In this document: positions 1 through 64,000 of the stretch, one piece after another
Layout of the letters: the number at the start of each line of letters is the position of its first letter
How positions within the stretch are numbered: position 1 is the stretch's first letter
DNA from: Monosiga brevicollis MX1
Taxonomy: Eukaryota
Assembly: GCF_000002865.3 (NCBI RefSeq)
Contig: NW_001865085.1
Location: 6,256-70,255 of the forward strand
DNA length: 64,000 nt
Direction of reading: 5' to 3'
Made by a program: the position numbers and the translations under genes
The notes under the pieces: model-generated
Databases searched by the model: none
Seen by the model: only the letters and a program-made list of their open reading frames with translations
What the model was told of the DNA's origin: nothing

Positions 1-519
1 CCCCCTCCCCAAAATGTGTATATGCCACGTCGTGCCCAGCTCACCAGATCCCTGTGACCGCCTTCTGCTATTGATGCCTTGTACAGACGCTGTACATTCT
101 CAGCAATGAAGTGCTGGCATCCACAACCCTCTCAAGCTTACGGCAGGTCGATGGCGCCGTTTACATTGTTCGTAAAGCGATTCAAGCCCTTTTTCTGCCG
201 TGAAATGCCTTTTTTTATCCTGTGATTGCGAGCACCTTTTTGTTGCTTGCAAGAGACTCACCCTGCCCCTCTTGCTCTCTTCAGTTCAACAACCCTTTTG
301 CCTGTTACCCCTACCGTATCGACTGGTCCCGGCTGGGTGCCTTGGCGGCTCCTGGTGTCTATGACTCCCTGTACCCCATGTCAACGCTGGAGACGTCGCG
401 ATGGGTGGATATGACCGGACTTGCGGCCACCTCAAGCGCCTACGTCGAATACTGCCAAAGTTTGTACTAAAGACTGCAAACTTTGCTCGTTTATGCGTAC
501 GGCCAGTGCGTTGGATCTG

Positions 520-564
<45 letters not shown>

Positions 565-2116
565 AACGCCCGACCTGCATCGTTATTTCTTTGCCAGGCC
601 ATACCCCCTGCCATGAAATCTGTGGACCAATTGGCACCGCCACCTGCTGGGGACCAGGGGCAACGCAGTGTCAGCGTTGCACGTCCCCGAACCTCCTTCT
701 CGCCTACAACGGATCTTGTGTTGCCGCCTGCCCTGACGGGTATTATGCAGATGATTGGATCTGCCAACCTTGCGTCAACGATTGTGAAACCTGTGAGGGG
801 CCAGAGCTGGGCGCATGCCTTTCCTGCCCGGTGGACTTTTTGCTTGAGAATGGCCGCTGCAAGTCCGTCTGCACGGGTGACGCAGTGTACGGGAATGTCA
901 CGACGCGCACGTGCGAAGACTGTCATCCGCAAGTGCGTTCCATGCACAAACCTCGCCGTGTCTCGCCCTTCTGCCATTGTTGATCTGTTTCGCCTCCTTG
1001 CTTATATTGCTGGCACTGTCCGACCTCGGCACTGTTACGCCATTTTAGTGCACGACCTGCACTTCGCCTCTATCAACGACCTGTACCCGTTGTGCCGAAG
1101 ACTTTTACCTACAGCCGGCTCCCAACAACACCGTCTGTGCGGCAGAATGTCCCATGGGTTACTATGCTAGTGCACTTGAAGGTTCCTGTTTACCCTGTGC
1201 TGCCGGCTGCCTGGCTTGCACTGGTCCAGCCAACTGCAGGTCAGACCCCCTTTTGGGATCCAAGCCCTTTCTCGCGTGCCGTTCGCCCTTTGTGGCCACG
1301 TGGCTGTCGTCGTGTCTTTATATCGAGCTCAAACATGTCCACTCCGCTCTGATTTTGCTCCCACCCTCTTTGATTTAGCTTATGTGATGTAAGCGCCGAC
1401 ATGTACCGTCTCGTCACGGACGTGGCTCAAGTGTGCCGCCCGGTGAGCCAGTGCGATTCAGGCAGCTTTGCCAGCCAGGCTCCTACAGCCTCCTCGAATC
1501 GTGTTTGTGCCGCCTACACCATCTGCCCGACCGGGGAAAGCTATGTCACCTTTGCAGGCAACGCATCATATGACCGCGTGTGCGAACCTTGCACCACCTG
1601 CGACGAGGGCATGGTCTATCGACTTGGGACCTGTGAAGGCACCACCCCTGGGGTCTGCGTGCTGGAGAACGCCTGCAGTGCCACGCCGTGCGAAAATGGC
1701 GGCGTGTGTTCCCTGACGACATCGGGCGAGTTTCAGTGTGACTGCTCTAACACTGGTTTCTGTGGAACTATTTGTGCTGAGGCATTGCAAGATGATGGCA
1801 CCTGCGCCAGCGAGCTGCGCTCGCGCGCCAACGAGCGAGAAGCATCGACCGCCACCACCATTGGGGCTTCGTTGGGTGGTGTGGCACTGGCCGCTTTGCT
1901 TGTAGCGTTGATTATCGTGCTTTTGCCTTCGAAGCGAATCTCTGGAGCAATGAAAAAGCGCATTCAGGCTCTCAATGGCGGCAAATGGGAACTCGAACGT
2001 GATGACGTTACAAGTGAGTTCAGAGCACGTTGAAGGATGCGTACCAAAGTTGTTCTTCCAATTGCTTTTCTCTTTTTGCGTGATGTTTGCTTCTCTCTCC
2101 ATTTCTCTCTCTCTCC

Positions 2117-2213
<97 letters not shown>

Positions 2214-4279
2214 GGTATGGTGTGCCTTGCAGTTGGTCAGCAGCTGGGCGCAGGCCACTTTGGCACCGTGTCACGCGGGCTTTTGCGCAAGTCTGATGGC
2301 ACTGGGAATATGGATGTGGCCGTAAAGCAACTGAAGCGAGAGGCTGATGTGGATTCGGACGCAGCCGATGAGTTCTTCCATGAGATGAAACTGATGATGG
2401 ATCTCGGCCACCACCAACACGTTGTCAGCCTGGTGGGCGTCTGCACGACGGAAAAGCCCATTCTGATGGTTATCGACTTTGCCAACGGTGGAGATCTGCT
2501 CAACCACCTTCGCGATGCGCGTCCCAATGAGCGCCGAGAAGCCACGCTGCGTGAGGACGACTTTCGGGACTATTGTGCTCAAGTTGCGGCTGGCATGGAG
2601 TTTTTGGCCTTTAAGCGAGTACGTAGCCGCTCAGTCCGACCAAGCATGGTCAGAGCAACGCTCATAAGACTGTATTACTTACTGGTCGTGCTTTAGGTGA
2701 TCCATCGTGATTTGGCTGCGCGCAACGTCCTTGTCCACGATGACGGTAATGGCGTGGTGCTCAAGGTGGCCGACTTTGGTCTTACCGTTCAACTGCGCAA
2801 TGACGAAGAGTTTCGGGTCTGTGAGGATGACGCTCTACCCTTCAAGGTATGTCCACATGGCCTAATCAGTCTGCTGGCTCAAGCGGATGTTGTTCCGTCC
2901 GCACATGATTGACAAGGTGTTGTCTTGACCTCTTTGTGCCGAACTTTCTCCCTTCGGTAGTGGCTGGCCCCCGAGTGCTTCACGGATAAGACCTTTTCTC
3001 AAGCTAGCGACGTTTGGGCATTTGGCGTCCTTATGTGGGAGGTTTACGCGTTTGGCCAGTCGCCTTTCCCAGGCATTCAAAACAATGAGGTGTACGCACG
3101 CTTGGGTGAAGGCATGCGCATGCCACGCCCCGCTGATTGTAGCAAGCAGGCCTACGACATTATGATGCGTTGCTGGAAATTTGATGCTGCGGTTCGTTTT
3201 GGCGCTCCTCGACTGCACGTTTGAATCTGACTCTTGTAGCAACCGTGCTTCTTGTTTTGTTTTTGGTTTTTTGGTTTTTTGTTGTTGTTTTTTTTTTTTT
3301 TATTGTACAGCCATTCTTTGAAAGCGTGAGTACTCACGATGCGTGTCGAAATAGGAACGACCAAGCTTTTCAACGCTACTCAATGAGTTGTCGGCCTTTG
3401 CGGGCAAGAACATGCGCGACTATCGGCACAGTGTCGACATTACCACCTTGGCACGCGCAGCCGTTGATCTGGTATGGAGGGTTTTTGCAATGTCCAGAGC
3501 GGCTTGATTGGGCAGTCTCACAGCCAAACTTTTTGCTTCTTGGCCGGCACACTCGCATGACAGGGTGATGAGGCGTATGATAACACGGGTCTGGTTAGCC
3601 CCCTGGAGGTCATTTCTGAAGAAATGCCCGAGGGCGAGAATGGTGCTCCTTCGCGCTCCAGCAGCGGCTACGTATCGACTCTGACCCAAAATGCCCTCGC
3701 CGCGTATGCAGCTAATCAGGCTCGTGAGAAAGGTATGCGGCTCTGAACAAGAAAACGCTGACCACTGACCACTGAAGTCTGGTCACCAATCCCTGATCTG
3801 TGTTTGGTTCCGCGACTGGCCACAGACACACGGAATGGACAAATGTCCGCGCTTCTGGAAAGCGGGAATGAAGCTGATGCCAGCGCCGTTGCAACACTGC
3901 GTCGCCCCCAAACATCCTTTCAAGATGAAATGCCCAACTACGATTTGGGAAATGACGAAGGCGGCGGTGCGTTCGGTCGACCGACTTTGATCATTTTTTG
4001 TTCCGAAAAAGCAAACCCCCCCCCGAAAAAACCCTAACCCTCACCACCTTCCTCACCGGCACGATGAACGTAGCAGGTACTGGTTCTCAGTCGTTTCAAG
4101 ATGATGAGCCAAGCTATGATATGGGCAATAACGCCGGTCAGTACTCTGGCACGTTGGACCCTAGGTGTCTGTGTGTGTGACTCACAAATCACATCACAAT
4201 GAAAATAGAAGCGGATAATGCACCAGAAACAACTGGATTTCAAGATGAGGATGTTCAATACGATCTAGGCAACGAGTAA
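1..4279 (+). CDS. Receptor tyrosine kinase (5'-partial, multi-exon): L-domain-like segment, furin-like/Cys-rich repeats, EGF, TM, TK domain, Tyr-motif tail
   Basis: Exons encode NNPFACYPYRIDWS (L-domain-like), CHEICG..CWGPGATQCQRC (furin-like), CSATPCENGGVC..FQCDC (EGF) and the TM segment IGASLGGVALAALLVALIIVLL (~1860-1925). Kinase motifs are GAGHFGTV, VAVKQLK, IHRDLAARNVL, KVADFGL, LPFK|WLAPE and SDVWAFG. Stop TAA is at 4277-4279. Internal exon boundaries are approximate. Confidence 0.92.
2120..2211. repeat. (CT)n microsatellite in an RTK intron
   Basis: Pure CT dinucleotide run just upstream of the acceptor at ~2231. Confidence 0.97.
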
Positions 4280-5097
4280 ATGGCGCGCCGCGACGTCGGT
4301 GCTCCGTGCGCAGCCTCCGTGCAGCTATTTAGCCTGCTTCATTGATTTTTGTCTTTGGTATTTTTTTTTTCTGGTAATTTTTGGTAATTTTTTTTAATTG
4401 TGCTTTCCCATTTGTTGTGCGGGGACAAGCAAGGTTTTGGCTTCTAGCCCCGAGTGTGTTGTTGCTTTATGTCGCTGATCTTCTTTTAGGTGTGATGAAC
4501 AATGTTGGGCATTGTGTGCCGTGCTGTTTTTGTGTGTACGTCATTGCCGTGCTGTTGGCTGCTTGCAATGATAATTGTTGCGTGATATCTATCGGCTGGG
4601 CCGGTACCTGCGATGTTTGTGTTTGACCCTGGCTGTTGCTTTTTGACGAGGACCAGAGGACGTTGGTGTCTGGTGCTGGATTTTAAAATCAAGCCCCTTG
4701 TTGGCAATCTCTTTTGTCACGCTCCAGCACGGATTTGACGCTAACATTTTTTAAATCCGAAGGAAGGAAAAAAAAAAAAACTCGATAAAAATGTATCATC
4801 ACGTCGCCAGCCAAGGAAGCAATATTGAGAAATCCACCTGCTGGGCTTCACGCAGCTGTCGATCAACAAGAGCTTGGTCAAGAGACTTTTGGCTCAAGGA
4901 CACTTGAGGCCATTGAAACGCAATTGATTATTCCCGTCAAAAGCTGCTCTTGAAGGCATGAATTCGAATTTTGAAATTTTGAATTTTTGCATTTACAGTT
5001 GAAAGAAGTGAGCTTGAGGCGGAACGTCAGTTTGTTCGAGTCAAGTAGTCGATTAAGAAAAAAGTCCGTGTATCTGATGCATGCTTAACAGAGGTGG

Positions 5098-7758
<2,661 letters not shown>

Positions 7759-8364
7759 GATGAGGACGCGCTCAATTTGGGGTCTAACAGGCACTTTGAT
7801 CACGCTCAACTACTCATCCCTGCTGCCCACAGCAGCCCGTCAACTACCACAAAGGCACAGCCACAGATCAAAGAGAGAGAGAGGGAGGCGAGAAGGAGGC
7901 GAGAGGGAGGCGAGAAGGGAGACGAGAAGGAGGCGAGAGGGAGAAGAGAGGGAGAAGAGAGGGAGGCGAGAGGAGAGGCAGCGGCGCAGTTCGCAGAGCG
8001 GCGAGAAAGCGCGGCGCGCCAAAAGTGAGAGAGAGAGATTGAATTTTTTTTTGCGCCGAAATTGTCAAAAGCAGTTTTAAGCGATAGTATGAATTCTATC
8101 ACACTTTCATTTCAAATTGTCAGCCAAAGCCGTACACGTTCATAAAGTGTGTTGTGTTTCATAGGGTCTCCTCCAAAAACCATAAAGCTGCTTCCGATCG
8201 GATCTGGTGTTATAGGTGTGAGGATGAGGGTGTATGGGTGTGAGGGATTCCCGTGTGTTAGTGCATGGGAACATGTTGATACGTGTGGGAAAGTGTATCA
8301 AGGGGTGTGTACATGACGGGAAGGCGGCAACGGGCATTTTTCTTCTTTCAGTGAACGGAGCAAG

Positions 8365-9545
8365 ATGGCGGCGACCAAGATGGCTCTGATGATGCTGATG
8401 GCGATGGCGGCAGCCTCGCTTGCCCAGCCCCTGATCGAGGCTCACCTGCACATTGCTACCCGCCACGAGCAGGTGGCTGCTGAGGTCAACCAAGCCCAGA
8501 CCAGGTCAGTGATTGCTTGAAACCGCATCGGGCTGCCACTTTGGCAACCGTTTGTGCGTTTTAAAATAAATAATTGGTGGCGCACCCGCATCATACGAGA
8601 CACTTGTACTCATGGTTGACGGATCGCAATGCGAATGCTATCGAAATACCATCTTGCAGCTGGACAGCCGGCGTGAACAGCCGCTTCGCGCGCGCCACCG
8701 ATGACTTTATCAAGAGCCAGATGGGTGTGCTTGAGGGTGGTCCTCAACTCCCCGAGAAGGACATTGCCGTGCTTGCCGACCTGCCCACCGCTTTCGACTC
8801 TCGCGAGCAGTGGGGCTCCACCTGCCCTTCCACCAAGGAGATCCGCGACCAGGCTGCTTGCGGCTCGTGCTGGGCTTTTGGTGCCGTCGAGTCGATGACT
8901 GACCGCATCTGCATCGCTTCCAAGGGCTCTCTGCGCCCCCACATCTCTGCTCAGGATCTGATGACCTGCTGCCTCTTCACCTGCGGCAGCGGCTGCAGCG
9001 GTGGCTACCCCTCGGCTGCCTGGTCCTGGTTCAAGACCACCGGTATTGTCACCGGCGGCAACTACAACTCGAGCCAGGGCTGCCAGCCTTACTCGCTCCC
9101 CAACTGCGACCACCACGTCTCTGGCCAGTACCCCGCCTGCTCTGGTGAGGGCCCCACCCCTGCCTGCAAGAAGTCCTGCGAGGCTGGCTACAACAACACA
9201 TACTCGAACGACAAGCACTTTGGTGCCACCGCTTACTCTGTCGCCGGCGAGGCCGACAAGATTGCCACTGAGATCATGACCAACGGCCCCGTTGAGGGTG
9301 CTTTCACCGTCTACGAGGATTTGTTGACCTACAAGTCTGGTGTCTACCAACACACCACCGGCCAGGTTCTCGGTGGCCATGCCATCAAGATTATCGGCTG
9401 GGGTGTTGAGAGCGGCGTCGACTACTGGTGGGTCGCCAACTCCTGGAACAACGACTGGGGAGACAACGGCTTCTTCAAGATCAAGAAGGGCGTCGATGAG
9501 TGCGGCATTGAGAGCCAGATTGTTGCTGGCATGCCCAAGCTCTAA
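8365..9545 (+). CDS. CTSB: Cathepsin B (papain family C1A), 2 exons (8365-8504, 8660-9545)
   Basis: Signal peptide [33 protein letters not shown] (catalytic Cys), occluding-loop [15 protein letters not shown] (His) and ANSWN (Asn). The GT-AG intron joins in frame. Confidence 0.96.
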
Positions 9546-9820
9546 ACAGCTTGTTTCTTGGTTTTTCCCCCCTCTTTTCTTCCTTTTTTTTTTAAACTTT
9601 TGCGTGCTTGATGTGAGTCCCGAGGCCATATCTCTCTGAGTCTCAATCGAGCCGTTGAATTTCTCAAGAATAACATCTATTCTCATTATGATGCCGTTTT
9701 GGTACCGATGAAGAGCGGCACAACACGATGCCAGCAAGAGAAACAACACGCCATCACCATCATCAATAGAAAGAAGCTTTAGAGAAGAGAGATAGAAGAT
9801 GAAAGGAGAAAAGAAAAAAA

Positions 9821-9867
<47 letters not shown>

Positions 9868-9986
9868 TGACCAAAGAAGAACACGTGTGTGTGTGTGTGT
9901 GTGAAGTGTGTTTCGAGAATGGTGATACTGTACATTGTCAAGTCTTTGAGCTGGATCGGAAGTAGCCCCCTTTCTGGATGTACACG

Positions 9987-10020
<34 letters not shown>

Positions 10021-10244
10021 GCCGTCCTCAGAGCCCCTTGTTTCCGCGGCAGACGTCTCCTTGATTGCGTTTCCAGGTTCGCTTGTCCTCCCGCGCGTGT
10101 GTGTGTGTGTTTTTCCCGGAGGGAGATTTGGTGAGAGGGTGGGCTGTCGCCAAAACTTTCTTTCCCGCTCTCACGACGGCTTCTGGTGCTGCTGCATTTG
10201 CTGGGTACTGTTGTGCCGCATGTTGGAACAGGTGATCAGGCATC

Positions 10245-11660
10245 ATGGTGACTTTTACGTGTGGCGCCTGTGGCGAGTCCCTCAAGAAGAACAAGGTACA
10301 GAACATGCACCTGCCCGCTTGCCCGGTGGCGCATAGCTCATCCCGTCTGCGGCCTCGGTCCCGTGCCGTGCAAAGGTGGAGAACCACTACAAGACCAAGT
10401 GCCCCGACTGCTATACGCTGTCATGCATTGACTGTGGTCGTGACTTTCATGGTGATGAATACGAGCAGCATACGAGGTGGGTATCTCTCCGAGCTGTATC
10501 TGCCATTTGCAAGCGTCCCTCGTCGTGGACCTGATTTGGCTTGGCACCGGATAGCTGTATATCCGAAGAGGAGAAGTATCAGGGCAGTTTATTCAAGGGA
10601 GGCAAATCTCTCAGCAAGGGAAATGCCAAGCAGCAAGCTTGGCTTGAGGTAAGCTGGAATCGACATTCGCTCCACTGATGCCTCGGCCAAGAGCTTCGCC
10701 TACGCCTGACATCGGGTTTCTTGGCTCCCGCAGACGCTTCGCGTTCGCATTGGCGAAGCCAAAGCAGCGCATCCCAACTTGCGCAACACTTTGGATAAGG
10801 TGTGTTTCATGCTTTGGACCATGTGCACGGCTGTATTGTGCACATCCCTGACGAGATGCTTCAAACCCCACCCATCAGCTGGAGGACGCGGCCAACGTCC
10901 CTCGCAAAGAAAAGCCATTCCGCAACTTTGTGCGCAGCAGGTTTGTGTCCTGTTGAATGGGCAGTCGTCACAGACAGTTGAATGCGCTTGTTGCTTGTTC
11001 TGTCTTCTCACTGAACGTCTTGATCATGTGGATAGCTACCGCCTGCCCCCACACCAGATTGATACCCTTTGGAGCGTGTTCAACCCTGCAACGGGCAACA
11101 GCAACAGCAGCAACAACAACAACAACAACAAAAACAACAACAATAGCAACAAGCGGACATCATCCGAGGCTGCTTCTACACCCAAAAAGGCTGCACCATC
11201 CTCATCCTCATCCTCATCCTCCTCGTCTTCATCGTCCTCCTCAGAGGACGAGCAGAAAAAGCAGCCTGCATCGCCCAGTGACAAGAAGAAAAAAATGACA
11301 AAGAAGGCTGCGTCCTCATCCTCATCCTCCTCGTCTTCATCGTCCTCCTCAGAGGATGAGCAGAAGAAGCAGCCTGCATCGACCAGCGACAAGAAGAAGA
11401 AGCTGACAAAGAAGGCTGCAGCCTCCTCGTCTTCGTCCTCCTCTTCCTCCTCGTCCTCAGACTCGGAATCTGAGGACGAGACTTCGAAGAAACAGTCGAC
11501 GCCACAGAAGAAGCAGCTTCAAAAGAAGAAGAAGTCAGACGCTGCTAGTAGCTCATCGTCGTCGTCTTCCTCCTCTTCGGAGGAGGATGAGAGCAAGGCT
11601 AAAGAGGCTAAGGCAACGCCCATCGCCAAATCGTCAAAGCCGGCTGCCTCGTCTTCGTCT

Positions 11661-11701
<41 letters not shown>

Positions 11702-12323
11702 TTCGTCTTCGTCTTCGTCTTCGTCTTCCTCATCCTCCGAACCGGAGGCGGAGGCTCCTCAGCCACCGGCCAAAAAGGCCAAGGCAAAGAAGGAAAGCAA
11801 GCAAGAGTCTAAAAAGAGCAAGAAGGCCGACAAGAAGGAGAGCCAGCAATCAAAGGCAGATGCGGATTCCGAGGGCGCCCCGGCAGCCAAGCGGGTTCAT
11901 CGCGACACCACCGCTCTTCCGTCGATTGTAGCAGAGATTCAAAGCAAGACCAGTGCGTCAGGTATGTTTTGGTGCTGTTTGAATGCCCTGACAGCCGAGA
12001 CCTCATCTGGATTGTGTTGTTCAGTGTCCGACTCCAAGGATAAGAAGGAGAAGAAGGAAAAGAAGGAGAAGAAGGAAAAGAAGGAGAAGAAGGAGAAGAA
12101 GGAGAAGAAGGACCAGAAGGAGAAGATGGAGAAGAAGGACCAGAAGGAGAAGAAGGACCTGAAGGATAAGAAGGACCAGAAGGATAAGAAGAACAAAAAG
12201 GACAAGAAGTCGGAGAAGTCGGATAAGAACGTTCAGAAGAAGAAGGAGAAGAAGGAGAAGAGCAGCGCCAAGTCCGACAAGGAGAAAAAGAGTAAAAAGA
12301 GCAAGAAGGAAAAGAGCCAGTGA
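10245..12323 (+). CDS. LYAR: LYAR-type C2HC zinc-finger nucleolar protein with Ser-rich/Lys-rich low-complexity C-terminus, multi-exon
   Basis: Spliced N-terminus reads MVTFTCGACGESLKKNK|VENHY..CPDCYTLSCIDCGRDF..YEQHT|SCISEEEKY and includes NVPRKKKPFRNF. It is followed by poly-Ser/acidic blocks and (KEK)n/(KDQ)n repeats. Confidence 0.9.
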
Positions 12324-12607
12324 TTGCACGTGTGTTCTTGGGATTGTGTCGTCCCTCTTGTCCTAATTGAACTATTGCGCGGGAGACACTTGACAACGCC
12401 ATCAACTTCCAGATTCGCAAACACGCCTCAGCGACTGCTGCTCCACATGGCCAGATACGAACTGATATGGAAGAAAAGCTGTTCTAAAGTATTTGTGCTG
12501 CAATTAGAGGGATCTATCAAATACACGTTGACAATTAATGGTGGACGACCCGCGTCCCGCCATCACCCTTTTCCAGTAGGGGTTGCCAACGACAAACAAA
12601 GAAAGGA

Positions 12608-14605
<1,998 letters not shown>

Positions 14606-14649
14606 TCATAGGTTGCAAGGCAGGGGTGTGGTGTCTGCGCGCTTTGCAT

Positions 14650-14710
14650 TGGCAGTGCGGTGGTAGTGCAGTGGCAGTGCAGTGGCAGCGCGGTGGCAGT
14701 GCGGTGGCAG
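14650..14710. repeat. 11-bp tandem repeat (TGGCAGTGCRG) x5.5
   Basis: Units tggcagtgcgg, tggtagtgcag, tggcagtgcag, tggcagcgcgg, tggcagtgcgg, tggcag. Confidence 0.9.
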
Positions 14711-15330
14711 CTCCGGTATTGGGTGTTGCCGTTCGCTGTACTAAAGCATAACTCCGACTGAAGCCACACAATTGGTGAAATCCCTGTTTTACTCCAAATT
14801 CTCAAGGCGTGTGTGTCTCTTACTGTGGGTAGCAATCTGCTCGTTTCTCTGCATGCGACTCTACTATGGTTCTCTCTCTCTGTTTTCTTTTGGTTTTGCA
14901 ACTCTACATCTGATTTGCTGTCTCGGTTTCTTCTCTGTCTCTGCCTCGCTGTCATGTTCCGCTCTCTCTCTCTCTCTTTCTTCTCTCTCACTCACACACA
15001 CTCTCTGTCTCTCTCTCACATTTTCCTCGTCGTCAGTGAGCACGGGGAACGGGACGGGGCGTCGTGGGCGGGTCCTTGTTGACCTGTGTGCGCATCGGGA
15101 TCTGGGTTGAGGATCGCTGGGACGCATCTCTTTGGGGGTGGGGGCCAGTGGAAAAGGGTGGAAGAATGGAATGGCAGAGGGGCAAGGGCGTTATCTTGCC
15201 GAGGTGTTGTTCCTCTCACACGTGCGCGCCGTTTACTCGACAGGACAGGACAGGACAGGACAGGCTGGCTGCACTGTCGTTCCCGACTCCCACTGCACAG
15301 TTGATCTTTTTGTAGGCCAGTGGCGCTACC

Positions 15331-17394
15331 ATGGCTTCTCGCTTCATTGCCCCCCACTTGGCCGAGGCCAGCTACAACGGCGTAGAGCCGCTGGAGACCA
15401 TCGCAAAGGAGATTGGTCTGCCCGTGGAGCAGCTCATCAAGGTTGGCACCCCCCGGCGCCATGGCAAACAGTGGCACCCCTTGGTTCCAAGCCCGCCAAT
15501 CTCGCCTCACCGTGCCTCACAATTGATGTCCTTTGTACTTTTTTTTTTTTTTTTTCCATGCCTGCAGCTCAACGCCAACGAAAATGTCTACGGTCTGCCC
15601 GAGGCTGTGCAGCAGGCCGTGGCCAACGCTGAGCATCACGTGTATCCCGATCCGGCCCAGGTGCAGCTGCGTGCCGCCGTGGCCAAGCTGTTGGAGGTAC
15701 AGCCAGAGAACATTTGCTGTGGCGCTGGATCAGACGACATCCTGGACATTGTGATCCGCATGAACCAGCCCAAGGCCATGGTTACCAGCATCCCGACCTT
15801 TGGCATGTACAAGTGCGTACACAGACCGGAGATCATTGATCTCCCTCGATTTTGGGCAAGGGGAAATGTTCGGGAGAGGGCCGCGTCTCAACTCTGCACG
15901 TTTCAGGACTTGCCATTTTTTATTGTTTATTCTGTCGCTGTGGGGTCGTTGTCGCTCATTGGGGTTGAGCCGCGTCATCATCTCACCTGCAACTCATGTG
16001 CCTGTGCAATCAAGGTTCTTGGGAAGTGTGGCCAATGTGCCCGTGGTCAACGTCAAGCGAAAAGACGACTTTACGCTTGACATGGACGCCATTATTGCTG
16101 CCATCCGTGATAATGAGGTACGCCGAAACTTCAAGGCACAATCGGGCACGACTATCCCACCCTTATAATGCCCTTCTTGACGCTGCCCTTGCGCGTCCAT
16201 GGTCGAGTAGGCGACTGTAGTGTTCCTGGCTTCGCCCAACAACCCCACGGGCACTCTAGTCCCCTTGGCCGATGTAGAGCGTTTGTGCCAGGTAAGGAGC
16301 GTCTGGTCTCGCCTCGCCGAGGGGATTCACGGGCCATTGTCTTGCCACGACACCCTTGCCACAATGGGTCCCACAACTTTTGGGTTCTCACCACCGCATG
16401 ATGTGTAGGAGGATGCCTTGATTGTTATGGACGAAGCCTACGCGGAGTTTTGCGACTCGACGTCCATGTCGCTTTTCGGCACTTATCCCAACCTCTTGGT
16501 TGCGCGCACGTTCAGCAAATGGTAAGGCAATGCAGATCAACAACGGAAGTGGCGTGAGAAGGGAGGTGAACTTTCTGTGGCCCGGCCGTCATTTTCCCTG
16601 AGCTTAATCTTTTCTCGCCGTTGGCGTATGTAGGGCGGGCTTGGCAGGATTGCGTTTGGGCTACTGCGTGGCGGATGCGGAGCTGATCAAGGTCATGATG
16701 GCCATCAAGCAGCCCTACAACGTCAACACGGCCGCAGACGCCGCAGGTCTAGCCGCACTCGAGCACCGCGATACCATTTTGAAAACGGTGGCCATTCTTC
16801 GGGCGGAGAAGGATCGCCTCTACACCGAGCTCACAAAGGTGCGCGAAATTTTGTGCGAGTTTAAGATTGCAACCTTCTTGACTTCTCACAACGGCATGGC
16901 TCTTGTTGTGTCAACCTTTGCTTAGGTGGACTGGTTGCGGCCGGTGCCGTCAGACGCCAATTTTGTGTTGGTGGAGGTCCAGCGCTTGCCCGCACAAACG
17001 CTCTATCAGGTATGTTGGGCGGCGGGCAGTGAATCTGAGGCGTTGTGACACCATCTGATCGATCCGACAAGACTCACGTGATGTGTGTGTGTGTGTGTGT
17101 GTGTGTGTGTTGGACGGGGTAGGAGTTGCGCAAGCGGGGCATTATCATTCGTTATTTTGGGACCCAGGGCGGTGATCTGTCAAACTATGTGCGAATCTCG
17201 GCTGGCAAGCCGGAACAGATGGATGCTGTCTTGGCAGCCATCAAGGTGCGAAACTGCAGGCGGTGGATGGCATCTCCTCCCTCAGCATGCCTGCGAGACG
17301 GTGTGAGCCCGGTGCTCACATTCAATCTTGTGCTTTCGGCTCGTAGGCGATTGAGAAGGAGTATCACCTCTATGCGCCTATCATCAGCATGTAG
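15331..17394 (+). CDS. hisC: Histidinol-phosphate aminotransferase (PLP-dependent, class II), multi-exon
   Basis: IK|LNANEN, YPDP, GAGSDD, PTFGMY, LASPNNPTG, VMDEAYAEF, RTFSK|WAGLAGLRLGY (PLP lysine), SDANFVL and VRISAG. Stop TAG is at 17392-17394. Confidence 0.93.
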
Positions 17395-17811
17395 GCGGTC
17401 ATGACAACGAGGGCTGGGTGTGCTCATGTTAGCAGCGTAGTAAGGTTTTATCTTTTCCCCCTTTCTCCCTCTCCCCCACCCTTCTCTCTTTTGTGGGTGT
17501 GAAGGTGCCGTGTTGATGCTCGTTATTTTTTGATTATTTGATTTGCTCGCCTCATGAGCTCGAGGGCCGTTTCAATCTGATGATGACGCCACTGGGAAAC
17601 AAGGAAAGGATGCAATCAATTAAAAGAGCATTTTGGGGTCAGCCGCACGGGGGCTTTTATTGACAGCAAGAGAGAGGCAGACCACGTTTTGGGCGCACTC
17701 GTGCGCAGCCTTTGCTCTTCCCAGAGGAGCGAAAGGCGGTCGGTCGGTAGGAGGGGAGCGTCCCAGGGCCCACTTCAAGTGGGCCCAGAGCACCGAGGCG
17801 GGTGACTCGAG

Positions 17812-18423
17812 TTAGTAGTGGTCACCACCGCCCTCACCATAGCTGCGAAGAACGTCGCAGGCTTGCTCACGCAAAAGGTCGCGGGTGACGGAGATGTTGC
17901 GCTTTTCAAGCTCTCCCACCCAATCGGCGGGGAGGGGTCCCTCGTCAAAGGTGGTGAGTTCCATGACGTCGCTGGCGCGCGCCCCAATGACCAAACGATC
18001 AATGCCGGCCCAAATAGTGGCACCGTAGCACTGGCAGCAGGGCTGGGCAGAGGAGACCAGGGTGACGGGGGCGTTCTTCTCGTTGAGGCGGTACGTTTGG
18101 AGATGCTGCTGGGCGAGCATGTACGCCATGTTTTCAGCGTGGGCCAGGGAGGAGACCTGCGGGACAACCCGGTTGACGCCCACGGCGATGATGCGATGGT
18201 CTGGACCAAACACCACGGCACCAAAGGGGCCACCCGTCTTGTGCAGGACGTTGCGACGGGAGAGGTCAATGGCCAAAGCCATTTTGCTCTCGTCATCGGG
18301 GTAGGTGGCACCGGCATCGACCGCCTCGTGTACCCAATCAGGAAGCGTCAGGTTCACCTGGCCATTCAGCTTGACCGGTTGCGCCACCGCGCTTCCACCC
18401 TCGACCGGCACCTCGGAAATCAT
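17812..18423 (-). CDS. Zinc-dependent nucleoside/guanine deaminase (CDA fold), intronless, bacterial-like
   Basis: 203-aa ORF with GGPFGAVV, HAE (Zn-His/catalytic Glu), PCCQC and FDEGP. Confidence 0.92.
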   Translation of the reverse strand: MISEVPVEGGSAVAQPVKLNGQVNLTLPDWVHEAVDAGATYPDDESKMALAIDLSRRNVLHKTGGPFGAVVFGPDHRIIAVGVNRVVPQVSSLAHAENMAYMLAQQHLQTYRLNEKNAPVTLVSSAQPCCQCYGATIWAGIDRLVIGARASDVMELTTFDEGPLPADWVGELEKRNISVTRDLLREQACDVLRSYGEGGGDHY

Positions 18424-18634
18424 GCTTGCACGTCAGTCACAAAACCGTCGTCGCACCCTATGACCATCAACCTCTTTCAAGATGGAGAGCGAGCGAGGAC
18501 GCGAGAGAGAGAGAGAGAGCCCAGCGGAGAAAAAAAAAAGCCACTGAGCGCGCAGAGAGAGAGAGAGAGAGGAGAGTTTGAGAGAGAGAGAGTGAGAGTT
18601 TGAGCGGGATTTTGAGAGGGAGTGAGGTTAGAGG

Positions 18635-18738
18635 AGAGAAAGAGAGAAGAGAAAGAGAGAAGAGAAAGAGAGAAGAGAAAGAGAGAAGAGAAAGAGAGAA
18701 GAGAAAGAGAGAAGAGAAAGAGAGAAGAGAAAGAGAGA
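18635..18738. repeat. Purine-only 13-bp tandem repeat (AGAGAAAGAGAGA-like) within a GA-rich tract
   Basis: Repeated gagaaagagagaa units upstream of the deaminase. Confidence 0.85.
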
Positions 18739-20179
18739 GGGATTGGGAGAGATTGAGATTCGAGAGAGAGAGAGAGAGAGATTCGTGTTGTCATCAGGTG
18801 TGACGTGGAAGAAGGTGTGCGTGGGCCAAACCAATAATTCGTGTGTGCGTGGGTGTGTGTGTGTGTGTGTGAGAGAGAGGGGGCTTGACGACAAAGGCTG
18901 TTTGATCCTGTTTGATCATATGCGCTGTCGTGCTGTAGCCAGGGCAGGGCGGGGGATGGCGGGCGGGGGCGGGCGGGTGGCGCTGCCCTTTGGGTGCGCC
19001 AGGTGCAACAACAACAACAACAAAAACACGAACATCCGGAGTCGCGATTTGGAAACGAAGAAATTCGTCCCATACCGTATACAGCCACGGCTGCAACATC
19101 TCTTTTTTCTTCCACACAAAGTTGCCAAGTATTAACCTAGTGTGCTGCGTAAAGTATGGTTATACCGTATATAAGTGGATGTCTGCTGGTTGTTATGGGC
19201 AGCGGTCAACGTCACACACACCACTGCGTCACACCTCGCGTGAGCTTACTTTGTCTTACATTTTTAGACATCGGAGACAAGAAAATGAACAACACATCTC
19301 TAAAGTTGAAACATCGCTGAATGTATAATACCCACATCTGACGTGCAAGTCTTGCGTGCATGCAGGCTCGTCTTGGGGGGTGATGATCGTCAATCAATCC
19401 GACGGAAGCAAGGCATCCTCCCTCGCCGGCCCAAACCAACCCACTAGCGCGTCCCAGTACTGACAACTGCTGGTAGGTTCGGCGTCCTCCCGCTTGGGTA
19501 AACCTGAGCTGATCCAAGAAGCTGCTGCCACATCTCCCACTCACCACCAGTGCCTACTTGCACGGCCGCCCACCCACCACGACTACAACATGTTGCACTG
19601 TGCGTTCCTTGTACGCACAGTGGTAACACAACACAACCACGGCTTGCGTGCACCCCCACACCAAACGTCAAGCAGCTTCTTGCTTCTTGCCCGTGCACAG
19701 CCAGCCGACTACAACGCTTGCCAGCGAATCGAGACTGTTGTGTTTTTCTGCTCTTTTTCTTTCTTTCTTTATTTTTAACCCAAATGGTTGGCTTGATCAG
19801 CCAAGTCCGTGCCCGCTGCCGCTGGTTCTCATCGACCACAATTCGTTCAGCAGGGCTGTCACGATCTTGACACCATCGCGCTGCCATCCATGACCAGAGA
19901 TACCGCCTGTCAAGTCCACAGGCGTCGCCGCAATCAGAGCAACGCACTCACCTGTTGCGCTCGCCCACCATCCACCTCGCCAGCGATCTTGTCCCCAGCC
20001 TGCCTCTCTACCCGCGCCGTTCCCGTCCTGTCCGGGCAACCTAGGCGACCTAAAACAGCCATCTGGGCCGTGCACGCTCCTGCTTGGTTTGCCATCCTGA
20101 CGGATCTCGACCACGGCCCTTGATATCCCATCCCAGCTCCGGCCAGTCTTATCCTTGCTCGTTTGTCAAGCGCTCAGCC

Positions 20180-22491
<2,312 letters not shown>

Positions 22492-23124
22492 GGGCTGTCC
22501 TCTCTGGCATTCTGGACGTCCATGTCAGCTTGAAATGGTTCTTGGGTTGACAAGTCTCAAATTTTATCGCTTCACACTTGACCTTCACTACCTCCTCGGC
22601 TCGAGCTTTTTCATGCACGGGTCTCAGCTTGAGGATGAAGCCTGAATTGTATATCCAAACGTGATGACACGATGGCATGTCCATCTACGCGGCCTGGCTG
22701 AGTGGCCCAGGCCCCCTAGCTTAACAATCATCTCAAACGCAATCTCGTTTTGCGTGTGCCAAGCAAGAGCCAAGCGCAACGCACAACGTTCCAATACAAT
22801 ACGAGCACGTACAGGAAAGAAAAAAGCAAAAAAAAAACAAAAAACGCCGGAAGGGAAAAGATCAGACCCCAGATGCACAGAGGAGAGCTAAAAAAAAAGA
22901 AGAACCAAAAAAAAAAGTGTGCCACACATACACATACACATACACACACGCACGCGCGCGCGCGCATAGCCCGTACACTTGCGGTCCAAAAGTATATGTG
23001 CAAGGCGCAGCAGAGAAGAACCAAAGGAAACGAAAGAAAAACGAAGAACAAAGTCAAGCCTAAACATGCGTGAAGCTGGAGAGCAGCTGAACACCAACTC
23101 GAAAAAGTCAAGTCTCGGCCCATA

Positions 23125-26100
23125 TTAGACCTTCATGAAAAAGCCAATGTGGTAGCAATAGAAGCAGAGAAGGCAGAGCTGGGCGACGGCAAAGGTATCC
23201 ATAAAAATTTCGCGGCCGTGGTTGTTGTCTCCATCCATCCAGGCCCAGCTCAAGGGGAAATTCGCCCCAAAAGTCTCTGTTTCAAGTCGTCGACGTTTGA
23301 CAGGGCAGGGCAATGAGCCGGGGCCAGGAGTAAGTCCAGCTGGATCACGTGAAACACAACGTCTTTGACATACCGTGGAAGATGTAAATAAAGATGGAGT
23401 TCATGCCAACGTAGCGGAAGGGCGCACCGTCCCAAAATTGCCACACGTCAATGACCCAGTAGAAGACGGTCAACAAGAAAAAAGCAAAGCTGGCCAGCAA
23501 AATGATAAAGCTGAGTGACCACAGGTTCTTGGAAACAGGGATGACGCCGTTGTTTTGCGAGGCGCCGCACAGGCCCGTGGCGATGACGCCCAGAACAAGC
23601 GCCCACATCAACCAGTGGCGGCTGCGTTGCGCGTGTGACTTGTAGTGGACAATAATTTTGCCAGACTACATAATATTTTCACGTCACCAAGTGAGCACAA
23701 CCCTTGCCAGGGTCAATGACGATCATGCGGCAACCCCCATCCGTCCCATGCAAGGGACACAAACCTGAAGACCGAGGAAGCACATCACAATGGAGGTCAG
23801 GCTACCAAGCAGACCTTCCGGGTCGTATGGGCCAGTCTCGTAGATCTAGAGCAAAGGTGATGGAGTCAGCATGGCATGATCGTACTTTACAACTTTCCTT
23901 GAAAACGGGCCGAACCCACTCGACTGAAAACTCACCGGCTGGCTTGTGGGTTGATCGTAGATGTGGCGCCAACCAAAGACTTGACGGTCAATGTAACCCG
24001 ATGCTCCACCTTCGCAGCAAAAGGTCGACTCGCCGCACACCTCGCCCTCGGGTGGCGCAAACTGGCCATACTCAGCCAAGGCACCACCAGGGCCGATGTA
24101 GCCTAAAGCCCAAGATAAGACGAGGTAGCGAGAAACGTGGTGAGCAAAAGGGTACCAGTCACGAAACAACGCAGGACCGAGATGCCGGTGGTTCTGCGCA
24201 CCAGTCGGGCAGCCGGGCACGGGCAAAAGGAAAGTGATGCAAGTGTGGATGATGATGATCACAAACATGGCAACCCATTCCCAAATGTAGGGCGTGAGGT
24301 CGCGGGTGTGAAGCAGAAAAGTGCGGACCCAGGGCTTCATTTCAGCAATGTCAGCAGCCACGTCAAGCTGGTGACCCGAGCCGGGCTTGGCAATGCCGCG
24401 GACGAGAGCCGGGGTTGGCGAGTCGGAGGTGCTGACAGAAGCACACCAGCTCTCCATCTTGGGCGCATACAACATGACGAGCGCCACAACCAAGTAGGAG
24501 ACAGCAAAGCGCTGAAGAACGCCGGGGATACGACCGTTGCGCAAGTCGTGAAAGTTACCAATGATAAAGATGCCAAAGGCAAACAAAATCAACATGCGGC
24601 GGAAAATCTGGGGGCAAAAGCACGGCAGGGACACCAGGTAACATGCATCAGTTGAGGGTGAGGCGCGCATGGCAGGCCAGGGATGCCACGAGCCGAATCG
24701 GACCTTGTACAGAATCGTGGTGGTTGGGGTCTGGCGTTTGAGCAGGGAGTTGAATGCAATGGCCATGCTGGTGCCCATGATCCAAATGAACCAGGGAAAG
24801 ACCAAATCTGCCACTGTCAAGCCGTTCCAGGCACTGTGATTGAAAAACCAATAGAATCCACCTGCATTCGCACACATGTAACTCGGTGAGGCGCCGTGTG
24901 TGCTGAAAAGCAGAAGTAAATGTGAGCTTGCCGGGACCAACACACCGTTGAAGTTGACAAAGATCATGATTGTGAGCGCAAAGCCACGGAAGCTGTCCAG
25001 GGAACGCAAGCGCTGCGAGGAGCGCTTCATGTCTTGGATGGCGTGCATGCCGGCATCCGAGGGCCTGCGGGAAAAGAGGCATGAACCAGCGAAATGCGGT
25101 GAGCGTCAAGCAAGCGCGTCATGTCAGACTCCTATCAGAGCTTGGGCTGTATGAGGCGACCTACATGACGGTGGCGTGCTGCAGAAGAAGACCCGTTGTC
25201 TCGCCCGGTTCGCCCTCCTTCTTTGGGGCATCCTTCCACCAGTCGGCCACACGGGGACTGCAGGCCTTGGAGAGGGAGTAGAGGAGCGCGATGCTGAACA
25301 GCACCAGAAAAGTAAAGCCAATGGGGGCCATCGAAGGACCGTGTTCGGCCTCACCACGCACATCGCGCCGGATCTGGAGGCACAGAATAGGATGAATCGA
25401 GAGGCTAAACATGGCAGGGCACACGCTCGAAGCCAACGCGGGACGTACCACCACGGTGGGGTCGGAGGCAGAGCCTGATACGATAACAGTGTAAAAGCCC
25501 TTTTCTCCGAGCCAGTAGGACTGGTTGCCAAACTCGGGGACAGGGGAATGTCGGCGAATACCGGGTGACACGCTAAACTGCAATCCCGGATGATCAAGGA
25601 ACATAAAGGTGAGTCAAGGGAGTTTTGCTGGGGGGGGGGGGGGGTTCCAAGGCACAGGGAAGAAAGACTTGTTTGCTTGATCTTACCTCTGAATCAAAGT
25701 CGCTTTGCACAAGGACGTAATCGGAAATGCCGCTGGTCGGAGCGGGAGCAATGAGGGTGTTGTTGCAGCGGTAGCAGTTGCTGTTGCGAAAGTACAGATA
25801 CCACGAGGTGCCGGCTGGTGTGCCGGTTGTAAAGTCGAGGAGGCGGATATAGGCCAGGTTCATGTCGCCACCGTTGGGCACGCGCAGGCCATCGGCCGAG
25901 ACGAGGGGAGCGGTGGCAGAGTCATTCACCCAGTTGAACCAGAGGGAGACGCGAGTCCAGGAACTGTTGGGGACGGCGAGGTCAACATCGTCAAAGCGAT
26001 AGGTGGGTTTGAGGGCCCCCCGACTCCAGATGGTCACGTTGTAGGATCCAGTCAAGATGGGCAACCCGGCAAGGTAGTCTGTGCAGGCATCGCCCGGCAC

Positions 26101-26316
26101 ATGACTGAAGTTCAGCGGGCTGGAATCAGGACCGCCATACGTCGAGACGAGGACATCAACGATGGCGTCTGCCTCCGATGGACCGTTGATGAAGCACGCA
26201 CGAAGGGTCACATTGGTGGGAGATGCCTGCAGCTGATCCGCCGAGGCTGTCAATGCCAAGCCCAAGACCAAGAGCGTCGCGGCGAGCGACGCGTGCATCA
26301 CTGATCCCGCCATCAT
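23125..26316 (-). CDS. HGSNAT: Heparan-alpha-glucosaminide N-acetyltransferase, multi-exon
   Basis: Signal peptide plus lumenal N-terminal domain, then RLRSLDSFRG..MIFVN, HSAWNGLTVADLVFPWF, RIPGVLQR, PGCPT|GYIGPGG, IPVSKNLWSLSF and GMNSIFIY. Confidence 0.94.
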
Positions 26317-26763
26317 GCAGCGAGTCAGAGACAGAGAGAGAGGGAGAGAGAGAGAGAGAGAAAAATGCAAAAATTCGGAAAAAAAAAAAAAAATCTCGTG
26401 CCAAGAAAGAAAGAGACACATTTCTCACACTTTTGTATATCACTACAACACTTGATGTGTGTGTGTGTGTGTGTGTGTGTGTGACCACTTGCTATACTTG
26501 CTATGGGGTATGTGCAGTATCTGGTCCGTGGACGATGGCTAGAGGTGCAGTAGCTGTGTGCGGCCACCACTTGCTATGGGGTTATGCGCAGGAGCTGGAC
26601 CGTGCACTATGAATAGACGTGCAGTAGCTGGGTTAGACAGATGGTGGGGTTGATTAATTATCATGTTCGTGTAGGGAATGTTATCATGGCGCTGGGGGTT
26701 TGTCCGGTCTCCTTTGAGAGCAGGGAAGATAAGGTGGCCCGAGGCGAATCAAGAGTTCCAGCT

Positions 26764-29306
26764 TCAGTCCGCGCCATCTCCCAGGCTCACGCTGGCAAGT
26801 TTCGTAGCCGGGGGCGGGGGCTGCCATGTGATGCGGAGATCTGAGGCCAGGCGTTGCAGCTGGCGTTCCAACGTGGCCGAGTCCAAATGATGCTTGTTGC
26901 GTCGATAATGGCTGTTCATCACCTCGACGATGGCCCTGGATTTCACAAATAAATACGCGCACGCCGTGAACAGATGGGGCAAGACAAGCAACGACAGCAA
27001 AAACACGATTGGGATCGTCCCCTGATCTTCGTGCGCATGAATGCAGATTGAACGCTGGCGGGGCAAGCTCTTACCCTTCAGTCGCCGCCCCTTGCCAGGC
27101 CAAGTCCTGACTAACGTCTTGCAGCAGATCCATGCCACGTAATGCCTTGCTTCGAGCGTCCTCCGCCTCGGCGTCCGCATCAAGGTCTTGTCGCTGTCGT
27201 CGCTGCCGCAGGCGCTCAGCGCGTGCCAGCAGCGAAGCCGAGCGGCTCGTGAGGGCGGGTGCATCCTCAACGACGTCTGCTGCAAAGTTTCCACTCATGT
27301 TTGCTTTCGGTGATGCCCATCGCTCGCCAGAGGCCGCAGCTCGACTTGTCTCTGGTTTCCATGCCGTGCCCGGGCGCGTCAAGGTTGCCCCGCCGTCGAG
27401 GGTGCCCTCCCCAACGCGGTGCGCGTGGTAGTCCGCAGCCGACTGGTCCTCATCCTGATCAATAGGGCGTCGAAATGTCGCGGTGCCCTTAAAGTCCGTG
27501 TCCGCATCACTGTGCGATGCCCAGTCGTGGGACGCCGACTCGGAGGCAGCAGCGTCCTGTTCAAAGCTTTTGTCATGGCCATCATCCTCGTCGTCTGGTC
27601 CACTGGCCCAGGCTCGGATCGTTTCCCCAGCAGCATCTTCCTGATCGACTAAATTGACACGTTGCGTCAAGCCCAGATCGTGCTGGCTGGCCGACAAAGA
27701 AGGGCCTGTGGCATCAGCATTTGGCGCCTGGGATGCTTCCAGCAGCGCTTCTGCGCGCTGCACGGCCGAATCCAAGCGCTCTCCGTCAGAATCTGCGCCC
27801 GATGCGTCCGACACGTCTTGCTTGGCTCGTGATATGCTGTGCGGTCGTCGAGGTTGCACTGCAGCCCGCTCATGCCGTAGGTCTGCCTCTTGTGCCTCAC
27901 GCCGCGTTTGAAGGCGGCGTTCCGACGCAGCGTTCTCCCGAGGTGCAGGGGCTCGACGCACGGGCTTTTCCAAGCCATGCCTCCGCCGCCCAATCGGGTT
28001 TTTGGTCATCGCATCTGGAACACGATTGTCGATGGTGGACCGCGCGCCTTTGATTCGCGCCGCCCAAGCCTTCTGGCGCCGAGCCGCTGCCCGGGGATCT
28101 TCCTCGGGCACAAAGACCATACCTCGACCTGCCCGCCCGCTGCCACCGGTCGATGTGGATCCTATCGAGTTGTTGGCCCCAACACGTGATGCGATGGCCA
28201 ACAAAACAACACAAGCAGGGTTGGCCAGCGACGGGCATGAGTGACTGCAACAAGTACCTGTGGGGGCGTGACGCAGCCCAGTGGTCTTGGATGATGCGGC
28301 ACGCGTTTTGCTCGTGCGACCCGTCTTGTTGGCTCGAGGCGGCGCAGCCAGTGGGGGCTCCTCCAACACTGTGCACATTTGTCAAGCCACACATGGATCA
28401 GTTTCTCAGCTCACAATAAGAGTATGCTTCACCAGACACCTGCTTCAGTGGACATTGACAAAGCCCATCAAGCTGTCCTGGGGATGTCAAGCACGCACCA
28501 ATATCAACAAAACTTTGTTGCTGTTTCCGGCGCTCTTGAACGGATCGAATCGGCTTGGGCCTGGCCACGCGAGCCTCGCCTTGGGGGTCGTGAAAGTAAT
28601 CAGCCATGGAATCTGGACGAGCCTGGCCGCGGCGAGCCGAGCTGACCAATGCAGGAGCTGCTTGGGACGAAGAAGGGCCTCCACCAAAAGGCGCCGAAGG
28701 ATCCAAGCCCAACAATTGTGTAGCTCCAGCGCCAGCAGGTGCAGCAGCCCGGCGAGAGGGTTGGTAGGCTGACGAGGCGTGTTGCGGCATGGCAGAAGCG
28801 TGCCGCCCGGGCACTTCAGTGCTTCCCGCGCTGTCAAAAATATGGCTTGCATGTGCTTTTTCACGATTGGCGAGACTGGCTTGCGCTGGTGCGTGCGTGG
28901 CAGGAATGCTGAGCCCGCTGGCATCCCCACGCACACTCCATCCTGGCGGCGGGCCAGCATGGCGGATGGGAGGCGCTGCCGAGACGGGGGCAGGAGCTGG
29001 CGTGTGGGCGGGCCCGGCCTTGGCAACTGTTGATACCGCTGACTTTTGCACTCGCGCAGGGGCAGGGCCAGGGGCAGGGGCAGGAGCAGCAGCTTTAGCT
29101 TGAGCAGCGGGCTGGGCGTGTGCCTTGCTTGCCGCAGGCGGCGGTTGGCTCGACTTTGGCGCCGGGTCCGTTGCCCCACCCTTACCAGTCCACAGGCCCG
29201 TCGTCAAGCTGGGATCAAAAGTCGCTTTTCCAGCTTGAGGATTCGCTACAATCCCCAGCTTGGCCAAGTTCAGCTTAGCCACAGGCCCGGCCTTGCCCTC
29301 GGCCAT
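26764..29306 (-). CDS. SPATA7-like (ciliary) protein, multi-exon, largely low-complexity
   Basis: Long ORFs 28398-29306 and 27071-28378. Motif WAARIKGARSTIDNRVP and the spliced C-terminus MDLLQDVSQDLAWQGAATEG|AIVEVMNSHYRRNKHHLDSATLERQLQRLASDL resemble conserved SPATA7 blocks (recognised from memory). Confidence 0.6.
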
Positions 29307-29845
29307 CCTTGCCGGTCACAATCCGCGCGCAAGGCCTCTACTCCAGCTGATCCGGCTCACTTGAGCTTGCTCGTCAAAAATTTAAATTTTTTTTGAAAAA
29401 AAAAAAAAAAAAAATCAAATTCAAACACACACACTCTCTCTTGTCTCTGTCTCTCTCTAATCAATTCATCTGTCTCTCTGTCTTTCCGTCTCTCTGTCTC
29501 AATACTTTTTCTTCTCTTTCTCGTGTGTTGGAATGTTCGGGGTCTCGTCGTCGTCGGAGAGACACACGAGGGGGACAAGAGAGCAGAGCTGACTGGCTTC
29601 AAGGTGTGGTCGGTGGCTTTTGAGCTCTATTACTACACGATTCAAAAAATTCACTAGGACGTACAGGGTCTTTCAAGAATGACGAGGAAGCCATCGGAAT
29701 CCATCAGCATGTCAAAGCACGCTTAAATTTGCCCAGGCGCATCAAAGAGCCAGCCTGTGGGCAGATTTGCTTTTGCAATGGCGTTCATATCACGAACAAC
29801 GGCAATGACATGATCTATCACGTACAGGTTCCAGCGATTGAAAGG

Positions 29846-32800
29846 TCAGGCACGCAGGCACCACATGGAGCTTATGTTGGTGGGCAAGTATGCAAACGTA
29901 CTCAGCCGCTCTAAGACTGTGAGGTGGCCCAGTTCAAGGTCTGGTAAGGCTTGCTGCTGCTGCAGCTGACCGAGCAGTCGCATCACTGCCTTTAAATAGA
30001 CATCGACCTGCTTTTTATCGGCGAGTGGCCGCGCCTGCTTTGAAGACTGACGGCCAAACAGGGTGAAGGTTGATGGTTGAAAGCCAACCAAGCACCCTGG
30101 CCGTGCAACGCTTACTTTTTCTGCTGCAAGCAAAAGCTTTTGCTGCTGCATCCGCCCATGCGCATACAACACATCGTGTAGCCGAGCTGCTCGGGTTGAT
30201 ACCGTCATCTCTTTCTCAAAGGCGGGTGCGTCGGTCACGTAGGCAGCGCACGCCTGTATCACCGGTGGTAGTGAAGCGTGACCTGCACATGGCTTTGCCT
30301 GCAAACGAGGTGGCAACACTCACCTCGGCATTGATGAGAAGACGAATCACTGCCGGACGACAGGCCAAAATCGGTAGCAGCTTTGTATAATGGCCCAAAC
30401 ACGAGGCATCCTCTGGCAGACACAGTGGCTCGGGCTCGAAAGCTACAACACTCACCAGCAGTTAGATGCCAAGATCTTCCAAAACGAAAGGATAAAAAAA
30501 TAAAAAGCGAGAGAAGCTGGGACAGGTCGCGCATACGCACCAAAAGAGCTCCAGTGCTGTCGACTGTCTCGCGAACGGACCTGCCGGCATCAAGTCAGCA
30601 ACCAGTGACATAAATGCATCATTCAGGTTTCACCAAGACCACACCTGACGTACCGGAGTGATGGTCTGCATGGAGAGCTGAAGTTTGGGCCAGAGCCACT
30701 CTGGCAGGTGGATCCGAGACAGGTTTAGAGCCGTTGCCACAGACTGATTTGCGCAAAGTTGAAATGAGATGGCGACTCAACAAATGCTCATCCTCTCACG
30801 AGGCGACCCCACGCTGCCCACGGGTGCATGATTACCAGATCAACCGAACAGGTCTCTTCAAACATGTTACAGGCATAAGGTTCCTCAGTCCATGTGCCTG
30901 CGATAATGCCAGTGTGAGCTACTGGATGTTTACAGGAGGTTCAAGCGTGCCAAGCCACACAAGGATCACAATCGCGGGGGCAGAGCACCTCACCCGTGCG
31001 TACTCGCCACTTGGTGCAACAGGCGCTTGGCACCAGGTGTCGCTGTGGTTTGGGGAGGGGCGACTGTGCTTGAAATTCTGTTGCCACGCTGGACGCCACC
31101 AGTGCCGCAACAGAGAGCGCAAACCGAATGGCCTGCGGCATTATCCACGCAAAGACGTGAAAGAGGACTGCGAGAACTTAGACCACGGCCAAGACTCAAA
31201 GCTGGCTGAACCATCCCAACACCCCAAGGTCATACCTCCACTGCATCCGCCCCGTGAGGAAAAGACGACCAAGACAGTTGTGCCTCTCGACGACAGATCC
31301 ACATGACCTTCATGTGCTCCAGCCAGCCCTAAAACACCCCTCGTGGCCGATGCGAGTGATTGAAAGACACTTGAGCCACGAACAGTGTTTTGTGTAGCAT
31401 CACGTCATATCAAATGCAACGTACCGGCCCGCACCACGGTTTCCCAGTCACGCCTTGCATCAGCGGTAGACGGGCCTACATATAGTACCACAGGTGGCGC
31501 CATGAAGAACCGACCCGAACAAGTCTGGTAAACCTGTCTCCACTATCGGGCCCGGCCCGGTCCGGCCTGAAAGCATGGTAAGCAAGACAGAGCAGACGCA
31601 CGGCAACACAGGTCCCGCCCACGTAGATGAAGAGTCCAGAGTGTGTAGCATCCTCCACCCGACCGACAAAGGCTTCACAGAACTGCAAGGGCCAGTGCCG
31701 CGCTTCCTGCCGTTGAAAACAACCTTTGAGCTGGAAAAGAGTACGACTGCCTTGGCAATAGGCTACAAAGACGGGCTCAAGGTCATAATTCAGTTCAAAC
31801 TCGACAAAAACGAACCGGCATGCTGCGGACACGAGTGGCGGGTGCATATGGTAATTCAGTGAGATTTCGCACGATCGCAAGCGAGAGAGGTGGGTTCGAA
31901 CATTGTCAGGCATCGAGGAGGATAAGGAGACGTCAACGTACAAAGCACATGCTTTAGTTGCTTCAGCAAGCGAGACGGTGACAAGTCTACGTGTGAAGGC
32001 GACAGGGCCCAGGAGGTAAATGCGGGCCGATCGTTGCCGAACAAGACTTGGGCAAGCTTACCCTTGACAACCAAGTGTGGGATGAATGGGCTCAACAGGG
32101 TGGCCGTTGACCCAGAAGCGACAAGGTCGGAGCCAATACATGTTGGCCAAGGTGCTGCGAAGGTCATCATACTGGCAAAGTGCACATCAGAATTCTTGGA
32201 CGATGTGGGCCATCTTTGGTCTTGTGGGGCACTTGCAACTGCAAATGAATGGGCGGGCAAGAAACGAGGCTTTGGCTTACAGGTAGCAAAGTGCCGGCAC
32301 GGCCGGGCATGGTGGGACAAGGAGGCAGGTTGTGCTCCAGTTTTGGGTTGGAAGGGGTGTGGAGGTCTGAGAGTATGAGCAACGCGCCAGCCTGGCCGGT
32401 GAGGCGCTCTGCCTGGCGAAAAAGCTCGGCCATGGTGTGAAAGGGGCCAAGGGCCAGCAAAATTTGAGTGTGCGTGGGCGAGTTGCGTGCAAAGGGCACC
32501 CAGGCAGCATTTGTCGTCCCGTGGGCTGCAACAACACGAAAAGAGAGGGGGCGGTCAGCAGATGCCAGCCAAACTGTGGTGCATGGACTGGATCGTGAGG
32601 TGACAAGAGCCACACAGGTTTGTTGTGCTACTTGCTCACCTTTGGGGAGGGTCCAGGCCAAGGAGACGCAGTGAATTCGTTCGAGACGAGGCTAAGTAAA
32701 TACACAGCGTGGCCGGATTGGACAAGTGTGGGGTGCAAGTGAATGGAGGTTGAAAGGTGGGATCGTGTTGGAGCTATGCCGTGATCAAGATCAGGCGCAC

Positions 32801-33689
32801 GGCCAAATATGATCACCTACGTCATTTTGAAAGGCCGATACAAGGGCACTGCGGTGGTACAGGTTGACGCGAAGGTAGAGGTCCGTCTACGTCGAACAAT
32901 GGACACAAGATGCTACCGAGTGAGAACTAGAAACAGGCATTTGGCACGGAGATGATCGGGGTTCAGGGCATTGGGTGACTGCGGGTCGTGACTCAGTCAT
33001 CTACCTTAATAATTAAAGTCACGGTCGAAGCAAAGCTAGTCGCCAAACGAATGGGGGTGCGTCGAAAGGGCGCTCCTTGCTTGGCAAAGCGCTCGCAGAC
33101 TTCAGTGGAGGAGGCCAAGGAGATGAGAAGACCCAGCTCAGCTGTGCCTGTTCGAATTTGAGGTGGCTGATCGGGCTGCTCCACGGCACCATTGGGTAGT
33201 CGTACATGGTCGATCGAGCATTCGTGCGCAGCGAAGGATCTACAAGGAACCACCCATGAACAGGAAGAAGGAGGCGCGGGTGCGAGTCCCAGTCAGAGCA
33301 AGGGTCTTTGCATTAGCGTTGGATGGCGGTGATTGAGGGGTGCAAAGAACGGGCTCGGGCTCGGGCTCGGGCTCGGGCGCGTCAAAAATGCTGCAATTCC
33401 AAATCGACCTGGCAAAGCAGTGGAGCAGCTCCGCCATGGTGTCCAATGTGGCTGGACGCCTCCTAGCTCAGGTGGAAGCGCGAAGAACGGCAACTCAATG
33501 AAAACCGCCATGCGGGAGCGAGCCTTGTAGCGGCAAGCCAGCCGCCACCAACCAGCTGACATACCCTTCAGATCCCTTTGGCAGCGTATCCGCCACCGGC
33601 AACCGCGCCACCACCTCGCTCCATCTCAATGGCGAGTCGTCCAAGGCGGGCCGGTCCCATTCCTCTGATGTCGCCGTCGCCGCCGCCAT
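29846..33689 (-). CDS. Hypothetical multi-exon protein (function not assigned)
   Basis: ATG at 33689 followed by a chain of protein-like minus-strand ORF fragments bounded by GT/AG. Exon structure and 3' end are uncertain. Confidence 0.5.
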
Positions 33690-33855
33690 AACCGTCCAGT
33701 GTCAGACAAAATTGAAAAAGGATGACATTGTTCATTCTCTTCCTTCGATCGCGTGGATGGAGTCTTCTCTGAAGGGTTAGAGGATTTCTGTTATGAATGG
33801 AGACGAATAATTTGCTTGCATTTCTTATTCTCTAGATTCTGATCTAATCTCACCC

Positions 33856-33988
<133 letters not shown>

Positions 33989-33998
33989 TCGTGGCGAT

Positions 33999-35250
33999 AT
34001 GGCGGCGGTGGCGGAAGTGCCCAAGGGCACTGGCAGCGAGGCAGAGGCAGAGGAGCCAGTTATCATGCAGGTGGACTTGAGTGCGTTGCTGGAGCGGGAT
34101 TTAGATGGCAAGGTGTCGACGGTTCATCTGGATTCGTTGGCGCTGAGCGAGGCGACCGCCGCGCAGTTGGCCGTGGGTCAGCGCGTCGTGGCAAGTTTGC
34201 AAAAGGCGGGGTGCTTTACGTTGGCCGCCAACTGTATCCAGGACCGCGAAGCCCGCGAGCTGTTTACCGAGGCGGGCGCTTACTTTGATTTGCCCGAGGT
34301 ACGTGGACCGTCTTTGGCATCTTGAGCTTTAATGGTTTATGTGTTTTTTTGGGGGGGGTTTAGCGCTTAAATTGTGTCGCTGACTCACAAGGGCGCATGG
34401 GTGCTTTCGGTAGCCACAAAAGCGCGCGGGGCGGGCGGTAGCTCGCGGCGGCTTTATTCGGGGATATGTGGCTTATGGTCAAGAGTCTGGACGCAAAGAG
34501 TACTTTGAGCCCAAAGAAGGGTTTTCCTATGGTTATGAGTGGCCTGATGATCAGCCGCCTCAGAATGCACTGCAAGGCTGCAACATTTGGCCGGCGGAAG
34601 CGCCAGGGTTGCGGCCCGGCCTCACGCGACACTTTGACTGGTCGGTGTCTATTATGCGCGCGGTAGTTGCGGCCATTGCCTTGGGACTTGGCCAGGCGCC
34701 GCGCGACCTGCTGGAGGTCTGCGCAGGCGGTGATACCATCTCGCTGATGCGCCTCTTTCGCTATCATCCAGCCGAAGCGGACCGCGCGTGCTTGGGGTCA
34801 TCGCCACACACTGATTGGGGTTTCCTCACGCTCATTTTGCAAGACGGTACGGGCGGCTTGCAATTTCAGCACGGGTCTGAGGGACGCTGGTATGATGTGC
34901 CAGCACGAGAGGATTATAGCCTGGTGGTAAACGGCGGCGACTTTCTCGCCCTTTTGACTGGTGGGGCCTTTGTGTCCCCGGTACACCGTGTACAATGCCC
35001 GCCCGTGTCGCGCCTCTCCTTTGTGTTCTTCTACTACCCGGGCTATGAGTCGGAGGTGGACGGCCGCCAATGGCGCCCGTCTAAGGACGCCCCAGCTGCC
35101 GCTGCTTCCACGCACAACACGCTCCTGGACGTTGATAGTGGCACGCGCCAGGTGAGCGGTCTGGCCGGAATGACGTCTCTCCGCCAGTTTGGCGATTACA
35201 TCAATGCCAAATGGCAAGGCGTCCAGCGCGCAAGCCCCAACGATGCTTAA
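33999..35250 (+). CDS. 2-oxoglutarate/Fe(II)-dependent oxygenase (isopenicillin N synthase/DIOX-like), 2 exons
   Basis: [30 protein letters not shown] (HxD), [14 protein letters not shown] (His) and RLS (RxS 2OG-binding). Confidence 0.92.
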
Positions 35251-35636
35251 AAAAGCCTGTTCTTTGCAACGGGCGTGGAACGCGGACGTTCATCAGGCAG
35301 AGCCTGCACCGGTCAAGCGTCTTGTCTCACACGACGCTGGCCCCCCAATTGAGAAATGCGCCTTTGACTTGAATGCAACGTACCGTGTGACAGATGCTCT
35401 CCACCTTTAAAAAGCACAGGAGGACAAACGCGTGCAGAACGTCTTTGTCGGGCCGCGGCCTCTCACATTTGTTCCTCTATGTGAGCCGAGTTGTGGTGAA
35501 AATGGTCCAAACCCTCACAGTACTCCGTCCAATGCCCCAAGTCCCCAGCTTCAAAGAAGAAGGCGACGGCTTTGGCGCCCAGCTCCCTAGATAGATCCCC
35601 ATGGTCGAGCACACCGCGACAGATCCCCCCCCCCTC

Positions 35637-35952
<316 letters not shown>

Positions 35953-36058
35953 GTATTTTATTTTTTCATATCAGTGTGCGTGTGTGTGTGTGTGGTCGAG
36001 TGTGAGTGTGCGGGGGGGGGGAGGCGGTTTTTACTGGGGCTGTTGGAGCTTGTGCAGG

Positions 36059-39000
36059 ATGGAGGGCACAGGAGACTCGAGCGGGGGAGCATCATCGGTT
36101 GGGATGGGGCGCGCCGAGGGTCCCAAGGGCTTGGTGGCGGCCACATATGCCGAGGGGGCAGTGGGTGTCAAACACTTGGCGGCTTTGCGGTCGATCGAGT
36201 TGCCCTTTTTTGCATTTCGCTGCCTCCAGCTGATGCCCCGCTTCTCCGAAAGCGACCACGATCGCATTTACGAGGCCTTGGAGACGGCTTTTGGAAGCCC
36301 TTTGCTGGGCGCCGTGGACCCCATCCTCGGGGATGCTGCCGATGCGACAGAAGAAGCGTCAGAGGATCCACTGCAAGTACTCCTCAATGGCACGCTGGCT
36401 CAGCGGCTCAAAGCCGTGAGCCTTCTTCTGGCTGACCAAAACCTGCCTGATCTGGAAGCACGTGTGCTTGCCTCTGATGACGTCGCTGCGACCTTTGCTC
36501 TCATTCTTGCCCACGGCCTCTCCAGTATGTCACCCATCAAGTCATCTGCTGCTCTCCGACCCCTTATGCATGCCAAGTGTGCTCACCCCACCTTGTCTCC
36601 GCTGCCTCGCGGCGGTGTAGATGCCGAACTGCGATTGAACAACGTCCAAGTGCTTGCCGCACTTTTAACGGCAGGGCCCCGTGCTCACGCCATGGTGCTT
36701 CTCATGGCCCGTAACCGGGCCCTGACCCTGAGCGAACGTATGCCCCCGAGCCCTACCCTTGCCTCTTCTCATCGCCTCCTGCCCCTGCTCCATTCACACA
36801 CTCATACACCCTCACTTCACGGTCTTTCCCCTCCCCTCCTCTTCCTTCTCTGTGTTCCTTTTCTTGGCAGTGCTCGAGGCCATCATACCCATTCTCGTCA
36901 AGAACAAAAACACTCAACCGGCCATTGTGCAGCTGCTTTGCGATCTGCTTGCCCTTCACCCCGATCAGCGAGCCGTTGTTGCGTATGTTGGCTCCAGCGT
37001 GCTGAATCCACATGACCACAAAGCCTCGCCTGTCTGCTGCTTGCCACCCCGTCTTTTCCATCCCTCTCATGCCCCCATCTGCTCGTCATGGTTCATCGAA
37101 TCCCAGATATTACCTTCTCAAAGAGCCTGCCTGCTGGCCAGTAACACTGCTCCTGACTGGGCGTCACATGCTACGCCTCCCCCATCTCTTGACCAGGTAC
37201 GACCTCTTTTTGCGCCATCGCTCACAACAACAACAACAACAACAACAACGACCTCGTGCTCACCCAACCACCTTATGTGCCTGCCCGCGTGACCGCTTTG
37301 ATCCATTAGAGCGTCACTTTCACCCACCACCTGGACCGCACTGGTACACCACGCGCAAGTTTTGGCCAAACACCACGATCGCCACTCGGATGATCGCGGA
37401 GCCTGGCATGCCTTTGCTGACTTTTGTACCCGAGCGGTGGACCCAGCCACTGCCACTCCCGGTCTGTTTGCACCGCCTTGCGCCCATGGACACACCGCGC
37501 CTCTCAATCACGCATGTCTGACATTGCGCCCGCCCCACGCTGCCCCACGCTTGCAGAATCTCTCCGGCTCTTTCTACTGTTGCATGCGCACCACGGTTTG
37601 GATATGACGCAGGTCAGTCTCCTCGCAAAAGGCCAACTGCCCACTCAACCCTTGGCGCTCGAGGCCGCACGCACACCATCTTGAATTGACTGGTCATGGC
37701 AAAAACAGGACACGATGGCGCAGGCACACCGTTTGAAGCAAGACTTGTTTACCAACACGCGACACAATGATCAAGAAGATCGCATGCGCGTTCTTTTCCT
37801 CCTCGCCACCCTCATTGGGGGACGGAGCAGCCTCCTCGTTGATGCAGACCTTCTCCAGCAAAATCTGAAGCATATCACCGCGGGTGAAGCCCAGACGGGC
37901 CAGACCTTTGCACCGATCCTGGACTTTCTCATTGCTCTCAATCTTAACGAGTACGCCACCATCGTCAAGTGGTGTCAGCAAGCCTTTGGTGCCGTGGCTC
38001 AGGTAAGCCTTCTCGCTTGCCCTGCTGAAGGAAAGCGGTGCAGGCGGTGTGGAATCATACGCGCTCAAGCCAAAGCCTTAAACCTCACGAAATGCATGTG
38101 GTGTGGCTGTCCACCTACCTCAACGGTGGGACAGGTGACAACAGATGCAGTGCGTCGCTTTGCTCGACAGGTGGACTTGTTGCAGCAACATGAACTATTG
38201 CTACGCGGCACCCTCGGCCGACGTGGGCGCTTGCACAAGACGGCAACGCGCACCGCCCCGGTCGTGTCCGAACTGGACACGGAACTGCGACGCCTTGAGG
38301 TGGAATTTGTGAGCAAAGCCTTTGCAGCCCGTCAAATCCATGCCGTCGATGCCCTCGTCTTTCCCTGGATTGAGCAACAGGTGCGACTCGTTCTGTTGGC
38401 AGCCTTCTCATCTTCCACGCGTCCCTTCCAGAGACTTGGTCTCTCTTTGAGCTTTGAGTAGACTGACCTTGCTTTGACTTGCCAGGTGTGGTTTGAGTCC
38501 CATTGCGGCCGCATCACTCCCGCACTCGTCAAGGTTCTTGTGGTGAGTGTCGCTTGTTGGATCCGCTTTTCCTGTCGCTTCTGTTGTGTTGTTGCTGCTG
38601 TCAAGTGGTTTCTGTCGTCCGTATGCGCATTCACGCCGCCTTTCCTTACTGACCTCTTGATGCGGCGCGCCGGCGCGCCTGCGCCTCCTTTGGTCACCTG
38701 GCTCACTTGACACCCATGCTTTCACGTCTTGGGTAGCAATGGTCCATCATGTGCGTCGAGCCCATGGGTACACCACGTTCAGGCCACTACCAGCCTCCTC
38801 GTATGGAGCACGCCGCATTTTGTCGCCGCCTTCAACCACTTACGGTTTGGCCGCAAACCCGTCTGACAAAGGTCGGTCGATCTCTTGCCATGTCGACCCC
38901 TCGTTCATCTTGCCGAAGCAAGCCGTGCGCTCGCAACTCTGATGAATCATTAACCCCAATGTGTCTTTGGGGGCAATAGCTTGCCTCGCTCAATGCCGTG

Positions 39001-40552
39001 GCGCGGGCATGCGCTTTGCTGTACGCCCTGTCTGTCAACGATGCAATCAGCGAGTTGCGCGCTCGTGGGTGTGCGCATCATGAAGGGGCTACCAATCCAG
39101 CCTTGGCCCGTCGCGAACCGTACACGCTTGCGGATTTGCTGGCGCTTGATGTGGCTGCTGTTTATCGCCAAGTTCGCACGCAGCCGCAACTGGCAGCCCT
39201 TCGTGCGCCGCTGCTGGCCCTGATCGAAACTCGCTTCTCGGCCCTTGCATCACACGATTTTGCCCTTTTCGTGGAACCCCGACCTCTGAGTCTCACGACG
39301 CGGCCCAAGCTTTCCCTGCCTGAGACTCTTGAAGACGAGGGCCCCGTTTTGCACGCGCTGCAAGTGGTGGCGGCCCATGGCACTCTTGACGACGTTGGAC
39401 TGCTCACCAGGGTGGCCAAATGGATCAAGGCGCATGCTGATGAAGCCACGTCGGCAGTGCTTCAGGCTTTTCAGGAGGCGCTCCTTGCGCTGAAGCAGCG
39501 CTTTCACATCAATCTTGACTTGAGCTCGTTGCTTCTGCCTGCGTGGCTTCCCAATGCCACCCTCATCCGCGCCCCCGAGGAAGACTTGAGCTCGGATCCG
39601 CTCCTCTTTTTGCACCTTGCCCCAGCGGTTTTGGTTCGCCCGCCCCTGCTTCGCCTACTGCTGGCTGCTCTGCAAACGACGCTCATCAATCACAGTCAGA
39701 TGGTGAGTATCTGGCCGCCTGCCGTCGCAACGTTGTAGTTCAGCTGAGATATCGTTTTTTGCAGCCAGCTCTGGTTATCCCAACTCATACACGTGTGCTT
39801 GTCCACCGGGCCAACATCGCAGCTGCAAGGTCAAGCCGACGCCCTGGCCCAGCAGCCGCAGCGTAAACGGCGCAAGCCCGATGAGGACGTGGGTGAGATT
39901 TGCAAGACCTTGCAGTGGAACACCGTCGCTGCGTTGCTGCTCTTTCTCTGGGAGCTCCCCTACGCGCCAGGCGTGCGCGACGCACAGGAGCGCACGGCCT
40001 TGTGTCACGACATTGGCCTTTTTACCCATCGGCAACTCATCTTGCATAAGGACCTTCTGCCCCAGCTGATGTACTGCAAACTGGCTTTCACCACCTTGCC
40101 TGACTTTGTCGAGCACGTGCCTGCGGCGCACGTGGCCTTTGACTACTTGAGCGAGCTTTTGGGAGAGGCGGACCACGTCATTCAGCTCGGGGCCGTACAC
40201 TTGGCTGCTCTGTTGGCGCACAAGTATCGGCTCCCGCGTGCCCTGCAGCTACTCAACGAGGCACTGGGTCAGGTGCCTTATCTTTTGGTGCGAGCATCGC
40301 AACGCCAAGCCACGCGATTGGCACTTGAGCGACTTTGCCCCTGCTTTCGGCTGATGTGTGAAGCCTTTCCGCGTCTGCGCCAAGCATGCCTTGATGTTCT
40401 GAAGCAGGTCAGTGCTGTTCGATTGCACACGTCGAGCCTAGGGCAGGACGCAGTCTCATCCCGGCATCCCGGCTGCGTTGGTGTTGCCTTGTCCCTTTCC
40501 CCGATTTTGGTCATTACAGGCTTGCACTAGCCTCGAGGATCCTTTCTTGTAA
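36059..40552 (+). CDS. INTS2: Integrator complex subunit 2-like, multi-exon, divergent
   Basis: C-terminal exons DPLLFLHLAPAVLVRPPLLRLLL and CHDIGLFTHRQLI..LPDFVEHVPAAHVAFDYLSELL..QLGAVHLAALLAHKYRLPRAL align by eye with the INTS2 C-terminal block (..IPSMHICLDFIPELI..QYALPKSL). Gene ends are approximate. Confidence 0.72.
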
Positions 40553-40595
40553 GTTCCGATGGCCTGAGGCAGCGTTCAAGAACACTTGGCATTTT

Positions 40596-40659
40596 TTAGA
40601 TGAAGCAGAACTTTGGAAGGGGCGGTGTTAGATGAAGCAGAGCTTTGGAAGGGGCAGCG
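40596..40659. repeat. 32-bp tandem duplication
   Basis: ttagatgaagcagaactttggaaggggcggtg followed by ttagatgaagcagagctttggaaggggcagcg. Confidence 0.9.
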
Positions 40660-41337
40660 TATCGTCATCATCCTGGTGGTAATGGAGGGGTAGTGCGACT
40701 GACATTTCTCGTGTGCATTGTGCATTCGCCTTGTAGAGCATATGAGGAGCGCACTCAGCTGTTTGCTGTGTTGCGTCAGACCGGAATGGAGCTGGAACGG
40801 GACGTTTTGGTGCCCCATGATGATGCACCGTTTGCATGAACTTGGAGCAACTTGACCCAGCATCAGGCTCTGAGAGCCCAATATTGTGTTCGCATGCCAA
40901 TCGATCCCTGTCCCTGATTGCGAAAAGGCTATTCGGACGCTCAAACGGTGCCTTTTTTGCCAAGATCCTCGATAATGCTGTGCCTTTTCGAAAGCTTACC
41001 ATTGCAGAGGGGCAAGAATAGAGTGAATCTGGGTGTAAATTGCGTTTGGTGGTCGAGAAACTGCTGCAAACTATGGTGGCAGTCTGAGCAACGAAGGATT
41101 GCTGGCAGGAGCTGAGGAATGAGATGACAACGAGACACAAAAAGAGCTTGCAGCCACAGAATGCTCCCTTCTCGATGCAACAATGTCCAGCACCAATGTG
41201 ACGCATGCGATGCCCTTGCCCACGCAGTGGTCGGGACTGCCGCCTTCCTTCTTAGATTGTGCACAAAGCGAGGGATGGAAACACAGCAAGCCGCGCACAT
41301 GCTTTCGGCTTGCTGGCGACATGGCCGCCAGCATCTT

Positions 41338-41770
41338 TTATGCTATATTCGACCAAACCAAACACAACACGGGGTGAGCGAGCGTGACATAAGTTTGGAA
41401 ATGTGACAATGCATGAAATGTTTGGAACAGCACTCGAGAACGTACCAAGATACTCGTACACCTCGCGTTCACCCTCGCGTCGACGGAGGTATTCTGCCTC
41501 GATGAGTGACTCAATGTTGCGCTAAGCCATGGGTAATAATGACTGGCTGTGAGGCAACGCCGGCACGCCAGTGCCCCTCAGCTCACAAAATCGCAAGGAG
41601 CATAGAAAAGCACAGACCTTGATGGCAGAAACTTTGGGCTTGAAGCGGCGGCTCAGCTGTTCCAGCGTTTCTTGCATGAGCTGCTGATGCTTCATGTGTT
41701 TGCGCGTCTTCATGATGCGCACAATGCAGGCCTGGCACATCGAATGCGCGTAAGCAAATGAGCTGATGGT

Positions 41771-41805
<35 letters not shown>

Positions 41806-44226
41806 CAACTCATCAGATCAGACGAGGATGGCTGCGCTACCTGAATGATAAACTTGCGATCCTCCTCGGCAGCCTTGTGAGTGCTCTCGGTGTCCGCCTT
41901 TTGCTCCGAGCGAACGGGCTGATCGATCTTGACGCGCAACTTTTTGTAATTGTACTTGAAGTTGAGACTGTATCGACCATCCTGCAATGTCAGTCCCACC
42001 AAGCACAAGTATGAGCTAGGCTCTCCTCAACAGAAAGAAAAATTAATCTCGCTCTCATTTGTCAAAAGCACAACACCACACATGAGCAAAGATCACGCAC
42101 CTCCAAAAGCAGGATTTTGGCCTTGGTGAGCAAATCAAGCTGGGGCTGAATGATATCCTGCATGCAACCAAATGTTGCGGCAGGAACCATGTCAAGAAAA
42201 AATGAGTCAAGAGCCGTGCGCCAAGCAAACATGCAAAAAGGGCCTTGATATGGAGCGGTGCGGGGTATTGTGTGGGGTAGAGAAATCAGGGGATCGCACC
42301 ATCTGCAGCTCCGTCTGATTCATAAAGTTTTCCATCGTGAAACTGTCGCCTTCGTTGAAAGCCAGCAGCAGGGAGATCTGGACGGTGTTGGCTTCCAGAA
42401 CACGCTCCTTTTTGGTGTAGAGCATCAAAATCTCGCCTTTGCACAAGTGGTACACCCAGTCCAGTTTGCGGCCGGTGTGGGCTTGCTGCATTGCAGCCGT
42501 GGGTAAAAATCGGTCAGACCCAAATTATGAGAAATAAGAACCTGGTCCAGGTTCGAGTGGAGGCCGAGGAAACGGCGGCACACAGATTGAAATCAGGAAG
42601 CACAGCATCTAGACTGACCGCGTAAAAGAGCTCATAGCGTTTGATACAATTGTCCAGGATGGTGGGAATGACCATCTTGAGCTTGGAAGCAAAAGGCCAG
42701 GTGGTGGTAGTCAAAACACGCACGTTGAAATCCAGCGGCTTTTCTTCACCGTGGATTTTAACTAACAGCAGATGCAAAGGCAAAGGGATACACCACATGT
42801 CGATGAGCAGGTGAGAAAGCCCAAGTGCAGATGTGGTGCCCAAGGACGCACCCATAATGTGTCCACTTTGATCCAGATGCTCCTTGAACTTGGCGTTTGT
42901 TTGTTTGTTTGTGGCCATGTCCTGGAACATGCGCTGCAGTTTGTTGGTGTATTCACCACCACAAGCGTCCTGCGACCACCGATCACGTCCAACGTGATTT
43001 GAGCAGGCGCATTCGCCCTCTGTTCAACACGGCGAGTGGGTTGCGCGCGGAGATACCTTGAGCTTGGAAAGCATGCTGGCCTCGGCGTCGTCTGATGCCG
43101 ACTTGTCCTGGATGAGACGGTTGGCCAACATCTTCTTGTAAAACTGCTCAAAAACGTCCTTGTCATCAAGGTACTGTTGGTACGGAATCAAAGAGAACAC
43201 CAACCCATCATGAGTCGAGTCGCGTTCGCAGCCTCGGCGTGGCTGATTGATGCCCCAAATGCACTAGTGGCGACCCGATCTTGTCCGCTTACGTTAAAAA
43301 TGACCATGAGCTCGGACAAGAGGTTTTCAAGCACATTTTCGGGATGCTTGGAAGAGTTTTTCAACAGGCTGTCGCAGTATTTGGCGAGCAACTCTGGGGA
43401 GCGAGCCAGCTTGGTGGCCTGGGTGACGCTGTTTGAATTGACAAAAGTACGGCAGCCCTTGTCACGGCTCTCGATGAAGCGGGGATTGTCGTTAAAGGCG
43501 TTGCGCACAAGCGCGTTGAACTGCTCGTACACCTGCAACAGAGCTTCAACGTATTTCTTACTGTCCTCGCCCGACTATTATCAGCAAGCAACCAGACACA
43601 AGTGAGAAATATGCATCGCAGCCCACACTATCATGTCCGCCTGGCGAACATACCATGGAGATTTTGCCCAGGGCATCAATGGCCTCTCGGCCTTTGGCAA
43701 TAATGTGAGCCTCGAGCTTTTCCAGCAAGACGTTGACGCCGTCCGGCAAGCGGCATAGTAGCACATACAAATGATGCAAATCTATCACTCGGATCAGTGC
43801 ATGAGCACAACTGGTCAACCCGGCTAAAATGGGCAACGAGAAGGCGAAAAAAGCAAGTGGCACATGCAGAAGGATGCGGTCGGATATCGTTGCTCGACGA
43901 CTGACCTTCATTGCGCTCCTGTTGCAGATAAGTATCAATCTCGCCGTTGAACAGAGGGATTTGATGCCGGATGAGAGCATCGTTGCACTATTTCCACAGA
44001 GCAATGTGAGAACCTACACCTAGGGCAGTTGCGGCGCAAGCGATGAGGGGGGGTCGACAACGCACAGCTTCAGCCAGGGGCTCATTGGTGGAGGCATGAA
44101 GATACTGTTGGACACGCTGCTCTTCCTGTTGGACTCGCTTGGTAACAAGCTTGAGGTAGTCGGAAATACTGTTCTCAGCCAAGAATTGCTCTGACTCCTG
44201 CTTGTAATACTTGAGAGTGGCCTATC

Positions 44227-44282
<56 letters not shown>

Positions 44283-45736
44283 AATCAACGTGGTCAGGGC
44301 CGCGCCACACGCAAATTGAACAAACGTTGGCTTTGACGCTGTGCATGTTGTGCGTTGCATGCTAGAATTACGCACATCAAGGAACGGCTGCTGGAATGAG
44401 TTGGCGTAGACCTCGAGGCGCTGCTGCTCGTGTTGACGGGTATCGACGCTGGAGGTGCGGCTGGCAGCGTTGCTGGTGGGGCGCAGGGCAACCATGGCCT
44501 CAGCTTGAAGGGAACCTACCAGATGCCATGATGTCAATCAGGATACAGCCGCGTTGCCATGGCACAAAACTGTCGACAACCCTCGGTGGCAGCAGCACCA
44601 GTGACGTACACAAGCAATCGACGGCTGAGCGGAGCAGATTGGTGCTCACAGCTTCGCCGTTACGATCGCGCTCAACCATGTCAAGCATCGCCCGGATGAG
44701 CTGAAGCAAAACCAGAAGTTTGGGTGAGACATCCAAGGCCAAAGGAGGCGAGTACGGGCAAAGAAGCGTCGTGGGTGGAGAAAAATGCTAACCTTTGGCT
44801 CGCACGCCTTGAAAAGATGTTCACGCCACTTGAGCAAAGCCAACTACACGACACGCAGCAGAAGCAAGCGTCAGGTGTGGTGAGCATCACCACTGTGGGC
44901 AGGGATGGAAACCCAGCGGGAGGCAGAGGTGGACGTACGCGATCGAGCTCAAACATCTTGTTCTTTTTGTGATCTGGGTTCTCCAGGGCTCGGGCAACGC
45001 AGTGACGGTTGATATACATGAAGATGTTGTTCAAGACGCGACGCGAGAAAAGGAAATCTTCCCAGAATTGCCGGTGCTTCTCAAGCAGCTCAACTCCCTC
45101 GTACGCCTCCAACTCCTAAATTGATGGCAGCACAGGAGTGATTTGATCAACGAGGAGGGAAAGGCGGCATGAAGAGGCGACACGATGCCTAGGCTATGCG
45201 CAGGGCTATACCTTGCGCAAGCTAATGCAACGTTGTTCCAGGTAGTCGGCCACTTTGCGGTACATGTCATGACCCACGATGTGGCTTGGATCACCTGGCA
45301 GATCAAGAGTAACGGGGTGAGGAAACACAAAAATGTGGAAACGCGCTTCGTGGCCATGGAGTTACAATGGTTTTTCTATGAAGAAACGACCACAGGGCGT
45401 CTACGCACGATGGCTGTTGGATGAAGGTGGGCGGTTGGTAGTGCAGAAGTTGTAAACAGCCCTGCAGTGTGGCAACCAGCGTACGCCGACGGCAAAAAAA
45501 AAAAAAGCGGGGGGTGAGTGGTGTAGTGACGGAAAGGATGACAGTAGACCAGATAGGATGCTATCTGTAAATGCATTTTTGCAGCAGGGTTGAGGTGCCG
45601 CCGCAGAGAGGACGTACGCATATGCCTCCATGTAGCGTTTATGGTTTAGATTGACCGTGTTGTTGGATGATTGAAAGATGACGTTGACCACTGGCAACAA
45701 CCCTTCCCAGCACTCTTCAATGGTCTGGGACGGCAT
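41338..45736 (-). CDS. CUL1: Cullin-1, highly fragmented (many short exons)
   Basis: [87 protein letters not shown] (neddylation motif) and the terminal YEYL|A*. Confidence 0.94.
44228..44281. repeat. Poly(A) run (poly-T on the coding strand) in a cullin intron
   Basis: About 54 consecutive A just upstream of a minus-strand acceptor. Confidence 0.9.
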
Positions 45737-47047
45737 TGTGCCGGTGGTGCGGTAGAGATGTGCAACAGCAGACGAGAATACACCTAGGAATTGACGAACC
45801 ATGCCAGGCAAGGCCCACAGAGCAGAAAGTGGAGAATGAGACGCCACGAGGTGGGAGGAGCTGGCAGATGGTGCCAAGATGCAACATGCAACAAGCTCAT
45901 GGCCAAAATTAAATCAAAAAAAAGGAGGTGATCAAGCTCGAGGACACACGCAGAGGCTTTGCCAGGGAGAACTCGTTTGCTGAATGCACGCAGCCCAGGC
46001 TCCCTTTTGCCACTGGTCGTCGGTTGCGAGCAAGCCATCACAAGCTGGCTGGCGGCGTCCCGAAGTCACACAGTCAAACTTGCAAGCATTTCTCACCTGC
46101 TCTTTTTCAACAGCGAGACAGCGCCTGAGCAGTAACAACAGTGGCACCAAGCAGCAGGTACCGCAGCTCCAGCAGCTCCAGTGACACCAGCAGAAGCAGA
46201 AGCAGGAGCAGAAGCAGGAGCAGAAGCAGGAGCAGCCCTCTGCCTTGTCGTGTTGTCAATCTCGTCGACTCGTTCGTTGTCGTCGTCGTCGTGAAATGAG
46301 ACTACTGCTGTTTAGTCACAAACTACACCTCTCACCTACAACAACTTGCCTACCCCACAAGCTTGCTACATTATCATAAAAATATTTTACGACGATAAGT
46401 TTCATGGAGTACGTCATAAACCACTGTGCCATATTTTTCCAAGCAGCTTACCTTGAAATTCTTTTGTTGAGTAGCAACAGTAAAAAACACCAGAAGAACA
46501 GTAAAGAAGAACACAACAACAACAACAACAAGCACAACAAGCAAGCTTGACCCTGACCCTGGTTTGGCTTGGGCACCAACTTTGGGGATTGGTGTGTCGG
46601 CAGAGAGGAAAGGCAAGGGGCACACAATCCACACACCACTTGCTGAGGGATACCGCAAGGTGTCGATCAGATGTCAAGCACGACCAGAGAGAAGATGGAT
46701 AGAGTGACCTTTCTTCCAAGCCATTCTTGACCAGCTACAATACTCAAGCAGCAAAAAGGGCGCGAAAAGTTTGCTGTCAAGCAAGCGCGTCGACCAAGGC
46801 TGGTCCCCGTGGAGACTGACGGAGTCCATCTGACATTCTGACATTGTGTGGCGAAAAAACCGTGTGGCATCTGACAATATAAAAGTTTTGGCTTGCAAGC
46901 CAGCCACACCAAGCCGATAACGTTATGCGTACTGTGAGATTTGAACCCTGGTGGACTTCTCTCCTCACACGGGGCAAGGCACAAGACCTCAACGTGCTAC
47001 AGGACCTTCAACACCTGCACTTTTCTTTCAAACCTTAACTTGACAGG

Positions 47048-48671
47048 ATGGCTGACAAGTAAGTTGGCGCCCCATCTGCTTCCGGCGCTCTGCAAAACTT
47101 GTTACAACGTGGTTGAGGCCCGTGGCTCCCTTGGGGCATGGAACGGCAGCGGCAGGCGAGGGCGGAGGAGGCAGTTTGGCTGGAGAACTTTTGGTGTCGA
47201 GTGAGGAGATGACTTGTCGTTTGCTTCTCGACACGAAGCTCTCTGTGCCAGGGCTGGTCTTGTCTGTCCTCGCTTGCCGCGAGTTGTTTCCATCGGCTGG
47301 CCATGCGCGTGGCGCCGTTCCTGTGTCGAGGCATGAACGTATCCTTGTTTTCTTTTCTTCCGAAAGGAAGCGGGGGCACCCCTGTCTCGACGCGGGTGGT
47401 TGGTCCCGTGAGAGGGTTTCCCCGCTGGCGCGCATCCGCCAGGGTTCGCGACTCAGTTGGGGTTGAATCTCGTGCAATGTCTTGATGCTTGCTTGATCAA
47501 GCCCTGATCACGTGGATTGCATTCCTGGTTGTGGAATGGCCCTCTCGCGGGATGAATCGCTGCAACCATGCTGGGCTTCAGGCTCTGCTTTCACGCACAC
47601 ACTCCCGTCCTTTGAGCCCGGGCTTTTCAAAGGCTCGGGACTTGAAGGTGCTTCCGGGATGTGAAAGCAACCTGTTGCCATAGCTGGTGAACGCGGGTGC
47701 GAGATGCTCTTCTCCAAGAGCATTCTCGTGACCAAGTTGTCGGATGAGTCCTCTGTTGGCTCACTCCGATCTCACGAGTACAACTTTCCCCCGTTGTCCG
47801 CCCCCTCTTTTTTTCCACCTGTTTTTGTCTCGTTTAGGACGAAGGGCATTCCTGAGGCTATCCTCAAGCGCCGCAAGCGCGATGAGCGCCTGGCCGCCGA
47901 GACCGCCAAGGCTCGCGCTGAGCAGAAGGCCGTCAACAAGGGCAAGCGCAAGGACATCTTCAAGCGCGCTGAGCAGTACGTGAAGGAGTACCGCCGCCAG
48001 GAGGCCGATGAGACTCGTCTGCGCCGCCTCGCCAAGAAGTCGGGCTCTTTCTACGTGCCCGCTGAGCCCAAGCTGCTCCTCGTCATTCGCATCCGCGGGT
48101 TGGTTTTCGCGGTCTTCTTGACACTGCTCGGCTTTATTTATGCATCTCGAGACTTGATGCACTCGAGTCAAAACATGCTTCGCTCAATGTTGTTCCTAAT
48201 GTGTTTTCCCACAGTATCAACGGCGTTTCGCCCAAGGTCCGCAAGGTGCTGCAGCTTTTCCGCCTGCTCCAGATCAACAACGCCGTCTTTGTGCGCGTGA
48301 ACAAGGCCACCATCAACATGCTCCGCATCATCGAGCCCTACGTTGCTTACGGTTACCCCAACCTGAAGACCGTCAAGGAGCTCGTCTACAAGCGTGGCTT
48401 TGGCAAGGTTAACCGCAGCCGCATCGCTCTCAGCGACAACAAGATTGTCGAGGAGGCTCTCGGCAGCAAGGGCATCATCTGCGTTGAGGACCTCATCCAC
48501 GAGATCTACACCGTTGGCCCCAACTTCAAGGCCGCCAGCAACTTCCTCTGGCCCTTCAAGCTGAACAGCCCCCGTGGTGGTCTCGTCAAGAAGGGCAACC
48601 ACTTCACCGAGGGTGGTGACTTTGGCAACCGCGAGGATGAGATCAACCCCCTGGTCCGCCGCATGAACTAA
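47048..48671 (+). CDS. RPL7: 60S ribosomal protein L7 (uL30), 3 coding exons (47048-47058, 47839-48098, 48216-48671)
   Basis: ATG GCT GAC AA|gtaagt joins ttag|G ACG AAG to give [17 protein letters not shown]. Also [52 protein letters not shown] and NFLWPFKL. Confidence 0.96.
47149..47733 (+). ncRNA. Putative structured RNA element in RPL7 intron 1
   Basis: At least five successive stems, several of 13-18 bp with G-U pairs, plus a GAAA tetraloop hairpin (details in findings). Confidence 0.55.
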
Positions 48672-49333
48672 GTGGAACCAGAAAGAGCAATCGGGCGTGT
48701 TGCGCCCATTTGCCGGCTCTACCCGTCCAAATGTCTCTTTCTGCGTGCCATCCACTTGTAATTGACGTCTGGACGCTTCAAAAATCACAAAAGTTTCTCT
48801 CTTTCTCCTTTTGTCTCAAGCATTCAAGTCATTGCAAATCAGCGCACGAGTCCCTCCTCTTTGTGACAAGCAAAGGTGGAGATGTAGTGTTTGAACCATG
48901 CGTTGCGATATCATCACGCTGTAGCTGAGCACAGATCCTGCCGAACATTTGCAATGACATTGTTAATCTTGAAGGCATATTTGCGCATCAGCGTCGAATT
49001 GGTTTTTGCTGACTTCAAAGCGAGTCCGCTGATCAGGCTTGGAGGACACAACAGGATGGCAGGTATGTGTTGTCTCCCGTGTGTGAACACCATGCAGAAG
49101 ACAACGACCAATCCAGGCGCAGGGCACAACGTCATCGAGCGCGGCTGCGTCTGGACCCCACCATTCAGGTTTGTTCTTTCTTGTGAGAAGTCGTGCTTGT
49201 TGACTTCTCACAAGAAAAAATTTACAGTTAATTTGTTTCTGCGCAGAAGTGGATTGTGAATGTGCTCAGTGGCATTTTTTTGGCGTTCGCGCCTTGTTTG
49301 AAACAGTGAAAGGCTGTGCGCGTCTTGCCCGTG

Positions 49334-51584
49334 ATGACTATTCCTGCAAACATGGCGCAAGAAGAAAAGGACGTATGGATTGATCTCAATCTTTCCAAGG
49401 ATCATGCTCGAGAGCACCCACTCGAGAATGCGATTTGTGAGCTTGTTGCGAATGCCCTGGACGCCAGCGAAAAGAAGCCACAATTTCGAGCTGTAGCCGC
49501 GAACAAGATCGAGCTGGAGGACCAAGGGCCTGGTTTGTCCCTTGATGCCTGGGTCGTCGGTCGAAGCAGCAAAGCCATGGGCCATTTTGGTCTCGGCCTC
49601 AAGGATGCTATGGCAATTCTCATGCGCGAGAAGGTGCAGGTTCAGATTGAATCGAGCAAAGGCAACTACCACTTCAAAGAGAAAAGAGGCCAGACTTTAG
49701 TCGAGACCATCCATGTTCAGCAGACCCCCAGCTCGCGTGACATTGGGACCAAGATTACCCTGTCCTTGCAGAACAATGCTGCACAAGAACTTGTGACAGA
49801 GGTGCAGACCAAGTTCTTGCGACTGTCCTCAATCTACACCTTCCTGGGCGAGTACGACGGCGTGCAGGTCTTTTCGAAGTCAGATGGCAAGCCTGCTTCT
49901 CATACCTCACTGTTTGTCAAAGGCTTTGCCATGACAACGAGCAGTGCCTTTTTCTTCAGCTACAACATCCTTTCACCCACGCAAGAACAGAACGAATGCT
50001 GTAATCGTGACCACCATGTGACCTATTTCAAACCTTTTAGAGCTGCTATCATCGCTGCAGTGGAAAATCTTTGGCAGCCGAAATTGGCAGAGGCTTACAC
50101 CTCGAAATATCGCGACAACAAGGGACATTATGAACTTGCTTGGACCGAGTTCGAAGGACTGGGAATAACTGCACGGCATTCCTATGGCAAGCCTCAAGCA
50201 TCAACCAACTTGTTATACCGTGCTGCGCCGCCAGTCGCATCAGCCCCACTGCCCGCCGAAAGGTTTTTGGCACAACTTGCTAAGCTGGCGAAGCTTCCGC
50301 CTGCATCCACTTCCATCGCGCGCGCCTGCACCTCTGATCGTGCGCATCGCATCCTGGACGATAAGTCTGGACCAGTGACGCTTGTTGAAGTGAATCGTCT
50401 CATCAACCATTTCAGTCCCGAAGATGCCGTTCCACCAGACCACAGAAAAGTCGTTGATCGCCTGGTGCGGACGCTTCATGAGGTCGGTGTGCTATTTGCT
50501 GCAGGCACAAGCACGGTTTGAATGTACACTCATTAGCGATATTTTTCTTGGGCCAGGATCCTATGCTGAGCGTCGATGAGGTCTATCCCGGGGGCTCTTA
50601 TGCCAAAGGCACAAGCACGGGTGCACAATCCGATGTGGATTTGCTCGTTGTTTTGAACGACATCCCGACTGAGAACCATTCACGTTGGCTGTACATGGTG
50701 CTGACCGAATTGCGCCGCGTTGTGGAGCTGGGCCTGCAAGGTGAGCCATTGAATGTAGCCACACCTTGACTCGGGTGTGGGGCATTGATACGTGGTCACG
50801 CTGCAACTTAGGCAACTGTCAAGATGTGAAGGTGACGCGCTTTGCGGTCCAGCTGCGAGTGGACAACGTGAACGTTGACTTGCTTCCCGTCCCCGCAGCC
50901 CTATGGCGCTCGACCGACCAACGCATGAAAATCGTGAATAGCGCGGCCCTTGAAGACCGGCGTTGGCTTTCCGTGGCGTTTGCCAAAGAGCAGGTCTGTC
51001 TGACATAAGAATCCAACATCATCAGCGTGGAACAATGCATCGTTTGCCTTTTTGTAAGGAACTTCGCCTCATCAGATTGATTTCTTGTCTTTTGGTGATC
51101 AACTAGGTGAAGTACGTCAGAGAAAAAAAAGAAACTGCTGGCGTGACCGGCATCATCCGACTCATCAAGCGATGGCTGGCCACCCAAAAATGGCGTTCCA
51201 AGCCTCCCTCATTTTTGATCGAGCTCATGGTGTTGGAAGCAAAATCGCGCCTGCCCGGTAAGGCTAGCGCATTCTTGTACCGTGCCCTACTTGCACGCAC
51301 TTCGTCACGGGGAGTCCCTTGCCCTTGTTTCTGCTGCGAGGATAGAGGCGGATCACTTGGCGTTGCTCAATAAGTTTTGGGAACTCGTAAGGCACCACGA
51401 AACGCTTTGTATCATTCACGGTTCAGCGGTGCATGCTGAGATTGCACATGAGCGGCCCTTGGTGGTTGATCCAGCAAATCCGACCAATAACGTGGCAGGC
51501 AGCTTCCAATGGGACGAGTTTGTGGGCTTTGCCCGTGAGATACATGCCACTCGGCTGCGTAAGTTTGTCCGGGATCTGAGCTAA
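49334..51584 (+). CDS. GHKL (HATPase_c)-ATPase fused to an OAS/CD-NTase nucleotidyltransferase, 5 exons (49334-50482, 50557-50740, 50812-50993, 51107-51257, 51346-51584)
   Basis: N-terminal GHKL boxes ELVANALDA, EDQGPGL, GHFGLGLK and GTKI. C-terminal GGSYAKGT..SDVDLLV, NVDLLP, IIRLIKRW, PPSFLIELM and RPLVVDPANPTNNVAG. Four GT-AG introns with compatible phases (0,1,0,1). An alternative start is ATG 49352. Confidence 0.88.
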
Positions 51585-51858
51585 GAAAAAGCGCATCCCC
51601 AAATGTGTGCCACTCGCGAGTTCTTGACCATGTTTACAATTGATCTTGTCAAGTATCAGCTATGAGAAGATGAACTTGAGTCGTCAAGCCTGTCCAAAGA
51701 CGGGGCGGGTCGAGTCGCAACGATAATGTCAAGACGAGGAGGGTTCAAGTTTTGTTGTACTATTGTCGGGCGCTTCGCTTCCAGCGCCGAGTGAGACAAT
51801 ACACCTTAAGATACGCTTAACATTACAACCAACAAGAAAAAAAGTTCAAAAGACAGCC

Positions 51859-52226
51859 ATGGCTCTTATCTTGAACGACGCCGCCGCTTCATGGCTTGCT
51901 ACTACTACCGCGCAGGTCAAGGACTCGCACTAACATCCGACGTTCGCCTTGTGTTTTTTGGTTGCTTGTGCTAATGAGAAGTCTGACAAAATGGAGTCAG
52001 ATGGGCCGTCGCTGCGCCCGCCGCTGTCCCAGCCCTGATGTCGACTTGCGGAACCGTCATCGCTGGAACGGGCACGGTTTTCACAGGTGCAAGTGGGGCC
52101 GTCATCGCCAGCATTCAAAGCGGCGCATTTAGCTTGGCAGCTGGTGGTGGTGGTCTTTTGAGTTCTGGTGGCGGCTGGCTTTGGCGGGCATTGCGCCCAG
52201 CCGCGCCCGAGGAGAAGAACCAATGA
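51859..52226 (+). CDS. Small Gly/Ala-rich hydrophobic protein, IFI6/IFI27 (ISG12)-like
   Basis: The frame open from ~52002 reads WAVAAPAAVPALMSTCGTVIAGTGTVFTGASGAVIASIQSGAFSLAAGGGGLLSSGGGWLWRAL. The first exon and splice junction are ambiguous. Confidence 0.45.
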
Positions 52227-54384
52227 AACGCCATCTGTGTACTAACTGGTGGTTCATTGCCTGTACGCCGCCTTGCGCTCAGCTTTTGTCGTCCTGCCTG
52301 TGCCGGCGCAATTTGCTCTTTCTCTATTTCGGGATTGAGTGACTCTTTGGATCCGGCCACTGTGAAGCCATGCCAGGCGCAGTAGGTTCAATTGATACCC
52401 AATCCTCACATTCCGCCTCTTGATGGATGCTCTCTCAAACCTCTTCAAACCGTATCCTGAACACCTGCGCTTCCCGGTAACCCAAAGGTCGCCTCCAAAC
52501 TTCTTTTTCACCTCGCTCGTCACACTTGGTGAACATCACAAACTTGAGGTGAATTGCTTCAGGGCACTCGCGAGTGCCTGGGCGTGTGGAAATGCCCCGC
52601 GTCTCCATGCGCGGCGATTCTGTGCGCTTGCCGCATGAGACGCTGTCAGCCTGATTCATGGTTTCGGACAAAATGTTCTCTGGCCCAGCCCGCAACCTCG
52701 CTGAGCTCCTTCTGAATCAAATCGGCTCTCTCGATGAGTGCTGAGAAGCCGCAAAGTCCTCGCGCCCCTCGTGGGTGCGTTGCAATGCACCACGTGCGCT
52801 ACCTTTTCTTCGCTTGCCTTGGATGTGTGTGAAGCCACACACTGGATACCAACTTCTCGACACTGTAATGAACTCATCGACGACCAGCCGGGGTTTCGCT
52901 TGCTCACGGCCGCGGGCAGCCATTTTGAAGAGAGATGCTTTGCTCAGTCGAGCCTAACCGTCTACAAGAATCGTACAGGATATCCATCTCTGGCATCGTG
53001 TTGTATGGTGTGAGACTCCTCGATCGGCGCTTACGTTGACTCCGAAAAGTCCTCTGGCACCGCCTTCAGCCTAACGTGTCGTTGTCTGCATGGCGTTCTT
53101 GGCACCTGTCGCACCCTTTTGCCGACATCCCGTTTGCCGACATTTCATTTGCCTCGGATACACAACCCTTACGGGCAGGCTGGACAAGGGTTCATAACCC
53201 ATACGGACACGCCGGCGCCTTTGGCCAGCGCGCTCTTGCACGTGAGTATGGCTCGCTCCTAACATGGCGAGGGCTCGTCATACCAGTGGGTTGGCCTTCT
53301 TGCCAGACTATGTGGTTCGAAACTTTTCTATTGTCTCTTAGCTCAATCGAAACCAGCCTGGCTTTGTTCTCGGATCGGGTGCGCCTCGCACACGCCTCGA
53401 GCTCGAACCAAAGGCTTGATTAACACGTTCTCTCGATTCATCATATCCCATGCCCACCACACATCGAGGTGTGTCTTCTTGAATGGCAAAGACTAGGGTT
53501 CTTCAGAACTCGTATGGCTGAGGGTAGTGTCGACTTGATTCAATGCACATGTTCACAGACGGTCTGTATCAAGGCTGCTCAACTTTCGCCGCCGCTCACC
53601 ATGCCCACGACAACGTGAAAGAACTTGAATTTTATTGCTTGGAAGTTAAAAATAATTATTTTTTTCTTTTTTTTTCCATGTCAGCCGCTCCGCGGAACTG
53701 TTGTTGATCCATGTTTCTCCTGATCCTGATGCGACGCATCGATGCGGTATGGGTCCAAGTCCACCTGGGTCCCGTTCACTTTTCTCCTCCACCTCCCAGA
53801 CTAGACAGGTTTACTCAAATTTCGAGAGCATGTTCAAACTCTTCTCTCTTGTTCTTCGAATACCAACCGCAGACCGTAAATCGATCGCGACCGCAATGAA
53901 AGATGCATTTTGGAGAAAGACCGGCATTTTTGTCTCGATCAAATCCACACAGATTTTACAGCGCTGGAAAGGCGCAAGGCTGCTCTTTTGCCCCCTCTTT
54001 CAACATGACAGTGTTCGAGCTTCATTGTTCCCATTGTAACTTTCAATTGTTGTGTCAATTCACTGTCGCATTATATGCTGCTGAGAGGTTTAAAGGAAGC
54101 AAACAGTCGAGGCACAAAAAAAGGGCACGTAACAGACGATGGCACAGAAAAGAGGCCTTGGACAAGCCGACAAGCCGAGCACACACTCATGATGATGAAA
54201 AGGCGAAACCGCAAAAAAAACAACAACAACAAAAACAAGAACACCCGGGTCACGCCGGGTCGCGAACCTAGCATGAGTGCACTCCAGCACAAAATGGAAA
54301 AAGATAAGCAGAATGGTGTCATCGTGTGAATAGTCAGATGCACAAGGACGAAGTTCCGATGTGGAACTTGAGAACAAGTCTTGT

Positions 54385-57300
54385 TTACAACGCGGTGTCT
54401 TCAAAGGCTCCAGAGGCCGACAAATGCTCGATCCACTGTGTCACATCGGTGGCCGCAGCATCCAAAGCCATCGAGTCGACTGGATACTCCTCGCGTTCAT
54501 TCATCGGCGCTACCTCGCCGTAGAGCGGCTCCGCCGACTCTTGCAGTTCCACGTTGGCATAAACGACATCGGACGCGCGCGGCTGGTCGTAGACGGTGGA
54601 GCTTTCGGTTCCCTGAGCGGCCGGCTCACCATGTGGGTTGGAAACCCTCAAATGGTCCCGATCGTTTCCAACCATGCTGGCCGATGTGATGGCTATTGGT
54701 GCATGGTCCTCATACGCCGGTAGCGTCTCGCGAACACCCGAACCGGGGCTCGCAGCTTTGGCGTGGTCGTGGGTAGAAGCATAGTGCATGGTGGTGACAA
54801 ACTCGGCAATGGGTTTGTCCTCGGGTGCGCGGACAAGATCATGTCGGCGGAGTCGTCCAGCAATCCAAGCAACATAAGCTAGTGCCTCGCATGACAATCG
54901 GAGCTGAACCGGTGCCTGCAGCATGGCCCGTCGTTGCTCCAGCAGTCGAATCAAGACCCGCGCCGGATCCACACGTCCCGTATCCAAACCCATACTGACG
55001 CAAACAAGGGTGTGCAGCAGGATGCCCGATAGCCCGGCCCCGACATCATCGTGCACAAGCAGTGGCCCTGCGCCGCTGGCATCCCGCTGTAGCTCGCAAC
55101 TGAGCGCAAAGCGCGCCAACGTGGGTGCTAATACTTTAGCCGGCTCGCAGTTCAGGAGCTGTAGCTGGTGTACAACATGGTTCCTCCCGTCCGCGTGCGC
55201 CACGCGAAACGCTCGAGTGCACCACGCATCTGGCTCCTTGATGTCTTGCGATAGGAGCGTGACTGTGTACCCCTCGCCCAGCAGCATCGGTTTGTGAAGC
55301 CGCTCCGGCCAATACTGGTTGCGGGCATCCTCCATCATGGTGGCCACAACCGCCACTCGGTGCCGCAGCACCGCGCACCAGAAAGAACGGATGGTGGCCG
55401 GCATGGGTGTCTGCGCACAAATGTATTGCTCCTCATCCTGATAGCCTGCCACCCAGTTGGCATTGATGTACGCCACACCATGTTCTGGCTCTGCTACCAC
55501 CAAATTATGATCGTAGGGTAGCACATCGGCATAGCGATTACGACTGGCCAACGCCGGGGCTGAGGCCACTGTGACCCTTGCGTCGGCTGCCAAATCCTCA
55601 GCTTGCCTGAACATGGCAGTCATGCCCTTGGCCGAATCTTCGCAAAGTCGTTCTACCTCCTTCTGCACGTCGGCAAATGTCCATAGCGTGCCCATCGCAA
55701 AGCCATCGGTTGCCTCCAAATTGGCCAGGTCCAAAACGTACGGAGCTGCCGCCGGTGATAAGGGATTGACCACGGGCTCCGGTTCGGGTACCGCGGGTGC
55801 CGCGAAGGTGGTGAGGGTAAGATGATGGGACCGCGGATTGCCATCTAATGACTGCAAGCGAAGATCGCGCCTCATGCCAGTGGACATGACACGTAGTCGC
55901 TCCGCGGCTGCCTCACCGCCCTTCACGGAAATTGCTGATGCCTCGTTGACCGGGGATGTGGACCTGGTCGACTCCAAAGACGCCGGCGGGCCATCTTGCA
56001 AAGGCGTCGGTAACATGGCTGCCGGCTCACCGAACGCTAGTTCACCGCGAGAATGTTCCGCACGCATGTCCACTCGTGTTTCCGTGAGCGTCACGTCCGT
56101 CGCTGTTGAATTGTACAGGTCCTGCTGCTGCAGAAACAACGCGTTTGGATGCCGGAGACCGAACGAGTCTGCGGGGCGATCCAGGGTCGACATCTGCAGA
56201 TCACCCAGGCCGTCGTGGCCCGGCTTGACGCTGACACTATCCCGGCGACGCCGCAGCAGCATGAACACGAGCAAGAGAATAAGAAAGAGCAAAAGCAACG
56301 GTACAGCAATGATGGCGATCAGCTCAGCACTGGACAGAGCGCTGTCCGACGAGCTACTGCCAAGCTGGTCACCCGCCACAGTCGTTGTCGTCGCCAAAGG
56401 CTGGGGCTCATACATGATGACAACGCCATTGGTGGACCCCGCTGCCGTGCGAGCCCGTACAAAGCACGAAAAGGCGTAGTTGGGACTGAGCGCATCCACA
56501 ACAACCTCCAGACTTGATCCGTTGTACACGATCACACGTCCAGCCAATGGCGTAATCTCGGAAGCTGCAGCACGGCGATTCAGACTGCCATCCTCCGCAG
56601 TCGTCGTCTCAAATCGCTCTGTCGCCTGCAACACGAGTTCGTACATTGTAATGACACCATTGCTGGGAGTGGGACGGCCCCACGCAAAACGTGCGGCCGT
56701 TTGGTTCAATTGCTGCGCAAGCAGAGAGCGCACCGGCGCCGGCGCGCTCTCGGGTGTTTCGACAGTGTACCACGCAGACACAAAGGCATCACCCAACAAA
56801 ACTCTGTACTCGTAGCGAGTTGCAGCTCGCACATCGGTGTCAACGTATGTGTGAGCCTGCCCGGCAAATACCGTCACAATGCTCGTGTTGCACGAGCGCG
56901 TTGCAGGGTAGTCCAGACCGCAGCTGACGGCCGCACGCCGCTGCACCTGGGCTCCAGCGGTGATACCCAAAGAATCAAAAGCAACTTCCCAATCCAGGGC
57001 CACCATGGTCGCGCCGAGAGCTCGCAGCAAGGGGCGCACATGGACATGCACCACACCTGCTGCGCTTCGTGCAGGAACGCCTTGGTCATGTACCAAGTAG
57101 GTCATCTCTGCTCGGTCGTTCACCAAGTCCTCGAGGGGACCACCCGTGTAGTACAGGCTGCCGGAGGTATCCAGTGTGAAGTGAGATGATGACGACGAGT
57201 TGAGGACAAACCGCAAAGCCGCGTTCAATCCAGCATCGGCATCCTGGGCCGTGAGCTTCAAAACAAGGTCATTCGGCTGCAGCACGTTGCTCACGTCCAC

Positions 57301-60300
57301 TTCAGCAAACGGCGTCGTGACAACGGGGGCGTGATCATTCACGTCCTTGATCCTCACTGTGACGGTCACTTCTGTGGCCAGCGGGGGAACACCCTGATCA
57401 ACCGCGCGCACTCGCAGCATGTATTCCGCCTCAGCCTCGCGATCAAAGCGTGATGTTGTTGATCGGATCAGCCCAGAATTTGCATCAATGGAGAAGAGTC
57501 CGGCCGCGTTGGCGACTAGGCTAAAACGGATGGTAGATGCTGGTGTAGCTGGCGCATCAGCGTCCGTCGCAGCAACCTGAACGCATTCGATGGGTCCCAG
57601 GTCGAGCACCAGACTGGGATTGCCAGCCACCTCAGAAATGCCGCAGCTATAACTCGTTTTCGTGAAAATGGGGACGTTGTCGTTCACGTCCGCAACTGTG
57701 ACGTACAGCAAGACGGATGAACTGAGGGATGGACTACCCCCGTCCGTCACGCTCAGCAAGAGCTCGTAGGCATTGAACGTCTCGTAATCCAAGCCGCCCG
57801 GACCCAAGCTGACTTCTCCCGTGGTGGCATCGACCACAAATGGGTGCGCTCTACCTCTGGTTGTATTGGGGGCCAAGGCAAAAGACAAAGCGGCATTAAC
57901 ACCCGTGTCGGCATCAGTTGCCTGCACCACCGCACAGCGTGAGCCCACCAGCGCGTTTTCGGTCAAAGTACATTGGTAAAGGGCAGCCTGGGTCTGGGGA
58001 GCATTGTCGTTGACATCCTGCACGTATACCGTCACGCGAGCAAAGGTGCTGAGTGGGGACGTGCCCAAGTCTGAAACCTGCACGTCCAACGCATAGACAC
58101 TTTGGCGCTCGCGATCAAGTGCGCGTGCAACCGTCAAAGTGCCATTGGCCCCCATCCTGAAGCGGCCTCCGAAATCATCCACCAGAGCAAATGTGAGACG
58201 CCCATTGTCCCCTGCGTCCGCGTCTTGCGCCACAAGGGACACACAGGCACTCTCAGTGGCCGTGTTTTCGGGCAGCTGGCACGCGTATCCGGCACTGGGA
58301 CGGTTTATAAGCTCTGGTACGTTGTCATTCTCGTCTGTCACGGTCACATCGTAGGTGGCATTGGCGCACAACACTGGCAGCCCGCCGTCGCAGGCCTCCA
58401 CAGTCACGGCAAGCCGGTCCAGCGCCTCACGATCCAAGAGGGAACGCAGAATCAACTGGCCTGTGCGCGCATCAACACGAAAGTGGTCTGCAGTGGCCGC
58501 CGCGAGGCGATACGAAATGTTGCTGTGCGCTGTGCCGGGCGCGTCGGAATCCGTGACTCTTACCACTGCGCACCTGGTGCCGAGAGCGGCACTCTCCGAC
58601 AACACGCACACCGGGTTTGGCGAAGCAAAAACGGGCGCGTTGTCATTCACATCTATGACATTAACTGCGACCGACGCGCGACCGCTGAGTCGCGGCTGGC
58701 CATGGTCCGTAGCCACCAGCGTCAAGGTCAGGAAGGCTTCGGTCTCAAAGTCGAGCAAGCGCTGCAAGGTCAAAACACCCGTTTCGTTATCCACGGAGAA
58801 CATGGTGGCACTTTCGCCCTCCAAGCTGAAGGTAAGCTGACTGGCTGGGCTACCCGCCAAGTCGCCGTCCTCAAACAACGGTGTGGGGAGGACACAGCTC
58901 GTGCCCAACAAAGCATCTTCTCGCATTGAACAACTCAGGTTTGTTCGCAGGGGGGCTGGTGCCAGGTCATTGACGTCTAGCACGGTGACCGTGACACGTG
59001 TAGTGGTTGCCAGCTGCGGCGATCCTGCGTCTCGAGCTTCGACCTCAAGCACGTAGCTATCTCGCGTCTCACGATCCAGAGTGCCGCTCAAGCGCACCTC
59101 ACCCGAGCTGGCATTGACGGTAAACGTATCGCCGAAAGAGGTAACCAGGCTGTATGATACGCGTGCCTCAGGCATCGCGTCTGCGTCGACCGCTCGAACG
59201 GCGGTGCACAGCGCGCCCACATCAGCATCCTCCTGCAGTTGGCACGAGTATGCAATGTCATCAAATACGGGTGCATTATCGTTACGATCCACGACGCGCA
59301 AGGTCACTGGAACAATCGTGTGCAAGCCAAAGCCATCGGACACGTTGACAATCGCATCGAGGGTGGCATCAATCTCGCGGTCGATCCTAGTACCCGTCGT
59401 TCGCAAGACGCCCGTCAGCGCGTCAACGGCCAACATTGGGCGCCCCTGGCCATCACGCGGCTCTTCTACCAAGGCAAAGGCGAGTTGTCCTGCAGGCCCT
59501 GCCGCATCGTCTGCGTCTTGGCAGTTTGACAATATCGCACAGGTGAGGTTGGCTTCGTGCTCAGCTACCGCACAGCTATATGGTTGCTCCACGCAAAGGG
59601 GGGCGTTGTCATTGCGGTCCCGCAGGCGCACCGTCAGCACGGCCCGCGCACTCGGTGCATCTGAGTTGCTGACATTACGCGGGTTGCTCGCAATAACAGT
59701 CAGGTTATACGTCGCTTGTGCTTCGCGATCCAGTTGTTTCATGCCTGCGTCATTGCCACCCTGGGTTTGACGCGTAGTGTTCGTGTAAACGATGCCCGAG
59801 TCGGGCTCGATCCAAAAAAGCCCGTCAAATGTCGAGTCGAGAGAGTACTCAATCACCGCATGCCATCCCACGTCATCATCGGTTGCAGCAACGGCGGGAC
59901 AAGCTTGCTGTTGTCCAACAGGCTCCCGCCCGTTTGCCTCCCAGAGAGAACACGATGGCACGGCTGAAAACTTTGGACCGTTATCATTGGCATCGTCCAC
60001 GGTCAAGATCAGGGTGGCATATGCCCAGCGGGTCGGCATGCCCAAATCATGAACGCTCACGTTGAGCGTGTACTCGGCCTGCGTCTCACGGTCAAGCGTC
60101 CGTGTCAAACGAACTTTGCCTGACTCGGCATCCACAACAGCACCAGCAGCGCTAGAGGCAGCGTCCGAGACAAGCCCGTAGCGCAGCGCATTGTCAGGTG
60201 CGTTGGCATCGGCATCTGTTGCCGAGAGGCTTGCGCAGGAGGCGTTGACCTCGTTTTCCGTCACTGTGCAATCAAACACGTGGCGTGTAAATTCCGGCGC

Positions 60301-63300
60301 ATTATCATTCACGGGCGTTATCGTAACGAACAACAGAGCGGTGCTTGATAAGGCTGGAACGCCGGCGTCTGTCACTGTCACGCTCACCGCCACGCGATTG
60401 GTGGTTTCAAAGTCCAGCACGGCTCCCGATTGTAGTGTGATGAAACCCATCGTGTCGGTTGCAAAGCGAGTATCATTGACCAGCCACGTGAGACGCGCAT
60501 TCTCCCCCACGTCCAAATCAGTGGCCTCCACCTGCACGCAGCTTTGAACTGGCAGGCTTCCGCCAGTGCCATCCGTTTCGGCCAGGGCGCAGGAGAATGG
60601 GCCCGATGCAAGTATGGGCGCGTTGTCGTTCACATCTTCGACGAGCACCTGTAGGGCGTGGTCTGTCCAACGCGGCGGCGACCCATGGTCGCGGGCCCGC
60701 ACGACCAATTCGTAGGCATCGCGTGCTTCACGGTCCAATGGCGATGCCACAAACAGCTGACCGGTTTGCGCATCGAGAGTAAAGCTCTCTGCTCCATTGC
60801 CTGGCAGCAGACTGTAGTGCAGCAAAGCGTTGGATCCCAGGTCGGCATCAGTCGCGACCACCTGGAAAACGGGGGTTGGCCCGACGGTGGCCGCCTCCGA
60901 CACATGGACGCTGGGGCTTGATGTAAAAACTGGTGCGTGCGTGTTGGAGTCTAGGATGGAAATAAGAAGGTTGGTTAGGCTGGAGCGTGGGGGTGAGCCG
61001 CGGTCCGTGGCCGTTACGTTCAGACGATAAACAGCTCGCTCGTCGCGGTTGAGCACGCCCGTTGCCGCAACAGTGACGGCACCCAGGCGGTCAATGGTAA
61101 AGTCGGTTGCACCGGTCCCGGTGAGCGTGTAATCGATGGCAGCTCGCGGGGTACCGGGCTCGTCGCCATCCGAGGCGTTGACCAGCACGCAGAGCGTATT
61201 GGCCGTGGCATTCTCAAAGACACTGCAGATATAGCTAGGCTGCCCGAAAGCGGGAGCCAAGTCATTGACATCCTCGACGACCAGCGACACGGCCGTGCGG
61301 TTGATCTGGTGCACGCCATCGGTAACAGCAACATCGAAGGTGGTGACTGGGGTCGATTCAAAGTCATAGGATGCGGTAGTAGCAAGCGAGCCATTGGGCG
61401 CCACGCTGACTCCGCTCAGCGCAACAAAGGTCAGAGCATCTCCATCAGCATCGCTGGCGACCAACGTGCACGGAAGCCACGTGTGTACCGGTCGATTCTC
61501 CTGCACCGTACAGGCGCCCACGAGCGTCAATACGGGGGCATTATCGTTCTCGTTCACCACTTCAATCTCAATGGTCACGTTGCTGCGTTGTGCCGGCACA
61601 CCACCGTCGGTGGCTGTCAGGACTAGACGTAAGCGGTGGATGGCTTCGTAGTCAAGCACTGTCTGCAGACGAAGGTCACCAGTGACAACATCAACTGCGA
61701 CCAGGCTTTCCCCATTCGCGAGAGCCCAGCGTCCCGTGGTTGCGGAGAGCACCTCAGTGGTCACCGAGAACCGCACGCGCGAATTGGCCGAGCCAGCAGC
61801 ATCGGCATCGGTTGCCATGACTTGCAGAGCGATTGGCGCGGCCAGTGCGTTGTTTTCCGACACCAGCAAGCTCGTAGAGTTGACGACGAGAACGGGCGCG
61901 TTATCATTCAGATCCAACACCTGCACACGCACCGGTACAGTGCTGTACAAAGGCGGTGTACCGGCATCCGTTGCGCGCACAGTGAACTCGAAGCTCTGTT
62001 GCGTCTCGTAATCAAGGCTTGCATTCACGCGCAGTCGACCCGTGGTGGCATCAATGGAAAAAGCTGTCAAGTTGTCGGGCAGCAAGCTGTATGACACGGT
62101 GCCATTGGCGCCCGCGTCAGGATCAAACGCCACCAGCTGCTCGATGGTTTCTCCAATCGCCTCATTCTCGGGCACAGCCACGTCGTAGAAGGACGCTTCA
62201 AAGCTAGGGATACGATCGTTTATATCCAAGACTTCGATCTGAATGGTTGAGGTGCTCGATAGAATCTTGCCATCAGTCGAGGGCACCGTGTTTTGGGCGG
62301 TCACAACCAAGGTATGATTTGCTGTTGCCTCGCGATCTAGCCCTTGTGCCAGCAGCAGGCCTGTGCTTGCATTCAGGGCGAAGAGTTTGCTTGCGGGGCT
62401 CGCCGTCAGGCTGAAGGTGGTCGCCTGGAATGCCGGAGAGACATCGGCGTCGGTGGCGACCACGTACCCAACGGGCTGCCAGTCAGTGCCCCCGCGCTCA
62501 AGGATTTGCCACGCGTACTCTTGTTGAGTAAAGATGGGGCTTGCATCGTTCGCATCTTGGATCAGAATGGTCAGCATGACATCCACATAACTGGTGGATA
62601 GGCTTAGCTCTGTGGCGCGCACGAGAAGTTGCACCACGTTGGGCCCAAGCTCAAAATCCAAAGCAGCGCGGATGAAAATGCGCCCACTCTCGGGATCAAT
62701 CGCAAAGCGAGGGTCTGTGCTATTGCGGAGGCTAAAGCGTAGTGTGCCCGCTGGGCCGACGTCAGCGTCAATCACGGGCACGGTGGTGACCGTGTCATTG
62801 ACGCTCAACGACTCCGAAACGTTGGCAGTGCTTGAAAACCCGGCAGCCAAGACCGGTGCATTATCGTTCACGTCCTTGACAAAAATTCGTACTTGCAGGG
62901 CTGGCCCAAACAGCAAGGTTCCATTCTGTGCCCGCTCTGCCGCCACAATCCAGAGGCCGAGATATTGTCCGGCCTCTGCATCCAGGGGCGCCAGAAGGTC
63001 CAACGAGCCGGACGTTGCATTGAGAGTGATGTTCTCCGTGCCTGGGGTGGCCTGAAGAATGGCGTACACAATCTCGCCTTTGCCATCCGGGTCATAAGCT
63101 TGCACCTGGCTCAGGTGTACGGGTGCAAGATTCTCCGATACGTTGACTTGAATCACGCTGGGCGCAAAGTAGGGGCGAACATCATTCAGATCCTCAATCT
63201 CAATATGGACCATGAGGCGTGACTCGTGGAATGGCGTTGCATTGTCTCGCGCTATGATTTCCAAGGTATAGCTCGAGACGTTAAGGCGCTCAAAGTCCAG

Positions 63301-64000
63301 ATCATCACGGACAACTAGCGTCGCCGTCGTCGCGGAGAATGCAAAGTGCTGAGCCGCCACATCCATGCCCTCGATTGCATACGTGATGCGACCTGCAGCA
63401 CCCGCATCGGGATCCACTGCGGTAGCGTTGATCAGCACCTGCCCCACAGCAACGGATTCGTTCAAGCGCAGGCTGACTGAGCCAAGGCCCCCAGCCGGCG
63501 CGTCAAGAAAGTGCAAAAACCGAGGGGCATTGTCGTTGACATCCTGGACAGTGATGACGACGCTCGTGGTGGTGATGCGCGGGGGGCTGGCCCCGTCTTG
63601 CGCCAGTACGGAGACGGAATATTGCGCGACACGTTCACGATCCAGGCCCCTGGTCGGCCGGAGCACCCCAGTCTCGTCGATGACCCAGTCAACGACAGTG
63701 TCGGGCTGTATCTTGTAGCTCACCCGTCCGTGGGGGCCTGGGTCCGCATCGGTCGCGGCGACGGCCAAGGCAACCTGCGTCGGATCGGCGGCCTCGTTCA
63801 CCTGAAAGTCGTAAAGAGATTGCGCAAAGACGGGCGCGAAATCATTTCGGCACCACAAGTACGGGGTTGTGGCCTCGCCGACGAGGGCGGGGTTGAAGCC
63901 GTTGACAAAGTGCGTCAAATTGATGCCAGCCGCAGCATCACGGAGGGGTAGGTTGATAGGGTTGGGAAACATGAGGGGGGAAGAGCGCAAGCCCACCCGC
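54385..64000 (-). CDS. Giant cadherin (5'-partial): ~21 cadherin repeats, FN3, TM, pseudo-PTP domain; lefftyrin-like C-terminal architecture
   Basis: Uninterrupted 3203-codon ORF with about 21 DxNDxxP-type linkers and LDRE/LDYE motifs, FN3 (WGRPTPSNGVITMYEL), TM IAIIAVPLLLLFLILLLVFMLL + RRRR, and PTP motifs NRYADVLPYD, YINANWV and YICAQTP. Confidence 0.95.
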   Translation of the reverse strand, partial: RVGLRSSPLMFPNPINLPLRDAAAGINLTHFVNGFNPALVGEATTPYLWCRNDFAPVFAQSLYDFQVNEAADPTQVALAVAATDADPGPHGRVSYKIQPDTVVDWVIDETGVLRPTRGLDRERVAQYSVSVLAQDGASPPRITTTSVVITVQDVNDNAPRFLHFLDAPAGGLGSVSLRLNESVAVGQVLINATAVDPDAGAAGRITYAIEGMDVAAQHFAFSATTATLVVRDDLDFERLNVSSYTLEIIARDNATPFHESRLMVHIEIEDLNDVRPYFAPSVIQVNVSENLAPVHLSQVQAYDPDGKGEIVYAILQATPGTENITLNATSGSLDLLAPLDAEAGQYLGLWIVAAERAQNGTLLFGPALQVRIFVKDVNDNAPVLAAGFSSTANVSESLSVNDTVTTVPVIDADVGPAGTLRFSLRNSTDPRFAIDPESGRIFIRAALDFELGPNVVQLLVRATELSLSTSYVDVMLTILIQDANDASPIFTQQEYAWQILERGGTDWQPVGYVVATDADVSPAFQATTFSLTASPASKLFALNASTGLLLAQGLDREATANHTLVVTAQNTVPSTDGKILSSTSTIQIEVLDINDRIPSFEASFYDVAVPENEAIGETIEQLVAFDPDAGANGTVSYSLLPDNLTAFSIDATTGRLRVNASLDYETQQSFEFTVRATDAGTPPLYSTVPVRVQVLDLNDNAPVLVVNSTSLLVSENNALAAPIALQVMATDADAAGSANSRVRFSVTTEVLSATTGRWALANGESLVAVDVVTGDLRLQTVLDYEAIHRLRLVLTATDGGVPAQRSNVTIEIEVVNENDNAPVLTLVGACTVQENRPVHTWLPCTLVASDADGDALTFVALSGVSVAPNGSLATTASYDFESTPVTTFDVAVTDGVHQINRTAVSLVVEDVNDLAPAFGQPSYICSVFENATANTLCVLVNASDGDEPGTPRAAIDYTLTGTGATDFTIDRLGAVTVAATGVLNRDERAVYRLNVTATDRGSPPRSSLTNLLISILDSNTHAPVFTSSPSVHVSEAATVGPTPVFQVVATDADLGSNALLHYSLLPGNGAESFTLDAQTGQLFVASPLDREARDAYELVVRARDHGSPPRWTDHALQVLVEDVNDNAPILASGPFSCALAETDGTGGSLPVQSCVQVEATDLDVGENARLTWLVNDTRFATDTMGFITLQSGAVLDFETTNRVAVSVTVTDAGVPALSSTALLFVTITPVNDNAPEFTRHVFDCTVTENEVNASCASLSATDADANAPDNALRYGLVSDAASSAAGAVVDAESGKVRLTRTLDRETQAEYTLNVSVHDLGMPTRWAYATLILTVDDANDNGPKFSAVPSCSLWEANGREPVGQQQACPAVAATDDDVGWHAVIEYSLDSTFDGLFWIEPDSGIVYTNTTRQTQGGNDAGMKQLDREAQATYNLTVIASNPRNVSNSDAPSARAVLTVRLRDRNDNAPLCVEQPYSCAVAEHEANLTCAILSNCQDADDAAGPAGQLAFALVEEPRDGQGRPMLAVDALTGVLRTTGTRIDREIDATLDAIVNVSDGFGLHTIVPVTLRVVDRNDNAPVFDDIAYSCQLQEDADVGALCTAVRAVDADAMPEARVSYSLVTSFGDTFTVNASSGEVRLSGTLDRETRDSYVLEVEARDAGSPQLATTTRVTVTVLDVNDLAPAPLRTNLSCSMREDALLGTSCVLPTPLFEDGDLAGSPASQLTFSLEGESATMFSVDNETGVLTLQRLLDFETEAFLTLTLVATDHGQPRLSGRASVAVNVIDVNDNAPVFASPNPVCVLSESAALGTRCAVVRVTDSDAPGTAHSNISYRLAAATADHFRVDARTGQLILRSLLDREALDRLAVTVEACDGGLPVLCANATYDVTVTDENDNVPELINRPSAGYACQLPENTATESACVSLVAQDADAGDNGRLTFALVDDFGGRFRMGANGTLTVARALDRERQSVYALDVQVSDLGTSPLSTFARVTVYVQDVNDNAPQTQAALYQCTLTENALVGSRCAVVQATDADTGVNAALSFALAPNTTRGRAHPFVVDATTGEVSLGPGGLDYETFNAYELLLSVTDGGSPSLSSSVLLYVTVADVNDNVPIFTKTSYSCGISEVAGNPSLVLDLGPIECVQVAATDADAPATPASTIRFSLVANAAGLFSIDANSGLIRSTTSRFDREAEAEYMLRVRAVDQGVPPLATEVTVTVRIKDVNDHAPVVTTPFAEVDVSNVLQPNDLVLKLTAQDADAGLNAALRFVLNSSSSSHFTLDTSGSLYYTGGPLEDLVNDRAEMTYLVHDQGVPARSAAGVVHVHVRPLLRALGATMVALDWEVAFDSLGITAGAQVQRRAAVSCGLDYPATRSCNTSIVTVFAGQAHTYVDTDVRAATRYEYRVLLGDAFVSAWYTVETPESAPAPVRSLLAQQLNQTAARFAWGRPTPSNGVITMYELVLQATERFETTTAEDGSLNRRAAASEITPLAGRVIVYNGSSLEVVVDALSPNYAFSCFVRARTAAGSTNGVVIMYEPQPLATTTTVAGDQLGSSSSDSALSSAELIAIIAVPLLLLFLILLLVFMLLRRRRDSVSVKPGHDGLGDLQMSTLDRPADSFGLRHPNALFLQQQDLYNSTATDVTLTETRVDMRAEHSRGELAFGEPAAMLPTPLQDGPPASLESTRSTSPVNEASAISVKGGEAAAERLRVMSTGMRRDLRLQSLDGNPRSHHLTLTTFAAPAVPEPEPVVNPLSPAAAPYVLDLANLEATDGFAMGTLWTFADVQKEVERLCEDSAKGMTAMFRQAEDLAADARVTVASAPALASRNRYADVLPYDHNLVVAEPEHGVAYINANWVAGYQDEEQYICAQTPMPATIRSFWCAVLRHRVAVVATMMEDARNQYWPERLHKPMLLGEGYTVTLLSQDIKEPDAWCTRAFRVAHADGRNHVVHQLQLLNCEPAKVLAPTLARFALSCELQRDASGAGPLLVHDDVGAGLSGILLHTLVCVSMGLDTGRVDPARVLIRLLEQRRAMLQAPVQLRLSCEALAYVAWIAGRLRRHDLVRAPEDKPIAEFVTTMHYASTHDHAKAASPGSGVRETLPAYEDHAPIAITSASMVGNDRDHLRVSNPHGEPAAQGTESSTVYDQPRASDVVYANVELQESAEPLYGEVAPMNEREEYPVDSMALDAAATDVTQWIEHLSASGAFEDTAL

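What the first reader, a model, noticed from the sequence alone, without database searches (positions are those of the whole stretch)
49334..51584. GHKL-ATPase::OAS/CD-NTase fusion gene, a candidate ATPase-gated nucleotide second-messenger synthase
Seen in sequence: a ~1.15-kb intronless first exon encodes a complete GHKL ATPase (ELVANALDA N-box, DQGPG G1, GHFGLGLK G2, GTKI G3). It splices in frame through four canonical GT-AG introns (phases 0,1,0,1) to a Pol-beta-type nucleotidyltransferase with GGSYAKGT, SDVD and a third Asp in NVDLLP, followed by the OAS C-lobe motifs IRLIKRW, PPSFLIEL and VVDPANPTNNV. Established: these motifs define the OAS/cGAS/CD-NTase superfamily, which makes 2'-5'A or cyclic nucleotide immune signals. 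Animal OAS proteins are activated by dsRNA and carry no GHKL domain, while GHKL ATPases act as sensors in several prokaryotic defence systems. Inference: the ATPase may be a sensor or conformational switch controlling signal synthesis, giving a one-gene immune sensor in a unicellular animal relative. I do not know this architecture from the literature, although OAS-like genes in choanoflagellates have been reported.
Basis: partly seen in the sequence, partly recalled or inferred. Interest (0 to 1): 0.92.

Follow-up and report, generated by a model that had tools for sequence, protein, structure and literature searches.

The report
ATPase-clamp fused OAS enzyme of choanoflagellates
This choanoflagellate gene is spliced into one message for a protein that joins an Hsp90/gyrase-type ATPase to an OAS-family enzyme (a relative of our antiviral RNA sensor), and the ATPase likely acts as a switch on a predicted nucleotide-signal-making activity.

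Summary
Five exons (phases 0,1,0,1) give a 634-aa protein identical to Monosiga brevicollis MONBRDRAFT_39312. The ATPase-to-NTase junction is spliced in 5 of 8 runs laid (three studies); one contig skips all four introns. Intron 1 lies inside the NTase fold, so the halves cannot be separate genes. The C-terminal half is OAS-family (Pfam OAS1_C above cut-off; best fold match OAS1, Z 26.4; catalytic triad kept). The N-terminal half is a GHL ATPase of the uncharacterised MPN635/phrog_6077 type, with all ATP motifs kept and a predicted head-to-head dimer (0.72 against 0.00). The fusion occurs in at least nine choanoflagellate species and, with a more diverged NTase, in other mostly unnamed organisms. 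The same ATPase module is also fused to NYN-like, poly(A)-polymerase-like and rRNA-methylase domains, and in prokaryotes to a HExxH peptidase motif. Likely mechanism: an ATP-cycled clamp gates oligoadenylate synthesis. Gating, product, trigger, receptor and immune role are inferred, not shown. The domain pair sits unremarked in one paper's supplementary table; I found no text describing it. New variant of a known kind.

The parts
49334..50482 (+). Exon 1 (residues 1-383): ATPase, transducer-like domain, linker and first NTase helices
49364..49783 (+). GHL-type ATPase domain (about residues 11-150): N-terminal DLNL strap, E36/N40 N-box, D63 G1, G86/G88/K90 G2, T139 G3; predicted homodimer surface
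49784..50095 (+). Second domain of the MPN635/phrog_6077-type module (about 151-254), likely the transducer; R225 of the NRDH motif (50006-50008) is the inferred switch residue
   Evidence: transducer role inferred
50096..50368 (+). Variable Ala/Ser/Pro/Arg-rich linker (about 255-345), mostly pLDDT under 50, one helix 308-319
50369..50482 (+). First helices of the OAS-family domain (346-383), encoded upstream of intron 1
   Evidence: alignment to OAS1 starts at model residue 340-347
50483..50556 (+). Intron 1, 74 nt, phase 0, GT-AG
   Evidence: skipped in X7, X5, X3, X6, X8
50557..50740 (+). Exon 2: G396-S397, K400, catalytic D409 (50632-50634) and D411 (50638-50640)
50741..50811 (+). Intron 2, 71 nt, phase 1
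   Evidence: skipped in X7, X5, X6; retained in the X3 contig
50812..50993 (+). Exon 3: third catalytic D467 (50877-50879), S498 and Q505 (OAS1 S186, Q193)
50994..51106 (+). Intron 3, 113 nt, phase 0
51107..51257 (+). Exon 4: OAS C-lobe, R523/K526, PPSFLIE
51258..51345 (+). Intron 4, 88 nt, phase 1
51346..51584 (+). Exon 5: DPANPTNNV motif and stop codon
51585..51655 (+). 3' untranslated region ending in a poly(A) tail
   Evidence: X6 loose end of 11 A at 51655

Best explanation
The gene makes one spliced mRNA for a 634-residue protein with a GHL-type ATPase module, a flexible linker and an OAS-family nucleotidyltransferase; the ATPase is predicted to pair head to head and likely works as an ATP-cycled clamp that switches on an inferred oligoadenylate-making activity, probably in defence. 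Steps: (1) shown: one transcript, both domains, both sets of catalytic residues kept; (2) predicted: two ATPase domains pair through the N-terminal DLNL strap and the ATP lid; (3) inferred from other GHL enzymes: ATP binding closes the clamp and hydrolysis by E36, with R225, reopens it; (4) inferred: a captured ligand, most likely RNA or an RNA-protein particle, shifts this cycle and so brings together or frees the two tethered OAS domains; (5) inferred: the OAS domain joins ATP into short oligoadenylates, perhaps with mixed 2'-5' and 3'-5' links; (6) receptor unidentified, unlikely to be RNase L or, across the group, STING.
For: One transcript. OAS identity: OAS1_C 35.4 bits against cut-off 19.9; VIA-align best rows OAS1 Z 26.4, rmsd 2.5, 279 aligned, then poly(A) polymerase 21.9, CdnC 21.4, ILF2/3 19.4, CCA enzyme 19.1 (same top in the 48,161-chain search). 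Porcine OAS1 active-site residues named in PMC13129866 (passages) map by the alignments to G396, S397, K400, S408, D409, D411, D467, S498, Q505, K526, E544, D597; S498 and Q505 are kept in 5 of 5 choanoflagellate fusions. ATPase: among 15 aligned fusions N40, G86, G88, K90 and T139 are kept in 15, E36 in 14 (one starts downstream of it), D63 in 11, R225 in 11; a profile of the module hits Topo VI-B (E 7e-7), Mlh1 and TRAP1. Dimer of residues 11-255 with ATP and Mg: score 0.72, best of 3 controls 0.00, runs agree in at least 91% of contacts, pLDDT at least 82; the mark was reached by 21 of 30 solved pairs and 0 of 23 single chains (eukaryotes 17 of 29 and 0 of 30; 1 of 7 without an older solved relative), so it may reflect likeness to solved GHL dimers. 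Conservation: full fusions in H. gracilis, S. infusionum, C. flexa, M. fluctuans and HATPase plus OAS1_C rows for A. spectabilis, S. urceolata, S. punica, S. dolichothecata in the supplement of PMC10732462: at least 9 species. The module is joined to different catalytic tails in different lineages, the pattern of ATPase-effector proteins such as Tiamat (bioRxiv 10.64898/2026.09.30.754977, passages). Sponge OAS is reported to be dsRNA-independent and the Monosiga domain to have few basic interface residues (PMC6307210, passages), which leaves room for another switch.
Against: No enzyme, binding or knock-out data. The model gives no fixed contact between the halves (pTM 0.59; linker pLDDT under 50), so coupling is not seen. 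Many OAS-family relatives lack the ATPase or carry other domains (MATH, ubiquitin-like, winged helix), including a 372-aa H. balthica protein close in the tree, so the synthase does not need it in general. R225 is replaced in 4 of 15 fusions and D63 by N in 4 of 15, among them C. flexa and M. fluctuans. OAS1 T187, T190 and Q229 are not kept (V499, A502, S540). RNase L with intact domains is reported only in jawed vertebrates (PMC10400998, passages) and STING with cGAS in 2 of 22 choanoflagellates (PMC8592570, passage): no receptor. PMC6307210 argues that ancient OAS genes are not immune genes. The window neighbours found are a ribosomal protein L7 gene and a cullin. Defence link of the prokaryotic module is modest and uncontrolled: 21 of 148 neighbours, in 14 of 44 loci, hit PADLOC.
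Confidence: 0.55

Rival explanations
1. The clamp grips an RNA or RNP and the NTase modifies it directly (adds or caps nucleotides at RNA or NAD-type ends) as an effector, with no diffusible signal.
For: Sister fusions of the same ATPase clade carry RNA-acting tails: poly(A)-polymerase-like (P0062, E 1e-10; P0003, E 0.002), BMT5-like rRNA methylase (P0053, P0110, E under 1e-35) and a NYN-like motif set (8 proteins). No receptor for a signal is known.
Against: The fold and residues match OAS1 better than any RNA-tailing enzyme; adenine-acceptor residues S498 and Q505 are kept; no extra RNA-binding domain follows the NTase.
Confidence: 0.2
2. The two domains are tethered but work largely independently: the synthase is constitutive or dsRNA-activated like animal OAS, and the ATPase only dimerises or localises it, in a stress or housekeeping role.
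For: Long flexible linker and no predicted interface; relatives without the ATPase exist; mRNA is found in several culture runs; housekeeping neighbours.
Against: The hydrolytic E36 is kept in 14 of 15 fusions, more than a passive dimer module would need; the fusion persists in at least 9 choanoflagellate species.
Confidence: 0.2
3. The fusion is a gene-model artefact joining two neighbouring genes, or one half is a dead remnant.
For: Read through, exon 1 reaches a stop at 50519-50521. In X3 and X6 the contigs run on from the upstream gene, so contigs can merge neighbours. A published analysis used a 250-aa form lacking the ATPase (PMC6307210 supplement).
Against: The exon 1/exon 2 junction itself is spliced in 5 runs of 3 studies; intron 1 interrupts the NTase fold; independent transcript-derived proteins of other species and intronless relatives (L001) carry both halves; 8 of 11 changed codons in a related strain are silent.
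Confidence: 0.01

Closest known systems
Animal OAS1-3/OASL (OASa) and sponge OAS
   Same: Pol-beta NTase plus OAS1_C fold, catalytic triad, most donor and acceptor residues.
   Different: Carries an N-terminal GHL ATPase module; T187, T190, Q229 equivalents differ; dsRNA activation and RNase L coupling are not shown.
Choanoflagellate OAS group ('OASc' of PMC10400998; OAS superfamily of PMC10732462)
   Same: This protein is in the PMC10732462 set (P008832) and is its only M. brevicollis OAS1_C entry; it probably falls in OASc (not tested; that paper's figure and supplement could not be seen).
   Different: Neither main text mentions HATPase; PMC6307210 used a truncated form.
Bacterial clade C CD-NTase CdnC (type III CBASS, HORMA/Trip13-regulated)
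   Same: Nearest bacterial solved relative by sequence (E 5e-7) and fold (Z 21.4); an ATPase takes part in its control (recalled).
   Different: There the ATPase is a separate AAA+ protein acting through HORMA (recalled); here a fused GHL module. NCBIfam CBASS cut-offs are not met (66 against 200 bits).
MPN635-type / phrog_6077 GHKL proteins of bacteria, archaea and phages (Pfam PF25856, function unknown)
   Same: Same two-domain module: PHROG E 3e-17, Atlas TM 0.84 over residues 10-289, profile match over 265 columns.
   Different: Prokaryotic members end in a HExxH motif (73 of 82 ORFs) and have NRER where the fusions have NRDH; they sit on the other side of a 100/99 branch.
Tiamat, sacsin, MORC and Hsp90-like defence ATPases
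   Same: GHL ATPase with a swappable C-terminal effector and predicted N-terminal pairing.
   Different: No DUF3684 or PD-(D/E)xK nuclease, far shorter; the effector is a nucleotidyltransferase.

Membership tests
OAS family | Pol-beta NTase core: GS motif, D-x-D and third Asp | tested here: met
   G396-S397, D409, D411, D467; NTP_transf_2 27.6 bits, cut-off 21
OAS family | OAS1_C C-terminal lobe | tested here: met
   35.4 bits, cut-off 19.9
OAS family | Fold closest to OAS among solved NTases | tested here: met
   OAS1 Z 26.4, rmsd 2.5, 279 aligned; next family Z 21.9 and 21.2
OAS family | Acceptor and donor pocket residues of 2'-specific OAS1 | tested here: inconclusive
   S186, Q193, K65, K212, E233, D300 equivalents kept; T187, T190, Q229 not
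OAS family | Synthesis of 2'-5' oligoadenylate | not testable with these tools
   needs an enzyme assay
Vertebrate OASa / RNase L pathway | dsRNA activation and a partner RNase L | not testable with these tools
   No genome held; PMC10400998 places the pathway in jawed vertebrates
Bacterial CBASS CD-NTase | NCBIfam cyclase cut-off | tested here: not met
   66.3 and 60.2 bits against 200
Housekeeping NTases (CCA enzyme, poly(A) polymerase, Nrap, ILF2/DZF) | Best profile and fold match to these families | tested here: not met
   CCA 23.7 bits against 281.3; Nrap_D5 13.1 against 27; all rank at least 4.5 Z below OAS1
GHL ATPases | N-box with catalytic Glu and Asn, G1 Asp, G2 and G3 motifs | tested here: met
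   E36, N40, D63, G86/G88/K90, T139; profile hits Topo VI-B, Mlh1, TRAP1; Pfam HATPase_c itself is under cut-off
GHL ATPases | S5-fold transducer donating a basic switch residue | tested here: inconclusive
   Ordered alpha/beta domain 151-254; R225 kept in 11 of 15 fusions and invariant in 10 prokaryote-type rows; PDB fold searches were filled by NTases; likeness to the Hsp90 switch Arg is recalled
GHL ATPases | N-terminal homodimer with ATP | tested here: inconclusive
   Predicted: 0.72 against best control 0.00; model support only, no run without ATP
GHL ATPases | ATP hydrolysis | not testable with these tools
   needs an assay
MPN635-type / phrog_6077 proteins | Shared N-terminal module | tested here: met
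MPN635-type / phrog_6077 proteins | C-terminal HExxH peptidase-like part of the prokaryotic form | tested here: not met
   No HExxH in P0001; replaced by the OAS domain
Tiamat / sacsin | DUF3684 core, PD-(D/E)xK nuclease or sacsin repeats | tested here: not met
   No such Pfam or PADLOC hit for P0001

The most novel reading that the evidence does not exclude
A GHL ATPase clamp borrowed from a prokaryotic and phage family became, in microbial eukaryotes, a reusable infection sensor that gates RNA- and nucleotide-acting effectors. In choanoflagellates it gates an OAS, giving a one-protein sensor-synthase activated by clamp closure rather than by dsRNA on the enzyme: a third way to switch on an OAS/cGAS-type enzyme, with an undiscovered receptor in the closest relatives of animals.
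Probability: 0.3. Interest if true: 0.92.

Novelty: new variant of a known kind. Interest (0 to 1): 0.74.

Why it matters
What switches on OAS enzymes outside animals, and what they did before RNase L existed, is open. This is the only M. brevicollis OAS1_C protein in the one survey table I could read, and an earlier comparison used it without its first 384 residues. If the fused ATPase gates the enzyme, it is a new mode of control for the OAS/cGAS superfamily and gives a first function to the MPN635/phrog_6077 ATPase family. M. brevicollis has gene knock-outs and an infection model (PMC8592570), and each active site can be disabled by a single change, so the question can be tested directly.

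Tried and rejected
No genome is held for the window, so paralogues and receptors could not be searched. Folding without an alignment failed (pLDDT 33.8). PDB fold searches returned only NTases, so the ATPase half has no solved-structure overlay; the viral library gave uncharacterised phage proteins and rIIA/HSP90-like proteins. No relative was found in viral contigs with either query; 4 phage records matched weakly. PADLOC has no model for the ATPase module (exon 1: 0 families). The NYN call for eight sister proteins rests on motifs; the Atlas score of 0.86 is a lead only and no PDB NYN/PIN protein was hit. The NTase tree did not settle whether the choanoflagellate and second-group fusions arose once or twice: quick method, the two groups fall apart, long branches. 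The organisms of the second group could not be named: three records (P0093, P0169, P0173) are from EukProt without a species; L001 looks AT-rich and gene-sparse, eukaryote-like by inspection only. No expression table for this gene was found in the two readable supplements of PMC8592570. Three look-ups in earlier findings showed nothing. Two papers on nucleotide conflict systems, asked for by recalled DOI, are not held. A separate-genes reading and a housekeeping-NTase reading were rejected for the reasons given under rivals and membership.

Full report
Observation. Five exons from 49334 to 51584 join through GT-AG introns of 74, 71, 113 and 88 nt (phases 0, 1, 0, 1) into 634 codons without an internal stop, with all ten quoted motifs. 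A protein search with exon 1 returned 3 hits, the first an identical 634-aa protein named Monosiga brevicollis MONBRDRAFT_39312. Sixteen public runs hold the stretch; I laid 8. One contig of X7 covers 49291-51648 and skips all four introns; one of X5 skips the first three. The decisive ATPase-to-NTase junction is also skipped in X3, X6 and X8, so in 5 of 8 runs from 3 coded studies; X1, X11 and X12 gave unspliced contigs. Caveats: these are assembled contigs, the X3 and X6 contigs run on from the upstream gene, and introns 2-4 also appear retained in some pieces. X8 is a related strain: 8 of 11 changed codons in the NTase exons are silent (one contig, depth about 4).

Anatomy. A model built on a 70-row alignment has mean pLDDT 84.7 and pTM 0.59, with two well-folded halves and a poorly ordered linker at about 253-345. 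The NTase domain begins at about residue 346, inside exon 1: its alignment to OAS1 starts at model residue 340-347. Intron 1 therefore cuts the NTase fold and the downstream exons cannot make a whole enzyme alone. Four unspliced relatives (P0002, P0007, P0008, P0009) lose similarity at the same point, which suggests the same intron in them (inference).

The C-terminal half is OAS-family. Pfam OAS1_C scores 35.4 bits (cut-off 19.9) and NTP_transf_2 27.6 (cut-off 21). By sequence the top PDB hits are OAS2, OAS1 and E. coli CdnC. By fold OAS1 leads (Z 26.4, rmsd 2.5, 279 aligned) ahead of poly(A) polymerase (21.9), CdnC (21.4), ILF2/3 (19.4) and the CCA enzyme (19.1); the wide search agrees. Porcine OAS1 residues named in PMC13129866 (passages read) map to G396, S397, K400, S408, D409, D411, D467, S498, Q505, K526, E544 and D597. 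T187, T190 and Q229 are not kept. PMC6307210 (passages) links changes at T187 and T190 in sponge OAS to mixed 2'-5'/3'-5' products, so strict 2'-5' specificity should not be assumed.

The N-terminal half is a GHL ATPase of a family without known function. Pfam HATPase_c is under its cut-off, but a profile of 17 module sequences hits Topo VI-B at 7e-7, then Mlh1, TRAP1 and ParE. The module matches phrog_6077 at 3e-17, and clusters carrying Pfam PF25856 MPN635_N by features (0.98) and by structure (TM 0.84 over residues 10-289). In 15 aligned fusions N40, G86, G88, K90 and T139 are invariant, E36 is in 14 (one sequence starts later), D63 in 11 and R225 in 11. Residues 11-255 with ATP and Mg were predicted as a symmetric dimer through residues 14-27, the lid (70-86) and 120-125: score 0.72, best of 3 controls 0.00, at least 91% of contacts shared between runs, pLDDT at least 82. 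The mark was met by 21 of 30 solved pairs and 0 of 23 single chains; for eukaryotes 17 of 29 and 0 of 30, but only 1 of 7 without an older solved relative, so the pass may come from likeness to known GHL dimers. No run without ATP was made.

Distribution. The search of 1.84 billion representatives gave 547 hits, of which I examined the best 150; with P0002, 63 of 151 proteins carry the module. Five are full OAS-type fusions: this one and proteins of Hartaetosiga gracilis, Salpingoeca infusionum, Choanoeca flexa and Mylnosiga fluctuans (the last two are diverged and miss the Pfam OAS1_C threshold used). The hmmscan table of PMC10732462 (supplement rows read) lists HATPase and OAS1_C together for six species, adding Acanthoeca spectabilis, S. 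urceolata, S. punica and S. dolichothecata: at least nine species. Ten more carry a shorter CD-NTase-like tail that hits CBASS cyclase models weakly (P0093 lacks the first catalytic motif); four further ones came and one intronless locus, L001. Their organisms are mostly unnamed. Eight carry a tail with NYN-like motifs (a lead only), two a poly(A)-polymerase-like palm and two a BMT5-like methylase. In a tree of 60 modules, all 35 of these fused or fusion-like forms lie on one side of a 100/99 branch against 25 prokaryote- and phage-type rows. For that tree I dropped 49 of 109 modules, among them near-duplicates, fragments and P0034 and P0116, which fell between the two sides in the 78-row quick tree, where the split had support 91. 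The tree is unrooted, so direction of transfer is not shown.

Prokaryotic form. A scan of GTDB confirmed 316 relatives among 600 pattern matches and kept 80 loci from many bacterial and archaeal phyla. Of 82 module ORFs, 73 have a HExxH motif downstream, and no neighbour recurs in more than 6 loci. I scanned 148 of 258 near neighbours (44 of 79 loci): 21, in 14 loci, hit PADLOC at 1e-8, with strong hits in 9 loci. There was no control, so this is a hint of a stand-alone defence gene and no more.

Mechanism. The best-supported reading is an ATP-cycled clamp that controls the tethered synthases. Shown: one transcript and both catalytic sets under conservation. Predicted: head-to-head pairing. 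Inferred from GHL enzymes as summarised in the Tiamat preprint (10.64898/2026.09.30.754977, passages): closure on ATP around a ligand and long-range control of a C-terminal effector. The RNA-acting tails of sister proteins point to RNA or RNP as the ligand (inference). Against it: no predicted contact between the halves, many OAS relatives without the ATPase, partial decay of ATPase residues in some fusions, housekeeping neighbours (ribosomal protein L7 and cullin among 15 ORF pieces scanned), and no receptor: RNase L is placed in jawed vertebrates by PMC10400998 (passages) and STING with cGAS in 2 of 22 choanoflagellates by PMC8592570 (passages). I give it 0.55, direct RNA modification 0.2, independent domains 0.2, artefact 0.01.

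Novelty. That M. brevicollis has an OAS-like gene is known. PMC6307210 modelled a 250-aa form that starts in exon 2 (supplement passage). PMC10400998 names a choanoflagellate-only group OASc and draws domain architectures in a figure that I could not see; its supplement was unreadable, so the fusion may be drawn there. PMC10732462 holds the HATPase rows in its table, where this is the only M. brevicollis OAS1_C entry, but has no 'HATPase' in its main text. Nine full-text searches for the combination or its parts listed no paper whose title or abstract start describes an ATPase-OAS fusion; most hits were seen as listings only, subscription journals are missing, bioRxiv supplements are closed, and two relevant papers were not held. 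Verdict: a real, conserved and apparently undiscussed architecture; a new variant of a known kind; interest 0.74.

Noticed in passing
L012-L091 (e.g. L042:6001-7389, L085:6001-7365), L002:5086-6549, L010:7938-9329: Prokaryotic MPN635/phrog_6077-type ATPases with a C-terminal HExxH motif (73 of 82), patchy across phyla, no fixed partner gene, some beside defence genes: a candidate one-gene ATPase-peptidase defence system.
   Followed up: partly
proteins P0031, P0039, P0044, P0046, P0055, P0074, P0166: Proteins of about 1100 aa with three tandem copies of the ATPase module, most ending in HExxH; P0014, P0021, P0084 and P0165 have two copies.
   Followed up: no
proteins P0016, P0019, P0024, P0029, P0043, P0058, P0088, P0114: Same ATPase module fused to a small domain with DxENAHN and AADT motifs, NYN/PIN-like by eye.
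   Followed up: partly
proteins P0003, P0062, P0053, P0110: Same module fused to a poly(A)-polymerase-like palm or to a BMT5-like rRNA methylase; the four group together in the module tree, 96/94.
   Followed up: partly
proteins P0006, P0025, P0040, P0102; P0037, P0068, P0091 and kin; P0095, P0101; P0148: OAS-family proteins with N-terminal MATH domains, N-terminal ubiquitin-like domains or Egalitarian-type winged helices, or a C-terminal GTPase: wide domain shuffling around OAS.
   Followed up: no
L007:847-2451 and L007:2538-4941: AT-rich contig (GC 0.25) with the ATPase gene next to a fused metallophosphoesterase-SMC gene; L002, L004 and L008 also have SbcCD/SMC-like neighbours.
   Followed up: no
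L010:1259-3520: A SMODS/AGS-C CD-NTase and Sa_NUDIX pair lies about 4.4 kb upstream of the prokaryotic ATPase gene; seen once.
   Followed up: no
window 49169-49306: Possible 138-nt GT-AG intron in the 5' leader, seen in one low-depth contig of X7.
   Followed up: no
window 47665-48671 (+) and about 43988-45115 (-): Neighbouring genes: ribosomal protein L7 (L30 family) and a cullin.
   Followed up: yes

What the first reader, a model, noticed from the sequence alone, without database searches (positions are those of the whole stretch)
49334..50482. The ATPase half looks prokaryote-derived and is intron-free, while the OAS half is intron-rich
Seen: 1149 nt with no intron, against four introns in the next 1.1 kb and introns every 100-300 nt in most neighbouring genes. 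From memory, the sequence (DLNLSK..ELVANALDA..GHFGLGLKDAMA..LFVKG..FFFSYNI..NRD) resembles an uncharacterised bacterial/archaeal 'ATP-binding protein' family (DLNIEK..ANALDE..GKFGVGLKDALA..FSYNI) more than Hsp90, MutL, MORC or sacsin. Inference: a horizontally acquired ATPase was grafted onto a resident OAS gene.
Basis: partly seen in the sequence, partly recalled or inferred. Interest (0 to 1): 0.72.

Follow-up and report, generated by a model that had tools for sequence, protein, structure and literature searches.

The report
Choanoflagellate OAS with prokaryote-type ATPase clamp
In choanoflagellates, the closest single-celled relatives of animals, an enzyme like the antiviral signal-maker OAS is fused to an unstudied ATP-driven clamp of a family found mostly in bacteria, archaea and phages; the clamp likely switches the enzyme on, which would be a new way to control an immune signal.

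Summary
Exon 49334-50482 has no intron and four GT-AG introns follow; one transcript-like contig joins all five exons into a 634-aa protein (Monosiga brevicollis MONBRDRAFT_39312). Residues 14-283 are a complete GHKL ATPase of an uncharacterised family (Pfam MPN635_N, phrog_6077) whose bacterial, archaeal and phage members end in an HExxH domain; it is not Hsp90, MutL or MORC. The interpretation needs correcting. The fusion is old: at least seven choanoflagellates of both main branches carry it, codon use of the halves does not differ, and the fusion point lies inside exon 1, not at an intron. The nearest ATPase relatives are not prokaryotic but a 40-sequence group (support 100/99, 0 of 29 named prokaryotes inside; includes Telonema) in which the same ATPase carries swapped tails: OAS-like, other nucleotidyltransferases, PIN-like, BMT5-like. 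Both active sites are intact and an ATP-bound dimer is predicted (0.74 against 0.00). Best reading: an ATP-gated clamp that likely controls an oligoadenylate signal in protist immunity, probably of ancient prokaryotic or viral origin; the tree could not be rooted. The domain rows sit in one paper's supplement, undiscussed in its text.

The parts
49334..50482 (+). Coding exon 1, residues 1-383: ATPase, linker and first helices of the OAS unit; no intron
49373..50182 (+). GHKL ATPase module (Bergerat domain plus transducer-like domain), residues 14-283, MPN635_N / phrog_6077 family
49382..49390 (+). D17-L18-N19 strap, on the two-fold axis of the predicted dimer; D 91, L 92, N 93 of 106 rows
49439..49597 (+). 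GHKL motifs: E36, N40 (N box), D63-G65-G67 (G1), G83-G86-G88 (G2)
   Evidence: roles of the residues from general knowledge of GHKL ATPases
50006..50008 (+). R225, conserved in 99 of 106 rows; candidate switch arginine (inferred)
50183..50365 (+). Low-confidence, Pro/Ala-rich linker, residues 284-344; the fusion point lies here
50366..50482 (+). N-terminal helices of the OAS unit, residues 345-383, inside exon 1
50483..50556 (+). Intron 1, 74 nt, phase 0; same place inferred in 9 of 9 read-through relatives
50557..50740 (+). Exon 2: G396-S397 loop, D409, D411
50741..50811 (+). Intron 2, 71 nt, phase 1; same place inferred in P0161/P0168; unspliced in the main contig of run X3
50812..50993 (+). 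Exon 3: third catalytic aspartate D467 (50877-50879)
50994..51106 (+). Intron 3, 113 nt, phase 0; same place inferred in P0161/P0168
51107..51257 (+). Exon 4, OAS1_C lobe
51258..51345 (+). Intron 4, 88 nt, phase 1
51346..51584 (+). Exon 5 with the D597-P598-x-N600-x-x-N603 motif of OAS1_C and the stop codon

Best explanation
This gene makes one spliced protein in which an intact GHKL ATPase, predicted to dimerise on ATP, likely gates an intact OAS-like nucleotidyltransferase that would make an oligoadenylate or cyclic-nucleotide alarm signal during infection. Shown: the spliced fusion, the family of the ATPase, both sets of catalytic residues, conservation across choanoflagellates, and a wider group in which the same ATPase carries swapped tails. 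Predicted: the GHKL fold with its transducer domain, and a dimer held by the N-terminal DLN strap. Inferred: a trigger (foreign nucleic acid or a viral protein) closes the clamp, which brings two OAS units together or frees them from the linker, and ATP hydrolysis resets it, doing in cis what HORMA/Trip13 do for bacterial CdnC and dsRNA does for animal OAS1. Origin, inferred: the ATPase entered eukaryotes long ago from a prokaryote or virus as intron-free DNA, lost its HExxH tail, and was re-used with several RNA- or nucleotide-acting tails; the OAS-like tail was fixed before loricate and craspedid choanoflagellates split.
For: Spliced fusion. Full fusions in S. infusionum and H. gracilis and HATPase plus OAS1_C rows for A. 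spectabilis, M. brevicollis, S. infusionum, S. urceolata, S. punica, S. dolichothecata in supplementary file 2 of PMC10732462, where all 9 HATPase rows are choanoflagellate. E36 104, N40 105, D63 101, K90 105, R225 99 of 106 rows; G-S and three aspartates kept in the four fusions aligned. Fold: Z 10-11 to GRP94, MutL, TRAP1, T6 topoisomerase and MORC2 alike, rmsd 3.9-6.8, 219-246 aligned, 11-17% identity. Dimer score 0.74, best of 3 controls 0.00; mark reached by 21 of 30 solved pairs and 0 of 23 single chains (eukaryotes 17 of 29 and 0 of 30); runs agree in at least 78% of contacts, pLDDT at least 76; a pass may be from memory of solved GHKL dimers. Effector group of 40 rows on one side of a branch, 100/99, with 0 of 29 named prokaryotes inside. 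Of the best 80 of 397 prokaryotic loci, 73 end in HExxH and 0 carry a nucleotidyltransferase motif. Defence genes beside some prokaryotic members: Zorya, BREX, type II R-M, ShosTA.
Against: No activity, trigger, product or receiver was measured. The full-length model has pTM 0.51, so no fixed contact between the halves is predicted. Defence enrichment near prokaryotic members is weak: 28 of 219 near genes against 8 of 119 in arbitrary stretches (p 0.098) and 15 of 150 distal genes (p 0.51); p 0.023 only with a stricter cut-off chosen afterwards; no conserved partner gene. The tree is unrooted, and with phage outgroups two long phage rows fell inside the effector group. Only 30 clusters were looked up; most effector-group members are unnamed metagenome or Logan records. 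12 of 40 effector proteins would be missed by the scan pattern, so a prokaryotic fusion is not excluded. BMT5-like and TENT-like tails also fit housekeeping RNA work.
Confidence: 0.5

Rival explanations
1. Origin rival: a prokaryotic ATPase gene was transferred straight into a choanoflagellate ancestor and grafted onto a resident OAS gene; the missing introns are the trace.
For: Family is widespread in bacteria, archaea, plasmids and phages; ATPase exon intron-free in 9 of 9 read-through relatives while introns 1-3 of the OAS half are shared; stand-alone OAS-like proteins exist in some choanoflagellates; HATPase rows only in choanoflagellates in that table.
Against: Closest ATPases are the effector-fused group with Telonema and another EukProt entry, not prokaryotes; the Telonema-type and TENT-type ATPases group with the choanoflagellate ones; no compositional trace.
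Confidence: 0.2
2. Origin rival: the ATPase is an old eukaryotic lineage, sister to the prokaryotic family, inherited vertically and lost in most groups, as reported for Tiamat-like GHKL proteins.
For: One well-supported group, long branches, members in Opisthokonta and Telonemia; eukaryote-typical tails such as BMT5-like and MTPAP-like; Tiamat precedent (abstract and section 21 of 10.64898/2026.09.30.754977).
Against: Only 306 hits among 1.84 billion representatives; no animal, fungal or plant name among the 30 clusters looked up; no introns in the ATPase in intron-rich hosts.
Confidence: 0.2
3. Origin rival: ATPase and nucleotidyltransferase arrived together as one bacterial or viral module (CBASS clade C-like), and introns were gained later only in the 3' half.
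For: Fusion point is inside exon 1; NTase scores 66 bits on CBASS_cyclase_a against 35 on OAS1_C; 19 other ATPase-NTase fusions exist; in the NTase tree the choanoflagellate rows lie nearer two bacterial enzymes than the other fusions (long branches).
Against: 0 of 80 kept prokaryotic loci and 0 of 16 viral loci show the fusion; the OAS unit's best structural matches are animal OAS (TM 0.87 against 0.82); the choanoflagellate NTases are separated from the other 19 (97 SH-aLRT).
Confidence: 0.15
4. Function rival: a housekeeping RNA or ribonucleoprotein remodelling enzyme, in which the clamp holds a substrate and the tail adds nucleotides; no immune role.
For: Kept across choanoflagellates for a long time; transcribed in ordinary cultures as far as the contigs show; sister fusions carry TENT-like and rRNA-methyltransferase-like tails; RNase L is confined to jawed vertebrates (passages of PMC10400998).
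Against: The tail is of the OAS/CdnC kind, not TENT; rapid divergence (34-38% identity to the other two full fusions) and tail swapping are typical of conflict systems (general knowledge).
Confidence: 0.2

Closest known systems
Animal OAS1-3 / OASL (OAS superfamily of CD-NTases)
   Same: Fold (best Foldseek hits are OAS1, E 9e-12), G-S loop, three aspartates, OAS1_C above its cut-off (35.4 against 19.9 bits).
   Different: About 20% identity; carries a 283-residue GHKL module in front; no RNase L partner outside jawed vertebrates (PMC10400998, passages); dsRNA activation untested.
OASc group of PMC10400998 (choanoflagellate-only OAS-related proteins)
   Same: Choanoflagellate-only distribution (passages).
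   Different: Identity with this family could not be checked: figure not held and supplement unreadable; the text has no 'ATPase' or 'HATPase'.
CBASS clade C cyclase CdnC with HORMA and Trip13
   Same: Related NTase (E 4.6e-7 to CdnC; NF041116 66 bits); an ATPase controls the enzyme's state (recalled).
   Different: There the ATPase is a separate AAA+ protein that switches the enzyme off; here a GHKL module is fused in cis. Score far below the NF041116 cut-off of 200.
MPN635_N (PF25856) / phrog_6077 'ATP-binding protein' family
   Same: The ATPase module: Atlas feature score 0.98, PF25856 precomputed on P0001 and P0022, phrog_6077 E 3e-17, 263 aligned columns.
   Different: Prokaryotic members end in an HExxH domain and some have two or three ATPase repeats; here the tail is an OAS-like enzyme. 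No function is known; one passing mention of MPN635 in the library (search listing).
Tiamat / NO VEIN / sacsin and MORC (GHKL defence ATPases)
   Same: GHKL ATPase with swappable effector tails, present in prokaryotes and eukaryotes (abstract and section 21 of the Tiamat preprint).
   Different: No DUF3684 or PD-(D/E)xK domain; 634 aa; no Tiamat match listed for P0002 among the 25 of 27 PADLOC families shown; sacsin profile only 16 bits against a cut-off of 50; sacsin SR1 Z 6.4.

Membership tests
GHKL ATPase superfamily | Bergerat fold with N, G1 and G2 boxes | tested here: met
   E36, N40, D63-G65-G67, G83-G86-G88; Z up to 11.2, rmsd 4.9, 240 aligned
GHKL ATPase superfamily | Transducer domain behind the ATP-binding domain | tested here: met
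   Alignments to MutL, GRP94 and topoisomerases span model residues 17-290
GHKL ATPase superfamily | ATP hydrolysis and ATP-dependent dimerisation | not testable with these tools
   Only a predicted dimer, 0.74 against 0.00
MPN635_N / phrog_6077 family | Sequence homology over the whole ATPase module | tested here: met
   the local Pfam copy lacks PF25856, so its cut-off was not applied to this protein
MPN635_N / phrog_6077 family (prokaryotic architecture) | C-terminal HExxH domain | tested here: not met
   Absent from P0002; present in 73 of 80 genome loci
Hsp90, MutL, MORC, topoisomerase B | Orthology-level sequence similarity and family-specific C-terminal domains | tested here: not met
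   11-17% identity to all; no PDB sequence hit to any of them at E up to 10; the C-terminus is OAS-like
Tiamat / sacsin | DUF3684 core and PD-(D/E)xK or J/HEPN tail | tested here: not met
   Pfam, NCBIfam and PADLOC scans of P0002
OAS superfamily | Tandem NTase and OAS1_C unit | tested here: met
   NTP_transf_2 27.6 bits (cut-off 21) and OAS1_C 35.4 (19.9); fold
OAS superfamily | Catalytic G-S loop and three aspartates | tested here: met
   G396, S397, D409, D411, D467
OAS superfamily | Phylogenetic place inside eukaryotic OAS and not among bacterial clade C | tested here: inconclusive
   No animal or stand-alone choanoflagellate OAS sequence was on hand; tree files of PMC10732462 unreadable; one search has only two bacterial rows
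Classical OAS-RNase L pathway | dsRNA-activated 2'-5' oligoadenylate synthesis and an RNase L receiver | not testable with these tools
   No assay; no whole genome held
Horizontally acquired gene | Nesting inside prokaryotic or viral clades on a rooted tree | tested here: inconclusive
   Unrooted separation 100/99; phage outgroup not monophyletic
Horizontally acquired gene | Foreign codon use | tested here: not met
   GC3s 0.56 against 0.60, p 0.30; synonymous codon test p 0.88; expected to be erased if the transfer is old

The most novel reading that the evidence does not exclude
An undescribed eukaryotic immune platform: a prokaryote- or virus-derived GHKL clamp that protists have re-armed at least four times (OAS-like, a second CD-NTase-like lineage, TENT-like, PIN-like, BMT5-like tails), whose OAS form is the ancestral choanoflagellate OAS and makes a second messenger under ATP-clamp control with no dsRNA and no RNase L, possibly the missing endogenous ligand for M. 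brevicollis STING or for an unknown receiver.
Probability: 0.3. Interest if true: 0.85.

Novelty: new variant of a known kind. Interest (0 to 1): 0.64.

Why it matters
How OAS-like enzymes were switched on, and what they signalled to, before dsRNA sensing and RNase L arose is open. This is the only OAS-type entry for M. brevicollis in the table of PMC10732462, in a species with gene knockouts and a working STING whose endogenous trigger is unknown (passages of PMC8592570). A fused ATP clamp gives a concrete, testable switch. It also opens an uncharacterised GHKL family that spans bacteria, archaea, phages and protists.

Tried and rejected
Mis-prediction of two neighbouring genes as one: rejected by the bridging contig and by orthologues. 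Contaminant contig: rejected, spliceosomal introns and eukaryotic neighbours. Recent transfer: rejected. Exon shuffling at intron 1: rejected, the OAS unit begins inside exon 1. Viral carriers of the effector group: three scans of viral contigs gave 16 loci (12 HExxH, none with the NTase motif), 14 loci at 21-37% identity over the ATPase only (tails not classified) and nothing for P0002 alone; absence is not shown. Rooting with two phage ATPases and L087 failed. A conserved operon partner in prokaryotes: none found. Hosts of the intron-less NTase fusions: L003 (35% GC) has neighbours with no Pfam or NCBIfam match; unresolved. Word-based homologue searches were insensitive (1, 3 and 7 hits) and covered limited length ranges. 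No whole genome is held, so paralogues and receivers were not searched. Earlier-finding look-ups returned nothing. Rows dropped: 7 of 151 proteins too short for the first tree; genome loci thinned from 80 to 29 at 60% identity; P0001, P0033, P0061, P0068, P0072, P0083, P0116 and P0137 of the clade were left out of the tree, whose effector rows were chosen from the tree; P0057 was mislabelled PIN-like.

Full report
What is there. The frame 49334-50482 is 1149 nt without an intron, followed by four GT..AG introns (74, 71, 113, 88 nt) and a stop at 51584; joined, the exons give 634 residues. Four coded runs were laid on the region: all four joints appear, and one contig of run X7 runs from 49291 to 51648 across all five exons. 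The tool only guesses that these runs are RNA, but precise loss of four GT..AG segments is what splicing gives. The identical protein is on record as MONBRDRAFT_39312 of Monosiga brevicollis. The fusion is therefore real.

Anatomy. Residues 14-283 fold with pLDDT 89 and pTM 0.87 from a 106-row alignment into a full GHKL module. It is about equally far from GRP94 (Z 11.2, rmsd 4.9, 240 aligned), MutL (10.9, 3.9, 219), TRAP1 (10.8), T6 topoisomerase (10.6) and MORC2 (10.3), at 11-17% identity, so it belongs to none of them. E36, N40, D63, K90 and R225 are kept in 104, 105, 101, 105 and 99 of 106 rows. Residues 284-344 are a low-confidence linker. The OAS unit starts at residue 345-347 by structural matches, so its first 39 residues lie in exon 1: the fusion point is inside the exon. 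The unit has G396-S397, D409, D411, D467 and the OAS1_C motif; its best fold matches are animal OAS1, while by sequence it scores higher on a CBASS cyclase model (66 bits, cut-off 200) than on OAS1_C (35 bits, cut-off 19.9).

Is the intron contrast meaningful? In this gene alone only mildly: P 0.025 for four random introns to avoid exon 1, 0.09 to avoid the ATPase (post hoc). The window has a 3204-aa and a 323-aa uninterrupted frame (cadherin-like and cathepsin-B-like by eye) and transcript pieces of 583-724 nt, beside a gene with short exons. Across species it is more telling. Nine of nine read-through relatives examined (about six independent lineages, hosts unnamed) align through the ATPase with no insertion over 23 residues and then show a valine and lose similarity exactly where intron 1 begins; P0161 and P0168 read through two in-frame inserts and break at a third point, at the places of introns 1, 2 and 3. 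This is inferred from protein records; their DNA was not seen. So an intron-free ATPase and shared OAS introns are old features. Codon use of the halves does not differ (GC3s 0.56 and 0.60, p 0.30; codon test p 0.88).

How old and how wide. A search of 1.84 billion representatives gave 306 hits; the best 150 were listed. The top ones are Hartaetosiga balthica, Salpingoeca infusionum (full fusion), unnamed Logan records of the same build, and further down H. gracilis (full fusion). Supplementary file 2 of PMC10732462 has 9 HATPase rows, all in choanoflagellates: Acanthoeca spectabilis, M. brevicollis, S. infusionum, S. urceolata, S. punica, S. dolichothecata. With H. gracilis that is seven species, and A. 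spectabilis is a loricate while the rest are craspedids (classification from my own knowledge), so the fusion predates that split.

Where the ATPase sits. In a tree of 172 domains the protein falls in a clade of 39-44 rows (SH-aLRT 91-94) that holds 19 nucleotidyltransferase fusions, 8 PIN-like fusions (Pfam PIN hits only at E 0.01-0.25 in 6 of the 8), 2 BMT5-like fusions and no HExxH protein. Rebuilt with 29 named prokaryotes, the 40 effector rows are one side of a branch at 100/99 with none of the 29 inside (rows chosen from the first tree, long branches). Named members outside choanoflagellates are Telonema subtile (BMT5-like) and one more EukProt entry (NTase); of 30 clusters looked up most have no name. 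The NTase tails split into the choanoflagellate OAS type (3 rows), a second lineage (19 rows, 97), a TENT-like pair and one stray, so tails were swapped repeatedly. A scan of one genome per prokaryotic species found 397 relatives; of the best 80, ranked against an ATPase-NTase fusion, 73 have HExxH and none has the NTase motif. The pattern would miss 12 of 40 effector proteins. Rooting on phage ATPases failed. Transfer from prokaryotes or viruses is thus the likeliest origin by distribution (about 0.6 for an old entry followed by shuffling, 0.2 for a direct choanoflagellate graft, 0.2 for vertical descent), but it is not shown.

Neighbourhoods. Of 30 dissimilar prokaryotic and viral loci, 19 have a PADLOC match within 3.5 kb (28 of 219 genes), among them Zorya, type II restriction-modification and ShosTA; BREX lies further off in one. 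Controls temper this: 15 of 150 distal genes (p 0.51) and 8 of 119 genes in arbitrary stretches of eight of the genomes (p 0.098; p 0.023 only at a stricter cut-off chosen afterwards). No partner gene is conserved. A defence role for the prokaryotic members is a lead, not a result.

Mechanism. Two copies of the ATPase with ATP and Mg give a predicted dimer: score 0.74, best of three controls 0.00; the mark was reached by 21 of 30 solved pairs and 0 of 23 single chains (eukaryotes 17 of 29 and 0 of 30); runs agree in at least 78% of contacts, pLDDT at least 76; solved GHKL dimers exist, so it may be from memory. The interface is the conserved D17-L18-N19 strap and residues 70-78. The full-length model has pTM 0.51, so the halves have no predicted fixed contact. 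I commit to an ATP-gated clamp that, on a trigger, closes and activates the tethered OAS units, giving a free oligoadenylate or cyclic nucleotide, with hydrolysis as reset (0.5). Trigger, product and receiver are inferred; RNase L is reported only in jawed vertebrates (passages of PMC10400998). The main functional rival is housekeeping RNA work (0.2).

What is in print. PMC10732462: I read section 7 part 1, passages and parts of supplementary file 2; the proteins are in its table with HATPase rows, but the main text has 'ATPase' only in one reference title; its tree files could not be read. PMC10400998: passages; it names a choanoflagellate-only OASc group whose figure and supplement I could not see and which may show this architecture. 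PMC6307210: passages; models a M. brevicollis OAS, no 'ATPase'. PMC8592570: passages. Searches for MPN635 (1 passing hit, listing only), GHKL + nucleotidyltransferase + choanoflagellates (0), choanoflagellate + OAS + HSP90-like + fused (0), the locus tag (0), GHKL + CD-NTase + eukaryotes (1) and (2, the same study) found no description of the fusion or of the effector group; subscription journals are largely outside the library.

Verdict. Observation confirmed; interpretation partly supported. New variant of a known kind; interest 0.64.

Noticed in passing
window 49165-49304: A 138-nt GT..AG joint upstream of the start codon in one low-depth contig of run X7 (possible 5' UTR intron), while run X3 reads through it unspliced.
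   Followed up: no
window 50741-50811: Intron 2 is not removed in the main contig of run X3, and introns 3 and 4 appear both spliced and unspliced there; retention of the 71-nt intron would shift the frame and drop the third aspartate. Possible regulated retention.
   Followed up: no
window 49352-49354: The second ATG (M7) aligns with the start of most relatives and may be the true start.
   Followed up: no
window 54385-63999 (-): A 3204-aa uninterrupted frame with many cadherin-like repeats, fibronectin-like segment, membrane helix and a tyrosine-phosphatase-like tail that seems to lack the catalytic cysteine motif (read by eye; names recalled).
   Followed up: no
window 35082: T in the window, G in contigs of three runs: assembly error or allele.
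   Followed up: no
P0003 (H. balthica P015223) and P015224: ATPase and OAS appear as consecutive separate ORFs in H. balthica; P0003 loses similarity near residue 240, suggesting a frameshifted assembly or a split gene.
   Followed up: partly
P0014, P0017-P0019, P0021, P0028, P0045 and P0010, P0034, P0054: Family members with three or two tandem GHKL modules before the HExxH tail, close to phrog_6077 (E 1e-104 for P0014); a sacsin-like repeat layout in an unrelated family.
   Followed up: partly
L003:1737-3344: Intron-less ATPase-NTase gene of the second NTase lineage on a 35% GC, gene-sparse metagenome contig with unclassified neighbours; a close cluster has a EukProt member.
   Followed up: partly
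L142:1171-7951 and L019:17834-20598: Prokaryotic family members directly behind Zorya genes and near BREX genes.
   Followed up: partly
L017, L110, L169, L175, L176: An SMC/LmuB-like ATPase gene lies within 3.5 kb of the prokaryotic member in 5 of 30 loci; not tested against chance.
   Followed up: no
window 5884-6089: Assembly gap of 206 N.
   Followed up: no
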